Of a stretch of DNA of 64,000 nt, positions 1-64,000 are shown in pieces. The notes beneath the pieces were generated by a model. The model was given only the letters and a program-made list of their open reading frames with translations, made no database searches and was not told the DNA's origin. The translations under genes were made by a program, and so were the position numbers. The DNA comes from Trypanosoma brucei (lineage: Eukaryota): assembly GCA_000002445.1 (NCBI GenBank), contig CH464491.1, positions 160,001 to 224,000 of the forward strand. Direction: 5' to 3'. Within the stretch, counting starts at the first letter, position 1; each line of letters begins with the position of its first letter.

Positions 1-388
1 TGATTGTAGGCAGGTTTCACTGATAGCATACCTCCAATAAAACTCGGCGTCACAGGATAGCAGCCAACACCCATCCACGGTTTAACATCCATCCGACCAC
101 GGAACGTCATAGCACTGGCTCGCATCTCACCGTTTTAAACTGTAACAAGAGCGAAAGGAAAGGAAAACCGCAGTACAGAGTGAACACAATAGTAGTTGTT
201 CATTCGATCGCATTACTCAAGACCAGGTGGGAACTATAGTAACCACACCGGACCTCGGTCATTCCCCACACCCCCCACGCCCTTATTGTGCTCTTCACCT
301 CTTAAAACCAGATACCCACACATGCGGCAGTCAGCCACAATCGATTATCATCACTGCAAAAATAACAAAAAGAGACTTTACCCCAGCA

Positions 389-808
389 CTATATTGCAGG
401 AACTTTTCGTGTTTCAACTTCGGACTGCAACAACTCAGCCAATGCGTCCGCCTCATCGTATGTTTCGATCATTGCCTGTGCAAGAGACAAGGCCTCAGTG
501 TTCAACAGCTCAATGTCGCGATCTAACGATGCTACAGGATCATCGGGTAATGCCCTGATAGCACCCTCCAGTGCCGCGAAATGTCTTTCAAGCTCATCTG
601 CTATCCTGCCAACACGCTGCCTCTCCGCATTATGTTCCCGTTCTAACTGGTACACCTCCGTATCAACCAACTCAATGCTACTATTTTTCCCGGCCACATC
701 TGCCGTGAAACGCGGATGAGCGTCATCGACAGTTTCAAGTAACGCATTATACATCGCTCCAACGCAGTGCATCAACGCGGCCTCAGCCTCCACAACCGGG
801 CCTGACAT
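389..808 (-). CDS. Conserved hypothetical coiled-coil protein of about 140 aa. Its function is unknown.
   Basis: The frame of ORF 389..970 (-) is intact. The first ATG giving a plausible protein (MSGPVVEAEAALMHC...) is at 808. The upstream part of the track ORF is low-complexity and UTR-like. The protein is rich in heptad, acidic and leucine residues (coiled-coil). I recognise no domain. Confidence 0.45.
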   Translation of the reverse strand: MSGPVVEAEAALMHCVGAMYNALLETVDDAHPRFTADVAGKNSSIELVDTEVYQLEREHNAERQRVGRIADELERHFAALEGAIRALPDDPVASLDRDIELLNTEALSLAQAMIETYDEADALAELLQSEVETRKVPAI

Positions 809-1015
809 AACTGGACAGAAAAAGAAAAGAAGAATTATTAGAGACTGTGGGAAAAATCGAGGAGTCACGTAAAGCGCGGCGAAAACACATACTCGAGAAA
901 GAAACAGATGTAGGTAAGTGTATGCACACACGTACGCGTGCCTGTGAGTACAACACGAAAAAATTGTCAAGAGGGAAATGTGTGTTCGATAAACAATCGC
1001 GAAACTCTTTGCTCT

Positions 1016-2569
1016 CTACATGAGAGCACAGCTCTTCATCATCTTCATCTTGAGTGCCATGAGGGGTTTACCCTTCACTTCCCGCAACCTCACAACCTCG
1101 GCACGCAGTGCCTCCGAAAACACCTCACCGAAGAATAGGATATCGCGGTCCCGTAGGTCACTCCTGCTCGACAGAGGGGGAACAGTAAGAAGCTCACCTG
1201 TCGTTAGGTTAAAAAGGTTCCAACCCGGCCCTGGACGCGGTCCAGCAACTTCGTCAACAATTTCCCTAATGATATCAAGAGCACGCCCTATCGACAACTC
1301 TTTATTCAACGAAATACAAAAGGGTGCAACTTCACGTGACAACTGGCAATCGGCGACGAACACTGCCACAATGATACTTGCACTTGGAGGCTCTTTTGGG
1401 GCAGCGCGACGCGGGTTCATCCTCGTGTGAGAAAAAATGAACTCGTCGAGCGGTGGGGGGCGTAAAAAAGGCCACGGCGTTCCACCGATGTCGCATTGCT
1501 GGTGAGTGCCAATTCGCACAACCTCTCGGTCACTGACGCTCGATACCTTGACACGGTTGGTACATTCACAATGCGGCAACTGACCCGATTGAGACAATTC
1601 TTGGGACGGAGGGGAAGTGCCCCTTTTAGAAGCTTTTGTACCGAGTGAGCGGAGTCGAATACGTGAGGCAGCTGAGTGTAGACGACTCCCAGGTCGTAGA
1701 CCATCGGAGAGTGCCAAAGAGAGTAGCTGCGTTAACGCGTTCTCAAGGGCCTCCACAGATACAGTTACCTTTCCAACTTGGTCACTCACGCCACGCTCAC
1801 TTTCTTCAGTGGGGTCCCCTCGTTGCTGCACCACGAGAAGAACATCACGATTGGAGAGGTCAGCCTTGGAAGCACTTAATGATAGAGGAATTTGGTCCAC
1901 CACAGCTCGGTCCGAGAAACTAATGTGAAACATCGGCTGCTTCAAAAGGTGGGAGGGAGGCAGTACCAAGCTGACCGTACAACGGTCCAAGAGCTGCCCC
2001 ACCGACATCTCTGCCGCCACCGAAAGGGAAATAACAGCAACCGCTTTAATCGTCCCCCCTGTATCATCTACCTCACACATCAAAGCAGTCACAGGAAGCA
2101 TGGTACCGCGAAACGCTGGTGGCTGGAGGACAAGTGGTCTCCCTGGTGAGTACCTCCCACATATATGTGCGAAAGCCTCCTCGACATCCTTAGGAAAAGG
2201 GGTAGTGTCGTGTCCATTCGTCCCCTGAACTCTCCTCCTCTCGCCATGGTTGTCACTGTGTTCGTGGAACCGATGAATAGCACAAAAATCCCGCTGGCAC
2301 AGGTCACACGGAATAAGTACACACAGTGGGCTGCCACAAATAGCGCACGCGTGCCTCGGCTCGGTTGCACCTTCTTGCACCATACTAGTAACAGGCAACA
2401 CGCGGCCCAAGTAGGCGGCAGCGCATGCCTCCTCGGAACCAGGTATGTTGTGGTTTTTAATGTGCTCGCCACAAAACATGTTTCCGCAGTGGTTGCATTT
2501 CAGTGGTAGAAAGTCGAAATGACCACAAGTGTAACACACAGCGCCATCACCTTCGCATTGTAAGCTCAT
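1016..2569 (-). CDS. AN1-type zinc-finger protein (ZFAND1-like). It has two N-terminal AN1 fingers and a long C-terminal region.
   Basis: The 517-aa ORF starts at an ATG (cat at 2567-2569). Two consecutive Cys/His clusters, CYTCGHFDFLPLKCNHCGNMFCGEHIKNH and CAICGSPLCVLIPCDLCQRDFCAIHRFHEH, fit the AN1 finger consensus C-x2-C-x9-12-C-x2-C-x4-C-x2-H-x5-H. A pyrimidine-rich tract lies upstream on the minus strand. Confidence 0.75.
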   Translation of the reverse strand: MSLQCEGDGAVCYTCGHFDFLPLKCNHCGNMFCGEHIKNHNIPGSEEACAAAYLGRVLPVTSMVQEGATEPRHACAICGSPLCVLIPCDLCQRDFCAIHRFHEHSDNHGERRRVQGTNGHDTTPFPKDVEEAFAHICGRYSPGRPLVLQPPAFRGTMLPVTALMCEVDDTGGTIKAVAVISLSVAAEMSVGQLLDRCTVSLVLPPSHLLKQPMFHISFSDRAVVDQIPLSLSASKADLSNRDVLLVVQQRGDPTEESERGVSDQVGKVTVSVEALENALTQLLSLALSDGLRPGSRLHSAASRIRLRSLGTKASKRGTSPPSQELSQSGQLPHCECTNRVKVSSVSDREVVRIGTHQQCDIGGTPWPFLRPPPLDEFIFSHTRMNPRRAAPKEPPSASIIVAVFVADCQLSREVAPFCISLNKELSIGRALDIIREIVDEVAGPRPGPGWNLFNLTTGELLTVPPLSSRSDLRDRDILFFGEVFSEALRAEVVRLREVKGKPLMALKMKMMKSCALM

Positions 2570-3061
2570 TTTGCATTACTAACTTCTAACAAAAGGGCAA
2601 GTCGTCAGGTCTAAAAAACAAATGGTCAATAAACATAAACAGATAATAGCATTAATACAACAAGGGGTGAGGAATCCAGGCAACACCGCACGACTACAAG
2701 AGGACACGCCGCATCCGGAAGTAGTGGATCCATAAGGTGACGCATCGCCGAGCCAACAAAACAAACACGCATAAAAGATAAACAAGGGTGTGGAAAAAAT
2801 TAGGGCGCACTTTCACTACCTCCCGAGCATGAGTGAACCAAAATTACCATCCATATCCAACCCAGGTGCTCAGTAACCTCTACGCAAGTGCACCATTTGC
2901 AAAAAGTTCCGATGGGTCCCCCTGCGGTTCACCCACCTCCCTATCCGGTCCTTTGCCAATCGCTATTTGAAACGGTAACGTATAGGTGTACATCCGCATC
3001 AAGTCCCTACTGTCCGTATGAAAAGGAACGACATAACCGCGCAGTAAACCAAATCAAGTGA

Positions 3062-3349
3062 CTAATACCACCGCCACCGTTCTAGACGCTTGTATTTATG
3101 AATAAACTCCTTTGTGTACACCTGTGACGCGTAGTAGTTCTTGTCCTGGAAGTGCGAGTAGTGCGGCATGTATGCTGCATGATACAAATACACGATAATC
3201 GCCATTGGGGTAAACCCAATAAAGAAAAACGGCAGAAACGTGTCGGTCATTGTCCATTGATGTGGGGGATTAAACCAACGTCCGGAAAAGGGTGGTGCGA
3301 AGAGGTTTGACGTCGCATGTCCCCGCACGATGAGAGATCGACGCAGCAT
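3062..3349 (-). CDS. Small (95 aa) protein with a mitochondrial-presequence-like N-terminus and one hydrophobic helix. It may be a small respiratory-chain or membrane subunit.
   Basis: The ORF starts with ATG (MLRRSLIVRGHATSNLF...), an Arg-rich amphipathic N-terminus typical of mitochondrial targeting. It contains a TM-like segment FLPFFFIGFTPMAIIVYLY and a basic C-terminus. It lies in an otherwise ORF-free 1.3-kb gap and is co-oriented with the minus-strand gene cluster. Confidence 0.4.
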   Translation of the reverse strand: MLRRSLIVRGHATSNLFAPPFSGRWFNPPHQWTMTDTFLPFFFIGFTPMAIIVYLYHAAYMPHYSHFQDKNYYASQVYTKEFIHKYKRLERWRWY

Positions 3350-3878
3350 AAATAGGAGATACCTAGTCTAACTCAAAATGTTCCCTCCAATGGGAATGCT
3401 CCTACGTTAGTGATCAAGCGGCAAGAACAAGAAAGAAGAGAGATGCATACAACGAGGCAGCCGGAAGAGCAACAGGAATCAAAAGGATTTGTCGCGCGTG
3501 CTTATTCGCGTATCCGCCGGTGCTCATGTGCGCTAAAAAAATTTGACCGAATTAAGACACGCACCAGTGGCTAGAACGAACAAGGAAAAAAGAAAATATC
3601 CTTCGCTGCCTCCGTTGCATAACCTTCTTACCTGAAACGGAGGCACGCCTTGCACCCCAAAAAGTGGGAGAAAGAGACGTACACGCATTCATATTCTTTT
3701 CCATTTTTTTTTTTTTTGCAGACAGTAAGCCATTTCGTACTTTATGGCTGGACTTAAAGGTAAGCATGAACATGGTTTTTCTTTTACCACACGAATCAAG
3801 CATTAGGAGCATGTACTAGGCTAAACAAGCAGTGAAAGGGGGGGAGAAGAAAAGCAAAATTGAAGGTCTTGGCGTGCT

Positions 3879-5396
3879 CTACTGACCTAACCGGCGACCG
3901 GCCATTATACCGTCCAGTGAAGTGGACGAAGGTTGTGGAAAGCCACTGTTCTGACCAGCGAACTGTGCGATTTGTTGTTCCATCGTATTCAGTTGGGTCA
4001 CGCCGGTGCCCATATTGTCGAAAGGTGCATAACCCTGGGGAGCGCCCATTCCCATGCCCACAGCAGAGTGTGGAGCGCCACTGGACCACATGCCCGACTG
4101 TGCGGTCGGCATCGCTTGCGACAAAGGTGGTGATTGAGTCTGTTGAGCTGTTGGCGGCATATTGTACCATCCTCCACCGGAAGGGACACCGGCCGGTTGT
4201 TGCAAGGGTGCGGCTAAAGGCTGAGAATTAGCGTACGGGAATTGAGTCTGTGACGGCTGCTGGGGCCACTGCTGCTGTTGTTGCTGGGGCCACTGCTGCT
4301 GTTGTTGGGGCCACTGCTGCTGTTGTTGGGGCCACTGCTGGTGAGTTTGCAGCTGCTGGGCATTGTTGCTTGTAAAACCTCCAAATGGATCTACCGAGGC
4401 TGCCTGCTGTTGGGCAGGCATAGAGAACGCGCTAGGAGGCGCTGTGGCAGTTACTGGTACCGCGGGAGCTGACGCAAAAAGGTCATCCAGCATGTCGTGC
4501 CTAGGCTCTGCCTTTGGATGGGCCTCAACTGCATTGGAAGAAATATTATCTTCTGGTGGCGCCGTTGCCTTGATTTCAGAGGGCGCTGCACCCACGCCAC
4601 CAAACGCCCGACGTCTTTCCTCCTCCTCAAGTCGCTTCGCTAGCTCCATGTCGGCTTTTTCGGATGCCTCTTTTGCCGCGTTGCTGCGCCTTTCGAGTCC
4701 AAGCATACGCTGTGCCTCAGAAACAGTTATGCCGGCGCGGCGCTCCTCCTCACATTGCATGCGGGCGGCGAGCTCTCTATCCTCCTGTTCTTGCTGTTCC
4801 CGTGAAATTGTATAACTTGTAGTGGAGGCATGCTGAAATGTGTTTGAAGGTTGTGTGGCATTCGAACCCCCTTGGAATTGCGAAGAACCAAATCCACCAT
4901 ACATGTTGCTGCCAATGGACTCACCACTCAATTTGGCCCGTGTTGCTGCAGCTTTGTAACGCTCATCGCGCAACGTGGCAGGATCGCTGAGAAGGTCGAA
5001 GAGCTTCTTGGCACGCTCCCTCACAGAAAGACCGTGGTCCGCTCCTTGCTTTCCCGTATAGTAAAATGTCTGGGAGATGTGCTGCAAAGTGGGGAGTATC
5101 GAGCAAAGGGGAGGGAGTCCAACCTCAGGAACATTTCGCGCCAGGTGATCCAGAAGTAGAAGAGCTTTGTAGCAGGGTCTCCAAGACTTGTCGCGATTCT
5201 TCAAACGAAGCTTGATCTCCTCCATAATTTTTACAGTACCAGCTTGGAAGACACGACAAACATTGTCCATTTGCTCACCAGTCGGACCCCAAGGGTCCTC
5301 ATTTGTCGCTTCATGAACAAGTCGTGCATATTCGTTACCGCTGGTTTTCATACGAAGCATCTCTTTTGCCGCGTGGAGAGAAGTCGGAAATGACAT
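3879..5396 (-). CDS. Epsin-related ENTH-domain protein (EpsinR-like clathrin adaptor) with a Gln-rich C-terminal repeat region.
   Basis: The first ATG is at 5396 (MSFPTSLHAAKEM...); the track start at 5429 is a TTG. The N-terminus carries the ENTH signature: VHEATNEDPWGPTGEQMDNVCRVFQ resembles the epsin motif ATSNDPWGPS, and ...KALLLLDHLARNV follows. The C-terminus is low-complexity and Q/P-rich with a WPQQQQQ tandem repeat and NPF/DxF-like motifs. Confidence 0.8.
   Translation of the reverse strand: MSFPTSLHAAKEMLRMKTSGNEYARLVHEATNEDPWGPTGEQMDNVCRVFQAGTVKIMEEIKLRLKNRDKSWRPCYKALLLLDHLARNVPEVGLPPLCSILPTLQHISQTFYYTGKQGADHGLSVRERAKKLFDLLSDPATLRDERYKAAATRAKLSGESIGSNMYGGFGSSQFQGGSNATQPSNTFQHASTTSYTISREQQEQEDRELAARMQCEEERRAGITVSEAQRMLGLERRSNAAKEASEKADMELAKRLEEEERRRAFGGVGAAPSEIKATAPPEDNISSNAVEAHPKAEPRHDMLDDLFASAPAVPVTATAPPSAFSMPAQQQAASVDPFGGFTSNNAQQLQTHQQWPQQQQQWPQQQQQWPQQQQQQWPQQPSQTQFPYANSQPLAAPLQQPAGVPSGGGWYNMPPTAQQTQSPPLSQAMPTAQSGMWSSGAPHSAVGMGMGAPQGYAPFDNMGTGVTQLNTMEQQIAQFAGQNSGFPQPSSTSLDGIMAGRRLGQ
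4259..4345 (-). repeat. In-frame tandem repeat of about 21 nt (GGGGCCACTGCTGCTGTTGTT)x4. It encodes (Q)5-6WP repeats inside the epsin-like gene.
   Basis: Direct repetition of ggggccactgctgctgttgtt is visible at 4262-4340. The minus-strand translation shows QQWPQQQQQWPQQQQQWPQQQQQQWPQQ. Confidence 0.8.
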
Positions 5397-5709
5397 TAAC
5401 AACTGTGCACACTTTAAAGAAGATCGCAACTACTGGTGTTCGCTTTCACTAGCAAAGAAAGTAATGAAGAACTACCCTAGACTGTACGTGAAGCGGAAGC
5501 AGGGACAAAGAAAAAGGAAAAGAGGAGTAAACTAGCACATCTTTCCGTACTACCCGGTGTGCTCAACGGAACAGGGTGTGAGTGGGCACCCCACAAGAGT
5601 GCCAAGAATAAACACTGGCGGTTTAGGATCAACAAAGTAAAAGAGAAAAAGAACAAACAAGTGGGTCAGGTAACCTTAGTTGAAGACTCAATCCTCCCCT
5701 CTGCCCAGC

Positions 5710-6189
5710 TCAATATGGAATCATTGCCTCGTAGTCTGCCGTGCGGCGCGCCAGCACCTCCACTTTCTTGGGGCAAACAAATCCGCCGTTGCGGGTGCTC
5801 ACCTTTTTGGGTGGAAGTGGGGTTCCCGCCTTCTTAGCAGCCCGAAATGCTTCAAGGTCCTTTAGCTTCTGCTTGAATGCCTCCTGGCAGCGAGACTTAC
5901 GCACGTGCTCAAAACGCACGCAGATGCGCTTGCGAACTGTACGGTTCCTCACCGGTTTATTGATGATAACACCAACACCACGCGGCGTTACGTTCCATAC
6001 AATGCCGGTTCGGCCGTGGTAATACTTGTGGGGCATCCCAGCACGTACAGCAGCGTCCGCAACAACGTCAACGTAGTCACCGACCTTGAAGTTGGTCAAT
6101 ATCGTGCTGACGGAAGGAACCCCGTGCTTGCGGAATTTTTTGGCAAAGAGGTGGCGGGTGCCACATTTGTACCCGTGGGAGTGAACCAT
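5710..6189 (-). CDS. RPL21: 60S ribosomal protein L21e.
   Basis: The ATG at 6189 gives MVHSHGYKCGTRHLFAKKFRKHG..., the characteristic eL21 N-terminus, and the protein is 159 aa. A poly-pyrimidine tract lies upstream (plus-strand A-run at 6243-6252). Confidence 0.9.
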   Translation of the reverse strand: MVHSHGYKCGTRHLFAKKFRKHGVPSVSTILTNFKVGDYVDVVADAAVRAGMPHKYYHGRTGIVWNVTPRGVGVIINKPVRNRTVRKRICVRFEHVRKSRCQEAFKQKLKDLEAFRAAKKAGTPLPPKKVSTRNGGFVCPKKVEVLARRTADYEAMIPY

Positions 6190-6591
6190 CTCCAACTAGA
6201 GCTAGGGATAACAAGAGAAAGGTATGAAAAACATGATCAATGAAAAAAAAATGAGCAAAAGACACTCAGTAAAACCAGCCACGAATCCAATGACCTCGGT
6301 GTACGTCACCCAACTCCACCACTATCGGGGATAGCAGGACGTCTTCTGAAAACACACGCCAGCAAAAACACTCGAAGCATGTACATACGCCACGGAAACG
6401 TACAACAGGTATTCCCAGATACGACCGCCTAGTTCGAAACGGGCATGAATGGACTGCGAAAGAACGCAGCATTAGGCGAGCTGGTTGGTGGCGGCACGGG
6501 ACACGAACGCATGTTGGGAGCGTCACAATAGGCAAGGATGTACAGGTGTGAAATCAACTGGTTTGCTGGGAAAAACATGCTACACACAAGG

Positions 6592-8724
6592 TCAAACAAC
6601 AGAAGGGAAGAAAAAAAAATCGGACGCACCCTCAGAGTTCTTTCCCTCCCCTACGTTGGAACGTTTACCCACCACACCTGAAAGGCACAGCGTATCCAGG
6701 CACCTTCCGATGCAGATGTAAGCACTGGCAACCTCCACTCGTCCCTCCCACTCCCTGATATCAGCCAGTAAATGATTGGATTTTACGCTGACGCTCACGG
6801 GCCACGATGCCTCAAATGCACTAAACAGGGGAGGGGTGGGAATGGTAACTCTGTAAAGGGGACCAAAATGTGGCTCTTGGTGTCCCGGCACAACGGTCAC
6901 GCAGCAACCACGCACACTTTGATCCACCGATCCCCATTCTACATTTTGGAAGCGCTCTTGCGAGGCACCCAAATGTGCAATTGCATCATCCGCTGTCAGC
7001 CCTCCCGATTTCCTAAGGACACATTCCATGTAAGAATTAATTGCATCTCTTACTGCTTTAATAACAGCTATCTTAAAGGTGCCAAAAGAGGATCCATCAT
7101 CTTCGAAATTATCAGTGAGGTAGCTCAGGTAACTCACAGCAAGCCCCTCCGACGTACCACCCGCCGGGATCATAGCATTATGCGGAGTTGGTGCACAAAG
7201 TACATTAATCAAGTGATGCAGCTGCCGCTGAAAAAGGCACTCGACGAGCGCCGATTCGACCACGCAACGACCACCAAGAAAAACACTAATGATGTTGCGC
7301 ATCACTCTGCTGTCATTTCCGGACGCTTCTGTATATAAGGGGGCCAAGGACAAGAGAAATGATTGTGGTTCCACTCCACCACAGCGACGTCGGAGCCCGT
7401 CGCTGCTGCTAGAAAGTGCACACATCTTGAGCCGGCATTTGACAGGAGATAGTTTAAGGGACTCTAACGTCCTTGGGAGCGTACGAAATGTCAAGGCCAG
7501 TTGAGTCATAGTCGCACGACCAACGGCAGCCGCAACCAACACTGTTCTGCTGCAGTTTCCCAATGTTTCCATGTAGTACAACACCTCCCCACAGACCTTC
7601 CCCTCCACAGCAATGACCAGCAACTTCTCCTCCGCGCCTCTCACAACAGAAAGAAGATGCCGGATGCCAAGGTTATTTTCTCCCTCGTAAACAGTGGGGA
7701 AGCGAGAAACCAAAAGCAAAGCACCATCGTGCCGGTCTTCGCGCAGCAAAGTCCCTAAGGCATTGAACGGAGACAACGAGCAAGTCCCCAAGGTTGAATC
7801 TCGACCTGCACCACCGGCATGCAAAGTTGTGACGAACGCAACACCCGAAATAACGCATCCCACCCTTCCATGAGGCACACGTCTGTTACCAGCATCGTCC
7901 GACACCCTCCAAAGAAGACGGTCCACTAGGCCATGAAGGGATGTCACAACATCCTTCCCGGGTTCGCCGGCTCTCCGACTGGACAGCATAAGATGCGGGT
8001 AAACACGCACGAAACACTCAGCTGCCAGTGCAGCTACCTCAAAGCCACATGAAAAAGAGTCATACGCATAGGTTCGCCGAAGATATTCACGCAGCAAGAG
8101 ACTAGAGAGAAATCCAAACGGCGTGTCACAACCCCCGGAACTTTCCACTTCCACCAAGCCAGCGGACGACGCGACTTCAGCCAGCAGATCCTGTGGATCC
8201 ACGGGGTGGACGATGACGGAAAGCTTTTTAATAAAGTCTCCCAGAAGGTTTCGACACCAATGGGACTCGCGAACCTCAGTCGGGTTCACATTCCGCGTCC
8301 ACGGCAAATCATCACCCCAGCTCACGGAGGAGAAACTGTCCAGGAGTGAAGCACCCCGGGGAAGGAGAGGAACCCCACGCACTAGGGTGTGGAAAGCATG
8401 CAGCACGACATAGGCCACAAAGTCCACGCGACACATTACACCGATTGAAGCCTGATGCACCTCACAGTTCTTAATTATCACCTCACAAAGATACTTCTTC
8501 TCATCATAAAGGTATGGAAAAAGTTGTTGCAGAAGTTGCAAACCGCCCAACGCAACGCTACACTGCCCACTTTGCGGTGCTTCAACGAACTTGGCAACCG
8601 AATCACCGGGGTGGACTACATACGCCGAAACATGTTGCAGAAGCTCGTATACAGCGGCCTCCATCGCGGCAGCCGTCCAACAAACGCCTAGAGCGCGCAC
8701 TACTACCTTCTCCCCTTCTGCCAT
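6592..8724 (-). CDS. Large conserved hypothetical protein of about 710 aa.
   Basis: This is a long uninterrupted ORF. The first ATG is at 8724 (MAEGEKVVVRALGV...); the track start at 8787 is a TTG. I recognise no domain with confidence. Its coding-like composition matches the neighbouring genes. Confidence 0.6.
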   Translation of the reverse strand: MAEGEKVVVRALGVCWTAAAMEAAVYELLQHVSAYVVHPGDSVAKFVEAPQSGQCSVALGGLQLLQQLFPYLYDEKKYLCEVIIKNCEVHQASIGVMCRVDFVAYVVLHAFHTLVRGVPLLPRGASLLDSFSSVSWGDDLPWTRNVNPTEVRESHWCRNLLGDFIKKLSVIVHPVDPQDLLAEVASSAGLVEVESSGGCDTPFGFLSSLLLREYLRRTYAYDSFSCGFEVAALAAECFVRVYPHLMLSSRRAGEPGKDVVTSLHGLVDRLLWRVSDDAGNRRVPHGRVGCVISGVAFVTTLHAGGAGRDSTLGTCSLSPFNALGTLLREDRHDGALLLVSRFPTVYEGENNLGIRHLLSVVRGAEEKLLVIAVEGKVCGEVLYYMETLGNCSRTVLVAAAVGRATMTQLALTFRTLPRTLESLKLSPVKCRLKMCALSSSSDGLRRRCGGVEPQSFLLSLAPLYTEASGNDSRVMRNIISVFLGGRCVVESALVECLFQRQLHHLINVLCAPTPHNAMIPAGGTSEGLAVSYLSYLTDNFEDDGSSFGTFKIAVIKAVRDAINSYMECVLRKSGGLTADDAIAHLGASQERFQNVEWGSVDQSVRGCCVTVVPGHQEPHFGPLYRVTIPTPPLFSAFEASWPVSVSVKSNHLLADIREWEGRVEVASAYICIGRCLDTLCLSGVVGKRSNVGEGKNSEGASDFFFFPSVV

Positions 8725-8829
8725 CGAAGTTGACAAAGAAGAGAGTTGCGTAATCTTGTTTAGACGATCGATAACACTCCAAAACAACTCAACGCAAGTA
8801 AAACCGTCAATCTGACCACCATCACCGCT

Positions 8830-9897
8830 TCACTTAGCACCCTTAAACGGCGCCTCGAGAGAGGATACTCCGTAGCGTACCAGGTTCGCCATCAGCTCAG
8901 AAGAAACAAAGGCACAGACTTTCTTATCGCCGCTCGGAAAAAAGGACGGCTCACTACCTTTGGAGTCGTGGTCAAGGGCAGTTTCGTCGAAGGCGACCCC
9001 CACAGGATCACAATGACCAACACTGGATGAGGTCATGGACTCGCGTGCATGCCAAAGATTTAGCATTTCCGGCCCGGACGGGGCAGTGCAAATGTCAAAG
9101 GGTGTTATATTACTTCGTTTCCCTGGGGGATAATTACATACAGGGGGTCTACGAGTATTTTCATTTGAGGCGTGCTCTAAGATAATTCCCTGCACTCTTT
9201 GATTCAGAAGCGTCCACGGTTTTACCCACCGTGACAACATTGGAGGGCCTTTTGGCCTAGACTGTTTGTATCTTTGTTTCGGTTCGTCTCCATCAACGCC
9301 AAAAACCCGACCCGTTGCAGCCACGCCAGATTTATCATCGGTCGGTGCTCGGCCCATCTTACCGGCCACAGGCCGTGTGCGTTGTTTCTTACGCGCCACA
9401 CTTTGCACATGTCTTTCATCATTCATGCCGCTCTTTAAACGCTTCGGCGTTACTTCCGAACTTTCCTGTCCCGCGAATTTCGCCATCGCGGAACGTCCGA
9501 TGTGCTCAAGGTATTGGGCACCTACGTTCGTGTTACGCGATACTACATAACCGATAATCTCTCTCATAAAGATAGCTGGAGAAATTCCATCAAAGTCGTC
9601 CTGGTCATTCACCGCAGCGTTTGCACAGTTCTCCTGCACTCGTAAATCATCAACGGCATCCTCTAGGTCCGGTAGTCCCATCAAGGCTACGCCGCAGAAC
9701 TCAGCGAACTCCATGTTAAATCGCTTCTGAGAGTCAGTCCCCTTTACAAGACTTTGTGCTGATTTCACCACACCCTCAAGCAGTGAATTAATAGACACCA
9801 ATCTGGGGTCCGTCGATCCTTGCAGGGCCCTAACAAGGCGGCAGGTGTCCCCTAAGCTCTTCACAGTAGAGGTGCCATATTCAACTTTATCCCCCAT
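8830..9897 (-). CDS. Conserved hypothetical protein of 355 aa.
   Basis: The start at 9897 is an ATG (MGDKVEYGTSTVKSL...). The frame is uninterrupted and co-oriented with the cluster. It has a basic middle region, and I recognise no domain. Confidence 0.55.
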   Translation of the reverse strand: MGDKVEYGTSTVKSLGDTCRLVRALQGSTDPRLVSINSLLEGVVKSAQSLVKGTDSQKRFNMEFAEFCGVALMGLPDLEDAVDDLRVQENCANAAVNDQDDFDGISPAIFMREIIGYVVSRNTNVGAQYLEHIGRSAMAKFAGQESSEVTPKRLKSGMNDERHVQSVARKKQRTRPVAGKMGRAPTDDKSGVAATGRVFGVDGDEPKQRYKQSRPKGPPMLSRWVKPWTLLNQRVQGIILEHASNENTRRPPVCNYPPGKRSNITPFDICTAPSGPEMLNLWHARESMTSSSVGHCDPVGVAFDETALDHDSKGSEPSFFPSGDKKVCAFVSSELMANLVRYGVSSLEAPFKGAK

Positions 9898-11037
9898 TGC
9901 AGTATGTCACAAAACGGTTTTGGACAAATACACCGTTTTATAACCTCCAGTGAAAATTTGTTAGGGCCGGTTGGCGCAATGCCCTCGATCCTGTACGATG
10001 CGGTGACTACCTTGGTGTTTGTTAACACGGTGAAAAGCTGCGAACAAAAAGTAGACAAAGCAAGCAAAAAATAAATGGAAAACAACAAACACCGAAAACG
10101 AGGCAATGATATGTTGAAAAGTGATATTCCCCCATGGAAAACAAAAAGAAGTCGACGAGTCACTGCAAACCCCCCTGTAGTTGCCGTTCCACACCAACAC
10201 GAACGCGCGCAGCCGTAAAATCGCGACATCGGCCTAACAGCGAGAATCACACGAATAATTGCGACACTTCATCATTGCATCCAAACCCAAATTGGCTCGC
10301 TGCACAACAATTTCAAATCACCACCAACAACATATCGTACAAGTTATCCCCACAGCACAGCAGCTGTAAGGTAAAGCTAAACTGCCAAAACATATGTGCA
10401 CGAGAATGTAAAAGGATATTGTCCGAACGAACTAGGGTTCGCCAACATGGCTTCGTATAACTTCCAAGAACTACCCATCAATTCATCATCAACACCAGTC
10501 ACAAAAATCTCATAAGCGAAAATATTTATATACATATATCAAATGCTAACACTAAAAACAAGACATAAATCATCTCCTTTAATTAAGAGGTGGACCAAAT
10601 AAATAAATAGAAAAGCAAATCCTACTTCGCACTCCCCACTAACCACCCACATACTTCACAGCAACACCTATTGTTAACAGTATCTGGGTCGTTCGATCAA
10701 AAAAAAAACGCAAGAAAAAAAAATGACTTTCCACCTTAAGGACAATACGAATTACCCAATATCAATGAAGAAGTCAATAATAACAAAACGAGGAGGTTAA
10801 CAAAAAGCGCACAAACAACACAGTACTAATATTCCAAGAGGTCACAAGTTTTCGCAAGCGTGCATGATTACGGTAGCAAAGTCGGGTAATATCACAACCA
10901 CTGGGGAGGCCATCCGGTCAAAGTGACTTCGTATTAGCGCCCATCAGCATCACTCAGCAGTTTATCTGGTGACTGCAGGAATAATTAATCTCACGACCTA
11001 GGGAATGGGAAAATCTTAATTTGGCACTAACCACGCC

Positions 11038-12243
11038 CTACACACCAATTACATTATCAATATGACTACGGGCCTCGCGCTGCGCCATGATATCCAGACG
11101 GTAAAATTTCCACTGCACCACCATACAGTAGAAAAAATATGCTGTTTCAAAGCACCACAAAGAAATAACCACTCCAAGGGGTATGAGAAGGTAATTGGAT
11201 TTGCCTTCATACACCTCCATAGCAAGAATCGCGCCACAGGCACCCGTATCTGGCAGTCCAACCAGCATGAATATGGCAAACGCCAGTGCCACCAATAACC
11301 CGCACAAGCTAACCAGATGCCTCGTAGCAAGCCCAGTGATACACGCCTTGTAAATGGGCCAGTGCCATACAAAGAAACTTAGAGGCACACCCAACAAGTA
11401 GGCAATCGACAGAGCAGTTGCCTGTGCCTTGTTCGAGGCCTTTGGGCCCTCAAATTCATTTTCATACGGAGAAAACGCAACTGTGATAGCCACGGACGCG
11501 TTGGCAACAAGCAACACACAGTTCACCATCCAGATCACATAGTTGAACTTCACGTATTTCCTTCTTGGTTCGGGAACCATCCCTATGGTGTGATTAACAA
11601 GGGGTTTGATACACAAAAACTTGGGTGGAAAGTTTGCCTCCAGGTTCGCCCCCTCTGTTGCTTTTAACTGATACTCTACCTGGCGTTGTAGGATATTTAA
11701 CCGCTCTTCTTCTGCCATAGCATTTTTCCACCTCTCAACCAACAGCGCATGTTCTTTCCCATCAACGGTCATACCATTTGTGTTAGTATTGCTCCTTCCC
11801 GTAATCTCCTTCACAATATCGGTTTTGCTCACTTCGGGAAGCTGGGCCGCCACTCCACCGGCGGTCACGTTCAAACCATCGCCGTCACCACCGGACACGC
11901 CCTGGTTCGAGGCGACGGCCGACGGGGGTGGATGCGACGGTATCTCTGTTGTGCTCAAGGCAGACCCCTCAGGGTAAAATGATGACGAATGTGCGTCACG
12001 ATACCTCGAGGCTGCGGGCACATCTTCACTTCGCCTACTTCTATGAAGAGACTCGTCGCTTTCAGAAAATACGTTCATTTCCTCCATATTTGTCGGGGTG
12101 TCATGCGAACCCCGAGCTTCTTGCCGTTGGGATTGGTGCGTTCGCGAATCATGATTGCCTGAAGGTGCCTGATCATCCGCATTGCTAGGTCCAAAATTGT
12201 ACTCTTCACGGATTTCATTAGCACCAAATCCCCGACCAAACAT
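11038..12243 (-). CDS. Secretory carrier membrane protein (SCAMP)-like protein.
   Basis: The first ATG is at 12243 (MFGRGFGANE...); the track start is a TTG. The region EANFPPKFLCIKPLVNHTIGMVPEPRRKYVKFNYVIWMVNCVLLV parallels the SCAMP core NNWPPLPxxFPVGPCFYQD...QKTVKLMYYLWMFH. Four hydrophobic helices and a C-terminal tail follow. The N-terminal part is acidic/Ser-rich and cytoplasmic-like. Confidence 0.65.
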   Translation of the reverse strand: MFGRGFGANEIREEYNFGPSNADDQAPSGNHDSRTHQSQRQEARGSHDTPTNMEEMNVFSESDESLHRSRRSEDVPAASRYRDAHSSSFYPEGSALSTTEIPSHPPPSAVASNQGVSGGDGDGLNVTAGGVAAQLPEVSKTDIVKEITGRSNTNTNGMTVDGKEHALLVERWKNAMAEEERLNILQRQVEYQLKATEGANLEANFPPKFLCIKPLVNHTIGMVPEPRRKYVKFNYVIWMVNCVLLVANASVAITVAFSPYENEFEGPKASNKAQATALSIAYLLGVPLSFFVWHWPIYKACITGLATRHLVSLCGLLVALAFAIFMLVGLPDTGACGAILAMEVYEGKSNYLLIPLGVVISLWCFETAYFFYCMVVQWKFYRLDIMAQREARSHIDNVIGV

Positions 12244-13335
12244 TATGGAATCAACCAGCTCAACGTAATACAAGACAAAGCTCTTACGAGGCCGTCACGC
12301 AATTCATACCAAGATTAATGTCGTTCACTAAATAGGCACCTAGAGGTTTTTCCCCGTTACCCTGTTGTGTCCAAAGATTATATGGAGGAAGACAGTCAGA
12401 GTGTGTATGCACATATGCCATAATCCCTTTCCAGCACCTACAAATAACGAAAAATAAAGTCACCAAGCGCTGGTGCGCCTGATGCAGAGGTATCATTTAC
12501 ATCAAATAAAAAAGGCTGTATGGCCCTAATATTGTCAACGCCAAAAACAAAAACCGTAGAATGTAAAAAAAAAGAACGCTTTGGGGGAAGAAACTTCGTT
12601 GATGTCCTCTCCCTCCCCCTTTTCGTTCAACTCACCTGCCATAGGTAGCTCTGTTCTTGAGCAAAAACAATACTTTGCCTTTCCAGCCCTCTATTCTTTC
12701 CCTTCGTTAATGCTGTCTCTCTTGTCACCTCGTATGTGTATATACATAAGTGTATATTGTTCTGCTCCTCTATACCACATCCGATGCGTGTTTTTGGTCT
12801 GCCGACTCGTTTGTGCACGCACCACAGTCACACTAATAAAACCTGTTGCGCACCGTTTTCCAGTTTTCAGCATCCCAAGAGGCTTTCCAACAGCAATATT
12901 TTTCCCACCTCTTCAACCCTATTCTCTCAACTCGGACGTTTTTGTTACGCTAAAGTGAAATTTTAAAAAAGGAGTATATCACCTTTCTTTTCCTCACCAC
13001 AGCACCATCTTTGACTCATCCGTGCTGGAATCTACCTCCCGCAGTTATGCTGTCCGTGGACAAGTCAAGCAACACAAGAACACAAAAAGGAGTGGCAACG
13101 GACAACAGAAAGACACAAACCGGAAAACGTAGGGAGAAACATTGTAAGCAGCAGCAGGTTCTGCCTGTGTCAATTCATTTTCCTGTATCTTTTTTCCGCA
13201 GTCTGTCTAACGAGCAACAAAAGAAGGGGAAAGATTTACTCACTTCTCTTTTTAAAATAATAATAATAAAGAAAAGGGAATGGCTACCCATCAGAAAAAC
13301 GTCTATTCAAATAAATAATAAAAGAGAGAGCCTAC

Positions 13336-13608
13336 CTATCCTGACTTGAACAGAAGAATTGCAACCTGTCCAAAGTAAAAGTACAGGAAGCTGTGCGTTT
13401 CGTGCGTGACATAACTGCCAAAGTTACGGCCAACAATACAGTGCCACGTAGGTTGATATTTCTTGTCAAACTCTTTTTTTATGTACGCCGCAATATCCTT
13501 CTCAATGTTGAACTTCTCCAAGGCTTGAAGAGCGACCTCCACTGCATCAGACTGCATGTCCTCTGGCATGTCTGCATTCTTAATAATAGCTTTCCGATCA
13601 GTAGACAT
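13336..13608 (-). CDS. Dynein light chain LC8 (DYNLL).
   Basis: The ATG at 13608 gives [90 protein letters not shown]. This is near-identical to canonical LC8 across its length of 90 aa. Confidence 0.92.
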
Positions 13609-14145
13609 CGTAAACGAACAATATAGCGGAGTTAATAATACTTCGAAGACAGAAAGAACTATATGGAAAAGAAAGATATGGGAAAACAAAATTTGAAGAA
13701 GATTCGAGTGTTAAACTACAAAAAATATTGCTTTATGTATCAGTTGACCGTTTGACAATATATATTAAACTAATTCCCATCTACGCGCTGTGGGGTTTCA
13801 ACCTGAAAACATCACAATATCATACATAAAGTACAGCTTTCCTCTTTTCTTTCGTTTTATCTCCTTCTTTTCCGATATCAATAGCAAACGCAAGGCATCC
13901 TGGTAGAGCCCTCCAACCGCGTAGTCTAATTAGTCCCTTCATTTTTGTATCTCCCTCTATGCGCATGTAGTACCTTAATAGATTTTCTCCTCTCTTTACA
14001 TTTGCAGTTGCCTGGTCAAAACCTGCAGACAATTCCTCCCACGTTCACAAAAATAAAGTACCCTCGCAAAGAAAGAGAAATAGAAAGAAATACAAATTTC
14101 TCTCTTCTTTTAAGAAAAATGAGGAGACTTTTTTTAACCCCTTAC

Positions 14146-14940
14146 TTACCTGAATATAATAAGATTCCTTTCACTATCAACAGACTTCTTCAGCTGCAGC
14201 TTTTCTTGTTCAGCGCTGTGGTCAACCTCAGCACAAGCTGGAACAAAATCCTTCGGTACTTTTAAAACTTTACCTGTTTCGAGCTTTATTTCTTTTGCTG
14301 GGCGTTTCATTTTGTTTTCCCAGTAAAGCTTCTCTTTCCGACGCTTCTCAAGCTCTTTTCGTTTGTTGTTTTCCGGTGGCTGAAAAACGATGGCATCACG
14401 ATCTCCGAAGAATAATTCATGGTAATGGCCGTTCGTTTGCTTCTTGGGGTCAAGCGAGCCGAGTACCGGGTTGTGCGGCATGGGTAGGGGTGTATTCGGA
14501 TCTATTGTGAACCTGATTATTGTACCATGATCACGACGAGGCGAGTGCTCGGTAGAAACCTCCACTCCAGCATCACGCTTCCCATTGGCCTTTCTTTTAG
14601 AAAAGGTAACGACGGCCTTTTTCTTATCAAGAACTTCCCTCATGTCGTCTGGAATCTTAGAGAAAATATGGTCTTCTTCGCGGGAAATATTCTCCAGTAA
14701 AGCAAGAGCATCTGAATGGAGAGAGACACCTTCTTTATCAGAAAGTGTTTTAACAGCACGAGAGACGAATGAAGTTACGTCGTCAATTCTTCTAGCATTT
14801 TCCCTGAATGCGCGTGCAGAAAGGATCCTTCGCATGACGTGTGCAGGGATATCAGCACCTGACGCGACAGCAGGGTCCTCCCCATTTTCATCCGCACTCA
14901 CTGAGCGGTTCATCTCGGGGCGCTCCTCCATCAGTTCCAT
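14146..14940 (-). CDS. Hypothetical protein of about 264 aa, basic and Lys-rich at the C-terminus. It is the first gene of the minus-strand transcription unit downstream of the retroelement.
   Basis: The first ATG is at 14940 (MELMEERPEMNRSV...); the track start at 15042 is a GTG. The frame is uninterrupted to 14146. I recognise no domain. Confidence 0.5.
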   Translation of the reverse strand: MELMEERPEMNRSVSADENGEDPAVASGADIPAHVMRRILSARAFRENARRIDDVTSFVSRAVKTLSDKEGVSLHSDALALLENISREEDHIFSKIPDDMREVLDKKKAVVTFSKRKANGKRDAGVEVSTEHSPRRDHGTIIRFTIDPNTPLPMPHNPVLGSLDPKKQTNGHYHELFFGDRDAIVFQPPENNKRKELEKRRKEKLYWENKMKRPAKEIKLETGKVLKVPKDFVPACAEVDHSAEQEKLQLKKSVDSERNLIIFR

Positions 14941-16731
14941 ACGCAACGATCTTTTCGTTAACCTTTCTCGATTATATTTGAAGTATATCCTCAACCTAAC
15001 CCTAGAATAAATTGGTAAGGCACAAGAGCTGCTTAGGGCCACCGGTCACTCCCGTAACTGCAAGAACAATATACTAATATACACACGTACATGCACGAAC
15101 AAAAAGTTCTGTTGACACTTACAGTTGCTTAAAATACTAAAACCAAAGACTGGGCTCTAAACCCAAATGCACACCGCGCCTTCACATAGAAACGCAACAT
15201 TTTAAGCCGCTGAGCATGAACAAATGATTGTGTCGTCTCAACGACACATGACCGAAGAGGTGCGCAAGGACGTCCAATGACACAACAAAAGAGTGACCAC
15301 CACAATGACAATCGTTGGGCGGCGCGTTTAATTGCATTACAACTACGTCGGTACCTTCGCACTAACCATACATTTTAGTTCAAGCCAGAGAGATAACCGT
15401 GTAAAAGAAAATTTCCGTCCTTTTTCGTGACAAACGAGAGAAAACAGCCAAAGGCAACGACTTTACAGGGGAAAGGACAGGCGCTGACGAGACCAACAAC
15501 ACCTAGACATTATGCAGTACCACCGCTGGGTCCTGGTAGCACCCTGTAACCCAACCCTAGCCTCACATGAACTGTCTAAAGCACAAAAGAACGCGGACGT
15601 CACCAGTTCCAACATTAAAAGGCTATACAATAGGCTTTCAGTGATCTATTCCTATCACTTGTTTGTCTCTCTTGCTCATCCGTGGGGGAGGGGGGAACAG
15701 ACACCAATACACACCTTTCAGTCGCTATCGCGAGTCGGACTCAATTCTGCCGCTATCGTGCATGGTTAAAAGTCCCCCTGTTGTCCAAATCCCAATCGGG
15801 TTTCACGATTTCGTTGACACTGCGGCGCCGGAGGTGCAATATCTATTACACAAAGTAACGTCCCCTCCGCATCAGACTCATTCTGCGGTTATCTCATACC
15901 ACTTTTTCGCTCTAAGTCTTCGTTATTTTTTTTTATACTAGCTCTTCTTCTTTCCGTCTTTCTCCCTTTCGCGGGTGTGTGAGAGTAACTCACTGTACAT
16001 GGCCTTTCGTGTGCGATCGTTGCGGATAGTGCTCACGTTCCCAACCCCTTACACAGGGCTAAGAAAGCGCGATGCAAGTGGAGAGCGAGTGCGGGATTGG
16101 TGACACCCCTGTGCCGCGAGGAGAAGCTATGCAGGCTTTCGCGAAGTCGCATACATCGTACGATCGGCCCCTTTACAAAACATTGTACACGAGAGTGTTC
16201 GAACCAGCAGCGGTTCAGTAAGTGTTACAACGTTTCCTTCCATTCGTTGCGCCGGCTTATGCCTTCGAGTGTCGCGTGGAAGCGTTGGCCCCTTCACTAT
16301 CAAGTGCACGCTTGATCCGATTGCACGGTGTGGCGCGCACACCGGGCACACCGCCGCTGCCGCGGGCGCCCTCTCGGCACACGAAGTCCATCGGTGCCAG
16401 CTTCCTGCGCTGGAGCCTAAATCCCTTCCCACTGCCATATGCTCCGCAGCGCCCTCCGGAACAACCCCCTTGACTAAACACTCTCTGGCATATACTGAAT
16501 TATGCATCATGATCCACAAGTCTTTCCTCGACTTGACTATAACGCTTGATCACTCCGAGGGGCTGGATAATCACAACAGTTCCGCCCCCACCTTGTACAG
16601 TATCACGTTTCAGCTTCTTTTGTAAGGTGACTGGAGGGTGCACACCGAAGTTGGGCAGGCAGAGGTTGCGTTGGCACTGCCTCTGCTTACGGTTTTTTTC
16701 CAGGGGAAACAATTCACCGTTAGTCCGTATC

Positions 16732-17131
16732 TTTTTTTTTTAATTCCCATCACAACACCATGTCGAGCAGCGGGTGCCAGCGCCTACGCCGTGTATAGCC
16801 CGTACGTTTCGTGCTAATCTCTTTCCTTGAGATAGCCCGGCGCAGTTCCACTGAATCCCGCGCGACGACGGGCTGGGATTCTCTTCCACATCACCGGACA
16901 GCAGCATCTTAGTGCGGATGATACTGCTGATGACACGCTGGCACGTGCCCAGGAACCGATAAATGAAAAACGGTGTCCCAGCATAACGCTGCTGATCCCT
17001 GTGCTGTATGATGCCGTAGCCGGAGCACAGCAGTGTTCCCCATGAAAGGAATACTGCTGGCTCTTGGCTTCCCCCGATGATACGGGATACTGGACCCTGG
17101 CACCACGTTGAGGTGGCCGGCATCACCAGGG
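16732..17131 (-). mobile_element. RIME-like short non-autonomous ingi derivative of 400 bp. It has the Pr77 hallmark, about 320 nt shared with the ingi 5' end including a degenerate 2A-coding start, a 70-nt unique tail and an A10 tail.
   Basis: The minus-strand read from 17131 is CCCTGGTGATGCCGGCCACCTCAACGTGGTGCCAGGGTCCAGTATCCCGTATCATCGGGGGAAGCCAAGAGCCAGCAG, the ingi/L1Tc/RIME Pr77 signature. Its next roughly 240 nt are near-identical to 20743-20960 of the adjacent element. It ends ...GGGAATT(A)10 at 16732-16741. The track ORF 16740..17162 (-) carries MLLSGDVEENPSPSS. Confidence 0.7.
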
Positions 17132-20100
17132 CGTACGTTTCGTACGAGTCGACCCCGTACATTGAACCCTGTGATGTAGATGCGATATTGGAATACTCCT
17201 CGTTTTTGGCTGATCTACCTTGAGTGAGTCGGCACGCACACTGCCAGCTGTGAGTTCTCGGTTGGAAAAAGATCCTGGAAATGCATACGAAATTCGGGGA
17301 ATCGCCGCATACTGATGTTCATGGTGCATCCGCAGAAACAAATCCGTGCTTGCTCACCTTCCATATTTCCGGACTTGATTGACACCAGCCACGAGCTCTG
17401 CATTCACGCCATCTCGTTGTAATGCCAGCGTGTGTCAGAGTGTTTTTCACTGCCGTAATGTTCGTACTGATTGGTGGAGCTTGTGGCCATGTAAACCGAT
17501 CTTTGTTCGGGTTAGCCTCTCAGGCACAGCGGTGTTACTCGCGGGTTGATATTTCGCAGCAACCATTCACAATGCAAGGAGACGGCGATGCGCAAGCTCT
17601 CTTCCACCGTTCGCCAAGTGCCTCCTCTCGCGTCACGCCGCTGGAAGTGAATACGAACTGCAGCCCAATGCTCGCTTTCCTGCTTTCTATCTTTAGGACT
17701 GGTCGCCATAGCTCTCGTGCAGGCGGTTCGATAGCACTCAATGAGCCATTTGCTAGCGCAGTGGGGAGAGACGGCGAGTTGTTGAAAATCGACAGTTTCC
17801 TCATCGTTTTCTCCCGCATGGAGAGGTTCTTTAGTACACTCCGCGCACCAAGCTCCAGAACAATGCATTCCGCTCTGTAACTGCATGAGAGTTTCCCTGC
17901 TCCTGTCTTGGGTGCACAAATCAGCGTGTTGTTTCTATAGAGCAGGGCAGCTGCCCCGGACTTCTCACCGAGGGACACGGATCCATCAGTCCACAATTCG
18001 TAGTGCTCTCGTCGCGGTGGCTCCTTCCCCCTCCGTGCAAAATGCCGTGCAATCCACTTTTCGGAAGCCTCCCTTTTGACATCGTCAGGGTCATCAGCGC
18101 ACACAGGCTTTATCTGCGTGTGAAATATCGGTCGGCAGCTGTGGTGAAGCGTCGATGTCTCTAGTGGGTGCTCGCGTGGCTCAATGTGGAGGTGGGGGTA
18201 GAACCGCATGATGCGGGAATGTAAGACTCTGACTGGATGTTTGCTGTGGTATACTTCCTCAGCACTGCGCCGCAAACATCCGCCTCGTGACTCACACATC
18301 AGCATGAATTTCATGCTGCGCACAAGAGTGGCCGTCTTGAGTGGCAGGAGGTTTGCTTCCAGCAGAGAGTCCTCTTTGCGCGTCCCATGCTGTATGCCGG
18401 CTGTGATGCGACTGGCTTTGTGTTGTGCTGCTGCAAGGAGGTCGCGACTTCGTTTTGAAGCGTCCCAGTACCATACCTCAATGCCATGCATGGTGTGTGC
18501 CTGTACGAGTGCTAGATAAAAAGCTCTCAGCACTTGTCGTCTTGGCCCCCATGTAGAAGCTGAGATGGCTGCTATCTGCAGTAGTCGGAAGTCCATCTTG
18601 CGTCTCGTTTCGGCCGCATGTGTTGCCATCCCCTGCAGACTCTGGAATGTTACTCCAAGAAGCTTTAGTGTCCTGTCAGCTCCTATTCTTTTGCCGTCGA
18701 GTTGTAATGTAAGGGAGTGCCGCTCTATACACCCGAAGAGTGTGCACTTTGTTTTCGCTACGTTGACAGACATGAAGTACTCTTTTGACCACTGTAACAC
18801 CACGTTTAGACCGCATTGTAGTGTGTGGTTGATGACATCCCTCTCTGTGTGCCTCGCAAGTATCGTTAGGTCGTCTGCAAAGAATCCGTGCTGCAGTAAC
18901 GGCACTTCTGCAAGGCGTTGGCTCAACGAGTTCATGACAATAATGAACATGATTGGGCCAAGGACAGTTCCTTGTGGCACTCCTCGCTCAAATGTTCTGC
19001 TTCTGGAAAGCTTCTCCTTGAATCTCACTCTGCCAGTTCGGTTACTCAGAAATGATACGCACCACTTCACAATGTGGGGTGATACCTTCATTCTGTGCAT
19101 TTCCCTCGCAATTTTGTCGTGGTCTACTGTATCAAATGCCTTCTCGTAGTCAACGAATACAGCACCCGTACGAGATTGGTGCGTGGGGCGGCAGAGGGCA
19201 GCGCGGACGTGCAGGAGTTGTTCGAGCGTTGAGCATCCGGGGCGAAAGCCTGATTGCTGCGGCGTCAGCTGGGACTCAACAGTGTCTCTAAGTCTCGCGG
19301 CAATTATGCGCTCCATGACTTTGCAGAGACAGCTCGTGAGCGTCACAGGCCTGTAAGAATCGAGGTCCTCCGCCTTTTTTCCGGCCTTCAGGATGGGGAT
19401 GATAACACCAGTCTTCCATGCAGGCGGCACGACTCCCGTTCGTAGGCTCTCATTGAATAGCCTCAGAACAACATTCAGCGCTGTTCTACCGAGATGTTGC
19501 AGTGCCTCGTTGTATAAGCAATCAGGTCCGGCTGCGGATCCACTCGGTAGCAGTTTGATCGATCTCCGTAGTTCAGCCATCGTGATGGGACTGAACTCAC
19601 TCGCTATCGTCTTTATTGGTGCCGGTGGGTGTGAGTCGGTGTGCCTTCTTGCGCGGGACGAGTACAGTTTAATGAACCTCTCAGCTTGACGGTAGTCCGT
19701 GATGGCCGCGTTATCAACAAGTACAGCCGGTGTGGTTAGTGGTCGTGGCGCATATACCTTCTTGAAAATGTGCCAACTGCAGCGGTCTGACACCGCAAGT
19801 CTGGAGTATAGCGTGCTCCATCTCTTCTTTGTGATACGGTCCAGGATCTGCTTACGCGTGGCTACCAACTTTTCCCCTCGGTGGGAGGGTCCGCATCCAG
19901 CGATCTCTTCATCGAGTTTCGCGAGCTCAGGTGTCCAATGTGGTGACGTTGCTCTGCAGCCACGGGGGACGGAGACCTTCGTCGCAATGCGGATGGCGGA
20001 GCTCAATTTCTGTTCCAGGGTGTTGACGTTCTTCTTTCTACCAATTTTCCTGCAGTACTCGTCAACCTTCAGACGGAAATTCCTCCAGTCAGCTTTTAGC

Positions 20101-20965
20101 CATGCGTACATGGGCTTTCGAGGCCGCGGGCAGCTCAGCGCATCTGTGTCGTCTCCAACGATAACATCGAAAAATATGTGATGGTGATCGCTATTGGGAG
20201 AATGAAGCGATGTCCACGTGTACACTGTGCAATTCCTTGACAGTGTCACATCAGGGGTGGACTCCCCGTGGTGGCGCGCGTTCCTGGTGCACTCACCAGT
20301 GTTGCAGACCAGAAACTGGTTGTCAATGCGCCACTGTGTGAGGGTTTCACCCTTGGTATTTGGTGGGCTCGCGCGATCCGATGCCAACGCGTGTGCGTTA
20401 GCGTCTGCACCGATGAGCTGTGAACTTTCAGTCGTCAGAAGCGTATCTAGGTCAGTTGCCGTGAAGGTGTGTTTTGGTGGGATGTATGCCGACGTGACAG
20501 TCAGCGCCGTTCCACGTGCAAGGTGAATTGTTGCATGCACTTGTTCAATGCGACCAATAACATGCATACCGGTCTCGACTGGTAGGTCCTCCCTCACTAG
20601 TATTGATACACCACCTCCTTTGCAGTTACGAGCTATTCCGTGATGTTGGTAGCCAGCAACGCTAAAGCAAGCCGCCTCTCCAGGCGTCATCCTTGTCTCG
20701 CTCAACAGACAAAAGGCGATCCGCTCATCAACAAGGGTTTTGTGGAGTGCTAATCTCTTTCCTTGAGATAGCCCGGCGCAGTTACACTGAATCCCGCGCA
20801 ACGACGGGCCGGGATTCTCTTCCACATCACTGGACAGCAGCATCTTAGTGCGGATGATACTGCTGATGGCACGCTGGCACGTGCCCAGGGACCGACAAAT
20901 GAAAAACGGTGTCCCAGCAAGACGCTGCTGATCCCTGTGCTACATGACGCCGTTGCCGGAGCAAA
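17132..20965 (-). mobile_element. ingi/L1Tc-clade non-LTR retrotransposon copy of about 3.8 kb. It is 5'-truncated just inside Pr77 and has no poly(A) of its own before the next element.
   Basis: The single ORF encodes 2A, AP endonuclease, reverse transcriptase (FADD) and RNase H (WTDGS). Its 5' region is near-identical to the short element at 16812-17040. The conserved Pr77 block is not seen at its 5' end. The 3' boundary is assigned at the point where the Pr77 of the next element starts. Confidence 0.8.
17535..20843 (-). CDS. Retrotransposon polyprotein of 1102 aa. It comprises an N-terminal 2A peptide (DVEENPGP), an apurinic/apyrimidinic endonuclease, a reverse transcriptase and RNase H.
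   Basis: The ATG at 20843 gives MLLSSDVEENPGPSLRGIQCNCAGLSQGKRLAL... RT motifs are present: ...DYEKAFDTV..., GVPQGTVLGPIMF and FFADDLTIL. The RNase H motif is ELWTDGSVSLGEKSGAAALL. There are no internal stops. An overlapping frame at 17512..17919 (-) holds Cys/His-rich remnants, possibly the C-terminal zinc-finger region out of frame. Confidence 0.9.
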   Translation of the reverse strand: MLLSSDVEENPGPSLRGIQCNCAGLSQGKRLALHKTLVDERIAFCLLSETRMTPGEAACFSVAGYQHHGIARNCKGGGVSILVREDLPVETGMHVIGRIEQVHATIHLARGTALTVTSAYIPPKHTFTATDLDTLLTTESSQLIGADANAHALASDRASPPNTKGETLTQWRIDNQFLVCNTGECTRNARHHGESTPDVTLSRNCTVYTWTSLHSPNSDHHHIFFDVIVGDDTDALSCPRPRKPMYAWLKADWRNFRLKVDEYCRKIGRKKNVNTLEQKLSSAIRIATKVSVPRGCRATSPHWTPELAKLDEEIAGCGPSHRGEKLVATRKQILDRITKKRWSTLYSRLAVSDRCSWHIFKKVYAPRPLTTPAVLVDNAAITDYRQAERFIKLYSSRARRHTDSHPPAPIKTIASEFSPITMAELRRSIKLLPSGSAAGPDCLYNEALQHLGRTALNVVLRLFNESLRTGVVPPAWKTGVIIPILKAGKKAEDLDSYRPVTLTSCLCKVMERIIAARLRDTVESQLTPQQSGFRPGCSTLEQLLHVRAALCRPTHQSRTGAVFVDYEKAFDTVDHDKIAREMHRMKVSPHIVKWCVSFLSNRTGRVRFKEKLSRSRTFERGVPQGTVLGPIMFIIVMNSLSQRLAEVPLLQHGFFADDLTILARHTERDVINHTLQCGLNVVLQWSKEYFMSVNVAKTKCTLFGCIERHSLTLQLDGKRIGADRTLKLLGVTFQSLQGMATHAAETRRKMDFRLLQIAAISASTWGPRRQVLRAFYLALVQAHTMHGIEVWYWDASKRSRDLLAAAQHKASRITAGIQHGTRKEDSLLEANLLPLKTATLVRSMKFMLMCESRGGCLRRSAEEVYHSKHPVRVLHSRIMRFYPHLHIEPREHPLETSTLHHSCRPIFHTQIKPVCADDPDDVKREASEKWIARHFARRGKEPPRREHYELWTDGSVSLGEKSGAAALLYRNNTLICAPKTGAGKLSCSYRAECIVLELGARSVLKNLSMREKTMRKLSIFNNSPSLPTALANGSLSAIEPPARELWRPVLKIESRKASIGLQFVFTSSGVTREEALGERWKRACASPSPCIVNGCCEISTRE

Positions 20966-21380
20966 GCACTGCTCCAAACAAGAGGAACAATGACGTTCCG
21001 TCTGTGCAGAAAGCGAGTTTATGGGCCTTGGGGCCGCGGTGGTGTGGGTGATGTTTTCGTTGAATGAAAAGGCCCCGCCGCCTCATTCGCGTTGCGCGGG
21101 AGGAAGATCAAACCACCTCAGATGTGAATGTTTTTGCTTACTGAAATAAAGCTGTGCTGTGCCAGTCTCGGCGTGTCCGGTGTTTGCGCACCTGAAACTC
21201 CCCTTTGTGGTGCAATATCTTCTTTAGGGACTGTTCGAGTATGTCGGGGTTTTCAGGGACAGCGCGAACCTACTGCGCGCGGTGGATTGGGCTCATTTTC
21301 CAAGGCGGAGTGGTGCCGGTTCTTGGATGCACGGCCGGTCCGCAGCTGCGAGTTCGTCAGCGCCAGCCCTTCGGACCTCA

Positions 21381-21390
21381 GGGGGGGGGG
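21381..21390 (+). repeat. G10 homopolymer inside the strand-switch region.
   Basis: cctca gggggggggg aagtt is read directly. Confidence 0.9.
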
Positions 21391-22049
21391 AAGTTAGGGC
21401 CTGTTTCCCTTTCTAAATCCCCTCAACTACTGTTGGTTAAAAGAATGCAGGGAGTAGAACCGGAGGGGGGAAGCGTCGGGTCCGCCCCGCGTGAAAGCGG
21501 CTGGGGCGTACGACAGGCTTCGCGAGCTGGGGGCGGTTGTGTTTCGCGTGGGTCCGTTATATTTACCCCTTCCGTTTGTATCTCCACTAAAGAGAAAGTG
21601 GTGTCCCGATCCACACTGTATTGCTTCGCCGTGTGCAATTGCTGTGCCGCTGGGGAGTGCCTTACGGCGTCGTGGGACCGACGTGGCTCGGGGACTTAAG
21701 GTGCGCCCTTAAACACCGTGGCTGCTGCCTGGTCATGTGTTTATGCTTTGCGATGTGAGGCATTGTGGGGTCGGGCCTTTATGCGGACCCCTGAGGCGTT
21801 AGTATGCTTGTTTCTCTCGATCCTCTCTGTTTGTGCGCGTATGTTTTCCCCCTCCATGTTTTAGGGAGGGCGGTGGATGGGGAGATGTCACTGAACAACG
21901 TAGCTGTTGATTATTGCTGCTATGTTATTTTATTTTCCTAAGGCCACATTGTGGTGCCTAAATACCTGGGTTATCGTCACGCGCATTTATCATTTTTCTA
22001 TTTAGCCTTTATAGCTGATCCTTCTTTCAAATACATTTGCTTGTTCTAG

Positions 22050-22054
<5 letters not shown>

Positions 22055-22110
<56 letters not shown>
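22055..22110. repeat. (TA)n microsatellite of about 28 units.
   Basis: tatata... is read directly from about 22055 to 22110. Confidence 0.95.
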
Positions 22111-22113
<3 letters not shown>

Positions 22114-24484
22114 TGCAAATGGCATCTTGGTGCACTTGTTCCGTTGCCGGGGTGATTATTTTCAGAGCGTATATACACCGCTTGTGGGTGATCGCGGTTT
22201 CAAGCCGGTTTGCTTTTGTTTTTGAGGACATGTATTGGGGGTGTTACCACTTTTTTGTTAATTGATATTGTGCACTTTTTTGTTTCGGTAAAAAGAAAAA
22301 AAATGACAGTGATATTATTTTTTTTTTTCGCTTACCTTCTATACATATATATATACTTGTCGGTGATACGTGTTTGTGTTTGGTGCTGATAATGCTTGCG
22401 CTGGGAGTTTCTTTTGTTGGTGTTTGTTTTCTCTGTAAATAAGATCGGCTTTCATTTCACTAATAGTCCTTGTAATATATCTTTTTTTTCTTTTTTTTCT
22501 AGGGGGCCATTAGTGCATGTAAGGAGCACTCTTAAGGGAACTTTTGTCAGCAGAATAATCAATGGTAAGTGTTGTACTTTGGCCATTGCGAGTGCGCTGG
22601 ACTTTGGGAGCTGGTACTGATACTTCTGTCTTGACGGATTCAAAAAAAAGACAAAAAACTTCACAACTTTTTCCGAAAGAAAGTGAAGTTTATCCTCTCA
22701 AATCAAGTGCGGATCTGTCGCTTTGCACACGCGCTGGTTGACAATAGATCGATGAGTGACATGTCTGATCACCCTGTGGTGCGGGTCTTTATTAATTGTC
22801 TTGCTCTTTATTGATTCATCTGTGCTTTGGCGACGTAGGCGGAGTAGAGGATTGCCAATTCCGTCCTTTGGAATGGTTTACCGTCTTATTTTATTTTGTT
22901 AACCCAGTTGTCTTATGTGTAATCCTTTATCGGCCGGTGCGAGCTGTGGGTGGGATGCCGATCGTTTTTTCTTCTGCAACGGCAGAGAGTAGTGCTGATG
23001 GATATCGGTAAAGGGTGTTTGCTGCGTTGGTGAAGTGAGTATGTCGATGGAAGGGTACGCATATAATTAATATATCTGGTGCTTTTTCTTCTTATTGAGT
23101 AGCTTTTGAGAGCTCGGGACGGTAAAGTTAGTTGCCGCATTAGGTGTATGTTGTTCTGGTTAATTTCTGTTCAGATCCTTACGGTAAGCACGAAACCATT
23201 ACACCTGGTATGCTTTAATCCGTTAATTCAGGCGGTTCCACATTTGGTTCAATCACTGAAATACAGCTGAATTTTTAAATTCTTGTTTTAAAATTACCTC
23301 ACTTAATAAAAGGAAGGAAATGACACATCAAAGTAATGGAAATGCTGCATTGTACACCTGTGGGTGAGCTGATGAAGTAATAAAATATGGACCCGCGCGT
23401 TAAAGCCGTTTGTTTCCATCAGCAATGCCCTCGTGTCGGTTGTTTTCCCTTTTTGTCTTTCCATTATTCCACTGTAAGTAGTTTGCTTGAATTACGGTTT
23501 GATAAAAGGAACTGATTCACCTGGGTGTCTGCCGTAGTCGGAAGGGTGGGCGGAAACGTTGCTGTTTTCTGTGAGGTAGTTAACTCTTTGCTGCTATAAT
23601 CTTTACAATACCGTTTTAAGATGTGTATGTTATTTTTAGGTGTAGTTTCCTGGCATTTTTGTGGACAGATGATGTTTGTCTACGTTTATGGAACCAGTAA
23701 GTAGGAAAAGATGTATGAATTAACAAAAGGTATTTGTGCATCAGTGACTAGCGTTTTTTCCTCGTGTACAGTAATGTCTCTCTGGTACAGTTATTAATTG
23801 TTAGAGCGCGGTGCTGTGATCTCGGGTGTAACAACTGAATCTTTTTTTTGTTTCCTTGCTGAAGTGTATGGCTCTTTCTGGAATAACACATATGTAATTA
23901 TGCCATTGCTTACAGTGGAAGTAGGGGTGGCTAACATAATGATTTGTCCTTTTGATAACACTGTATTGAAGGAAGAATTATCGCTCTTTTAGTTTTCCTG
24001 TTCTTTGTCTGTGGTCTTGTAAGTTGGTGATATTGTGTATTAAGCTTTCAATTTTTCTTTATAATTTGCAGTAGGCAGTTGTCTCTTGCGGTCATTTGGC
24101 CTACGGTATAGGATGTGTTAAGGTGTAGCTCACGTAAGTAAAGTTCATGATCGAATTCTTTTTGATTTTCGTTTTCACACATTTGATCCTTAAAGACTTA
24201 CACATGCCCTCTTTTTCATTATTATTATCTTGTTCATGAGTTGATGCGACATTGGTGGGTAGGGTTAGATGACCTTTTCTCTTTGACGCAATATGTCGCG
24301 GTTGTTACGTTCGCTTAGACACCAACGTCTCTTGTTTGTTATTTATGTATATTTGGGTACAACCGTTTTTCATTCGTTTCCCTTTGTCTTATAGTAACTT
24401 CATATATATATATTAATTTTAACGAGTTTGTATTTTTGTTTTCCTTACAATTATTGTAACCTACCATTCGGTTTATCACCCATA

Positions 24485-24549
24485 CTATTATTACCCTTAT
24501 TTTTCTTTCTTGATATAGACCTTGAGTTCTTCTGCTTTAAATCTACACA
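24485..24549 (+). promoter_or_regulatory. Pyrimidine-rich tract with a downstream AG. It is the probable trans-splicing acceptor region for eIF5A.
   Basis: The sequence ttattacccttatttttctttcttgatatagaccttgagttcttctgctttaaatctacacaATG fits the kinetoplastid poly(Y) plus AG splice-acceptor architecture immediately 5' of the first ATG. Confidence 0.4.
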
Positions 24550-25050
24550 ATGTCTGACGATGAGGGACAGTTTGCCGAAGGCGGAGCGCAGGTGGGCTCT
24601 CTGACGTATCCGATGCAGGCAGGCGCTCTGAAAAAGGGCGGCTACATTTGCATTAATGGACGTCCGTGCAAGGTAATCGATCTTTCAGTGTCAAAAACTG
24701 GAAAACACGGTCATGCAAAGGTGAGCATCGTTGCCCTTGACATTTTCACCGGAAACAAGATGGAAGATCAGGCCCCCTCAACTCACAACGTTGAGGTGCC
24801 CTTCGTGAAAACTGCAACGTACAGCGTACTGGACATTCAGGAAGATCGTGAAGACCCCAGCAAGCCAGCTCACCTTTCGCTCATGGACGATGAGGGTGAG
24901 ACTCGGGATAACCTGGACATGCCTCCCAACGCGGAACTCGCAGGGCAAATCAAGGAACAGTTTGATGCAGGAAAGGACGTTTTGGTCGTTGTTGTTTCTG
25001 CTATGGGAATTGACCAGATTCTCAGTTTCAAGAATGCAGCTGAGCGATAA
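24550..25050 (+). CDS. EIF5A: Eukaryotic translation initiation factor 5A (eIF5A, hypusine-containing).
   Basis: The ORF starts at an ATG and encodes 166 aa. It carries the hypusination loop [12 protein letters not shown] ([13 protein letters not shown]) and the overall eIF5A fold signature (GRPCKVIDL..., C-terminal OB region). Confidence 0.95.
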
Positions 25051-25393
25051 GGCCGTAAGTTCTAGGTTAATATATTTTTTTCTTTATCTTTTTCTATACA
25101 ATGTCTTAAAAGAAGAGTATGAGACACCCATGTTCTAAATTGTTAGCTGATTTTGTCGAGAATAGGGGTTATGTAGCCCCGTGTCCGTGTTTGACGTTGT
25201 TGATGTAACTCTCGTGCTAAGAGGTCATGAAAATTTGCCTCTCCCAGCTTCTCTTTGTGCTTTACAAACACATACACACACAGAAAAAAAAGGAGCGCAT
25301 AACGAGCGGTTGTATATATGTATGTGTACGTACACAATAAGGATAGAGGAGAGACTAGGAATACTTTCTTCACGAGGATAAGGCCCTTTTAAT

Positions 25394-28348
25394 ATGACAA
25401 GCAAACATAGTGCTGTATTAACTATAACCGAAAAGGGTGATTGGAGAACTGCGAAAAATGGCGAGAAGGTATGGCGGTATATGGTGCAAACGGCACCGAC
25501 GATGAGAGCTCGCTGCAGAAAATGTTCACAACCTATTTTAAAAGGTGACCTGAAATGGGGAACTCCTATACGTCATTCCCATGGAGCGTATGGGTGGATT
25601 ACCGCCTGGCATCATGTGGGGTGTACGAGAATTGCTGAACGTAAGGGCTTTAGTGACATAGTACATGGAATAGACTTACTTCCACCTGAGAAACGGGCGC
25701 AGGTCGTTGCGGAGGTGACATCCGACTCGATGCCTGAGCATTTACTACCTTTGAATCCTGACGATTTAGTAAAAAAACCTCTTCTTCCCGAAACTGAAGC
25801 ACCAGCTGAGTTGCTAAGACCACTTCTTCGTTATCAAAAGGAGGGTCTTGGCTGGATGGTGTCACAGGAGTTGTCTCAAGTTAAGGGGGGAATATTGGCT
25901 GATGAAATGGGTATGGGTAAAACAATCCAGATGATCAGTCTTTTTCTCGCCCGTCGCCTCGTGGGACCTACACTGGTTGTTTGCCCAGTTAGTTCAATGC
26001 TCCAGTGGGAATCTGAGGTGAAAGACCATGTGGTGTCCGGTTCCCTTTCGGTGGTAGTGGTGAGCCGTACCAAAAATGTGAGAAGGGATGATATTCAAAA
26101 TGCTGATGTGGTTTTGACTACGTATCCGATGCTCGAACAGTCTTGGAGGGAGCTAGTCAACAAGAAAAGAGTTCCATGCCCTTACTGCCAACAGCTTTAT
26201 TTGCCGCGGCAGCTTGTTGTGCACAATCGGTATTTTTGCGGGCCTCATGCAAAGAAAACTTCTAAACAGGCGAAGCGTGAAAAACGACAAGGTGGCACTG
26301 GTTCTTCTCCCACTCGAAAAGTTCAAGCAAAAGAAACGATTATGAAGGGGCTTCGTACGTTGCGTGTCGATGTTGACGATAACGCGGAGGAAGGGGAGGA
26401 TTCTGTGTTCGAGGAAGGACCACGGGGTGTTGTTGGACCAATGGGCTTGTATCGTGAGCTCATGGTTGAGGCCGGGCGCAAAGTTAGGAGCCGTTGGGAC
26501 CCCGCGTACGTGGGAAGTGACAGCAGTGGGGATACCAACAATTCTACCACAGAAAGTTCCACCTCATCGGAACGGGATGACTCAGAGGAGGTGTTGTCGA
26601 AAGAGGAGGTGGCCGATGACAAGCTTAGCTCGTTCCGGTGCTTGCACTGCGGGTTTCAGTTGCTACGATACCCGTTTTGCCCTAAGATAGGGCAATGTCA
26701 CGTTCTCTCTGATTATATGAAACAAATAATTGAGACTGACGACGGTAGTGACGGCGTTGACCTATCTCAATCAGTTTTCCACTCGGTAACCTGGAGTCGG
26801 ATTGTTCTGGACGAAGCTCATAGAATAAAAGGTAGCAACACAAGTACGTCAAGGGCTGCCTTTGCCTTGGTAGGTGAGCACAGGTGGTGCCTCACGGGAA
26901 CCCCTCTACAAAATCGTGTAGGGGATGTGTACAGCCTGGTTCGTTTTCTACGGTTGGCGCCTTATGCAAGGTATTATTGTGGAACTGAGGGGTGCTCCTG
27001 CTCGTCCTTTTCTCATCCATTTTCTGGAAATGATTTACGACACTGTATATTTTGTGGTCATGGACCGGTCCAACATTATGCTTATTTTAATCGCCATATT
27101 TTAAATCCTATAATACGTTATGGTTACGTTGGCGACGGCAGGCGGGGAATGATGATGCTCTCTAATGAAATCCTCCAGAAGTGTATGCTGAGGAGGACGA
27201 AGGCCGAAAGAGCAAGCGACTTGCACTTGCCGCCAATGACCGTGGAAACGTTCCAAGTAAAGCTGACCGATGAGGAGAGAAGCTTCTATGAGTCGTTGTA
27301 CAAAAAAAGCACTGCCGCTTTTGATACCTTTGTTGAGAAAGGAACGGTGCTTCATAACTATGCCCACATCTTTCAACTTTTGAGTCGTTTGAGGCAGGCT
27401 TTGGATCACCCACTGATTGTCATTAATTCTATGAATGTCGGTGGCTCGTCGTGCTCGAAGGGGATGTGTGGAATTTGCACTGAGAGTTGTGGAGAGAACT
27501 CAGTACAGGTTGACCCTTGTAAGCATACCTTCCACCGGATTTGTCTTTCGCAATTTGTCGAAAGCCAACCTTTAAAGGAATATAATTGCCCTGTGTGTTA
27601 TGTGGCTATCAACATCGACCTGCGGAGTCTACACTCAGGGTGGGACGAAGACGGTGCCCAACCTGTTCTTCCTCCAGAGTTAGTTCACTCAGACAACGAA
27701 AGCGATGAAAACAACGTTGAGGAGGAAAGTAAAGGGAGGAAACTAGATGATTCTGCGGAGGGGAAATCCGCTCGAGCGAGATCGGTCAAGAAACGAGGCA
27801 TACTCTCCCGGATTGATTCATCAAAACCTCTTCGAGGGACGAAACTGGATGCCATAACAGAATACATTTGCAGCATTCCAGAGGAGGAAAAGGTAATTGT
27901 GTTTTCTCAATTTGGGGATACTCTGGACCTCATTCAGTTGTGGTTACAGAAGGTGAAAGTAAAGACGGTGAAACTTGTGGGGTCGCTCATGTTATCGCAG
28001 CGGCAAGCGGTTCTCAGGGCTTTCTTGCATGATAAGAGCGTTCGAGCCATCCTTATTTCTCTCAAGGCCGGTGGGGAGGGTTTAAATTTACAAATTGCTA
28101 ACCATGTTGTACTTGTTGATCCTTGGTGGAATCCCGCGGTTGAAATGCAGGCGGCGCAGCGAGCCCATCGTATTGGGCAGACGCGACCCGTTCGCGTGGT
28201 CCGTTTTGTCACTGAACGTTCTGTAGAGGAGCGCATGTTGGAGTTACAAGAAAAGAAGATGCTGGTTATTGAGGGGACTATCGATGGTAAGGTAAGTTCG
28301 CTGCAGAGTCTTAGCGAGGATGATCTTCAGTTTCTGTTCACGAGGTAG
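25394..28348 (+). CDS. SNF2-family DNA-dependent ATPase with an N-terminal PARP-type zinc finger and an embedded RING finger (RAD5/RAD16-like DNA repair protein).
   Basis: The ORF starts at an ATG and encodes 984 aa. The N-terminal zf-PARP-like module is WRYMVQTAPTMRARCRKCSQPILKGDLKWG...HSHGAYGWITAWHHVGC. The SNF2 N-terminal motifs are LLRYQKEGLGWMV, ILADEMGMGKTIQ and DEAH. The RING is CGICTESCGEN...PCKHTFHRICLSQ...CPVC. The helicase C-terminal motifs are LISLKAGGEGLNL and VDPWWNPAVEMQAAQRAHRIGQTRPV. Confidence 0.9.
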   Translation: MTSKHSAVLTITEKGDWRTAKNGEKVWRYMVQTAPTMRARCRKCSQPILKGDLKWGTPIRHSHGAYGWITAWHHVGCTRIAERKGFSDIVHGIDLLPPEKRAQVVAEVTSDSMPEHLLPLNPDDLVKKPLLPETEAPAELLRPLLRYQKEGLGWMVSQELSQVKGGILADEMGMGKTIQMISLFLARRLVGPTLVVCPVSSMLQWESEVKDHVVSGSLSVVVVSRTKNVRRDDIQNADVVLTTYPMLEQSWRELVNKKRVPCPYCQQLYLPRQLVVHNRYFCGPHAKKTSKQAKREKRQGGTGSSPTRKVQAKETIMKGLRTLRVDVDDNAEEGEDSVFEEGPRGVVGPMGLYRELMVEAGRKVRSRWDPAYVGSDSSGDTNNSTTESSTSSERDDSEEVLSKEEVADDKLSSFRCLHCGFQLLRYPFCPKIGQCHVLSDYMKQIIETDDGSDGVDLSQSVFHSVTWSRIVLDEAHRIKGSNTSTSRAAFALVGEHRWCLTGTPLQNRVGDVYSLVRFLRLAPYARYYCGTEGCSCSSFSHPFSGNDLRHCIFCGHGPVQHYAYFNRHILNPIIRYGYVGDGRRGMMMLSNEILQKCMLRRTKAERASDLHLPPMTVETFQVKLTDEERSFYESLYKKSTAAFDTFVEKGTVLHNYAHIFQLLSRLRQALDHPLIVINSMNVGGSSCSKGMCGICTESCGENSVQVDPCKHTFHRICLSQFVESQPLKEYNCPVCYVAINIDLRSLHSGWDEDGAQPVLPPELVHSDNESDENNVEEESKGRKLDDSAEGKSARARSVKKRGILSRIDSSKPLRGTKLDAITEYICSIPEEEKVIVFSQFGDTLDLIQLWLQKVKVKTVKLVGSLMLSQRQAVLRAFLHDKSVRAILISLKAGGEGLNLQIANHVVLVDPWWNPAVEMQAAQRAHRIGQTRPVRVVRFVTERSVEERMLELQEKKMLVIEGTIDGKVSSLQSLSEDDLQFLFTR

Positions 28349-28384
28349 GTCGTGGACTGCAGCCCGCCTTTCTGCCTTCTGTTC

Positions 28385-28410
28385 AAAACAAAACAAAACA
28401 AAACAATCCT
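28385..28410 (+). repeat. (AAAAC)5 pentanucleotide repeat just 3' of the SNF2 gene.
   Basis: caaaacaaaacaaaacaaaacaa is read directly. Confidence 0.85.
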
Positions 28411-28701
28411 ATTAATGTGTTTGTTATCTCTTTTCTAAAATTCAGTGTGAACGGCGACTTTGGTTGTGTGTGCTGCACTTGAAAAGGGTAAATACATGGT
28501 GTTCCACTAGGTCATCCAACATTAACTCGTTGACTGGTCAGTGTTAACTCTAAACGAAGAACTCTCCGTGCTTTGAATTAGTTTCTGTTTTCTTTTTTTT
28601 TTTCGTACTGGTATTAGTGGTGGAGGAAAAAATTTAAAAGGGTGATTTATAATCGCAACAACAGGATATATATACAAGCTTAAAGGACCCATACTGTCAG
28701 A

Positions 28702-29928
28702 ATGGGTGTTTCGCTACCAAAGCCTGTCATGACGCACCTGCGGGAGCGCTGCGGGAATGACATATTTCGTTGCGGCTCTAGTTGCGTTAACGGATACCGA
28801 GAAAGTATGGAAGATGCACATCTCGTCTACCTTCAACCTTCATGGGGGTTCTTCGGTGTTTTCGACGGTCATGTTAACGATAATTGTTCACAATTTTTGG
28901 AAGGTGCTTGGAGGTCTGCCCTTGAGAAGGAAAGCATGCCCATGTCGGATGACCGCATGAAGGAGCTTACTCTCGCCATTGACAAAGAATGGATGGACAA
29001 GGCCTGTGATGGTGGGAGTACGGGTACCTTTTTCGTTGGCATGAAAGAAAACAACACCGTTCATCTGCAGGTGGGGAACGTGGGTGACTCGCGTGTTTTG
29101 GTTTGCGTTGACGGTAAAGCCAGGGCTATGACGGAGGATCACAAGCCGAACAACGCAGATGAAAGACGCCGAATCGAGGAGTGCGGTGGTCGTGTGGAAA
29201 GCAACCGCGTGGATGGAAGTCTAGCTGTAAGTCGGGCCTTCGGAGATCGGGACTATAAGGCAAATCCAAGTGGTGGCCAGCTTTCGCAGAAGGTCATCGC
29301 TCTCCCAGATGTGACTCATGTGGACGTGACTTGGGATAGCAAAGACTTCGCCGTACTATGTTGTGATGGTGTTTTTGAAGGTCAATTTTCCAATGAAGAG
29401 GTTGTGGACTTTATTAAGGAACAGATGGAACAAACGGATGACCTCGGCCTCATAGCCGGAAGAGTTTGCGAAGAGGCTGTCAATCGCGGTAGTCGCGACA
29501 ATGTGTCCTGTGTCATCGTCCAGTTTAAGAGCGGCAAAGATTATGCAACAGCCGAGCACCTGGAGGTAGTTCCCGGACCGTTTTCCGTCCCCCGCAACGG
29601 TACTTTCCGCAAGGTGTACAGTCTCATGGCGGAGAAGGGGGGCATGACAACGCAAGAGGTGCTAGAAAAGCGTTACGACTATCTGGCATCCCTGGAGGAT
29701 AAGACAGCGCATATGGAAGAGTGGAAGGGCTTCAAGGATGGTCCACCGGCGAACCTGGAGGGAAAGGAGCGCACGGAATGGTTTTCTGAGCTCTTCGAGC
29801 AGTACGCAGCGGAAACTCCGTCAGACCCCAGGTCGGACAACATGGAGCGCATCCAAATGCTGCAGCAGCAGATAGGCATTCCGTTGCCCATGTTGCTTTC
29901 CATTATGTCGGGGCAGTCGGAAGAATGA
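28702..29928 (+). CDS. Protein phosphatase 2C (PPM family).
   Basis: The ORF starts at an ATG and encodes 408 aa. PP2C motifs are present: YRESMEDAH, FFGVFDGH, VGNVGDSRVLV, DHKPNNADERRRIEECGG, SLAVSRAFGD and CDGVFE. An N-terminal MGxS signal suggests possible myristoylation (MGVSLPK). Confidence 0.92.
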   Translation: MGVSLPKPVMTHLRERCGNDIFRCGSSCVNGYRESMEDAHLVYLQPSWGFFGVFDGHVNDNCSQFLEGAWRSALEKESMPMSDDRMKELTLAIDKEWMDKACDGGSTGTFFVGMKENNTVHLQVGNVGDSRVLVCVDGKARAMTEDHKPNNADERRRIEECGGRVESNRVDGSLAVSRAFGDRDYKANPSGGQLSQKVIALPDVTHVDVTWDSKDFAVLCCDGVFEGQFSNEEVVDFIKEQMEQTDDLGLIAGRVCEEAVNRGSRDNVSCVIVQFKSGKDYATAEHLEVVPGPFSVPRNGTFRKVYSLMAEKGGMTTQEVLEKRYDYLASLEDKTAHMEEWKGFKDGPPANLEGKERTEWFSELFEQYAAETPSDPRSDNMERIQMLQQQIGIPLPMLLSIMSGQSEE

Positions 29929-29938
29929 GTCCACATGT

Positions 29939-29978
29939 GTGTCTGTGCGTGTGCGTGTGCGTGTGCGTGTGCGTGTGT
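29939..29978. repeat. (GTGTGC)n/(GT)n-type microsatellite immediately after the PP2C stop.
   Basis: gtgtgtctgtgcgtgtgcgtgtgcgtgtgcgtgtgcgtgtgtg is read directly. Confidence 0.9.
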
Positions 29979-30336
29979 GCTTGTATTTCGTGCGACGAAG
30001 GGGGGACTTGGTGGAGGTTACCAGGGTTTATCTATGAAAATGGCACCCGTCGGGAAGTCGTCTAATCGCTGTTGGAGGTATGCAGAGGCAAACAACAAGA
30101 TGATTTCGTTTATATCCACAGGTGTTGCTAGTTGTTTGACCACACGAAGTACCCGGGGGTGTAGCAGCTCCAACTTAATCAACAGCCGAAAATGTGACTC
30201 GACATATTTGTGCGGCCAAGGCCAGTGTGCTTGTATGCTTGCCTTCTGCCATACTTGGTCGTCTCGGTATGCCCGGTTGTATGTATTTAGGCAAAGGTCA
30301 ACTTTATATATGTACGTTTCTCGTAAGGGCGCCTCT

Positions 30337-30390
30337 ATATATGTTATATATATATATATATGTATACATATACGCATATATATATATCAT
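30337..30390. repeat. (TA)n-rich microsatellite block.
   Basis: tatatatgttatatatatatatatatgtatacatatacgcatatatatatatc is read directly. Confidence 0.85.
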
Positions 30391-32838
30391 TTGTTTACTT
30401 TTAAAGAGGATTAAAGATGAGAGGCAAATGCTAAGGAAGGTTGGGGCGACGCTTAGTATTGAGTTTTGGATGACGTGGACAACGTGAATAGAGGAGGTAA
30501 TGTGATTCCCGCCGTGTGGCAACCTGGGATTGTGGCAATCCAAAACTGTGTTTCTACTCACGCAGGAGGAGGGAGGGGAACCGCAGATGGGAGATGAGGC
30601 AACCCGAGCAGTGGCGACATTTTTGATACACTGACCGACAAAACCTCTTGAACTGGAAGAGTAGCGCGAACCGGTGATCACACACTAATTGGAACTCAGT
30701 CATCATTGACCGCGCTTCCGAATGCCCTTTTTTATATGGGTCCGAATTCTGCACTTCCCTGGTTTAAGCTTGTGGTTGCATACAGGCGCATTTTCCCTTT
30801 TATTTCCCGCCCTATTTTTTCACTATTTCGCTGCTGTGTACAGTTTTATCATTCTGAACCGCGCGTTTGATCGCAACCTGTCGTAGTTCATTGTGCCGAC
30901 TATATTGTTGTAGGACCAATTTTTGGCAACAAAACGATGGGAGGAAAAGAGAACAGGTGGAGAAGGAATGCGCTCGACAGTGGGCGCATCAGAGGAGGAA
31001 CTACCACACAAGGTGGTTTGAATGTGGATGGAAACCGTCTCTGTTTGTGGTAGCGAAGGTGCTTCTCCAACGCTTCCTCTACCGTCTGTCACTCACCTTC
31101 TGATATGCAAAAGGGGCAAAAAAAAACACCAATCGGTAGCACATGCATTTTTTTCTTTTAAGGGGGGGGGGAGTCGTAGAGTGTGGCAATGACGTTCCAA
31201 TTTGCGTGATGCCATACCAACACTTCTTTTTTTTTTTTTGCCCTATTGACGCCTGTAAAACCTTTTCGAGGTCACTATGGTGGAAGAAAGGGTGCCGTTG
31301 GTTCTCTTTTCCATGCCACGGGCCATTCGTGATGGAATTGGAACTACCTCCCCTTGAGCGTGCTCCCCTGTCGACTTTGTTGTGACATGCGGTGCCAGAG
31401 TGTGTTAGTGGTTGTTGAACCAAAGAAATATGAAACTACGTGTTTGGACCTTTTAAGATTTTTGTTCCAGCTTAGCTTTTTCGGTCTTTGTTCTCCTGCT
31501 GCTTTTGGTGGCTGTACTGGGGTGCAGAAGTGCGTTCTTTTAGTGTGTTTCTAACCCCCAGAGACCTGTTGTCAGAGAGAGGAAAGAAAGAGCATACACA
31601 TATATCTATATATCTGCATTTATATGTATATGTATATATGTGTGATGACCTTTATGTGTTGTACACACTTAAGCACCGACGCGCAAACGCATGAGCACAC
31701 CCGCGAGGATGGGTGTGGGCTCATTTTACACATGTTGTCTAGGTTAGGTGGTGGGAGAATGGAGGAGGTGAAGGGAAGGGAGGAAGAAGAGGAATGGGAG
31801 AAGCGGTGAGAAAGAGTAAGTGAAGTGTGCTGGAGTAGTAACCTTCGAGAGCATGGTGTGCGACGTTGTGCCTCTTATGCAACATTTATAACTAAGGGCT
31901 TCGTAACTTCCTTTTTGTGTTGGTCCGGTTAGGCCGGTGAGCGGGTGAGAGAATTAACCATGAAAAGGAGAAAACAGGAAGAGGGGAAAAGGAAAAGGAA
32001 ACAGCAAAATATAAGAAGACTCGCTAATAGTGGTACAGAAGTGGAGTGGATTGAATTGTAAAAAGAAAGCAGAAAAGAAAGATGAGAGGTGCTTATTTAA
32101 AAATATGTAATAACGGGAAATGTGCACTCTCTCGTGCCAAAATACTTGTCCTCACCGATACGCACGATGGGCGAGAACGGAACATGAAGATCCTCGGAGG
32201 AAGTTAGGTAGATTAATAATGGGAAGGTTGATGCTCAATAAGAAACGTATGATATGAGAAGCGATGGGAGAAGAAGAAACAGGTAAAGGGGAAAATAATG
32301 GTAACTAAAGGGCTGACTGTCGCGAATGAATGACTGAAATTCAGCAGCTCTGTTTTCGGCTCGTGCGTGGGGGGGGAATGGAGGGAAGGGGTGACGTTGG
32401 CAGGAGGAGGTGTGGAGTCTGTGAGTGCGTGGACCTAACACTGCGCCGTCTGGAGGGTTCGGTATTTCGGTTCTCAATTCTTCGCGCCTTTTTCTTCCTT
32501 GCTTTTCTCCCGTATTTTCTCCCGAAACTTTTGGGGGGATGAGGAGGAGGAGAGTTGGAGTACAGCAGCCTCTTTTGTGCTTCCCTTGCAGTTGCTTATT
32601 GATGTTTTTTGTTTTTGCTGAAGGACAGCCTCCTGAATGTTACAGTTTCCCTTTTGCGTATCACGTCTATCTTGAGAGTGAAACAAATTGTATCTTTGAG
32701 CACCCAATAGTTTTGCGAGGGATATTCCCCAGAGCCTCGTCTTTTGCCTCGTTTTCTTTCCTCTGCATCCTTTTCCTCCACCTGTGTACTTTCCTTTACA
32801 GCAAGGTGTGCGGTGGTCATTTGTCGCTGAGTGTGTGC

Positions 32839-33576
32839 ATGGCGTCAGAGAAGTCACTACAACCTCTGGAACTCCAGTTCACCACGCGTTGCTCCAATGA
32901 CGACACTTCGGAAACGGACGCTCACTGTGTACGAGTATGCCTTGAAGGTGGCGTTGTCTTCCAGTGCCCTGCGTCGATGCTGCGTGAGGGTTGTTTGGCA
33001 ATGTCGGAATTATTTCCTCCGGGGAGCGCCACATCGGGGAATGCGACCGCCGGAGATAACGTGAAGCTACCCGCTCTTTCGATAGAGGGCAGGGCTTTTG
33101 AAAATGTGGCGCTGTATCTGGAGCACTTTTACAACGTACCAGCATCCGATTCCCCCGTGGACTGTGATGCTGCGACCGACCTGAAGGATATTCGTCCAAC
33201 GAGTTTGTCGTGCCCCCTCCAATTCCAGGAGTTGTACGAACTCACGGAGTGGGAACACCGGTTCGTTGTGCAGCGACTACTCATGCTCCCTAGAGAGAAG
33301 TGGTATCTATGTAAGGAGGGGAAATGGGTAGATTTAATTTCAGGAGCGGGGGTAGCACGGGGGATGATGATAGACGTTTCGCATCTCTTGCGTGTGTTAA
33401 ACGCTGCTGTTACATTAGACATTCCACCGCTGCGTTGCCTGTGTGGTGCGGTTTTCGCTAACTTGTTGTTGGATTTGGATGAGGTGGACATGTTGGAGTT
33501 GATGGGTGTCAAGGAACAGTTGGGGCCGGAGGAAGAACAGGCGCTTGTTAAAGCTTACCCGTGGCTAAGCCTGTAG
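32839..33576 (+). CDS. SKP1-family (BTB/POZ-fold) protein of about 246 aa.
   Basis: The first ATG after low-complexity leader sequence is at 32839 (MASEKSLQPLELQFTTRCSNDD...); the track start is a GTG. The N-terminal VRVCLEGGVVFQCPASMLREGCLAMSELF resembles the Skp1 POZ region. The C-terminal ...LLDLDEVDMLELMGVKEQLGPEEEQALVKAYPWL resembles the Skp1 dimerisation tail (FNIKNDFTPEEEE...W). Confidence 0.5.
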   Translation: MASEKSLQPLELQFTTRCSNDDTSETDAHCVRVCLEGGVVFQCPASMLREGCLAMSELFPPGSATSGNATAGDNVKLPALSIEGRAFENVALYLEHFYNVPASDSPVDCDAATDLKDIRPTSLSCPLQFQELYELTEWEHRFVVQRLLMLPREKWYLCKEGKWVDLISGAGVARGMMIDVSHLLRVLNAAVTLDIPPLRCLCGAVFANLLLDLDEVDMLELMGVKEQLGPEEEQALVKAYPWLSL

Positions 33577-34418
33577 CGGCTGTTTGTGTGGTGTACTGGG
33601 GCTCTTCAAAGTCTCCCTGCGGAGCGGGTTGGTGGCGGGAACATACCGTTGGCAACCTGTTTCGGTCACTGTACTTTTTTTTTTTGGGGGGGGGGAATGG
33701 GTGTTGACGAGGCTTCACACGTGTGGCAAAAGCCTACTTGCTCCCGCAGAGGGAGACCTGTGTAGTTCTTCACTTCTGCCTTACCGTACCCTCGCGTTCA
33801 AATGCGTCGTGGCCGCTTAACATGCCTTTTCCTCCGTCTAACCCGTCTCATTTTGAGTTGGGGTGCACTGGAATCCCACATACTGACGAACTTCGTTGTG
33901 GTTTATAGGCGTTTTGTCGAGGTTATTGCACCGCAAAGTCCTATTGCCCAGTCACGGACCGACATGATCGAGTCGGATGGACTTTGGGAAATGCGGGCTT
34001 CGTGTGCGGATCATCTTATGTGTGCCGTTTCAATCTTGTGTTATGTGCTGCTCCGCGGAAGTTCCGTAGGTGTACCAGAGGCATATCTACGTTCTTCCGT
34101 CCTCAGTCACTTCAACACTATATCGAGGGGAATCTCCTTCGTTTTCTTTTTTGCGGGGAACTCCCCGCCCGCTGATATTTCCAATGCTGCTTTTTTCCTC
34201 CCATCGTTTCGATGTGCGGTAGTCTGTGGAGAGATAGGCAATTTTCAAGACAAATAGGAAAGCAACGAGGAACCGATAAGGGATTTGCTTTCGAGGTTTA
34301 ATAGGGCAAATTCAAAAATTATTACTTTTGCGTCGAAGGTTAGTCGACGAGGGAGGTCCGTTTTTTTGTTTCCTTTCCCTATTTTGGTTGATTTCTTCCT
34401 TTTGGAGGGATCGTAATC

Positions 34419-36263
34419 ATGGGGTTTAGCGACGGAGCCGTTGTCAAACTGCTACACGAAATCGTAGGCGATCAAAGTGTTCCCCAAGTGGAACAATTCC
34501 CAAGTTTTGGTGGCCTTCGAAAGCATGATTTCCCCACTCCATTGGTTTTCGTGTTCTGTGGTGAGAGTTGGCCGACTTCTTTACAATCCTGTTCCTTACA
34601 AGAAATGGGAAGTTGCTCTTTCTCCATGGCGCCAGACGACTCACTCACATCACTGCAGCTTGAGCCGCTTTCGATTATTGATGAGGAGGGATCTGCATCC
34701 GGTGACTGCGGTTCGCGAGGGGCTCTGATGACTCGGTTCCAACTGGTGGGCACAGTGTTTGTCATAGAACGTTATCAACTCTTTTCCACGAAAGACTCGG
34801 CATCTAAATCATTTTCAGAAGAATGCAACGAGGTGACTAGGTCGACTGTCATTGTCCGCGTTACGATTGATGCAAGCAGATCTCTTGGTGACCAGAAGGT
34901 TGTGGCTCGCCCAGTGGTGCTCTCGGAGGATGAGGGATTGCACCATGCGTTTTTTAACACCCTCAAACCAGTGGTTCGGTTGAACATGTCGAATTGTGAT
35001 GAAGCTTCCGACAGTAGCGCCACATTTGGTAGTTCACCGAGCGATGCGGAGAGTGGTCAGGGCCTTTCAGGATCACAAAGTAGTGGAGACAGCAACAGTG
35101 ACTGGACTAATGGCCTATCCTATGGAAATTGTGCTGCGGAGCCCACGCCACTTCACCCGAATCCAGTTGATTCGCACCCGGCGCCTGGCACTGTTCATGG
35201 TGATGCCGTGGACAAGGCCTGTGAACCGTCCATTTTTCCAAGTGCATCACTTCCTACTGGTTTCGATCTCCGCCGCGCAACAATTTACAGCATGCTTGAT
35301 CAAGAAGCGTACCAGAACATTGATGTGTACAGGGGTTGGAATAATTTAACCGATGAGTGGAGTGACGTGAGCCGCCCCGCTGTTGTTAACCTCATCGACG
35401 TTATCGTCACCTGTTTGAAGTGTTCACGCGCTGCCGCACATGCTGCTATCTCGTACTTAGACGCCTACGTGGCCGGCGTGGACAACCTGCCGAGGGGGCG
35501 GACTTTCTTCAGCGGCATTGTTCATGCCTGCGCTGTTTTGGGTTGCAAACAGGTGGATCATTTCTTTTCTCCAACCAAGCAGTTTATGGAGTACCTTCGT
35601 TCCTCTTGCCGGATTACTGGGAAGGACTTTGTTCGCTTTGAGCTTGAGGTGCTGGTAAAACTGGACTTCCGCCTGCAGCAGCTTACATCTTTGGAGATTG
35701 TTGAAACCCTCCTGCACCTCTGTGGTGGCGCTGCTATCGAGGAGGCACTGGAGGCACGGTGCCGACGGCGGGAACTGGCTCGTTGGGACAAAGCTGCTGC
35801 GTGGGATGCAGAGAGCACAACAAAGGTTGACTGTGAGGGCACTTTACGGGGCTTGGACCAATGGTTGAAGCTTTGTGACTGTGCTCGCCTCCTTAACGAC
35901 GTTGTTGTGCGTGAGACAAGGTCGACGATGCTCCGTCCCGTCGTTTTAGGCGTTGCAATCGTGGTGGTTGCGGCAAGGTGGGTCGCGTACCGCCTTCCAC
36001 AACCACTGCTTGAATTAGTCCCCACGAGGTTCGCAAGCGCAGCGTGGGCTGATGAGGGGCCAGTGTTGGACGAAATGAGCTTCCAGCTTCTGGTCACCTT
36101 TGCCGAACGCGCGAGGTTGCGTGACGACGATCAAGCCCATTGTGGCATCGGTGAGGAATTGATTACAGGCCTTGAGTTTGTCGAAGAGTGCCTTCGGTTT
36201 TGTGACGGAGGGACTCTGGACGAGGTTCTTCGCCAGCGGTATCGTCACACATTAAAATCATAG
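34419..36263 (+). CDS. Cyclin-like protein of 614 aa with a cyclin-box fold in its C-terminal half and a long Ser-rich N-terminal extension.
   Basis: The ORF starts at an ATG. The cyclin-box-like segment is ATIYSMLDQEAYQNIDVYRGW...AVVNLIDVIVTCLKCSRAAAHAAISYLDAYVA...ACAVLGCKQVDHFFSPTKQFMEYL...KDFVRFELEVLVKLDFRL...SLEIVETLLHL. The MLDQE-type helix and EL-x-VL-xxL-xF-x-L motif are typical of cyclins. Confidence 0.55.
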   Translation: MGFSDGAVVKLLHEIVGDQSVPQVEQFPSFGGLRKHDFPTPLVFVFCGESWPTSLQSCSLQEMGSCSFSMAPDDSLTSLQLEPLSIIDEEGSASGDCGSRGALMTRFQLVGTVFVIERYQLFSTKDSASKSFSEECNEVTRSTVIVRVTIDASRSLGDQKVVARPVVLSEDEGLHHAFFNTLKPVVRLNMSNCDEASDSSATFGSSPSDAESGQGLSGSQSSGDSNSDWTNGLSYGNCAAEPTPLHPNPVDSHPAPGTVHGDAVDKACEPSIFPSASLPTGFDLRRATIYSMLDQEAYQNIDVYRGWNNLTDEWSDVSRPAVVNLIDVIVTCLKCSRAAAHAAISYLDAYVAGVDNLPRGRTFFSGIVHACAVLGCKQVDHFFSPTKQFMEYLRSSCRITGKDFVRFELEVLVKLDFRLQQLTSLEIVETLLHLCGGAAIEEALEARCRRRELARWDKAAAWDAESTTKVDCEGTLRGLDQWLKLCDCARLLNDVVVRETRSTMLRPVVLGVAIVVVAARWVAYRLPQPLLELVPTRFASAAWADEGPVLDEMSFQLLVTFAERARLRDDDQAHCGIGEELITGLEFVEECLRFCDGGTLDEVLRQRYRHTLKS

Positions 36264-39206
36264 GGATAAATTTTTAAGGGTCATCTTTAAGGGAAATGAG
36301 AACATTTTTTCCCTCTCTTTTTGCGTATGTGATGGATGGGGTGATCATTCATAGAAACTTTCAATTTGTTAATTACCAATGTGTGATTCTTCACATGCGG
36401 GTTTAATACTGCGTGCCGTTACACAATTCGTGCGGCCGTTTATATGAATTACTTTATGTTTGTTGGGATGGTAAAGGTACAGTTTTTTTAAAAAGGGAAA
36501 TTTGATATTCGTAATTGGATGAGGGAGGTGTTGAGAGCCGTTTTTAAAACGTGCGCACTCCCACAAATTCACATGCCAGAAAAAAATAATAATAACAGAA
36601 AAATAATGAGGTAAAAGTAGCATGAAGTGAATGAAGACGTCATATGGTAAATAATGGATGGTAAAACATAAACTGACATCATTGAATTTTGTTTTTATAG
36701 GAAGGTGAAAGAAAACATGGGTGTGTTAGAAGGCGAAGGACAGCGGCGTAGCGCTGCATGTTGTATGTGGCATGCAGTTGGTTTGTGGACTTTAGGTTCC
36801 TCCAACTGCTGCTCGCGTAGGGGACTAATGAAGGAGGTGAGATTTTCATTTGCTTTTTTTTTTTATTTTGCCGTGTTTATCTTCTTTTCTACTTTCACTC
36901 CTTTCCTTCTTTTTCTATCGTTTAGGAATGGGGGCCGTGCTATCAGAAAGGAGGCTTTTACCTCATTGAAAGGAATGCACTGACACGCCCCGTTGGTGTC
37001 GATTTTCGTGTTATGGGCCCATTTCCATTTCCATTTTGTTTCCGCTGTTATTATTATTATTTTTATGTTTTTCTTTTTATTTGGAGTGTGCAAGGGAGGG
37101 TAGTTTGTTTGTTTGTGTTATGTTTTGTTGTGTCGTGCTTTTTTTTTGTTTTCTGCTGGTGAGGAACATGGGACAATGTTGAAATATTTCTGTTTGGACC
37201 GCTCCGTAAGAGGCAGTCTCATGTGTGGAGCCCTTTTTTTTTTCCATTGTTTAGGTGAGAAGATGACGGAGAAGAAAAAGTGGTGCACTTCAAGTGGGCA
37301 TTTTAATTCTCCCCCATACTTTTTCCTTTTCCCATATGAAGAATTTTGGTTTTTATTCCCCTTCATTTATATCTTTATTTTTCGTCTTTGTAGTTCTTTT
37401 GAACAAAAGAAAACAGAAAACTTCGCCATTCTCTCGTTGGTTGTGTGCTACTTTTTACTCGAGGTGATTCTTCTTCTTGTACAAGTGCCCGCAACCGTGG
37501 GTGTTTATTTTTCGTACCGTTGACTTTCTTGAGGGGAGAAGCAGAAGAAGAAATGATCCCACTGAGGTGTGGCACTAACGATAATAAAGGCTATAAGAAA
37601 CATGGGAAATAGAACAAGTTTGTGAGACCTTGTTCTCGCTGTGTTTTCTATTCCCTATTTATGCCCTATTTCTATTGTTTCGCGTCACGTTATGATGGTG
37701 ATAGTCCCTTAGGAGTCGATTATGAGGTTGCTGGGCTACACCTCCAGTGTACCGACGGGGCCGGTTGTGTGAAGATGCGGTTATTACCGCTTTGTCAACA
37801 CGCGGCGGTCTTGTGCCTTTTTTTTTATTTCCGCCGGTGTGGTTCCCCTACACTGCATTTTCTGTTGTTTTTTTTCTTCTACCCTCCAGCATTTTTTTTT
37901 TGACATTTGTTTTGTTCTTGGTTTGCCGCGCCACCTTCCCTCCCCCCCTCCGCGTATGTTACAGTGTCTCAAGCCCATGTGCCGTCAAAAAGCCCATTTT
38001 TGTGGCGCCAACAACCAAAACAAGTAACAGAGTGGATGGAAACGTGAGAAACGTGGGAGGACGAAAATATTCAAAAAAGCAGCGCAGCTGCAGGTGTGGT
38101 GGCGCAAACGGGAATTACAGCAAGTTGACATGTGTTATCCCCCCCCTTTTGACTCTAGCATTTCTTTAGCATAAATTTTCATTCATTTTTTCCCCATCAT
38201 TTTTTTGTTCTTATTTTTCAGCCTTTCTTTCCCACGCGGCGCGGTGCCTCAGTGGCCTTTTGTGTGTATCTAGACGCGCAGGCTCTCATTTTGTTGAAGC
38301 GTTATGCGGGGTTGTGGTGAAGGTTCGTTGTTTACCGACGTTCACTTATTTTTCATTTTTCTACTCGCTTATTATTTTTCCTTTCTTTTTCCGTTTTATC
38401 TTTATGCTTTTGTTGTATTTATTTTTCGTTTTTTTCTTTGTTAAAATAATTGTGTGGGTAAAAAAAAATATTTTTTTGCCAGATCTTTCCTCCTTATTTT
38501 TAAAAAAAAAATATGAAACGTATATGTGTGTGTTATATCCGTTTCAGCTTAATGGAGGTGCGGCCGTGGTATGTGTTTTCTCCACCTTGTTCCGTTTCAT
38601 GTGCCGGCGTCATGGGGGTAGAGGTGTAAGGAGAATAGAGAAAAGTAAAGAAGTTACCCCCTAGCCATGAGAGCATTGTGTTAATTCACTTTGTGAATGA
38701 TGCCGCTACATAAAACAGAAAGTCATACGTTTTAAATAGAGAGGGGAGGAAAGTGTGCCACACAAAGGCAGAGTACGTACGCTGCTTTTGTGAGATTTGA
38801 GCGCCTCTACAACCCACTTCTGTTGTATTTCTCGTTACCGTGATGGTTAATGCTGTTAATTTATTGGGTTGCGGCAACGGTCGGCATTTCCTCCACTGTA
38901 ATTATTGAATGAGTGAAGAAACCGCAGGTTCTGTGAGAGTGTTTTTAATAGTAGGAGGTGTAGTGAGCAAAATATTTATGTAGAGTACAAGGAAACTAAT
39001 GTTAGTGAGTGCTGGGTAAGTATATGAATGAACAGGGGGGAGGGTACTGAAGAGTTTTGAGGAGTATCTTTGAAAGGTTATTGGGGATATAAAGGGGCTT
39101 CCTCGCACTTCAGGAAAAAGAGGATTGGAAGCAAAAATGAAGTGAGGATGACGTATGGCGAACTGCTCGCCGTATCTTATGGACACGTTCACGTGTTTGA
39201 CATATC

Positions 39207-39217
39207 GGGGGGGGGGG
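39207..39217 (+). repeat. G11 homopolymer within the long ORF-free interval.
   Basis: catatc ggggggggggg atgcag is read directly. Confidence 0.9.
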
Positions 39218-41195
39218 ATGCAGTATTTTTGTGATAATGGGAAATAAGAATATGAAACGAAGTGAGTGTGGGAGGAGGCATCAGGTCAAAATAGAGGGGA
39301 AGATAAGCTAAATAACTAATGATGAATGTGATTAGACAATGAGGATGGGACGATATCAATACATGTATATCAACTGGGAGACCCTTCTGTGTGATGTGAT
39401 CACTTGGTTGACTGTTTGCCCGTTTGGTGTGTTTTTGCTTTCTGCATGGACAAAGAGAAAAGATGGGGAAAAAAGAAGCCGCAACGCATCTGATATGTCG
39501 TGTGTCATGTTTTTAAGCCACCGCGTCTCTGCAGGGGATGACAGGGGTCAAAAGTACTTGGCGCCGGTGTCTCGGCTGGTCCCCACGGATTTTTCTTTTG
39601 TATCGATCACCTCCCCTCCCTCCCTCTACCTCGCGCTCCGTTTTTATCTGAACCCATTTTTTTTTTTTTTTGAGTTCCCTATTTTTGGGCATACCAGAGA
39701 GGTGAAGGAACGAAAACGAAAACGGCAAAAGCGAGTGATATGCCTGTTGATGAGGGGTCGCTCAGTTTACTGTTTCCTTTAGTTATTACTGGGGAAAGTT
39801 TTTTACTTTGTATTCCGGGGCTTTCGCCTTTTCAGTTTTCTGCTTCCAGTGACCCATTGCCCAGAAGCCGTTCTTAACATTATCAGTATTATCATTACCT
39901 TCTCTTTTCCCGAAGACTGTATTGGTATTAAGTACATTCTTGTGTTTTTTTTTCCTCCTTGCTTACCCCCTCCACTACAGTTACTTCTGCTATCATATAT
40001 ATTTATATATACATATATTGTTGTATTTCCATACATCTCTGCCCTGGCTCTTTCACCTCGAACTCCGTTTTTATCTACGCAAGAAACATTGTCGGTTCGT
40101 TGTCCATTTGTACCTTTTCGGCACGAGAGTCAAGGGGGACTGCCGTGGTTGAAACAGTTGAGTAAGAATGGAACGAAATGGAGAAGGTGATGCGAGAGTA
40201 TATCTTGAAGGGCTACGCGCGTATTGCCGGCAACTACAGAGTGCCAGACTTAAAGAGAAAAAAAACTGGTAGTGCAGACGTTTATACATGTATATGCACA
40301 AAAACACACGTATTTCCCTTCTTGTTTTAAAAAATGCTTGCGTTGTGTATATTTGTATATATATACGTATATACATTTTCCTGAGAGCGTTGTTCCACGC
40401 TAGCGTTCCAATGTCCCCACAATATCCCATGTTCCCCTTTGTTTTATTTGCTTCCTTTTTACTCCATTTTTTGTCAAAGAATTCTTATATATAAATATAT
40501 ATTTTTCAACCCCAGCTTTTTCTTTTGTAAAAGCTGTTATGTTTACCTCACAGCAACTCGTGCGCGGGCGGCCCCTTCTGCAGGCCCTAGTCGCCCGTGG
40601 TTACTTTTTTTTGTTTAACCTACCAACTGTTCCGTAGTTTTGCTTTCTCATTTGTTTCTCCACCTTTCCTTCTCTTTCGCGTGATGTTAACGTCTGTTCT
40701 CTAAGGATATGTATAGTAAGAACAATGGCCCAGGTAACAGCAGCAAAGGTATGAGCAGGAAATGCTCCTTTTGCCATAACCCAACCGCTCAGGAATATCG
40801 CGGCAGTATTAACAAAAAATAAAGCCCTCATTATTGTTCTGTCCAGAAGTTGGCTGTGATAAGTTGTGCAGAGGGGGAAGTGCTCTTGTGTTATATTACG
40901 CATATGTTTGTTTGTTTGTGTGTGTGTGTTTGTGCTAATCCGCTGGTTGTTGAGGTTCTGCTTGACTACATCGCCCCGTTGTTGCTGGTTGTGGATGGGA
41001 TTTGGCGAATTGACCACCTTAAAGGGTGAATATTAGTGAAACAAGATAGTGTTTGAATGTCACTCGTGCCAACTTTTCTTCCAGACCTCTTTGAATTCCC
41101 TTTTGTTTTTTTAAATCCTTCTATTCCCCCTTTTTTGTAAGAGACGAACATAGTAGTTTTGTTGCACTGGCCAAGTGCGGCAGCAAGCGTGACTT

Positions 41196-41212
41196 TTTTT
41201 TTTTTTTAAAAG
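41196..41212 (+). promoter_or_regulatory. Poly(T) tract (T15) that probably forms the poly-pyrimidine signal for trans-splicing of the kinase mRNA.
   Basis: gactttttttttttttttaaaagtttcggctgatttgtacag lies immediately upstream of the kinase ORF. Confidence 0.4.
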
Positions 41213-41277
41213 TTTCGGCTGATTTGTACAGAGGTGCTTGGGAAAGTGGACAGTTATACGGTACTAGAACCTGCCGC

Positions 41278-42951
41278 ATGCCCTTGAATTCATCTCACCG
41301 CGAGCGTGTTTCTGTCGGCGGCTTAACTCCATGTATCAAAAAAGCAACTGTCACGGCGCCTGAAACGGCCTTTACGAGCCACGGCGGAGGTCATCGGGTG
41401 CTGGATGTTGCGGCGTCGGGGAGTGAAGGATTGCACCCTGACTCTGGGGAGGGGCAGCGCCTGCATCCAATGAGTGATTTTGAGAGTCTTTACAAAGTGC
41501 GCAGACAACTTGGCAGTGGAGGATACAGCGTTGTATTTGAGGTTGTCGATTGCATTACTCACGAGCGAAAGGCAGCAAAATTTGTCGTTGGAAAGGTGGA
41601 GCGCCGGGCTGCGCGTGCCCGTCTTACTGGCCCAGTGGAGTTGAGGCTGCACGGTGATGGGAGAAACGGTGATAGACGGAAGGTAAGTAGTATCGGCGGG
41701 TTGGAGAAGGCACGGAGTGCCAACAGCCGGCCGACGGTCTCAGACTCGCTTGTCAAGGAGGTGGCGATGGGGTTAATGGCGCAACACGCAAACCTTGTGC
41801 ACACCAGTGACGTGTTTGTACACGACACGGAGGATCTTCGACGTCGCCTGCGGGAATATGCTCCACAGTTATCACTGGAAACGGTGCGGCGATCTGAGGG
41901 CGCTGGTCCGTATGACGTCGCACGGGGTGCTGCTTGCGGTGAATCACCGTCGAAATCGTGGCAACCTCACAGATTGCGCCAGCGGAGTGGTGGTAGTGGG
42001 AGCGATACCACTGCTTCGGTAAGAGGCGGGGATGCGCCAATTTTGCATGAGTGCAACACATCTTCGGCCGACCAGATCACACAAGGAGTGGAAACGGCTA
42101 AACGCTACCTGCAGGAAAGTCGGGTTCAATGCATTCTAGTGATGGAGTTGTTGACCGGAAATGATCTGTTTACACTGGTGTCCCGCGGTCCGCTGAACGA
42201 AAGAATGGCTGCATCGTACATGTTTGACCTCTTTCTTGCCCTCCGGTATCTGCATAATCGTAACATTGTTCACCGTGATGTCAAGGTCGAGAACATGGCG
42301 CTTGACAGTGAGAACAGGGTTCGACTTATTGACTACGGTTTCTGTGAAGTATTACGGAGGTCAGGGGATGCCAACCCGAATGGTGTTGAGGGTAAGAACC
42401 CTGAGGGTTTGCTCACACAGTTTTGTGGTTCACACCATTATGTAGCTCCAGAAGTTATCACTAGTGCGTGGCTCACCCGACACGGATCGAAGAATAGCGA
42501 AACAACCACTCACTCGGGTGTGAGCCTTCCGCCCATTGCACAACTATCTGCTACCGGAGCCCCGCCTCCGAAAGAGAGCGTGGAGGGTTGTGTCGTTGGC
42601 CGGCAGAATGTGGGATCTGCTGGGGCCCTTCGTACGCACCTAACCCGAAGGGGTGTAGGGTATGGCCTCTCTGCCGACATTTGGTCTGCGGGTATTGTAA
42701 TGTTCGTGTTGCTGCACTCAGCATTCCCATACCATGACGAGCGCCGCAGTAGGCTCCTTAAAATGATCGTATCCAACAAGCGGTCATTGGGGAGCGCGTC
42801 GCGTTTAAGCAGTGATGCAAGGGATCTGCTGCGAAAGTTGCTCACTCACGATGCCAGTCGGCGTCCGCCGGTAAATGAGGTATTGGAACACTGTTGGTTT
42901 AGAAAACAATTAGGAGAAAAGGTGGGAGGGAAACTATCGCTCGTGGCGTAA
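41278..42951 (+). CDS. Serine/threonine protein kinase (CAMK/AMPK-like catalytic domain) with large inserts.
   Basis: The first ATG (MPLNSSHRE...) lies shortly after a T15 tract; the track start at 41224 is a TTG. Kinase motifs are present: GSGGYSVVFEV, AAKFV, HRDVKVENMALD, DYGFCE, GSHHYVAPEV and DIWSAGIVMFVLL. Inserts lie between the beta3 lysine and hinge (about 140 aa) and in the activation segment/GHI region. Confidence 0.85.
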   Translation: MPLNSSHRERVSVGGLTPCIKKATVTAPETAFTSHGGGHRVLDVAASGSEGLHPDSGEGQRLHPMSDFESLYKVRRQLGSGGYSVVFEVVDCITHERKAAKFVVGKVERRAARARLTGPVELRLHGDGRNGDRRKVSSIGGLEKARSANSRPTVSDSLVKEVAMGLMAQHANLVHTSDVFVHDTEDLRRRLREYAPQLSLETVRRSEGAGPYDVARGAACGESPSKSWQPHRLRQRSGGSGSDTTASVRGGDAPILHECNTSSADQITQGVETAKRYLQESRVQCILVMELLTGNDLFTLVSRGPLNERMAASYMFDLFLALRYLHNRNIVHRDVKVENMALDSENRVRLIDYGFCEVLRRSGDANPNGVEGKNPEGLLTQFCGSHHYVAPEVITSAWLTRHGSKNSETTTHSGVSLPPIAQLSATGAPPPKESVEGCVVGRQNVGSAGALRTHLTRRGVGYGLSADIWSAGIVMFVLLHSAFPYHDERRSRLLKMIVSNKRSLGSASRLSSDARDLLRKLLTHDASRRPPVNEVLEHCWFRKQLGEKVGGKLSLVA

Positions 42952-44096
42952 AGCGATGAGGCAAGTGGGTTCGTTTGTGTATTTCCTTCACCGGCTGCTA
43001 AGGGCGGCCTTCTCTCAAGTTTTGTTGCCCTCTCCCCAGTTTTTGTGATTATAGTAATGTATAATGAAAAGAGTGGGGTAAGCTTGTGCTCGTGCATGCT
43101 GTTTATTTTTATATTAATGAGACGTCTTTTTTTTTTTTTGGCTGAGGAACGATTCCCCCCCTTTAAATGTCGCTGGTACCGTTACGTTTCTGGAGGAGTA
43201 CTGCAGATATTATTTAATACAGCGTTTTTTTTCTTTCTAAAAAGTGTTCTTTTTCCTTTGCTTTCCGCAGCCAAAAATTCCCCTCTATGATCGCCATTTG
43301 ATCCGTTTCATTTGTTCTACCCCCACTCGTTTCTTCTCCCTTTCCTCTCCCCTCTTCTTTTTTTTTTTGTGATACCTCCCGCTTGTTTTGCGGGCCAATC
43401 GCTTCCCAAAGCGCAGTTTTTGTAATGGAGAAAAGGGGGAGGGAGACAGTATAGTGATCGATTTGCGGCGGCGAAAGCTCCCCTGTGGTGGGGTTACAAC
43501 CACTTTTTCTGTTAATATAAGTTTTTTTTTTTTGTACCATGAAGCGTGGACGTTACTTCTCTCGTTCACTTCAGGTGAGAGTGCGTATGCGAGCTCGTTT
43601 TCACACACACACACACCCACGTGTGGGTGTTTGTGTATCCTAGTAATGACACTAATATGCGTTGTTTTCATTTCCTTTCTGATCCAGTGTATTATTGCGG
43701 TTTAATTTGCATTGGTGTGCATTATCCCTGAGTATATTTATACCTTTAGTTCTCCTCTGTTTCCGCATATGATTTTCTCTTCTTGTGTAACTTGTGGATG
43801 GGAAGTAAGGCGACTTCATCAGAGTATTGGTTGGCCGGTAAACACGCTGTGTGTAGAGATACATAAGTACACCAAATATACCGTGTGCAAATTGTGTCTG
43901 TTCATAATCGGCGACACTGCTCGGGGCAAGGGTTGGTGTTCGTTAGGCCAAGTCGCAACACAAACTGTCGCATAACCGGCAGCAGAACAACCAACAAGTA
44001 AGAGAGGGGAAATAGAAGGGTAAGGCGAGTGCGTAGCATCTGAGGGAGTAAAGTAACAGACTTCACACATACACCCCTAAAAAACCAGGACGAACT

Positions 44097-44471
44097 ATGT
44101 CGCTGCTGAAGGGAAAGGAGGTGGAAGTCACACAAGACGACCAGCGCCGCATCTGCATTTTTGCTCGCATGCACCGTCGACGGAAGGAGCTTACTGCCAC
44201 CATTACGAGGTTGAAGGAGCAGGCGGCTAAGTTGAGTGATGCCTCTGATGAACTTATGATAGCCGATGGGGCAATGTATTTGTTCGGTGAGACCTTCGTG
44301 GCCATCGATAACGATGAGGCGGGTGAATGGCTGGCGAAGGAACAGGCGCAACTTCAGCGGGATCAGGAAACAACAGAGGAAGAATTAAAGCTTGTTGAGA
44401 GTCAATTGAGCGACCTGAAAGCGAAACTGTACGCCTCACTTGGTAGTCAAGTGTATCTTGAAGACGAATAG
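44097..44471 (+). CDS. Prefoldin subunit 4 (beta-type prefoldin).
   Basis: The ORF starts at an ATG and encodes 124 aa. EVEVTQDDQRRICIFARMHRRRKEL matches the prefoldin-4 signature VTxEDQQKINKFARL. The fold is coiled-coil, beta hairpin, coiled-coil. Confidence 0.75.
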   Translation: MSLLKGKEVEVTQDDQRRICIFARMHRRRKELTATITRLKEQAAKLSDASDELMIADGAMYLFGETFVAIDNDEAGEWLAKEQAQLQRDQETTEEELKLVESQLSDLKAKLYASLGSQVYLEDE

Positions 44472-45096
44472 AGCAGCTGAACACATTACAGGGGGAATTA
44501 AAAAGAAGGGAGAGTTAACAGCGTACGTCTTGTACCCGCAGATGCCAGCCGCCCTTCAGCGGACATGCATGCAGAGCAAATAAACTAACAACCTTGTTGA
44601 TTTCTCTCCCGCCACTGCCGCTAATTCCCTTTCTAACGGGTTTACCGTATGGAGAGATTTAATTACTGTTGATACCGCCGTCAAACTCAGCGCGGTAGCA
44701 CAACAATTTTGGTGTACCTGTTTATTTTTTCCCTTCTTGGTGATGCTCATTAATTTCCATTTGTTGCCGCCGACTCTACTCTTTTTTTCTTTTTCTCGGT
44801 CCTCGAAGGTTTTGTGTTTATAATTATTGTTATTATTCTGTAGTGAACGCGCGAGGCGAACAGGATTACTCAACAGGAAAGATACAAGAAGCCAAGCAGG
44901 CCTAAAAGAGGGGAAGGGTAACACAGGTCCAGCGAGGAGCGATTTAGCGGCAGCGAATAAATAGCGAGTGGAAGCGAGGGTGCAAAAACGTCATTGTTGG
45001 CATAAAGTCTATACCTGAAGACAAGCGGCGGCTGTGGCTCTCAGCCGTTGAACGTGTGGCTTTAACTCGTCGTCGTCAACCCGCCTTCTTGCTTAG

Positions 45097-47487
45097 ATGG
45101 AGCCGATGGAGCAACCACCTGAGCAGATGCTTGATGTCATTCGCCGCGCTTATGACAGCGTATACTTGTATGGCAACTGCTATGCTGGCATCAAGGTGGC
45201 CACGTCAGCGCTTAATAGTGGTTGTGTAGATGAATGTGACTTGTCAGTCAGCGAAAATACCGCAGCGTCATCAACAGAGCACTCCGGTGGCCTTTCGGGG
45301 GTTCGGCTTAGCGACTCTTCAACACAAAGTTGCAAGACTAATAATTCTTCCCTTGCAGTTGCGTCAACGAAAGCTCAGAGGGGCTCCACGTCCATGTCCA
45401 ATAGCGTATTGGGGGCATTAGGGAGCGGAGCAAATGTAAAAGATGCAACCGTACCGATGACGCTCAACAGGTTACAGGAATTTCACTTACTGCTCCTCCG
45501 AGCTGAGGGGTACTCCGGAGTGCGGCAGCATGAAAAGGCACTGAAGGACGCGGAGGCGGCCATTAGGATTTCCGGCGGGCGCTCCGCTGAGGCTCACTTT
45601 ATTCTTGGTAGGGAGCTTCTCCGCCTTTACCGTCTGGAGGAATCCGTGGCGGCTTTTCAAACCGCGGAGTTACTTCTCCCAGCTTTGGCAGTGGACGGTG
45701 TTCCCTTTCCTAGGGAGACCGACGATGAGGAGTTTTGGGCGCAGCGCGGGTACAGGTTACAGGACGCTGAGGAACTAAAGTTGAAGCGGCTGGAGGTTGA
45801 GGCGGAGGAGCAGCAGGCACGGGCGTGGCGGGCCTTGGAGTGTAACTCTTCAGGTAACGCAGCCGGAACGAGGCAAAGGTTTCTGGAACCTCCTTTCTTA
45901 GCATTGAAGGATGTCAAATGTGGTTACCCTAACCTTATGAAATGGAGGCAGCTTTCCCGTGAGGCGGGCGCGCTTTTGTCAGCGCACACGTCCCATGTGT
46001 TTTCTGGAAGTTACCTTCAACCAACGATGGCTTTTATGGAGCGTAGGATCAGTTCGGTGCGGAATGGGTCCGTGGTTTGCATCCACAACACGACTTCATA
46101 CCCTTTGAAGTGGGTGGGCAGTTGGTTCCCCGACTGCGGCTTTCACGCGAATATGACTTTTCCTCAAGTCATTGAATCTGGAAATTGCGGCGTGGCGTTG
46201 CTCCAACCCAAGGGATGGGGTGGCTATGTCGGTTACGTTTGTTATCGGGTGGCGGAATGTGGTATATGTTGCTTTTTTTGCGTTGAGAGCACCTTCATGG
46301 GGTCTGTTCGATGTGGAGTTCGTTTTTCTTCACCATACAGGATTGAGGAGCTCGGTGATGGCGACCCCGACGACGCTGCGCTGAAGGAGTTTATGAACTT
46401 TAAACTACCCAACTCCAGCGTGTGGCTTCCCTCCCACACCACGGCGCCCCCAGTGAATCGCCGGCTGAAGGCATGGAGCGCCGTTTCCGAGGGCAATCGG
46501 TCGAGTGTGTTTACTGTTGCTGAGGTTCTTCCCATAGGCCTCCGTGCGGTGGAACTGCTAACTGCGCTTGAGTATGCTGGACCAATGGTGCTGAAAAAGT
46601 TAAGTGCCGTCAGTCAGCGTTACCGTTCGTTGGTCAACGGCCTACCACCACCGATGTTTCACAGTCCGGGTCGCATTCTCTACCCGGACTATTGCCTCCG
46701 AGGCGACCGTGTCAGGTCCCCATGGACTGTGCTGGACCAAGACACCGTGAGGTGGTTTTTTCTGAATGAGGGGATCGTGGGTAATAGAGAGAGGTGTGTT
46801 TTGGCTGATTCAACTCACATGACAAGTGGCATACTGCGCTTCACGAGAGAAAAGGGTGGATCTATGGATGCAAAGGTGTACTATGGCGATGGGTGTTCGC
46901 TTATCGCACAGGTTAAAGGTAGTTGGATACCTTTTAGCAGCACGCTGTCATTTATTAGCTCCACGGGTCGTACCTTTGCCACTTGTTACCTCAACCACAG
47001 CTCGCAGCTGACGCTTTCGTGGGGTAGTGCAGGTGCCAAGAGTAAACCGGAGGATGTGGAGTACGTTATGGAGCGCCGGGAGGCACGTGCAGAGACGGGG
47101 AATTGGCGCTCCGCTTCAGCAGTGGGTAAAGTAGCAGGTCCTATGGGTGTTACCGGTGGTGATGATACCTCTGGCACGAGGTCTCGTGTTGGCCGTTCAT
47201 CTGGTCAGGGTTCTACCAATTCTCATTCATCCAACACCGGTACAAGGTTTGGCGCTGTTGAGGCGTACACCGTTCGGCGTGTGTCACGACGAGGTGGTGA
47301 TTCGGCCATTGAGTTAAGTTCTTCCGGTGCTGGTGGTGGTGAGACGATGGGAGAAGTGATATTTAGTACCGCAAAGGGTGGAACACCGATGAAAGGTGCC
47401 TCGATTTGCGAGGTGCATCTTTACCCTGGGGTTGACGCATTGTTGCTGTCGTTGATGGCTTACTGCCGCTTTAATTGGGAGCAGTAG
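45097..47487 (+). CDS. Conserved hypothetical protein of 796 aa.
   Basis: The ORF starts at an ATG and is uninterrupted. It has a TPR-like helical region near 130-230 aa, a Cys-rich middle and a Gly/Ser-rich C-terminus. I make no confident domain call. Confidence 0.6.
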   Translation: MEPMEQPPEQMLDVIRRAYDSVYLYGNCYAGIKVATSALNSGCVDECDLSVSENTAASSTEHSGGLSGVRLSDSSTQSCKTNNSSLAVASTKAQRGSTSMSNSVLGALGSGANVKDATVPMTLNRLQEFHLLLLRAEGYSGVRQHEKALKDAEAAIRISGGRSAEAHFILGRELLRLYRLEESVAAFQTAELLLPALAVDGVPFPRETDDEEFWAQRGYRLQDAEELKLKRLEVEAEEQQARAWRALECNSSGNAAGTRQRFLEPPFLALKDVKCGYPNLMKWRQLSREAGALLSAHTSHVFSGSYLQPTMAFMERRISSVRNGSVVCIHNTTSYPLKWVGSWFPDCGFHANMTFPQVIESGNCGVALLQPKGWGGYVGYVCYRVAECGICCFFCVESTFMGSVRCGVRFSSPYRIEELGDGDPDDAALKEFMNFKLPNSSVWLPSHTTAPPVNRRLKAWSAVSEGNRSSVFTVAEVLPIGLRAVELLTALEYAGPMVLKKLSAVSQRYRSLVNGLPPPMFHSPGRILYPDYCLRGDRVRSPWTVLDQDTVRWFFLNEGIVGNRERCVLADSTHMTSGILRFTREKGGSMDAKVYYGDGCSLIAQVKGSWIPFSSTLSFISSTGRTFATCYLNHSSQLTLSWGSAGAKSKPEDVEYVMERREARAETGNWRSASAVGKVAGPMGVTGGDDTSGTRSRVGRSSGQGSTNSHSSNTGTRFGAVEAYTVRRVSRRGGDSAIELSSSGAGGGETMGEVIFSTAKGGTPMKGASICEVHLYPGVDALLLSLMAYCRFNWEQ

Positions 47488-49194
47488 TGCTGCAACAACA
47501 ATAATAGCTAATACTGCAGCGCTCCTGGTGTTGTGACTTTATCTATCTAGTTTCGTTCTACATGTCTGTGGTGTGAGAAGGACAGTATTCGCTTGCGCCG
47601 CCTCTTTATCGTTTTAAGAGGCAATAGCGGGTTCTGTAGTGGCGGAGCGGGGGAAAGGGAAAGATAAAGGAAAAGCGACCGCGTCTGCTCCCTTCGTAGA
47701 GTGGATCGAACTCTGAAAACGGGTGCTCTTCGTTTTATTAGCTTTTGCTGTGTTGAAAATGGTACAGGTTGCGACCGTTGTTTCTCCTTTTTTTTTTTCA
47801 ATCTCTTCCATTTGGTCGGTGCAATTACTTGTGTTCCTTTTTTTTTTTTAAAAAAAAAGGCTGCGGTTAGTTTGTTTGCTTCTTTAAGGGCCTGGAAATG
47901 GAGCTAGCGGGTGATACTCTACTGACTTCGTTATCTGTCTCTTTTCTGTTTTGCATTCCGCACAGGGATTTTTTCTGTTTTTTCTTCTGTTCTACCGTCC
48001 CCACGCGTTTTACGTGTTTACCCGACCTCGTGCACGACCTTTTTGCTGACGCTGCGTGTGCAATTGTATGTACGTATTTTCATATGCTGCTTTGTTTGAA
48101 GTTCGGTGTTCTTTTTTTTTTTCTATTATTTCTTTTTTTTTTTGGTGGTGGTGGCTTTTTTTTTCTTTTTCTCGTGCGTGGTTTCCACCGGTTGGGGTCC
48201 ATATGCCCCAGTTTTGGTGGAACTATCGGATATACGTTACTTAGTTTGGAAGGGGGAGGGCAATACATGTCCCGCAGTGCCCGCCTTTTAACAGTTTGCC
48301 AAAAAAAAAAGGAAAAGGGGAATCATTGTGCTAAACTCCAAGCTCAAGATGTTTGTGGTTGAGTGAAGTATATTGCCAGCTCTGTTATGTGGCAATTTTT
48401 CATCCAGTCGTACAATATGAAGAAGTGGGAAGGGCGAATGACATATAAAGGAGATGATAATTTTCGAATCTCCATTTGGTGTCGCCTCGGTTGGTCTCGA
48501 GTACTGAAGGGAGATGTGGTTTGATTCGCTCCATGTAGCTGCGGTTTCTCTTTTTTATTTTTGGTTGATTACGTGTTCTGATAAGTTGTTGCTCTTGATC
48601 CGTAATTTTCTTTTTTGAAACCAGTTTCTCGGTATCTTTGTGAGTGCGAGGAGTTCAGGAGCGACTCTCTTGACGGGTAAGGCAAGTTTAGTGTCGCCAC
48701 GTACGCAGTGCATATGGAGCCATTTTTCGACGGTTTCTTCTTTTTTTTCTTTTGTTTGTGCACTCGTCACGCGCATCTGCACATCTACAAAAATATGTAT
48801 GCATGTGTATGTGCATGCGCGTGTGCGTGATGCTGTCAATGACGATGGTTGTGTGGGCACTTTTACCACGTGTTGACCCCGTTTCTGCCTCATTCATCGT
48901 AGTTTGGCATGCCGAACAAATGTGTAGATGGGAGGGAAAACCTAAGAACAAAACGAAACCGAAGGGGAAACCGCAAACCTCCTTGGTCGTTTTTTATTTG
49001 TTTATTTTTATATCGTGACGTCAATGTCGTTAGTGAATTTTTGAAATTGCTTTTTATTGTGCGCGCATTACCCCTTTCTCGTTTTTTCTCGTTAATTGAT
49101 TCTCTGACTCCAGCGCAACCGCTGACTAGGGATAATTAAGCGGTTGCTCTTAGCGCTTCACCTGCGCCTCGCTTTCGTTTGAGTGCGACAGGTT

Positions 49195-51702
49195 ATGGGC
49201 CACGCTTTTTGCCTTCCTGAAAAGCGCGGAAATGATGCACGACCATATTTTGGTGCGCCGATTAGTGACTTGATTGTGTGTGAGCAGAATGAGGTACAGA
49301 AGTCCACAAACTGCATTTTAGGTGTTCCACTGATACTACAGGACGTGGTCTTTTACTGGAACGCACAGTCTAATACTAAGGGTGAGAATGGAAAGGCTGA
49401 CGTGTCGCCCAACAGCAGTTGGGTGGATGAGGTGGAGCAGACGTTTAACAATTTTGTGAGGAAGCGAAAACTCCTGACTAGTAGTGCGTCTGCTGTAAAG
49501 GCACCAAAGAAGAACGCTAAAAAGACGAATAAGCACGAGAAGCGACTGTTTCAGAAACCATTTGAAGCACTTACCAGTAAGACGACATTGCATGCTCAGC
49601 ACTTTATGGCAATCATCACCCTTTTTTTACGGAAACTACCAGAACCCTTGCTACCAGTTCCCGTCGCACGGAAGATGGAAGATATACTGACAAGTGGACC
49701 TTTGACTCCGACTGCGAAACTGCGGGCGATTGGAAAGGTGTTTCGAGAAACGTATAGTCTCGCAAACCCCAGAGAATACGCTTCCTTTCAGTACTTGCGC
49801 CAGGTTTTGCACCAACACCACGCAGAACTGAAAACAAACGAAGTCGAAGCGTTGGTTCGGGCGATGTTGCGTGACCACCGTGCGCCAGTGGAGGAATATT
49901 TAATAGAACTGCTATGGCCGACCGCTGATGGTGAGGGCAAAATGAAAGCCGGAACAGCGGAGGCGGACAGCACAACCCCGGCAGACGAGCGGGACAATGC
50001 TGTAGATGGCGAAGCCAAGGCTTTACCTCAACATCTCCACGACTCAAATAGTGAAACGGATTCATCTCCTCCTAAAGTGGTCGATAGACCAACTGATGTG
50101 GTTAAAGCGGGAAAGCAAAAAAAAGAGGATGTTGCGAATGATGAATGTGTGCGGAAGAATGCAGCGCCACCTCCTGCGGAGAAGGATTGTAAAGTTGAGG
50201 AGGACGCTGCAGGTGCTCAGTCGCAGCGGGAGGACATGAGTCCGCATTCTTCCCGCACCTCCGACACTCATATTCTGGAAGTGGAAGAACATGGTGATGA
50301 GGTTGAGGCTTTTCACCACGTTAATGGCGAACACTGCGGGGATGTTGACGGGCTTGACCATGACAAATCGGTGGAATGTAGGGTAACGCAAGTGGGGTCA
50401 GAAAGTTGTGCGGGTCCCGGTGAGGGAACAGTGGATGAAGAGGGACCGCTGCAGGACGTCGTGGAGAGTCCCACCGTAAGTGATGGGGCCTCGTGCGTCG
50501 ATAGGAGGGGAGGGTTAGCTCACGCGATTACCGATGCCAGCGAAACTGAAGTGTGCGATGTTGTTCAGAGAGGCAGTAGGGAGGATCGTGGATGTGTGGA
50601 GTTGGATAATGTGGTTGACACACCCGACGGGGGCCATTACTCTACCGCGGCGGCCAAAGGCAAACTGAGGCAAGCCAACAGGCCAGTACATCGAGACGAG
50701 CGATTGTCTGCCAGTGGTGATGCAGCAAGTCAAATCGGGGGTCCACTGACGGCAACGACAGCATCTCTTACAAACAATCAATTTGCACCACGCAAACCTA
50801 GAGACAAGCCGAGGACCGGTCGATCGCGAAAAAATTTGAGGGTCCTCACTGAACGGCACCCACAACAAGTGGCACTTCTTCGGGCAAAGCAGCTTTTTCT
50901 TGCTGGCGGCGCCGGTGCAACGGAGCTTCCTTCGTTGCCCAATCAGCCAGCCTCCTCACCACCAGGTGGTGAGTTAGATGATGGCGATTGCTGCGTTAGT
51001 AGTGTTGATCCATCCTCAACGCGGATCGCTGGCGGTCACACCGGGGTACAATACACCGCTGCTGAAGAACAGCCCCTCTCTCCCGAAGGGCATTTGCAAA
51101 GCGCGGCAGTTTTTTCAAATACCGATGATAATCAAGACACTCGCAAATGTGGGCCCGATAATGAATGGATGGCAGCGCAGCATTTGCAATTGGCGTTTGT
51201 TCAGCCACTCATGGAACAGATGGCGCAGCTGCGCATGCAATGTGATGCTCTTTCGCAGCAGCAGTTACGCTCGGCTACCGAGGGAGAGACATTGCAACTC
51301 GTTTCGAATGACATTAAGCTTGTAAAGGAAGCACTGTGCCAGCTGACACAAAGCCATGCTGAGACGGTAGGGGACCTCCTGAAACTTCATGGGGAGTTGA
51401 AAAAATTGGCAAAGCGAGAGACCTTTGAACTGGAGAAGCGCCACTACTGCGAGGAAGATCTGGAAGCGAGGAAAACCGCCTTGGAGGTGCTGCAGCGCTG
51501 CACCAAGCTAGAAACACAGCAATATGAAGATCAACAGAAGGTGAAGAGCTTAACCACGAAGGTAAGAGAATTGACCGCAAAGGTGGACCGTAGCGAAAAG
51601 GAGAACCTTGACCTTAAAATGAAGCTTGCGACAGCTCAACGTCAAACCACGTTAATGAGGGAAAAACTGATGTCTTCGGGTCGTGAAGGCAGGAGTGTGT
51701 GA
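49195..51702 (+). CDS. RhoGAP-domain-like protein with an acidic central region and a C-terminal coiled coil.
   Basis: The first ATG is at about 49195 (MGHAFCLPEKRG...); the track start is a GTG. PYFGAPISDL...ILGVPLILQDVVFY and QHFMAIITLFLRKLPEPLLP match the RhoGAP consensus (FGVPL...; ...LK.FLRELPEPL.). The C-terminal about 200 aa have heptad repeats (LKKLAKRETFELEKRHY...TAKVDRSEKENLDLKMKL). Confidence 0.55.
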   Translation: MGHAFCLPEKRGNDARPYFGAPISDLIVCEQNEVQKSTNCILGVPLILQDVVFYWNAQSNTKGENGKADVSPNSSWVDEVEQTFNNFVRKRKLLTSSASAVKAPKKNAKKTNKHEKRLFQKPFEALTSKTTLHAQHFMAIITLFLRKLPEPLLPVPVARKMEDILTSGPLTPTAKLRAIGKVFRETYSLANPREYASFQYLRQVLHQHHAELKTNEVEALVRAMLRDHRAPVEEYLIELLWPTADGEGKMKAGTAEADSTTPADERDNAVDGEAKALPQHLHDSNSETDSSPPKVVDRPTDVVKAGKQKKEDVANDECVRKNAAPPPAEKDCKVEEDAAGAQSQREDMSPHSSRTSDTHILEVEEHGDEVEAFHHVNGEHCGDVDGLDHDKSVECRVTQVGSESCAGPGEGTVDEEGPLQDVVESPTVSDGASCVDRRGGLAHAITDASETEVCDVVQRGSREDRGCVELDNVVDTPDGGHYSTAAAKGKLRQANRPVHRDERLSASGDAASQIGGPLTATTASLTNNQFAPRKPRDKPRTGRSRKNLRVLTERHPQQVALLRAKQLFLAGGAGATELPSLPNQPASSPPGGELDDGDCCVSSVDPSSTRIAGGHTGVQYTAAEEQPLSPEGHLQSAAVFSNTDDNQDTRKCGPDNEWMAAQHLQLAFVQPLMEQMAQLRMQCDALSQQQLRSATEGETLQLVSNDIKLVKEALCQLTQSHAETVGDLLKLHGELKKLAKRETFELEKRHYCEEDLEARKTALEVLQRCTKLETQQYEDQQKVKSLTTKVRELTAKVDRSEKENLDLKMKLATAQRQTTLMREKLMSSGREGRSV

Positions 51703-53597
51703 AATATGCGACTCGTTATATCATATCAAATCCCTTATCCACTGCCTTTACACAGTTGTGCGTGAAGTTGAGACCGTCCTTTTCCTTTGGTTTTGTTACA
51801 GACATTGAGATTTACTTACCATACGGATGCTCTTTCCCGTTACGTGGGCAGCTATGTTTTTTTTTCCTCGTTTTCCTCAGTACCACATAGATCGTGCTCC
51901 GGTCGATTTCCGGTCGACCATACATTCATTTATATACATATATATGTCTAGGTGAGTGAGTGTGTGTAGTGTATACATTACTGCGTTATTGTACATGAAT
52001 TGTGTACCTTGTGTTTGCGTTCTACTTACTTCACATGATGGCGCGCTAAGAGTTTTTCTTCCCTTCACTTTTGTTCTTTGAATATCGCATTGCCGTCGGT
52101 TTCCCCTTCATCTTCCCAACCCGGGCATAACCTTGCATACCCTTTGTACCAACAGTGGTGTGCAACGGTGGTTGCTTATCAGAGTAGGGAGAGTTGGGGC
52201 GATGTTTATTTTTGGGTGTTTGTGTACTCTTTTTTTTTTTTCATTCTGCTTTTTCGTTGTGACCTAGTAGACTAATACGGAGGGCACAGTAATGAATGGG
52301 AGTTCTTGACCTTTCCGTTTTCTATACTTAACACAATGTACCCAAAACAACAACAGCAACATAAATATGTTCTGTGTTTACATTGTCTGGTAGCGGGCGG
52401 AGCAACATCGAGTGATGACAGCAAATTTGAAGGGAATGAAGGCCCTGAGAAAAAAAAACAAATGGATGCAAGATGCGTTTTCCAACTGTATTTTCATGCT
52501 TTGTCCTTTTCTATGTTGCTACTGCTTCATTAAAATCTTCTTATAGTAATGTAGTACTTCGTATGCGGTTTCGTCGGGTGGTATCCCGGTGTTCCAGTGA
52601 CAGCGGTTCCCCTTCCGTGTTTTTTTTTTTTCGGGGTTCCTAAGGAGAAGTAAATCAAGCAACGAAAGGCAGCTCAGGTGGCGGAAGTTCAGTATATTAA
52701 CGTTATTTGTGCGCGTATATGTAGGTTACATTTAGCTTTACCACTAGACAAAACCTCTCTCCCATCCCTGGAAGGCAGTGTGTCTGTGTGCCTTGTTTTC
52801 TTCTTTTGCTGTGCCAACTGTACTACCGGTGATGACTAAAGCGGGAATATTTCGCATGTGTGTACGAATACACATCGCCGCTGCACCTGAACAAAAGAGG
52901 CATAAAAAACACGCTTTGGATGGCAATACCGGCTCTGCAAGGCCCGCCGTATGTTGTGATGAACTCCGCGTGCTGTATTTCCCAACGCTGCGAGCTCGCA
53001 TGTGCACATTTTCTCCCGTTCACCGTTTAGCGTTTTCGGTTTCTTTCAACTGTGGAAATTTGTCGTAAGTGTTGCAGTGGTTCCGCGAAGTTTGACGGTG
53101 AGCTATACGCAGATATGCGCAGTATGTTGCATGACGGCGCGCCTGGCTGAGAATCACCCTCTCGTGGGTGTTTTCTTGGCTATACGATCCCTAACCCTAC
53201 TAGCTTTCACGTAGTGCTGTTGGTGTGCAATACACCAGCTGCAGCCCAGTCCGGTGCCTCTTGCGGCTGATGCTACGCAGAAAAGTGTATATGCTCCTCC
53301 TCTTCACGTCATCATTGTTCCTGCACTGCGACGGCGGAACCAGTTCTGTTGCTTTCCTCTCTAGCCGGTTTGTTTATTTGACAATCTTGTTAGACAGTTG
53401 AGGCGCCGATTTCACGAAAATGAGGCGGTGGTTTGTGTGCTGGCTGAGTACAACGGGGGAGGGTGATGGTACAGTTCCTGCGGTTGGCATTTCGGCGCCA
53501 CACTTTCTCTTCCGTTCCTTCTTCAAACATTGCTTCCGGCGTCGCTTTTCTTCATCCTTGGCGGTGAATGGTGCACCATGTCTTCTTTCGAGCTGTA

Positions 53598-53612
53598 CCC
53601 CCCCCCCCCCCC
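53598..53612 (+). repeat. C15 homopolymer, the longest homopolymeric C or G run in the window. It is intergenic.
   Basis: agctgtaccc cccccccccc ccgcattc is read directly. Confidence 0.9.
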
Positions 53613-54243
53613 GCATTCAGCAACTCTTCTTTCCTCTTCTTTTCCCGGCCACATTGCTACAGCCACCTTAGGAGGGGGGAGACGGATGTTGCGTTGCGGT
53701 GGGGAATTGTCGAACTGATGACAGAGTGGAACTTGTTTGAAACGTGTTGTGGGGGTGGAAAGCTGTTGGATTCTTGCAGAACGTGTTGCTTTCTTCCGAT
53801 CTGAGGTAGTACCTGTTATCACCTTTCCGAAGTGGATTCCCCTTCTCTTCCTGTTGCTTCAGCTTACATCATTTATTCCCTTCATTGTCTTGTTCCCTTG
53901 ACGAAAGTGTGTCCAGACGAAATTCGTTTTAGCTTTTTTCTTGTGGAAGGAAGAGGTAAAGGTAGATATCGGGGAAGACACCCTGACGCATTACCGCGCG
54001 TAGCCGTTTCCCCTAAATTACAAGCTGCACTTCTCTCTTCATTGTGACTTGACAGTAGAAATGTGAGTGTACGTGTTCGACAGATGTATTCAGTGGGATC
54101 GCATTTACCACTCCTTTATGGTTGATCACATATCCCTGTGTGTGCTTTTTGCGTCACCTCTTTCTTTCCCTCTTTCAAATTTGTTTTTGTTCATTTTCGC
54201 GTTCTACAGTAGGGAATTATCGTCGTGGAAGCGTCGAAGGGTA

Positions 54244-56523
54244 ATGGCAAAACATCCCGGTGAGGGGGAGGGCGAACAGCAAAGGCTGTCAATGGGGGCA
54301 AAGCGGAGCACTCATGCCCAGTCGCCGTCACAGCCACCGGACGCGACGGCGGCACCAATCGAAATTCTGGATGCGTCGAAGCCCTTACCCGGCGATAGCA
54401 GTGACTGCAGACCTGGAAGTTCTGAGACCATTATAGTTTTCCCACCTCCAAGTATTTTTAAGCGTGTGGGCAGCACGCAACGCCCATTGCGGGGCGACAC
54501 AAAACCTCATGCCTCTGGGACTGCTGTGTCTTTCGACGAAAAGACCACCTCCCGGGAACCCATAAGCCACCAAACAAAAGTCAATCCTCCTCCATCCATA
54601 AATGTGCACCGTGTGCCCACCGGTGGGCAACCAGTACCGGCTGGCCCAAGGCAAGTGAATGAGGTGCCACCGAAAATGGATGATGACGCGGCGGACACCG
54701 CGTCGACGCCTGAACCTGACGACGAACATCTAAGAAGTCTTACAGTGGACGTGATGTCTCCCATAATTTCGGAGGAGGGAGAAGCTAAGGGCACTGTCAC
54801 CTGTCCGGTGGACGCTATTTGTGAGCAAGTTGACAATTTGTCCTCAGACGGTGACAAAGCTGATATAGCATTTGTATTGTATTCTCAGTACCTTAAAGAT
54901 TATGAACGAAAGCCATCGTTTACCGCAGATACATGGGATGAAATCAAGTACGTGGGCGATAGCGGAAGGCGGTTTGGTGTCCTGTACGATGAGGAGCGGG
55001 GCGCTGTTCAACTTATTTTATTCGGGAAATGTTATCGAATCTTCATCCTCTCTTTCCTGTTGAGGTTTATATGTCTAATACTTTTCTGGGCGGTTATGTA
55101 CATGTTGGCGTCTCGTAGCAAATTTTCGCCTGGTGGCTTGTACTTTGACACGTTATGCACTATTTTATTTGCCGGTGTGGTTGGTTCGATCATATCTAGA
55201 GTGACGCGTGTCCCCTCAGTTGCTTGCGCAGTCCTAGCGGCTGCTTTATACAACAACATTCCTCCCACAGGCAGCCTTACGGCAGGCACATCTTTGGATA
55301 TGAGGGGCGTAATTAGTTTGTTTGGGCTCACCGTCGGTATGATTAGGGGCGGGTTGGCATTAAATCTCAGGGCTTTAAAAGCCAACTTTTTCCGGTATTT
55401 GTGCTTCAGCGTTGTGCCAATGGTGGCCGAGGCTTTTGCGCACGGTTTTCTCGCAAAGATCCTGTTTCGTTACCCGACTACTACTTGGGCGTTGTTGCAC
55501 GGGTTTATTGTCACGGCTAATGCTCCAGGTATCATTATACCCGCCTTGATTGAACTTCAAAGAAAGGGATATGGTACCCGAGGCGGTCCCGGTGTGATGA
55601 TACTCATCTCTGTTTCTGTTGAGGCCACCTTCTGTGTTTGGACCATCCAGCTGTTGTTGGCAATCCAGTTCAACACCATGGGTCTTCTTCTTGCGGGGTT
55701 GCTTGGACCTATACAGATAATAGTGGGACTTGTGGTTGGGGTTGGGCTGGGGTACGCATTTTACTTCGTTGTATTTGATATTCTGTATAAGGAGGGACAG
55801 CGTGTGCCGCTCCGGGAGTCAACCATCCTTTACGCAACGCAGCGTCACCTGTCACACGTTAGACTCACATCATGCTTCATTGTCATGCTCGTTTCCATGG
55901 TTTGCACTTCCGTTGGCCGCATGGTGTCTTGTATTGGTGGGGCTGCTGTGATTATTGTAACAATGCTGGCCTTGTTTAGTCATTGGTGCGACGTCGCTAG
56001 CAAAATGGAGCACCTTACCGCTAAGGGTGACGTATTGGTATTCTTCCGTGTGCTGTGGGATTACGTTGCCATGCCTGCTCTGTTTGCAATGGCCGGTGCC
56101 AGTGTTAATTTCTCAGAGGTTTTCAGTGGGGATTTCTTTGCTCCTGGAATTGCGTGTGTGCTTGCTGGGCTCGTGGTGCGCTGCCTCTCTTCAATGATCA
56201 CACCGCTGCTTCTTCGCATGCCCTTCACATGGCGGGAGCTCGTTTTCTGTGGCATTGGATCCCTTGGTAAGGGGCCCATGCAGGCAGCTTTTGGCGCGGT
56301 CCCACTCATGTTTTTGCAAACTATGGGCGCAAATAGCGGGAACAGCACTGGCACAGCAGATGATTTCTCAGCCGATGATGATATTAAACACGCCCAAACT
56401 CTCAAAAATAGTGCCGTGCTTTCGATGCTTGTGGCTTGCCCTCTCTGCTCTATCCTGCTGGGGGTACTGGCTCAGAAGCTGTTGCGGCGTGACGCCCCCA
56501 GTGTTCCAGCTGCTGCAAAGTAA
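54244..56523 (+). CDS. Polytopic membrane protein with at least 10 predicted TM helices. It is a transporter-like, possibly cation/proton antiporter-like, fold with a hydrophilic N-terminal domain of about 270 aa.
   Basis: The first ATG is at 54244 (MAKHPGEGEGEQQ...); the track ORF starts upstream at a GTG in low-complexity sequence. The C-terminal two-thirds has many hydrophobic stretches of 20-25 residues, for example ICLILFWAVMYML, LCTILFAGVVGSIISRV, ISLFGLTVGMIRGGLALNL, ILISVSVEATFCVWTIQLLLAI, LAGLLGPIQIIVGLVVGVGLGYAFYFVVF, CIGGAAVIIVTMLALF and AVLSMLVACPLCSILLGVLA. Confidence 0.6.
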   Translation: MAKHPGEGEGEQQRLSMGAKRSTHAQSPSQPPDATAAPIEILDASKPLPGDSSDCRPGSSETIIVFPPPSIFKRVGSTQRPLRGDTKPHASGTAVSFDEKTTSREPISHQTKVNPPPSINVHRVPTGGQPVPAGPRQVNEVPPKMDDDAADTASTPEPDDEHLRSLTVDVMSPIISEEGEAKGTVTCPVDAICEQVDNLSSDGDKADIAFVLYSQYLKDYERKPSFTADTWDEIKYVGDSGRRFGVLYDEERGAVQLILFGKCYRIFILSFLLRFICLILFWAVMYMLASRSKFSPGGLYFDTLCTILFAGVVGSIISRVTRVPSVACAVLAAALYNNIPPTGSLTAGTSLDMRGVISLFGLTVGMIRGGLALNLRALKANFFRYLCFSVVPMVAEAFAHGFLAKILFRYPTTTWALLHGFIVTANAPGIIIPALIELQRKGYGTRGGPGVMILISVSVEATFCVWTIQLLLAIQFNTMGLLLAGLLGPIQIIVGLVVGVGLGYAFYFVVFDILYKEGQRVPLRESTILYATQRHLSHVRLTSCFIVMLVSMVCTSVGRMVSCIGGAAVIIVTMLALFSHWCDVASKMEHLTAKGDVLVFFRVLWDYVAMPALFAMAGASVNFSEVFSGDFFAPGIACVLAGLVVRCLSSMITPLLLRMPFTWRELVFCGIGSLGKGPMQAAFGAVPLMFLQTMGANSGNSTGTADDFSADDDIKHAQTLKNSAVLSMLVACPLCSILLGVLAQKLLRRDAPSVPAAAK

Positions 56524-57048
56524 AGGGCAGCGGAAATAAATTTGCAAGCAAACGCAAAGAAGGTTATTTTTGACTTTGGATGGCTGAGGCTGTTTGGGGA
56601 GGTCGGCGTGCGAATGCGGAGGAGCGAAAACTCGTGACTCCGCGGCAGCCGGCATGTATGAATACCGATTTGCAGGCTTGCAGACGCGCGTATGCAATAG
56701 CTCGCGGATCTCATCAGTATGTGTGTGTACGAACAGGGCTTAACGGTTGGACTTGTCATACATAATAATCTGTCTTTCTCTTTGCTATCCATAAATTTGG
56801 ATATGCTTGTGGTTTATTAACACCGTGAGGAATGAGGAAGATGCGGCTACACTTTGGTGAATGGGGAAGAGGTTCCCATCTCCTTCTCCTCCTTTTTCTT
56901 TTCTCCCTTCTCCCCCTCCCAACTTCCAACTCCGGATGGGCAGTGCCTTCATAAAGGCACACGTGTACGTATGTACGAGGTTCCCCCTCCCCTGTGAGGA
57001 GCAACGTCACTTGGGCTTAAACGATGTATGCCCATGTGATGTGGTACT

Positions 57049-57069
57049 TATATATATATATATATATAT
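57049..57069. repeat. (TA)n microsatellite.
   Basis: This is read directly. It is the first of three (TA)n blocks within 450 bp; the others are at about 57284-57302 and 57475-57498. Confidence 0.85.
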
Positions 57070-58104
57070 GATGGCGTGTTTTCCTTTTCACTCAGCTCTT
57101 GTTGGTGTTGTTATTATTATTACTAATATTAATATTTTTGTAAAACTAATTACTCAGTTTCACTTGTTAATGAGGACGGTGTGGTTTCGTAATAATACTT
57201 GTAATGTTTCGCTCCGACATCGATGGGACGAACTTTACGTGTCTGTGTGCACAAATACACGTATAAATAAGAAGTTGTAGTAATATATATATATATATAT
57301 ATGTGGATGGAGCGGGCATTGCCGCCTTGCGGGAGGTAATGAGCAGAAACGTGAAGGGGGTGCATGTGCCATTTAACATTAGAGGTGTTTATGTTTTTTT
57401 TTTTTAGTAGAGAGGAATCAATCCCCAAGGGGATATGGTATGCTGAAAGGGTTTAAAGGAAGATATTTAACTAATATATATATATATATATATATATAGA
57501 TCATAAGAGTATGTAAGTGTGCCTAAATGGAGGGGATGTATAGCATCGATAATACGCGTTTACATTTGTGCTAAGGGGGAAGGGGGCGAAAAGGCGGGAA
57601 TGATACCATAAAAATTACGGACCGGTGCGTGTTCGGTTTCTCGGGTTCATCGGCTTCCTTCTAGGAAAATGATTGAAAACAGACGAATTCGGCTTGTGCG
57701 TGTCGTGCCTACAGCCATTTTGTGCCGTCGCTGTTTTTCGCCTTTTTTTTTTTGTGCCATACCGCTCTACTCCGGTCTGCCTTCGTTTTTTTGTCGAAAA
57801 TAAGTAGTATTTTAGCGGATTTGATTATTATTTTTGCTGCTTTCTTTTTTTTTTCCACTTCAACACATGGCGTCCCTTATGCCCGTTATTAATATTATTT
57901 CCCTTTTTTTTTCAGCACTATTACTTCTTACGGCTGTCACCATGTGGTTTGATGATCGCTGTGGTACGTTTCAATCGCATTGGGTCTCAGCTTTCCTTTT
58001 CTTCCATTTTTATTTACTTCTCTTCCCCGCCTTCTCACCTTCCTCTCAAATAGTTTTGGCTTTGCTGTTGAAGTGGGGAGTCACGGGTAAGCCGGTGGTG
58101 GTTG

Positions 58105-58845
58105 ATGAATACGCACGCGGCCGCTGTTACGGTTGGGTCGGTGCTGTTTCAATGCGCCGAGTCACGTGTGTATGAATGCGATTTCTACAGTCACCCTGCC
58201 GTATGCAAATATCGGCTTCCAAAGCCTTACAGGCACCCTACATTGGATAAAAGGCTTCGTGAGCAGCGCTCTGTGCGTGAGGCAAGGGCATTGGTGAGAT
58301 GTCAAAAGCAAGGGATCGCGGTGCCAGCGGTGTATGCCATCGACCGTGAGAGTTGCGCCATCGTAATGGAACGAATTATTGGGATGAGTGTACGGGACGT
58401 GCTTAATGAGGCGCAGCGGCCGTTGGAGGGCGCAGTGTCACCGGTGGCCGCCCGCCTGTTGGAAGGGATGGGTGAAGTGGTGGGGCTTCTGCACAATGCT
58501 CATATAATCCACGGGGATCTTACAACCTCAAACTTCATGTACCGAACAGCAACTGTGGCGGAGGGGAAGGCTGATAGTGCAGCATGTGGAGCCGCTCCAC
58601 GTGATCGTCTCGTCGTGTTGGACTTTGGTTTAGTGATGGACAAAAATAGTGCGGAAGAGCGTGCAGTCGACTTGTATGTTCTTGAGCGGGCCATTAAATC
58701 GTCGCACCCGTCGCTCGAAGGCGTGGCTTCAGCGTTTATCTTAAACGGCTACCGTCGTACTGCAGATCCACATCAAGTGGAAGCGACTATCACACGTCTT
58801 GGGGCTGTGCGGGCGCGTGGTCGCAAGCGTAGTATGGTGGGATAG
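58105..58845 (+). CDS. BUD32: Bud32/PRPK (TP53RK) atypical kinase, a KEOPS/EKC complex subunit.
   Basis: The first ATG is at 58105 (MNTHAAAVTVGSVLFQCAESRVYECDF...); the track start is a TTG. The Bud32 signatures are the glycine-loop-like ...QCAESRVY..., the catalytic IIHGDLTTSNFM, LVVLDFGL and the short 246-aa size. Confidence 0.8.
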   Translation: MNTHAAAVTVGSVLFQCAESRVYECDFYSHPAVCKYRLPKPYRHPTLDKRLREQRSVREARALVRCQKQGIAVPAVYAIDRESCAIVMERIIGMSVRDVLNEAQRPLEGAVSPVAARLLEGMGEVVGLLHNAHIIHGDLTTSNFMYRTATVAEGKADSAACGAAPRDRLVVLDFGLVMDKNSAEERAVDLYVLERAIKSSHPSLEGVASAFILNGYRRTADPHQVEATITRLGAVRARGRKRSMVG

Positions 58846-59297
58846 GCAATAATAGCATTTACTTGTCGTTGGCGGTGACACTCCCCTTTTTTCTCTTCAC
58901 TATTTTTGCGTTTCGTTTTTCCCACTTGGTTTACTTGTCAGGACCGATGGTGCCGTATGGGTCGCCCTTTTTACTTGGGCGGCGTTCGCATCGATGTGTG
59001 CTTCCGTATTTGCACGATGTTGAAGGGACGTGTCCGCTTCATATCTCTGCTTAATATTTGATTTACCTCTTCGACGCGGTTCCGCAGGCGGCACTACGCT
59101 CTACTTCCTGAGCTTGTTGATTATCTTCTTTTTTTACCCTTCGTAAACTTGGTGTAGGCGCTGCGGCACCCCGCAACCGCAGTTAACATTGGATTCGAAG
59201 ACGTCCCAAATACAATAGGGAGGCTTGGCAGAAAAGAAGAAAAGGGAGTTAAGGAGGATAGGCTTCTTCACTTCGATATAGAACACCATAGAAGCAA

Positions 59298-62144
59298 ATG
59301 CACGCTGGCACTCCAACGACGCGAGCCGCAACCCCCGTGCATTCGAAACATCAGCCACTGTTGATGCCAGCTAGAAAGAGAGCCTTGTCGCCCATACCTC
59401 AAAGGCTGCAGCAACGCCCCTCATTCGGTGTCGCCTCACCGAAACGAAACATGTTGTTTCAACGAGTTAAAGCACAAGATGAGGCGAGCGTATCGCTTCC
59501 TGATGAAACTATTCGAGAGCTTCGCAATACCCGAAGCCTATTTCTATGCTGCCGGAACCTTTTATCGTTCGGTCACATACAGTATCTGGAGCACATGACA
59601 AACCTTTCCTCACTGAATGTTCACATGAATGCCATCTCACGTTTGGAGTGTCTGTTTAATCTGCGAAACCTCGCTGAGCTCGACGTTAGTGCGAATGAAT
59701 TGCGTGACGTTGATGAAGGTGCGTTTGTGGGCCTTTGTAAACTCAGGCGTCTCAATCTTTCCAGCAACTTTCTCACTTCGCTGAGCGGTTTCAAGCACCT
59801 TCCCGCCCTAGAATGGTTGTCCGTCAGCTTCAATGAATTGGAAGATCTTGGAGAAGTGCAGCAGCTTCCGTGCCCACAGAAGTTAGTCTACCTCGACGTC
59901 TGCGGGAACAAAATCCCCTCCGTTGCCAACCTAGTGAAACCACTGGGAAAGTGTTGCGACCTGGCGGAACTCCGTGTAGAGGTTCCACGAGCCGCTCTTC
60001 TTCTTCCCACGACGCCACCCCAACTGCAGCTACGGGAGAATCCATTCTGTGCAACTGAGTCAAATTATGTGGAGCGCATTCTTGCAAAATTCAAGAGACT
60101 GAAAGTACTAAACGGCGTGCCATGCGGCTGTGATCTCACTGAGGATTTGCATGTATCATCCTATAGCGCTGCTGCGAGTGAAGGACCGTTAACCAAAGAC
60201 AATGGAATTAGTGTACGCGAGTGCAAGTTACACCCAATAACCGCTGCAGATTCTCGCGATACAGCGTCGAGGGGTGAGTTGCGCGATGCAGGACACTGTC
60301 GGAAGGAGGTGGTAGGGGCTGCAGATACCAGCGGTGTTGCTGGTAACGAAGTGAGAAACAGCAACGACTGCGATGGTTCTGGAAGTTTTCTCAACGTCGT
60401 AGAGATTACCTCTTCATCAGAGGGCCTAACCTCCCCGGTGTGTGTCTCTCGGGGTGTTACCACCGACTTGTCGGTGCCCCCCCATAGGGTTATGCACCTT
60501 TCAAGTACGGATGACGTTGCCGCGCAAAAGGTTCTGGAAGATGATAACGCACACCTCAAGTTGAGTCTTAGGAGGTTGCAGGAACAATTGTCATTGCGCA
60601 TGGCACTTGAGGAGGATCTGCGTCGTAGTCTCGAGGAGGCTCGTCGCAACCATGCGTCCCTAGTTGAATCTTCCGAAGTTGAGTCCAAGCGGTTCGGTCG
60701 GCAAATCGATGCACTGAAGGATGAATTGTCGCGGCGTGCTCAAGAATCCGGTGTGCTGGAGCGGCAGCACCGTGCCAACCTTGAGAAGCAAATGAAGAAC
60801 CACAAAGCCGCTATGCGGGAGTTACGCCAACGAGAAGCTGTTCGGGCTGCCCAAGATCTGGAGGAAAAGCTTTCGCAGGTCCACAAAGAGGCTGATAAGC
60901 GGTCGGCTGAATTACAGGAGAGAGTTGATAGCACTCTCAAACAGAATGAGTGGCTGCAAAAAATGAACGTGCAGATCGAGGAGCGTGTGAAACAGCTTCA
61001 GGCCGAGTTTCTGTTGTGTGAGCAATCTGCCAAGCTTTGCGAAAAGCGTTACCTACTAATGTTGGAAGAATGTTCCTCTCGTCATGCGGTTGAAGTGGCT
61101 GCGCTTAACGCACTTGTGTCTAGTGGTGCGGCATACCTGCATCTGTGGCAACACCACGGGCGAATGCTGTTGGTGTCCCACAGCAACAACCAGCAGGAGT
61201 GGAAAGAATATACGAGTAAGCTGAAGAAGCACTACGAAGGGATAGTCACGCAGCTTCATGCCGCGCAGGCCGCACGAGGCACACGTTTCGACGTTGCTTG
61301 TGACCCTATCGTAGTCAGCAACGAGAACCTTCGCATGGACGAAGAAGTGCCCAAGCTACAGGAGGCCCTGTCCCTTGCACGTGAATCTGAACAATTGGTG
61401 TCCCGTGAGAATGTACGGTTGCTTTCGTGTGTGGCGGCGATGGAAAAAGAGTTGGCTGATTCGGTAAAGTTGCTGCAGGAGCATCAAGCGGCTGCCCGTT
61501 CCGCGCAAGATGAGTTTACCCGGGAGCGTGATAACCTTCTTCGCACACTACACAATCTACGGGACACAATTCGTAAGAAAGATACAGCATACGACGAGCT
61601 GGAAGCTGAAGCGGAAGCCAAGATCGATGAAAAGAGGGCCATCATCGCCAAACTGGAGGCTCGGCTTGAAGAAGCCAGGGAGTCGGCGGAATGTCAGCGG
61701 GAGGAGGCGGCGAAACTTCTTCGTGTGGAGGAGGAGCTGCGGCGTGTCAAAGCTGAGTTCAGTGCAATCGAAAAGGATGCTTCACTACAAACTACTACCC
61801 AGCAGCCTCAGCTCAAGGAGTTGATGGATGCGCTCGACGACAGCAAGCGGAAACTGGCCACTTTGACTGCTCGTGAACATCAACAGTCTGTGAAGCTCGC
61901 GCGTGCAGCGGAAGCCCTAATGCTCGTTCGTAGGCAACTCGTACGGTTGGATGAGGTAAACACTTCTTTAACCAATGAACTTAGTGAACGTGAGGCTGCT
62001 TTGCGCGCAGCAACAACTGAAAATAGACACCTTCAACAGCAGTTGCAAGAGATACAGGAGACTGAGCGAGCCCGGCACCGAGCAGCTTTGCAAACCCTAT
62101 CCCAATTGATGGTGGGGGGTATTGAAGGTGCAACAAGGGCCTAG
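59298..62144 (+). CDS. Leucine-rich-repeat protein with a long C-terminal coiled coil. It has an LRRCC1/centrosomal-type or flagellar-type architecture.
   Basis: The ORF starts at an ATG and encodes 948 aa. SDS22-like LRRs are visible (LxxLxxLxxLxLxxNxIxxLxxL pattern, e.g. LSSLNVHMNAISRLECLFNLRNLAELDVSANELRDV, LRRLNLSSNFLTSLSGFKHLPALEWLSVSFNELEDL). From about residue 400 onward there is continuous heptad coiled coil, Glu/Arg/Leu/Gln-rich. Confidence 0.7.
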   Translation: MHAGTPTTRAATPVHSKHQPLLMPARKRALSPIPQRLQQRPSFGVASPKRNMLFQRVKAQDEASVSLPDETIRELRNTRSLFLCCRNLLSFGHIQYLEHMTNLSSLNVHMNAISRLECLFNLRNLAELDVSANELRDVDEGAFVGLCKLRRLNLSSNFLTSLSGFKHLPALEWLSVSFNELEDLGEVQQLPCPQKLVYLDVCGNKIPSVANLVKPLGKCCDLAELRVEVPRAALLLPTTPPQLQLRENPFCATESNYVERILAKFKRLKVLNGVPCGCDLTEDLHVSSYSAAASEGPLTKDNGISVRECKLHPITAADSRDTASRGELRDAGHCRKEVVGAADTSGVAGNEVRNSNDCDGSGSFLNVVEITSSSEGLTSPVCVSRGVTTDLSVPPHRVMHLSSTDDVAAQKVLEDDNAHLKLSLRRLQEQLSLRMALEEDLRRSLEEARRNHASLVESSEVESKRFGRQIDALKDELSRRAQESGVLERQHRANLEKQMKNHKAAMRELRQREAVRAAQDLEEKLSQVHKEADKRSAELQERVDSTLKQNEWLQKMNVQIEERVKQLQAEFLLCEQSAKLCEKRYLLMLEECSSRHAVEVAALNALVSSGAAYLHLWQHHGRMLLVSHSNNQQEWKEYTSKLKKHYEGIVTQLHAAQAARGTRFDVACDPIVVSNENLRMDEEVPKLQEALSLARESEQLVSRENVRLLSCVAAMEKELADSVKLLQEHQAAARSAQDEFTRERDNLLRTLHNLRDTIRKKDTAYDELEAEAEAKIDEKRAIIAKLEARLEEARESAECQREEAAKLLRVEEELRRVKAEFSAIEKDASLQTTTQQPQLKELMDALDDSKRKLATLTAREHQQSVKLARAAEALMLVRRQLVRLDEVNTSLTNELSEREAALRAATTENRHLQQQLQEIQETERARHRAALQTLSQLMVGGIEGATRA

Positions 62145-62726
62145 TCGTCATCTTTTTTTTTTTTTTTGGGAGGGGAGCACGGCACGCTTGAACATGAATT
62201 ACCTCTAGTGCGTTGCGGGACAAGTGGGCGCGCTTATGAGAATCGCATTCCTCCATCCGGCCATATAAGCGCCCTAACGCAACCGTAACCAACGACAAAC
62301 GGGTATGTTGGGGAACTGTTTTCACGAGGCGACCGGCTACATGGTTCTGCGGTAATGGAGTTTGGGGGGAGGGGATTGCACATTGTATGTTGAAGTAGCT
62401 TTTCTTTTGGGCCCTGTTGCAGACAGCGCCAGAAAAGTGAAGGGATGGGCATGTTTTTTGCAGGATTATTTTACAAAACAAAGAGAGACAGGAAGTGGTG
62501 TGCGAAGGTTAGCGTCAATTGGGTAAGTTTCCTGTATTTGCTTTCCATTGTTATTGTAACTCAGCACCCTTTGAATTTTTTTTGTTTTAGTCTTTGTGGT
62601 CTGCAGGTTCAAGGAGCGAAGGAAGGAAGGAAGGAAGTTCGCTGTGAGGAGTTGGTAACCCTATAGGCCAACCACGAGGGAAAGAAGGGGAAGGAATTGT
62701 TAAGTGTGTGGCTTTGTAGGGGGTAG

Positions 62727-63467
62727 ATGGTGGTTAGTCTGAGGAGGTTTCACTCATATGCCAATAGCAGTAGGGGCGGTGCCACCACGTGCTTGATTAC
62801 GGGAGGGGGGAAGGGGCATTTTGCTCTAACTGTGTCAACCCGTGGTCGCTTTTATCGTCCGTTGGTGGACGACGGAATTAATTTGTGGCGTCGGCGCATG
62901 GGTCGAATCCACAAGGGTTGGAGGACATGGGAATACCAGCACACACGACCTGATCCACGGCCTTTCCCAGATCCACCGGTGAATGATTACTTTGGTCGGA
63001 GCCGCATTTGGAACCCGATTGCATGCAAGTTAGGCTACGTAAGGAAGAAGGCTGATGAATGGGGTTGGCCCAACAAGCCACCGCCGCCGACTGGGTTGAG
63101 GCACTCGCAAGAGTTTTTCCCTTTCTTTTTTGAGAGGTATTTTCCGGATGCGGAGGTCCGTTTGTTGCTTGATAGTGTCCTAAACAACGAAACAAAGCGG
63201 CCTGTTTTTCAGATTCCGTGCAGCATGTCCAAGGTAGAACTTGTCAACTACCTCAAAAACATTTACGGTATAGACAACGTTGTTCGCGTAGAGGTGCGGA
63301 ATCGACGTGGTCGCCGATACAAGAACGAAGTGGGTGAGATCAAGATGATGGACGACTACAAAGTCGCCGTCGTGGAGCTTGACACACCGGTTTCTGTTGA
63401 GCTGAAGCAAATAAAGGGAACGGAGGACACGTCCGATAATAGGCCCCAGGAACGAATCACTCAATGA
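62727..63467 (+). CDS. Mitochondrial ribosomal protein uL23m-like (L23/L25 family) with an N-terminal presequence.
   Basis: The ORF starts at an ATG (MVVSLRRFHSYANSS...), a basic presequence. The C-terminal PVFQIPCSMSKVELVNYLKNIYGIDNVVRVEVRN...DYKVAVVEL resembles the uL23 fold motif (...K.EIK.A.E.LF.V.V..V.T........KKA.V.L). Confidence 0.45.
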   Translation: MVVSLRRFHSYANSSRGGATTCLITGGGKGHFALTVSTRGRFYRPLVDDGINLWRRRMGRIHKGWRTWEYQHTRPDPRPFPDPPVNDYFGRSRIWNPIACKLGYVRKKADEWGWPNKPPPPTGLRHSQEFFPFFFERYFPDAEVRLLLDSVLNNETKRPVFQIPCSMSKVELVNYLKNIYGIDNVVRVEVRNRRGRRYKNEVGEIKMMDDYKVAVVELDTPVSVELKQIKGTEDTSDNRPQERITQ

Positions 63468-64000
63468 GGGGGGTTTCTGGAGGCAGCGTGAAGTGAGAAG
63501 GAAGGGAGGGAGCTGGGGTAGCTGACGTTTATTTATTGGTTGCACGTGAGTTTGATGCCAAGCAGCGTGCATCTTTTTTTTTTCTTTCTTGTATTAGTTG
63601 CGAGCAGAAGGAGTGGGCCGCGACAGCACTAACCCATTTGGTTCAACTCCTTGTTTTTCAAATACTGCAGTCATTTCCATTTTTTCTCTTGTCGCACGTC
63701 GATGGGATCACATTTCAATCGGCACTACTATTCACCCGTCCCACAATGTTCTTTTGGTAGTGTTTCGCAACCATATATGCGGGTTGTAACTCTAAGTTGG
63801 TGAGGTCTTGCAGAGGGATGTGGAGTACTGCTATTGATAAAGGTTACGGGGTGTGGCGAATAACAAGGCTTACTGATATGATATTTTCTCTTCGTACTTC
63901 GGGTCCTCCGTCGGGTGTGTCCGTGTGACAGGAACCCATATGCGTCGCGTGTCGTATTTTTCTTCTGCATCCTTTGTTGTCGATGGGCGTCAACTCGTGG

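What the first reader, a model, noticed from the sequence alone, without database searches (positions are those of the whole stretch)
20966..22300. The strand-switch region holds a GC-rich block, a G10 tract and a (TA)28 microsatellite
The 21.0-21.8 kb block is markedly GC-rich (runs such as ggggccgcggtggtgtggg and ccccgcgtgaaagcggctggggcg) compared with other AT/T-rich intergenic DNA in the window. It is followed by G10 (21381) and a perfect (TA)28 (22055-22110). No ORF here looks coding, and I could not see tRNA A/B boxes or snRNA signatures. GT/G-rich promoter-like elements and nucleosome-excluding (TA)n tracts are plausible components of a kinetoplastid bidirectional start region. Alternatively the GC-rich block is a relic of an older degenerate element or pseudogene into which ingi inserted.
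Basis: partly seen in the sequence, partly recalled or inferred. Interest (0 to 1): 0.5.

Follow-up and report, generated by a model that had tools for sequence, protein, structure and literature searches.

The report
Trypanosome divergent transcription start region
The GC-rich block, G10 tract and (TA)28 repeat lie in an already catalogued divergent RNA polymerase II start region of Trypanosoma brucei chromosome 11, upstream of the eIF5A gene: the block and G tract fit published start-region features, and the TA repeat is an ordinary variable microsatellite.

Summary
All three observed features are real. The window is T. brucei chromosome 11 (v4 coordinate = window + 160,000). The features lie in the divergent strand-switch region between Tb11.50.0001 (-) and eIF5A Tb11.03.0410/Tb927.11.740 (+). 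Kolev et al. 2010 already list this region as a pair of divergent Pol II transcription units.

The 888-bp block (20993-21880, GC 0.57) holds the most GC-rich 300-nt window of the 64 kb. It is not ingi, not a pseudogene and not a structured RNA. Its old ORF annotation (Tb11.03.0420) is frameshifted in sister strains.

The G10 lies on the coding strand. GGGGGGGGGG is the top coding-strand 10-mer at the 5' end of T. brucei start regions (Wedel 2017). Its length varies between strains (G10/G8/G6).

The first trans-spliced + strand RNA starts at 22444, so initiation must lie upstream of that point.

The same strand-switch region in T. cruzi, T. theileri and T. melophagium also has a GC-rich core at the skew inflection, without alignable sequence. 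Phytomonas and Leptomonas lack it.

(TA)28 is a polymorphic microsatellite (28/11/8 units). The promoter reading is largely supported; the relic reading is not. Novelty is low.

The parts
15926..20992 (-). ingi-type non-LTR retrotransposon. It splits the strand-switch region and forms the left border of the finding. Its poly(A) appears as a T9 run at 15926-15934, and it is 5'-truncated by about 77 nt.
   Evidence: The 1102-aa ORF 17535-20843 (-) matches RVT_1 (8e-46) and Exo_endo_phos_2. The 5' region repeat 20747-20992 matches 16811-17056 at 91%. The element is present at the same place in T. b. gambiense and L002.
20993..21880 (+). GC-rich core of the divergent strand-switch region, with + strand G/T skew. 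Proposed to be the 5' end of the transcription start region of the eIF5A unit.
   Evidence: GC is 0.571, and the top-ranked 300-nt GC window of the 64 kb lies here. G+T is 0.56-0.62 on the + strand. It is about 99% identical between strains. No ORF, protein or RNA family signal was found. A positional counterpart exists in T. cruzi, T. theileri and T. melophagium.
21241..21699 (+). Former gene model Tb11.03.0420 ('hypothetical protein'); a chance ORF, not a gene.
   Evidence: Kolev Table S2 gives 181241-181699 with no detectable transcript. It is frameshifted with in-frame stops in L001 and L002. It has no Pfam match, no homologue and no record in the gene collection. 3.8% of shuffles of the block give an ORF this long.
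21381..21390 (+). G10 homopolymer on the coding strand of the + unit; a known sequence hallmark of T. brucei start regions.
   Evidence: GGGGGGGGGG is found 132 times on the coding strand against 17 on the non-coding strand in region 1 of 199 start regions, and 7-27 times in regions 2-5. It is G8 in T. b. gambiense and G6 in L002.
21462..21470 (+). Second G tract (GGAGGGGGG), which is longer in sister strains (GGGGGGAGGGGGG).
21881..22443 (+). AT-rich, T-rich leader between the GC-rich core and the first trans-splice acceptor. It holds (TA)28, A8, T11 and a polypyrimidine tract.
   Evidence: GC is 0.30-0.44. Start-region-type T/GT-rich 10-mers lie on the + strand at 22214-22316.
22055..22110 (.). 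(TA)28 microsatellite, length-polymorphic between strains.
   Evidence: It has 11 units in L001 and 8 in L002.
22444..23192 (+). Tb11.NT.12, the first trans-spliced and polyadenylated + strand transcript. It sets the downstream limit for the + strand start site.
   Evidence: Kolev Table S7 gives 182444-183192 (+). An AG preceded by a polypyrimidine tract lies immediately before 22444.
23313..24460 (+). Tb11.NT.13, the second novel + strand transcript upstream of eIF5A.
   Evidence: Kolev Table S7 gives 183313-184460 (+). An AG lies before 23313.
24550..25050 (+). eIF5A (Tb11.03.0410 / Tb927.11.740), the first annotated gene of the + unit.
   Evidence: Translation; 100% identical to Trypanozoon eIF5A; gene ID; Kolev Table S14.
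14146..15042 (-). Tb11.50.0001, the first annotated gene of the - unit.
   Evidence: The poly(A) site 173777 equals window 13777. Listed in Table S14. Orthologues lie next to the strand switch in T. theileri and T. cruzi.
15043..15925 (-). Left flank of the strand-switch region, between the - strand gene and the ingi. It has - strand polarity and no GC-rich core.
   Evidence: GC is 0.43-0.49 and GC skew is negative. The start-region 10-mer CCCCCTCCCC lies on the - strand at 15685.

Best explanation
The finding is the + strand half of a divergent RNA polymerase II transcription start region of Trypanosoma brucei chromosome 11. This start region is split by an old ingi insertion.

Shown. The locus is a divergent strand switch that is published as a pair of divergent Pol II units. 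The + strand RNA is already being trans-spliced at 22444. The 0.89-kb block is non-coding, is not retroelement-derived, and is the GC maximum of the whole 64 kb. It is G/T-skewed on the + strand and carries the coding-strand G-run that is the top sequence hallmark of the 5' ends of T. brucei start regions.

Inferred. Pol II initiates in a dispersed, mainly rightward manner within or at the edge of this block. It then transcribes through the AT-rich leader that holds (TA)28 and T-rich tracts. The RNA upstream of the first splice acceptor is discarded. The GC-rich composition plus G tracts, rather than a fixed sequence, would set the chromatin state (H2A.Z/H2B.V nucleosomes) and the direction of initiation. 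The reason for this view is that the same strand-switch region in T. cruzi, T. theileri and T. melophagium keeps a GC-rich core at the skew inflection with no alignable sequence, and that the G tracts change length between strains while a G-rich dose persists.

The (TA)28 is a slippage-prone microsatellite with no required length.
For: Identity of the locus. The eIF5A poly(A) site, the Tb11.50.0001 poly(A) site and two splice acceptors all fit an offset of exactly 160,000.

Published start region. Kolev Table S14 lists Tb11.50.0001 (-) and Tb11.03.0410 (+) as 'Divergent' units, and the paper reports 5'-triphosphate enrichment at every divergent unit.

Limit on the start site. The first spliced RNA starts at 22444.

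G10 hallmark. Wedel Dataset EV1; the tract is on the + strand. The paper places initiation at the 5' end of the H2A.Z region and shows that GT-rich elements drive directional transcription.

Composition..

Not a gene, element or RNA..

Strain conservation. The block is about 99% identical between strains, against about 96% for 22100-23100.

Cross-species architecture. The GC-rich core is the top-ranked 300-nt GC window of the 20-kb locus in T. theileri and in two T. cruzi assemblies, and ranks 11 of 649 in T. melophagium. In each it sits at the G+T skew inflection, with synteny of the flanking genes confirmed.

Precedent. In the Leishmania chromosome 1 strand-switch region, the initiation segment has the highest GC of the region and a variable-length poly(C) tract, and is otherwise polymorphic.
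Against: No nucleotide-resolution start-site, Pol II, H2A.Z or H4K10ac data for this locus could be read here; the published support is at the level of the whole strand-switch region.

Apart from G10, few of the published start-region 10-mers occur in the block itself. Most hits lie in the AT-rich leader at 22214-22316.

G>=10 runs also occur inside the + unit, so the tract alone is not diagnostic.

G+T skew holds for the entire + unit, not just for the block.

The G10 shrinks to G6 in one strain.

The T. brucei block is three times longer than the cores of the other species, so part of it could have another origin.

Phytomonas and Leptomonas lack a GC-rich core at the same strand switch.

Initiation inside the ingi, reading rightward, is not excluded.
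Confidence: 0.65

Rival explanations
1. Compositional by-product. The GC-rich core and G tracts are a passive result of mutation or repair bias at a strand switch (for example transcription-associated asymmetry, R-loops or biased gene conversion). They have no promoter role, and initiation is set by chromatin alone.
For: There is no sequence conservation between species. G-tract lengths drift between strains. CpG observed/expected in the block (0.96) equals background (0.92). T. brucei transcription can start without defined motifs, according to work cited in Wedel 2017. Phytomonas and Leptomonas lack the core.
Against: The core is the GC maximum of the locus in three independent Trypanosoma lineages, at the same relative place. 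Synthetic G/T-rich elements are sufficient for directional transcription and H2A.Z deposition. The block is better conserved between strains than the neighbouring part of the strand-switch region.
Confidence: 0.2
2. Relic of an older degenerate mobile element or pseudogene (DIRE, RHS, SIDER-like) into which the ingi inserted.
For: The block lies directly next to an ingi. It is three times longer than the cores of the other species. It holds a 152-aa ORF that was once annotated. Retroelements are reported to accumulate in strand-switch regions (abstract of PMC4748587).
Against: There is no nucleotide or translated similarity to the ingi in the window. There is no Pr77-like 5' end: the alignment score is below the shuffle mean. 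No protein hit at E<=1 was found in any of six frames against 5.8 billion proteins. There is no Pfam match and no second copy in the 64 kb. The ORF is broken in sister strains. A GC-rich core exists at the same place in species that have no ingi there.
Confidence: 0.08
3. An unannotated non-coding RNA gene, or a replication-origin or centromere-type element, rather than a Pol II start region.
For: The block is GC-rich, conserved between strains and non-coding. The - strand fold has z = -1.97. [quoted passage not shown] From memory, T. brucei origins map to strand-switch boundaries.
Against: There is no Rfam or tRNA match. Fold z is -0.83 on the + strand, and 1 of 20 shuffles folds as well on the - strand. 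Kolev 2010 found no stable transcript from the block (Table S2). No tandem array other than the 57-bp TA repeat is present in the 64 kb.
Confidence: 0.05

Closest known systems
T. brucei Pol II transcription start regions with GT-rich promoter elements (Wedel et al. 2017, PMC5579346; Kolev et al. 2010, PMC2936537)
   Same: Both lie at the 5' end of a polycistronic unit in a divergent strand switch. Both have G and T enriched on the coding strand, and a G10 on the coding strand, which is the top 10-mer of region 1. The locus itself is listed as divergent units in Kolev Table S14.
   Different: The block is GC-rich (0.57) rather than simply GT-rich, and it holds few of the other published 10-mers. 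Histone marks and promoter activity were not tested here. An ingi splits the two halves of the strand-switch region.
Leishmania chromosome 1 strand-switch initiation segment (Puechberty et al. 2007, PMC1805754)
   Same: Both are the highest-GC segment of the strand-switch region. Both have a homopolymer C/G tract kept in position but variable in length, with poorly conserved primary sequence around it.
   Different: The Leishmania segment is 72 bp, against about 0.9 kb here. It is in a different genus and chromosome. The Leptomonas and Phytomonas orthologues of the present strand-switch region show no GC-rich core.
Sequence-specific 75-bp core promoters of T. brucei strand-switch regions (Cordon-Obras et al. 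2022, cited in PMC11796357)
   Same: That work describes two oppositely oriented unidirectional promoters between divergent units, as summarised.
   Different: The paper and its motifs were not available, so no motif comparison was possible.
Metazoan CpG-island dispersed promoters
   Same: Both are a GC-rich island of roughly 1 kb at a constitutive, dispersed start region.
   Different: CpG observed/expected (0.96) is not above the genome background (0.92), because the genome is not CpG-depleted. Briggs et al. 2018 note that no CpG islands have been detailed in T. brucei strand-switch regions.
ingi / RIME / DIRE retroposons
   Same: The block is adjacent to an ingi, and both are found in a strand-switch region.
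   Different: There is no sequence, ORF or 5'-hallmark similarity.

Membership tests
T. brucei divergent Pol II transcription start region | Lies between two divergently oriented polycistronic units | tested here: met
   ORFs are on - up to 15042 and on + from 24550. Kolev Table S14 lists both units as 'Divergent'.
T. brucei divergent Pol II transcription start region | Primary (5'-triphosphate) transcripts or nascent RNA start here | tested here: inconclusive
   Only region-level support from the literature is available: enrichment is reported 'at every divergent transcription unit'. The first spliced RNA at 22444 puts the start upstream of that point. No nucleotide-level track was available.
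T. brucei divergent Pol II transcription start region | Coding-strand enrichment of G- and T-rich 10-mers, above all G10, at the 5' end | tested here: met
   G10 lies at 21381 on the + strand. Further listed 10-mers lie on the + strand at 22214-22316, and only one lies on the - strand.
T. brucei divergent Pol II transcription start region | H2A.Z/H2B.V, H4K10ac and H3K4me3 enrichment, and a Pol II peak | not testable with these tools
   No ChIP-seq tracks could be read. Wedel's datasets give no coordinates.
T. brucei divergent Pol II transcription start region | Orientation-dependent promoter activity in a reporter assay | not testable with these tools
   This requires an experiment.
ingi/RIME/DIRE retroposon | Pr77-type conserved 5' end | tested here: not met
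   The local alignment of 20991-21100 to the complete 5' end found at 17055-17131 scores 12, against a shuffle mean of 14. The reference 5' end was recognised from memory, not from a database.
ingi/RIME/DIRE retroposon | Nucleotide or translated similarity to ingi ORFs | tested here: not met
   blastn and tblastx against the ingi in the window gave nothing below E 0.28. The six-frame protein search gave no hit.
ingi/RIME/DIRE retroposon | Dispersed copies in the genome | not testable with these tools
   No trypanosome genome could be searched by DNA. The only result is that no second copy occurs in the 64-kb window.
Protein-coding gene (former Tb11.03.0420) | Reading frame kept in close relatives, with homologues and a transcript | tested here: not met
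   There are frameshifts and stops in L001 and L002, no homologue, no Pfam match and no detectable transcript (Kolev Table S2).
Structured non-coding RNA gene | Match to a known family, or a fold more stable than shuffles | tested here: not met
   Rfam gave none and ARAGORN gave none. Fold z is -0.83 on the + strand and -1.97 on the - strand, with 20 shuffles each.
Microsatellite | Perfect short tandem repeat whose copy number varies between strains | tested here: met
   (TA)28.5 at 100% matches; 11 units in L001 and 8 in L002.
T. brucei centromere | Long array of AT-rich repeats of about 150 bp | tested here: not met
   TRF on the whole window finds only three short arrays, the longest 80 bp.

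The most novel reading that the evidence does not exclude
In the genus Trypanosoma, divergent strand-switch regions may carry a 'GC island': a few hundred bp that form the local GC maximum, sit exactly at the strand-skew inflection and hold length-variable G/C homopolymers. This island would be kept by selection on composition rather than on sequence, and would act as the actual signal for dispersed initiation and H2A.Z deposition. It would be a functional analogue of CpG-island promoters in an organism said to have none. Here this rests on one orthologous locus in three independent lineages.
Probability: 0.3. Interest if true: 0.45.

Novelty: already known. Interest (0 to 1): 0.2.

Why it matters
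The finding mainly matters as a clean negative. It is not a new gene, RNA or element, but a catalogued Pol II start region whose G-run hallmark is already published.

Three small points add value. First, the old gene model Tb11.03.0420 is shown to be spurious. Second, the + strand start is narrowed to the 1.45 kb between the ingi end (20992) and the first splice acceptor (22444). Third, the same strand-switch region keeps a GC-rich core in T. brucei, T. cruzi and T. theileri/T. melophagium without any alignable sequence. If that last pattern holds genome-wide, it would give a simple compositional predictor of trypanosome promoters.

Tried and rejected
- **Diverged ingi 5' end.** By eye, 20993-21067 (including 'ggggccgcggtggtgtggg') looked as if it might be a diverged ingi 5' end. 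A local alignment with shuffles rejected this.
- **Target-site duplication for the ingi.** None of at least 7 nt was found.
- **Six-frame protein search of the block.** It gave nothing.
- **Exact look-up of the Tb11.03.0420 product.** It is not on record.
- **T. congolense orthologue, the best outgroup.** Its eIF5A is absent from the clusters. The SNF2 neighbour exists only as an N-terminally truncated protein with no contig held (P0139). No comparison was possible.
- **T. vivax.** Synteny is broken upstream of eIF5A, so the locus is not comparable.
- **T. grayi and T. rangeli.** Their contigs end about 0.5 kb upstream of eIF5A.
- **Alignment of the block to strand-switch regions of other species.** Only chance-level hits were found.
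- **Canonical G-quadruplex motif.** None occurs in the block.
- **CpG enrichment.** None was found.
- **Cordon-Obras 2022 promoter motifs and Siegel 2009.** Neither paper is held.
- **Wedel datasets.** They hold no start-region coordinates.
- **Other collections.** The phage, plasmid, E. coli and prokaryote collections were not used because they cannot contain this sequence.
Full report
**1. What is in the sequence**

All three parts of the observation are real.
- TRF reports a perfect 28.5-copy AT/TA array at 22054-22110. Shuffles of the window never give even (TA)10.
- A G10 lies at 21381-21390 on the + strand. It sits inside the GC-rich block, not after it.
- The G10 is not unique. G>=10 runs also occur at 31162, 33686 and 39207 on the + strand, and a C15 lies at 53598. 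That is 11 matches against 0.11 expected.
- The block 20993-21880 has GC 0.571. The rest of the strand-switch region has 0.375, and other intergenic DNA has 0.40-0.47.
- The most GC-rich 300-nt window of all 2548 in the 64 kb (0.627, starting at 21251) lies in the block. So do the twelve top non-coding windows, and 22 of the 26 non-coding windows with GC >= 0.55.
- ORFs run on the - strand up to 15042 and on the + strand from 24550, so this is a divergent strand switch.
- There are no tRNAs and no Rfam matches at gathering score. At E<=10 only chance hits to the TA repeat appear.

**2. Where the window comes from**

- The first + strand gene is eIF5A, 100% identical to the Trypanozoon protein. 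It is Tb11.03.0410 / Tb927.11.740.
- Supplementary tables of Kolev et al. 2010 (PMC2936537) give the eIF5A poly(A) site at 185145 and the Tb11.50.0001 poly(A) site at 173777.
- The same tables give two novel + strand transcripts, Tb11.NT.12 (182444-183192) and Tb11.NT.13 (183313-184460).
- Subtracting 160,000 places both transcript starts immediately after an AG preceded by a polypyrimidine tract. The window is therefore Tb927_11_01_v4:160001-224000.

**3. Borders of the block**

- To the left lies an ingi-type retrotransposon on the - strand. It has a T9 run at 15926-15934 and a 1102-aa ORF with reverse-transcriptase and endonuclease domains.
- Similarity between its 5' region and a second copy of the ingi 5' region (16811-17056) ends near 20990-20992.
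- That second copy continues 75 nt further, to a CCCTGG... terminus. I recognise this terminus from memory as the conserved ingi/RIME 5' end.
- The corresponding stretch right of 20992 is not a diverged version of it. The alignment score is 12, against a shuffle mean of 14.
- The ingi and the block are both present, about 97-99% identical, in T. b. gambiense DAL972 (L001) and in assembly GCA_003543875.1 (L002).

**4. What the block is not**

- It has no similarity to the ingi or to anything else in the window.
- A concatenated six-frame translation found no protein at E<=1 among 5.8 billion.
- The 152-aa ORF 21241-21699 is the former gene model Tb11.03.0420. Kolev Table S2 lists it among ORFs with no detectable transcript.
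- That ORF is frameshifted and interrupted by stops in both sister strains. It has no Pfam match and is not on record as a called gene.
- 3.8% of shuffles of this GC-rich sequence give an ORF at least as long.
- RNA folding is no better than shuffles: z = -0.83 on the + strand and -1.97 on the - strand, with 20 shuffles each.
- There is no canonical G-quadruplex motif and no CpG excess, at 0.96 against 0.92 for the background.
- There is no centromere-type array in the window.

**5. What it most likely is**

- Kolev Table S14 lists Tb11.50.0001 (-) and Tb11.03.0410 (+) as the first ORFs of two 'Divergent' Pol II units. The paper states that 5'-triphosphate reads were enriched at every divergent unit.
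- Because + strand RNA is already trans-spliced at 22444, + strand initiation must lie upstream of that point. That means the 1.45 kb between the ingi and 22444, or inside the ingi.
- Wedel et al. 2017 (PMC5579346) place initiation at the 5' end of the H2A.Z domain. They also show that G/T-rich coding-strand elements are sufficient for directional transcription and H2A.Z deposition.
- In their Dataset EV1, GGGGGGGGGG is by far the most enriched coding-strand 10-mer in the first fifth of 199 start regions. It is found 132 times on the coding strand and 17 on the non-coding strand, and 7-27 times in the other fifths.
- The G10 here is on the coding strand of the eIF5A unit. The block is G+T-skewed on that strand throughout, at 0.56-0.62.
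- The skew changes sign exactly at the ingi. The element therefore sits between the two halves of the start region, and the block is the + strand half.

**6. Variation between strains**

- The G10 is G8 in T. b. gambiense and G6 in L002.
- A second tract 80 nt downstream is GGAGGGGGG in the window but GGGGGGAGGGGGG in the other two strains. G-richness persists while the lengths drift.
- The TA repeat has 28, 11 and 8 units.
- (TA)8-12 tracts occur elsewhere in plain intergenic DNA of the window. This is an ordinary microsatellite with no evidence of a required length.
- The block is about 99% identical between strains. The stretch 22100-23100 is about 96% identical.

**7. Comparison across species**

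- The flanking genes are syntenic in T. theileri and T. cruzi. The same divergent strand switch exists in T. cruzi (L007, L009), T. theileri (L006), T. melophagium (L014) and Phytomonas (L012).
- In T. theileri and in both T. cruzi assemblies, a core of 200-300 bp with GC 0.55-0.67 is the single most GC-rich 300-nt window of the whole 20-kb locus. In T. melophagium it ranks 11 of 649.
- In each of these species the core sits where the + strand G+T fraction jumps from about 0.3-0.4 to 0.6-0.78.
- None of these cores aligns with the T. brucei block.
- Phytomonas and Leptomonas have no such core.
- T. vivax has lost synteny upstream of eIF5A.
- T. congolense DNA was not obtainable.

The closest precedent is the Leishmania chromosome 1 strand-switch region. 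There the initiation segment has the highest GC of the region and a poly(C) tract that is fixed in position but variable in length, within otherwise polymorphic sequence (PMC1805754).

**8. Verdict**

- The promoter-region reading is largely supported for the GC-rich block and the G tract. It rests on position, published region-level start-site data and a published sequence hallmark. It has not been shown at nucleotide resolution.
- The TA repeat is best regarded as a neutral microsatellite.
- The relic-element reading finds no support, although genome-wide copy number could not be checked with these tools.
- The locus and its hallmark are already in the literature, so novelty and interest are low.
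- The one lead worth a genome-wide test is the sequence-independent GC-rich core seen at this strand switch in Trypanosoma.

Noticed in passing
window 16801-17143 (within the ingi, - strand): A 319-bp copy of the ingi 5' region (16813-17131) sits inside the ingi, flanked by a 12-nt direct repeat CGTACGTTTCGT (16801-16812 and 17132-17143). It carries the only complete CCCTGG... 5' terminus in the window. I recognise this from memory as Pr77-like; Pr77 is a reported Pol II-dependent internal promoter. It lies on the - strand about 2 kb upstream of the first - strand gene. The outer ingi lacks these ~77 nt. The region is rearranged in T. b. gambiense and L002, with an inverted copy, and 17832-19378 is absent in L001. 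It might supply - strand transcription, but this is speculation.
   Followed up: partly
window 22444-23192 and 23313-24460 (+): Two trans-spliced, polyadenylated 'novel transcripts' (Tb11.NT.12 and Tb11.NT.13 of Kolev 2010) fill the space between the GC-rich block and eIF5A. They hold only short ORFs (at most 75 aa), and they do not appear in Kolev's tables of novel transcripts with homology or peptide support.
   Followed up: partly
window 22100-23100: This part of the strand-switch region, covering the start of Tb11.NT.12, is clearly more diverged between strains (about 96%, down to 89% in 22300-22399) than the GC-rich block (about 99%) or the 1.4 kb before eIF5A (about 99%).
   Followed up: no
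L006, L007, L009, L014, L013: The number of tandem eIF5A copies varies. There is 1 in T. brucei and T. cruzi L007, 2 in T. cruzi L009, 3 in T. melophagium and 4 in T. theileri. In Leptomonas pyrrhocoris the two eIF5A copies lie on the other side of the strand switch, which there falls between eIF5A and the SNF2/RING gene.
   Followed up: no
L004 5428-7800 (T. vivax): Upstream of T. vivax eIF5A the neighbouring genes are on the + strand and are unrelated to the T. brucei - strand genes. A 2.4-kb GC-rich stretch (0.53-0.66) with no called gene, holding a 304-aa ATG ORF (6701-7615), precedes an AT-rich 2.2 kb.
   Followed up: partly
L003, L010, L011: The contigs of T. equiperdum OVI, T. grayi and T. 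rangeli all end 0.5-2 kb upstream of eIF5A. This strand-switch region is a recurrent assembly break.
   Followed up: no
window 31162, 33686, 39207 (+); 53598-53612: Further G10-G11 runs lie on the coding strand inside the + unit, and a C15 (G15 on the - strand) lies at 53598. A canonical G-quadruplex motif lies at 32369-32391 (+). Whether any of these marks an internal start site was not examined.
   Followed up: no
window 4261-4340: A 21-nt tandem repeat (3.7 copies, 94% matches) lies inside the 516-aa - strand ORF 3879-5429, which is also one of the most GC-rich coding stretches of the window.
   Followed up: no
L001 7690-8037 (about window 22245-22592, - strand): The T. b. gambiense annotation calls a 115-aa gene on the - strand inside the AT-rich leader. 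It overlaps the first + strand splice acceptor and has no Pfam hit, so it is probably another spurious model.
   Followed up: no

What the first reader, a model, noticed from the sequence alone, without database searches (positions are those of the whole stretch)
25394..28348. SNF2/RING ATPase with an N-terminal PARP-type zinc finger and an acidic Ser-rich insert between the helicase lobes
RAD5/RAD16-type ATPases usually carry HIRAN or no N-terminal DNA-binding module. Here the N-terminus (about residues 20-100: CRKCSQPILKGDLKWG...HHVGC) resembles the nick-sensing zf-PARP finger, which suggests direct recruitment to DNA breaks. A low-complexity acidic and serine-rich segment of about 150 aa (about 26.25-26.65 kb, ...SSGDTNNSTTESSTSSERDDSEEV...) is inserted between the SNF2 N-terminal motifs and the RING. 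It may be a phospho-regulated linker.
Basis: partly seen in the sequence, partly recalled or inferred. Interest (0 to 1): 0.5.

Follow-up and report, generated by a model that had tools for sequence, protein, structure and literature searches.

The report
Trypanosome RAD16 with PARP-type zinc finger
This is the annotated Trypanosoma brucei gene Tb927.11.750, a RAD16-type DNA-repair ATPase and ubiquitin ligase that really does carry a PARP-like DNA-break-sensing zinc finger at its start, but this domain combination is already catalogued, is common in protists, and has not been studied experimentally.

Summary
ORF 25394-28348 (+) encodes a 984-aa protein with a genuine N-terminal zf-PARP finger: Pfam 43.7 bits against a cut-off of 39.3, ligands C41/C44/H74/C77, and an AlphaFold model that matches only PARP1 and DNA ligase III fingers. 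The protein is Tb927.11.750 (Q387H5), an orthologue of yeast RAD16 (460 bits, against 194 for RAD5), with intact ATPase motifs and a RING-H2.

It lies inside ATPase lobe 1, between TTY-242 and DEAH-473, not between the lobes. It is a composite of about 205 aa: an invariant C2HC zinc finger, a basic stretch, two short conserved helices, a 38-aa acidic Ser/Thr-rich disordered tract, and a kinetoplastid-specific CCCH knuckle.

The fusion is not rare. It occurs in kinetoplastids, prasinophyte algae, alveolates, a pelagophyte and a haptophyte. Land-plant and red-algal RAD16 keep only the C2HC insert, and yeasts have neither module.

The architecture of this exact gene is already in print (2015), and a 2017 screen labelled it "rad16-like?". 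In that screen, knockdown reads dropped about 3-fold under MMS, which fits a damage-response role. Break sensing itself is inferred, not shown.

The parts
25394..28348 (+). Complete ORF of Tb927.11.750 (984 aa plus stop), a RAD16-type SNF2 ATPase / RING-H2 E3. It is identical to XP_828168.1 / Q387H5_TRYB2.
   Evidence: Neighbours eIF5A (Tb927.11.740) and PP2C (Tb927.11.760) match the literature.
25490..25708 (+). zf-PARP zinc finger (residues 33-105). Ligands are C41, C44, H74 and C77. R38 aligns with PARP1 R18, K54 with R34, and Y66 with L161 of Zn2.
   Evidence: Pfam 43.7 bits against a cut-off of 39.3. PDB sequence hits are only PARP1/Lig3 fingers. AF2 pLDDT 95 and Foldseek agree. The four ligands are intact in 95 of 110 homologues.
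25814..26149 (+). SNF2 lobe 1, first part (residues 141-252): motif I GMGKT at 173-177, motif Ia, and the TTY motif at 242.
26165..26263 (+). C2HC zinc finger (residues 258-290): C262-x2-C265-x11-H277-x4-C282, followed by the basic stretch KKTSKQAKREKRQ. This is the start of the lobe-1 insertion.
   Evidence: Invariant in 110 of 110 homologues. 29 of 40 family copies hit PF13913 zf-C2HC_2, best E 5.6e-6. AF2 gives a beta-hairpin plus helix with pLDDT 82-94.
26291..26509 (+). Mostly disordered part of the insertion (residues 300-372), with two short conserved helices: ETIMKGLRTL at 313-322 and PMGLYRELMVE at 349-359.
   Evidence: pLDDT below 50 at 300-311 and 322-348. Motifs conserved across lineages.
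26510..26623 (+). Acidic Ser/Thr-rich low-complexity tract (residues 373-410): 32% D/E, 37% S/T, with 5 CK2-type S/T-x-x-D/E sites.
   Evidence: pLDDT below 50 at 368-398. Composition is conserved but sequence is not: 74 of 110 homologues have a 30-aa window with at least 60% S/T/D/E.
26624..26713 (+). Second zinc knuckle (residues 411-440): C416-x2-C419-x9-C429-x6-H436. It is specific to kinetoplastid-type sequences.
   Evidence: Conserved in roughly the 39 closest homologues only. AF2 pLDDT 87-91.
26765..27463 (+). SNF2 lobe 1, second part, plus helical region (residues 458-690): motif II DEAH at 473-476 and motif III TGTP at 501. It includes the RAD16-type Cys/His cluster C529, C534, C536, C551, C554, H556, H561 (nt 26972-27076).
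   Evidence: The cluster is invariant, yeast RAD16 included.
27464..27604 (+). RING-H2 finger (residues 691-737): C692, C695, C709, H711, H714, C717, C732, C735.
   Evidence: Pfam zf-RING_2 31.3 bits against a cut-off of 27.3. Ligands are invariant. H714 is present in 109 of 110 homologues, where yeast has Cys.
27614..27829 (+). Second acidic, Ser-rich disordered linker (residues 741-812). This is the segment that truly lies between the RING/lobe 1 and lobe 2.
   Evidence: D/E 22%, S 15%. pLDDT below 50 at 751-794. Alignment occupancy 0.44-0.47.
27830..28345 (+). SNF2 lobe 2 / Helicase_C (residues 813-984): motifs IV-VI, including QAAQRAHRIGQ at 919-929, and the C-terminal DLQFLF shared with yeast RAD16.

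Best explanation
The ORF is Tb927.11.750, the Trypanosoma brucei orthologue of yeast RAD16/rhp16. It is a Rad5/16-like SNF2 DNA translocase with a RING-H2 ubiquitin-ligase finger inserted between its two ATPase lobes.

Compared with yeast RAD16 it has two extra modules, both widespread outside fungi:
1. An N-terminal PARP-type zinc finger.
2. An insertion of about 205 aa inside lobe 1. It opens with an invariant C2HC zinc finger and also contains a disordered acidic Ser/Thr-rich tract and a kinetoplastid-specific CCCH knuckle.

Proposed mechanism (inferred): the zf-PARP finger binds DNA discontinuities such as nicks, gaps or ends, for example base-excision-repair intermediates after alkylation. 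It would do so through its phosphate-grip arginine and a hydrophobic loop. This would tether the enzyme at the lesion. The ATPase then translocates on DNA or applies torsion to open local chromatin or displace proteins, and the RING-H2 recruits an E2 to ubiquitylate nearby repair or chromatin substrates, as the Rad7-Rad16 complex does in yeast global-genome excision repair (established knowledge). The lobe-1 insertion probably acts as a regulatory or interaction platform whose ligand is unknown.

Shown here: domain identity, fold, orthology, motif integrity and distribution. Shown in the literature at screen level: loss of RNAi reads under MMS. Inferred: break binding, substrates, and the role of the insertion.
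For: - zf-PARP: Pfam score above its cut-off. PDB sequence hits are exclusively PARP1/Lig3 fingers. An AF2 model with pLDDT 95 has Foldseek matches only to zf-PARP structures, with rmsd about 2 A to DNA-bound Zn1.
- DNA-contact positions: R38 aligns with PARP1 R18 and is Arg in 73 of 98 occupied columns. Position 54 (PARP1 R34) is always Arg or Lys. The roles of R18/R122 and F44/L161 come from PMC8150716.
- RAD16 orthology: 38% identity and a colinear alignment with authentic yeast RAD16, 460 bits by phmmer against 194 for RAD5. The Cys/His cluster between motifs III and IV is shared and invariant.
- Catalytic competence: all SF2 motifs and RING ligands are intact.
[quoted passage not shown] This is lower than XPC (0.419). 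The authors' own comment was 'rad16/rhp16?'.
- The conventional T. brucei PARP (TbPARP) has a PARP2/3-like organisation without zinc fingers.
- Conservation of the fusion across at least five eukaryotic lineages argues that it is functional.
Against: - No biochemical data on DNA binding exist for this or any RAD16-type zf-PARP.
- The base-stacking position is variable in the family (Y/N/H/F/E at position 66; W/A/Y at position 68). Break specificity could therefore differ from that of PARP1.
- The protein has one finger, whereas PARP1 uses two cooperating fingers at single-strand breaks.
- The MMS phenotype is from a pooled screen and has not been validated individually.
- The same gene was also recovered in a screen for stumpy-formation (quorum-sensing) factors, which a pure repair role does not explain.
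- Whether a Rad7-like partner exists in trypanosomes was not tested.
Confidence: 0.6

Rival explanations
1. The protein is a RAD16 orthologue, but its zf-PARP finger is a general or lesion-proximal DNA anchor for global-genome excision repair. In that case it would take over the DNA-binding role that Rad7/Abf1 provide in yeast, rather than act as a specific strand-break sensor.
For: - RAD16 orthology is strong.
- In the MMS screen, global-NER factors such as XPC also score low.
- The phosphate-grip residues, which dominate DNA affinity in PARP1, are conserved, while the base-stacking loop that reads the break is variable.
- There is only one finger.
Against: - Every characterised zf-PARP finger (PARP1 Zn1/Zn2, Lig3) recognises DNA discontinuities. 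This is established knowledge, and the structures were listed.
- The predicted fold superposes on DNA-end-bound Zn1 at about 2 A.
Confidence: 0.22
2. The zf-PARP finger is mainly an intramolecular regulatory or protein-interaction module, for example one that gates the ATPase or RING. DNA targeting would then come from the ATPase core and other elements such as the C2HC finger and the basic stretch.
For: - In PARP1, Zn1 also makes inter-domain contacts that are needed for activation (D45).
- The full-length AF2 model places the finger confidently (pLDDT about 90+) next to the core.
- The lobe-1 insertion supplies other candidate DNA-binding elements.
Against: - The DNA-contact basic residues are conserved.
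- No known zf-PARP finger lacks DNA binding (established knowledge).
- I could not inspect the model's coordinates for contacts.
Confidence: 0.08
3. The gene's main cellular role in T. brucei is developmental or transcriptional, acting in quorum-sensing-driven stumpy formation through ubiquitylation or chromatin remodelling, rather than in DNA repair.
For: [quoted passage not shown] SNF2 ATPases are often chromatin remodellers.
Against: - According to the review, the hit was not validated individually.
- RAD16 orthology, the zf-PARP finger and the MMS RIT-seq depletion all point to damage response.
- The two roles are not mutually exclusive.
Confidence: 0.08

Closest known systems
Saccharomyces cerevisiae RAD16 (YBR114W) / S. 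pombe rhp16: the Rad7-Rad16 global-genome NER ATPase and E3
   Same: - Colinear alignment at 38% identity over the ATPase core.
- The RING is inserted at the same place between the lobes.
- The Cys/His cluster between motifs III and IV is shared and invariant, and so is the C-terminal DLQFLF.
- All SF2 motifs are present.
   Different: - Yeast has no zf-PARP: none of 120 Saccharomycotina RAD16 carry PF00645. It has an acidic/basic low-complexity N-terminus instead.
- Yeast has only about 14 residues where T. brucei has the 205-aa lobe-1 insertion with its C2HC and CCCH knuckles.
- The yeast RING is C3HC4, and here it is C3H2C3.
PARP1 zinc fingers Zn1/Zn2 and the DNA ligase III zinc finger (Pfam PF00645)
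   Same: - Same HMM family, and the same C-x2-C-x(28-30)-H-x2-C ligand set.
- Same predicted fold: TM-score normalised to the target up to 0.81, rmsd 1.8-2.0 A.
- Conserved phosphate-grip Arg and conserved W-x-H-x2-C.
   Different: - There is a single copy, fused to an SNF2/RING enzyme instead of a PARP catalytic or ligase domain.
- The base-stacking loop residues differ and vary within the family.
- No DNA-binding data exist.
K. lactis / S. cerevisiae RAD5 (PDB 6L8N) and human HLTF/SHPRH
   Same: Same Rad5/16-like SNF2 group with an embedded RING. RAD5 is the closest solved structure. SHPRH likewise carries accessory domains inserted in lobe 1 (established knowledge).
   Different: No HIRAN domain was detected. 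The sequence is far closer to RAD16 (460 against 194 bits). The RAD16-type Cys/His cluster is present.
Land-plant and red-algal RAD16 (e.g. Medicago truncatula RAD16; Porphyridium 'rhp16')
   Same: Same RAD16 core and the same C2HC-bearing lobe-1 insertion.
   Different: No zf-PARP by my family HMM or by Pfam at E<=0.01.

Membership tests
zf-PARP (Pfam PF00645) | Scores at or above the Pfam gathering threshold | tested here: met
   43.7 bits against 39.3 on the whole protein; 47.7 bits on the N-terminal 140 aa
zf-PARP (Pfam PF00645) | Zinc ligands C-x2-C-x(28-30)-H-x2-C | tested here: met
   C41-x2-C44-x29-H74-x2-C77. Intact in 95 of 110 homologues; the others are N-terminally truncated models.
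zf-PARP (Pfam PF00645) | zf-PARP three-dimensional fold | tested here: met
   The AF2 model (pLDDT 95.1) gives 28 Foldseek hits at E<=1e-3, all PARP1 Zn1/Zn2 or Lig3. The next hit is at E 0.18. This is a predicted structure, not an experimental one.
zf-PARP (Pfam PF00645) | DNA-contact residues: phosphate-backbone-grip Arg and a hydrophobic base-stacking loop | tested here: inconclusive
   The grip is conserved: R38 aligns with R18, and position 54 is always R or K. The stacking position is aromatic in T. brucei (Y66, W68) but variable in the family.
zf-PARP (Pfam PF00645) | Binds DNA nicks, gaps or ends | not testable with these tools
   Needs EMSA or fluorescence polarisation with the recombinant domain
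SNF2-family ATPase | Helicase motifs I, Ia, II (DEAH), III, IV, V, VI intact | tested here: met
   GMGKT 173, DEAH 473, TGTP 501, QAAQRAHRIGQ 919-929. Pfam SNF2-rel_dom E 4e-60 and Helicase_C E 1e-21.
Rad5/16-like SNF2 group | RING finger embedded between ATPase lobe 1 and lobe 2 | tested here: met
   RING-H2 at 691-737, between motif III (501) and motif IV (about 833)
RAD16 subfamily | Closer to authentic RAD16 than to other Rad5/16-like members | tested here: met
   phmmer 460.5 bits to S. cerevisiae RAD16 (P0121) against 194.1 bits to RAD5 6L8N. No full phylogeny was made.
RAD16 subfamily | Cys/His cluster between motifs III and IV (Y-x-C-x4-C-x-C ... C-x2-C-x-H ... H) | tested here: met
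   C529, C534, C536, C551, C554, H556, H561 are invariant in protist and yeast RAD16. A cluster HMM hits 75 of 89 representatives and all four yeast controls.
RAD16 subfamily | Works with a Rad7-like partner in global-genome NER | not tested
   No partner search was made. MMS RIT-seq depletion (0.315) is compatible with this but not specific to it.
RAD5 / HLTF | N-terminal HIRAN domain | tested here: not met
   No HIRAN hit even at E<=10. The N-terminus is zf-PARP.
zf-C2HC_2 (Pfam PF13913) | HMM match and a C-x2-C-x11-H-x4-C finger | tested here: inconclusive
   The T. brucei copy gives no PF13913 hit (best: zf-Di19, E 0.11). However, 29 of 40 orthologous copies hit PF13913 (best E 5.6e-6), the ligands are invariant in 110 of 110, and AF2 gives a beta-beta-alpha unit.
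UBZ4-type ubiquitin-binding zinc finger | CCHC finger with the conserved acidic helix residue needed for ubiquitin binding | tested here: inconclusive
   Only 3 of 40 copies weakly hit zf_UBZ (E 0.0085). The family consensus shows no conserved acidic residue in the helix. The requirement itself is recalled from memory.

The most novel reading that the evidence does not exclude
The ancestral eukaryotic RAD16 was a strand-break-sensing translocase and ubiquitin ligase, with a zf-PARP finger plus a C2HC finger in lobe 1. The well-studied fungal Rad16 would then be a stripped-down derivative. In kinetoplastids the conventional PARP (TbPARP) has no zinc fingers, so Tb927.11.750 would be a PARP-independent nick sensor that couples detection of single-strand breaks directly to chromatin remodelling and ubiquitylation. 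The same protein might also link genome-damage sensing to the quiescence/stumpy differentiation decision.
Probability: 0.25. Interest if true: 0.55.

Novelty: already known. Interest (0 to 1): 0.3.

Why it matters
If the finger does sense breaks, RAD16-type enzymes in most protist lineages would join PARP1 and DNA ligase III as direct nick or end readers. The textbook yeast Rad7-Rad16 picture would then describe a reduced form of the family.

For trypanosomes this would give a concrete, testable candidate for how alkylation or single-strand-break damage is detected in an organism whose conventional PARP lacks zinc fingers. It would also offer a possible handle on the unexplained recovery of this gene in the quorum-sensing screen.

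As it stands, this is a correct but already catalogued domain annotation of an uncharacterised gene.

Tried and rejected
- Pfam on the T. brucei insertion alone gave nothing meaningful (CpXC E 0.47, DUF7479 E 2.9). The C2HC identity emerged only when 40 orthologous copies were scanned.
- The UBZ4 (ubiquitin-binding) reading of the C2HC finger was considered. Support is weak (3 of 40 weak hits, no conserved acidic helix residue), so it stays a lead only.
- No HIRAN domain was found, so RAD5 membership is rejected.
- Literature: 'PARP-type zinc finger'+'Rad16' and 'PARP-type'+'SNF2'+'RING' returned no papers. 'RAD16'+'Trypanosoma brucei'+'nucleotide excision repair' returned one irrelevant paper.
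- Phosphorylation: the supplements of the Benz & Urbaniak 2019 phosphoproteome held no entry for Tb927.11.750. The files may be truncated, so this is not evidence of absence.
- The original quorum-sensing screen paper (Mony et al., Nature) is not in the library.
- A 143-sequence alignment was too large to transfer to Python. It was redone in two batches.
- The third homologue search, the third fold search and the viral, metagenome and genome locus scans were not used, because they would not bear on a eukaryotic nuclear gene.
Full report

The window holds an uninterrupted ORF at 25394..28348 on the + strand, encoding 984 aa.

- SNF2-rel_dom: E 4e-60, broken into three stretches.
- Helicase_C: residues 817-928.
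- zf-RING_2: residues 691-735, 31.3 bits against a cut-off of 27.3.
- zf-PARP PF00645: residues 33-105, 43.7 bits against a cut-off of 39.3, E 4.9e-11. On the N-terminal 140 residues alone it scores 47.7 bits.

The zinc ligands are C41-x2-C44-x29-H74-x2-C77, which is the zf-PARP spacing. A sequence search of the PDB with the N-terminus returns only PARP1 Zn1/Zn2, the Arabidopsis PARP finger and the DNA ligase III finger.

An AlphaFold2 model of residues 12-125, built on 36 orthologous N-termini, has mean pLDDT 95.1 and pTM 0.84. Foldseek against the PDB finds 28 matches at E<=1e-3. All are PARP1 Zn1/Zn2 or the Lig3 finger, with rmsd 1.8-2.0 A over 84-87 residues against DNA-bound Zn1. The next hit is unrelated, at E 0.18.

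**2. What is the gene?**

The protein is identical to XP_828168.1 / UniProt Q387H5, 'DNA repair protein, putative', of T. brucei brucei TREU927. Its neighbours in the window are eIF5A (24550-25050) and a PP2C (28702-29928). These match Tb927.11.740 (EIF5A; PMC9585242) and Tb927.11.760 (putative phosphatase 2C; PMC10520940). The gene is therefore Tb927.11.750.

All SF2 motifs are intact: GMGKT 173, DEAH 473, TGTP 501 and QAAQRAHRIGQ 919-929. The RING has a full C3H2C3 ligand set.

**3. RAD16, not RAD5.**

I searched with my recalled yeast Rad16 sequence. It matched a database entry at 100% identity over 100% of its length, and that entry's close neighbours are named Rad16p/YBR114W.

- BLASTP of the window protein against this authentic RAD16 gives 374 + 106 bits, with 38% identity over 538 aa, and the alignment is colinear.
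- On one scale (phmmer), RAD16 scores 460.5 bits and RAD5 (6L8N) scores 194.1 bits.
- A Cys/His cluster between motifs III and IV (C529, C534, C536, C551, C554, H556, H561) is invariant in the protist proteins and in yeast RAD16.
- No HIRAN domain is present.
- No RAD16 structure is in the PDB copy, so RAD5 is the nearest solved structure.

**4.

The extra sequence lies between TTY (242) and motif II DEAH (473). That places it inside lobe 1, not between the lobes. Yeast RAD16 has about 14 residues at this site, where T. brucei has residues 253-457.

The insertion is a composite of five elements:
1. A C-x2-C-x11-H-x4-C finger (C262, C265, H277, C282). It is invariant in all 110 aligned homologues. 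The T. brucei copy does not itself score in Pfam, but 29 of 40 orthologous copies hit PF13913 zf-C2HC_2 (best E 5.6e-6). The full-length AF2 model (pLDDT 81.7, pTM 0.78) folds it confidently as a beta-hairpin plus helix.
2. A basic stretch, KKTSKQAKREKRQ.
3. Two short conserved helices (313-322 and 349-359) within segments of pLDDT below 50.
4. The acidic Ser/Thr-rich tract. It is only 38 aa long (373-410; 32% D/E, 37% S/T) and is predicted to be disordered.
5. A second knuckle, C416-x2-C419-x9-C429-x6-H436. It is confidently modelled and confined to kinetoplastid-type sequences.

The acidic/Ser character is conserved in composition but not in sequence: 74 of 110 homologues have a 30-aa window with at least 60% S/T/D/E. 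CK2-type consensus sites are about six times denser in the tract than elsewhere. Actual phosphorylation could not be checked.

A different acidic, Ser-rich disordered segment (residues 741-812) does lie between the RING and lobe 2.

**5. How widespread is the fusion?**

Among the 120 closest homologues, the precomputed Pfam annotation shows PF00645 together with SNF2, RING and Helicase_C in the following groups:
- Kinetoplastids: all Trypanosoma, Leishmania, Phytomonas and Leptomonas entries, and Perkinsela.
- Green algae: Micromonas and Chloropicon.
- Alveolates: Vitrella and Symbiodinium/Durusdinium.
- A pelagophyte, Aureococcus, and a haptophyte, Diacronema.

The four zinc ligands are intact in 95 of 110 aligned sequences, and the rest are N-terminally truncated gene models.

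For a less redundant sample I ran an exhaustive phmmer search of 1.84 billion representatives clustered at 50% identity. I then took a census using HMMs built from my own alignments. Of the 89 representatives with a complete N-terminus and both ATPase motifs:

| Architecture | Representatives |
|---|---|
| zf-PARP + C2HC + RAD16 Cys/His cluster | 35 |
| C2HC + RAD16 cluster, no zf-PARP | 15 |
| RAD16 cluster only (yeast-like; Walker A to DEAH about 100-140 aa) | 22 |
| zf-PARP + RAD16 cluster, no C2HC | 3 |
| Other subfamilies | 14 |

The list is ranked by similarity to a zf-PARP-bearing query, so the proportions are biased towards that form.

Named members of the C2HC-only type are Medicago and Liquidambar RAD16, Closterium, Tetraselmis and Porphyridium 'rhp16'. 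Pfam confirms that these, and yeast RAD16, have no PF00645 at E<=0.01. None of 120 Saccharomycotina RAD16 has it either.

The simplest reading, which is an inference, is that the composite architecture is old, with zf-PARP lost in land plants and red algae and both modules lost in yeasts. No phylogeny was made to test this.

**6. What is already known?**

[quoted passage not shown] - Stortz et al. 2017 (PMC5542689, supplementary tables) annotate the gene 'rad16/rhp16?' and 'rad16-like?'.
- A T. cruzi survey of RING E3s and a Toxoplasma survey of SNF2 ATPases also list zf-PARP among the co-occurring domains.
- One Trypanosoma orthologue is already named for these Pfam domains in NCBI.

The architecture of this exact gene is therefore in print and in public annotation. 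I found no paper that discusses the fusion, the C2HC insertion or their distribution.

**7. Functional evidence and mechanism.**

In the MMS RIT-seq screen the gene is classed 'Tns, MMSd'. RNAi alone caused no significant read loss, and the MMS+/MMS- ratio was 0.315. That is:
- within the set of 274 genes with a ratio of 0.5 or less;
- third lowest in the authors' DNA-repair sheet;
- below XPC (0.419);
- one of three uncharacterised DNA helicases with ratios below 0.5.

MMS lesions are processed through single-strand-break intermediates (the same paper). In PARP1 the fingers contact DNA through a phosphate-backbone grip (R18/R122), which dominates affinity, and a base-stacking loop (F44/L161/I164) (PMC8150716). 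In the alignments, R38 matches R18 and is Arg in 73 of 98 occupied columns. Position 54 (PARP1 R34) is always Arg or Lys. Y66 aligns with L161, but that position varies in the family. The conventional T. brucei PARP (TbPARP) has a PARP2/3-like layout without zinc fingers (PMC5473844), although Stortz et al. also mention a second, uncharacterised PARP-like gene.

I therefore favour this model: the finger tethers the enzyme to nicks, gaps or ends; the SNF2 motor remodels or displaces local chromatin or proteins; and the RING-H2 ubiquitylates nearby substrates, by analogy with yeast Rad7-Rad16 (established knowledge). Domain identity, orthology and motif integrity are shown here. The MMS phenotype is screen-level evidence. 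Break binding, the substrates and the role of the insertion are inferred.

The rivals are a non-specific DNA anchor for global-genome NER, an intramolecular regulatory module, and a primarily developmental role.

**8. Verdict.**

The thing is a RAD16 orthologue whose domain make-up is already catalogued and is common in protists, so its novelty is low. What remains open, and modestly interesting, is the biochemistry of a RAD16-linked PARP-type finger and of the invariant C2HC finger in lobe 1.

Noticed in passing
window 20900-24500: All ORFs of at least 200 aa up to 20843 are on the - strand, and all from 24550 onward are on the + strand. GC falls to 0.38 at 22-24 kb and the cumulative GC skew reaches its minimum nearby. 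This looks like a divergent strand-switch region (a kinetoplastid Pol II transcription start zone). eIF5A and Tb927.11.750 would be the first two genes of the + polycistron.
   Followed up: no
window 26624-26713 (residues 411-440): A second zinc knuckle, C-x2-C-x9-C-x6-H (FRCxxCxFQxLRYPFCPKTGQxH). It is confidently modelled by AF2 and conserved only in kinetoplastid-type RAD16 proteins. It has no Pfam match, and T. brucei uniquely has an extra Cys at position 435.
   Followed up: partly
window 27614-27829 (residues 741-812): A second acidic, Ser-rich segment predicted to be disordered, lying between the RING and ATPase lobe 2. It is poorly conserved and variable in length.
   Followed up: partly
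window 27464-27604 (RING, residue 714): The RING is the H2 type (C3H2C3) in 109 of 110 protist homologues, whereas yeast RAD16 has Cys at that ligand position (C3HC4). This might imply a different E2 preference.
   Followed up: partly
window 25394-28348 (whole gene): The same gene appears in two unrelated genome-wide RNAi screens: as 'Hyp 9' among stumpy-formation (quorum-sensing) hits (PMC4403954), and as an MMS-sensitivity hit with ratio 0.315 (PMC5542689). No explanation links the two.
   Followed up: partly
window 29935-29980: A (CA)n/(TG)n dinucleotide microsatellite immediately downstream of the PP2C gene. It is visible as the spurious ORF beginning MCVCACACACACACV.
   Followed up: no
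related proteins P0057 (Vitrella), P0082/P0090/P0097 (dinoflagellate-type), P0046-P0048: In alveolate and other algal RAD16 homologues, the same lobe-1 insertion site expands to as much as 747 aa. By precomputed Pfam it carries SAP (PF02037) and UBA (PF00627) domains or an extra RING (PF13920). The site appears to be a hotspot for accessory modules.
   Followed up: no
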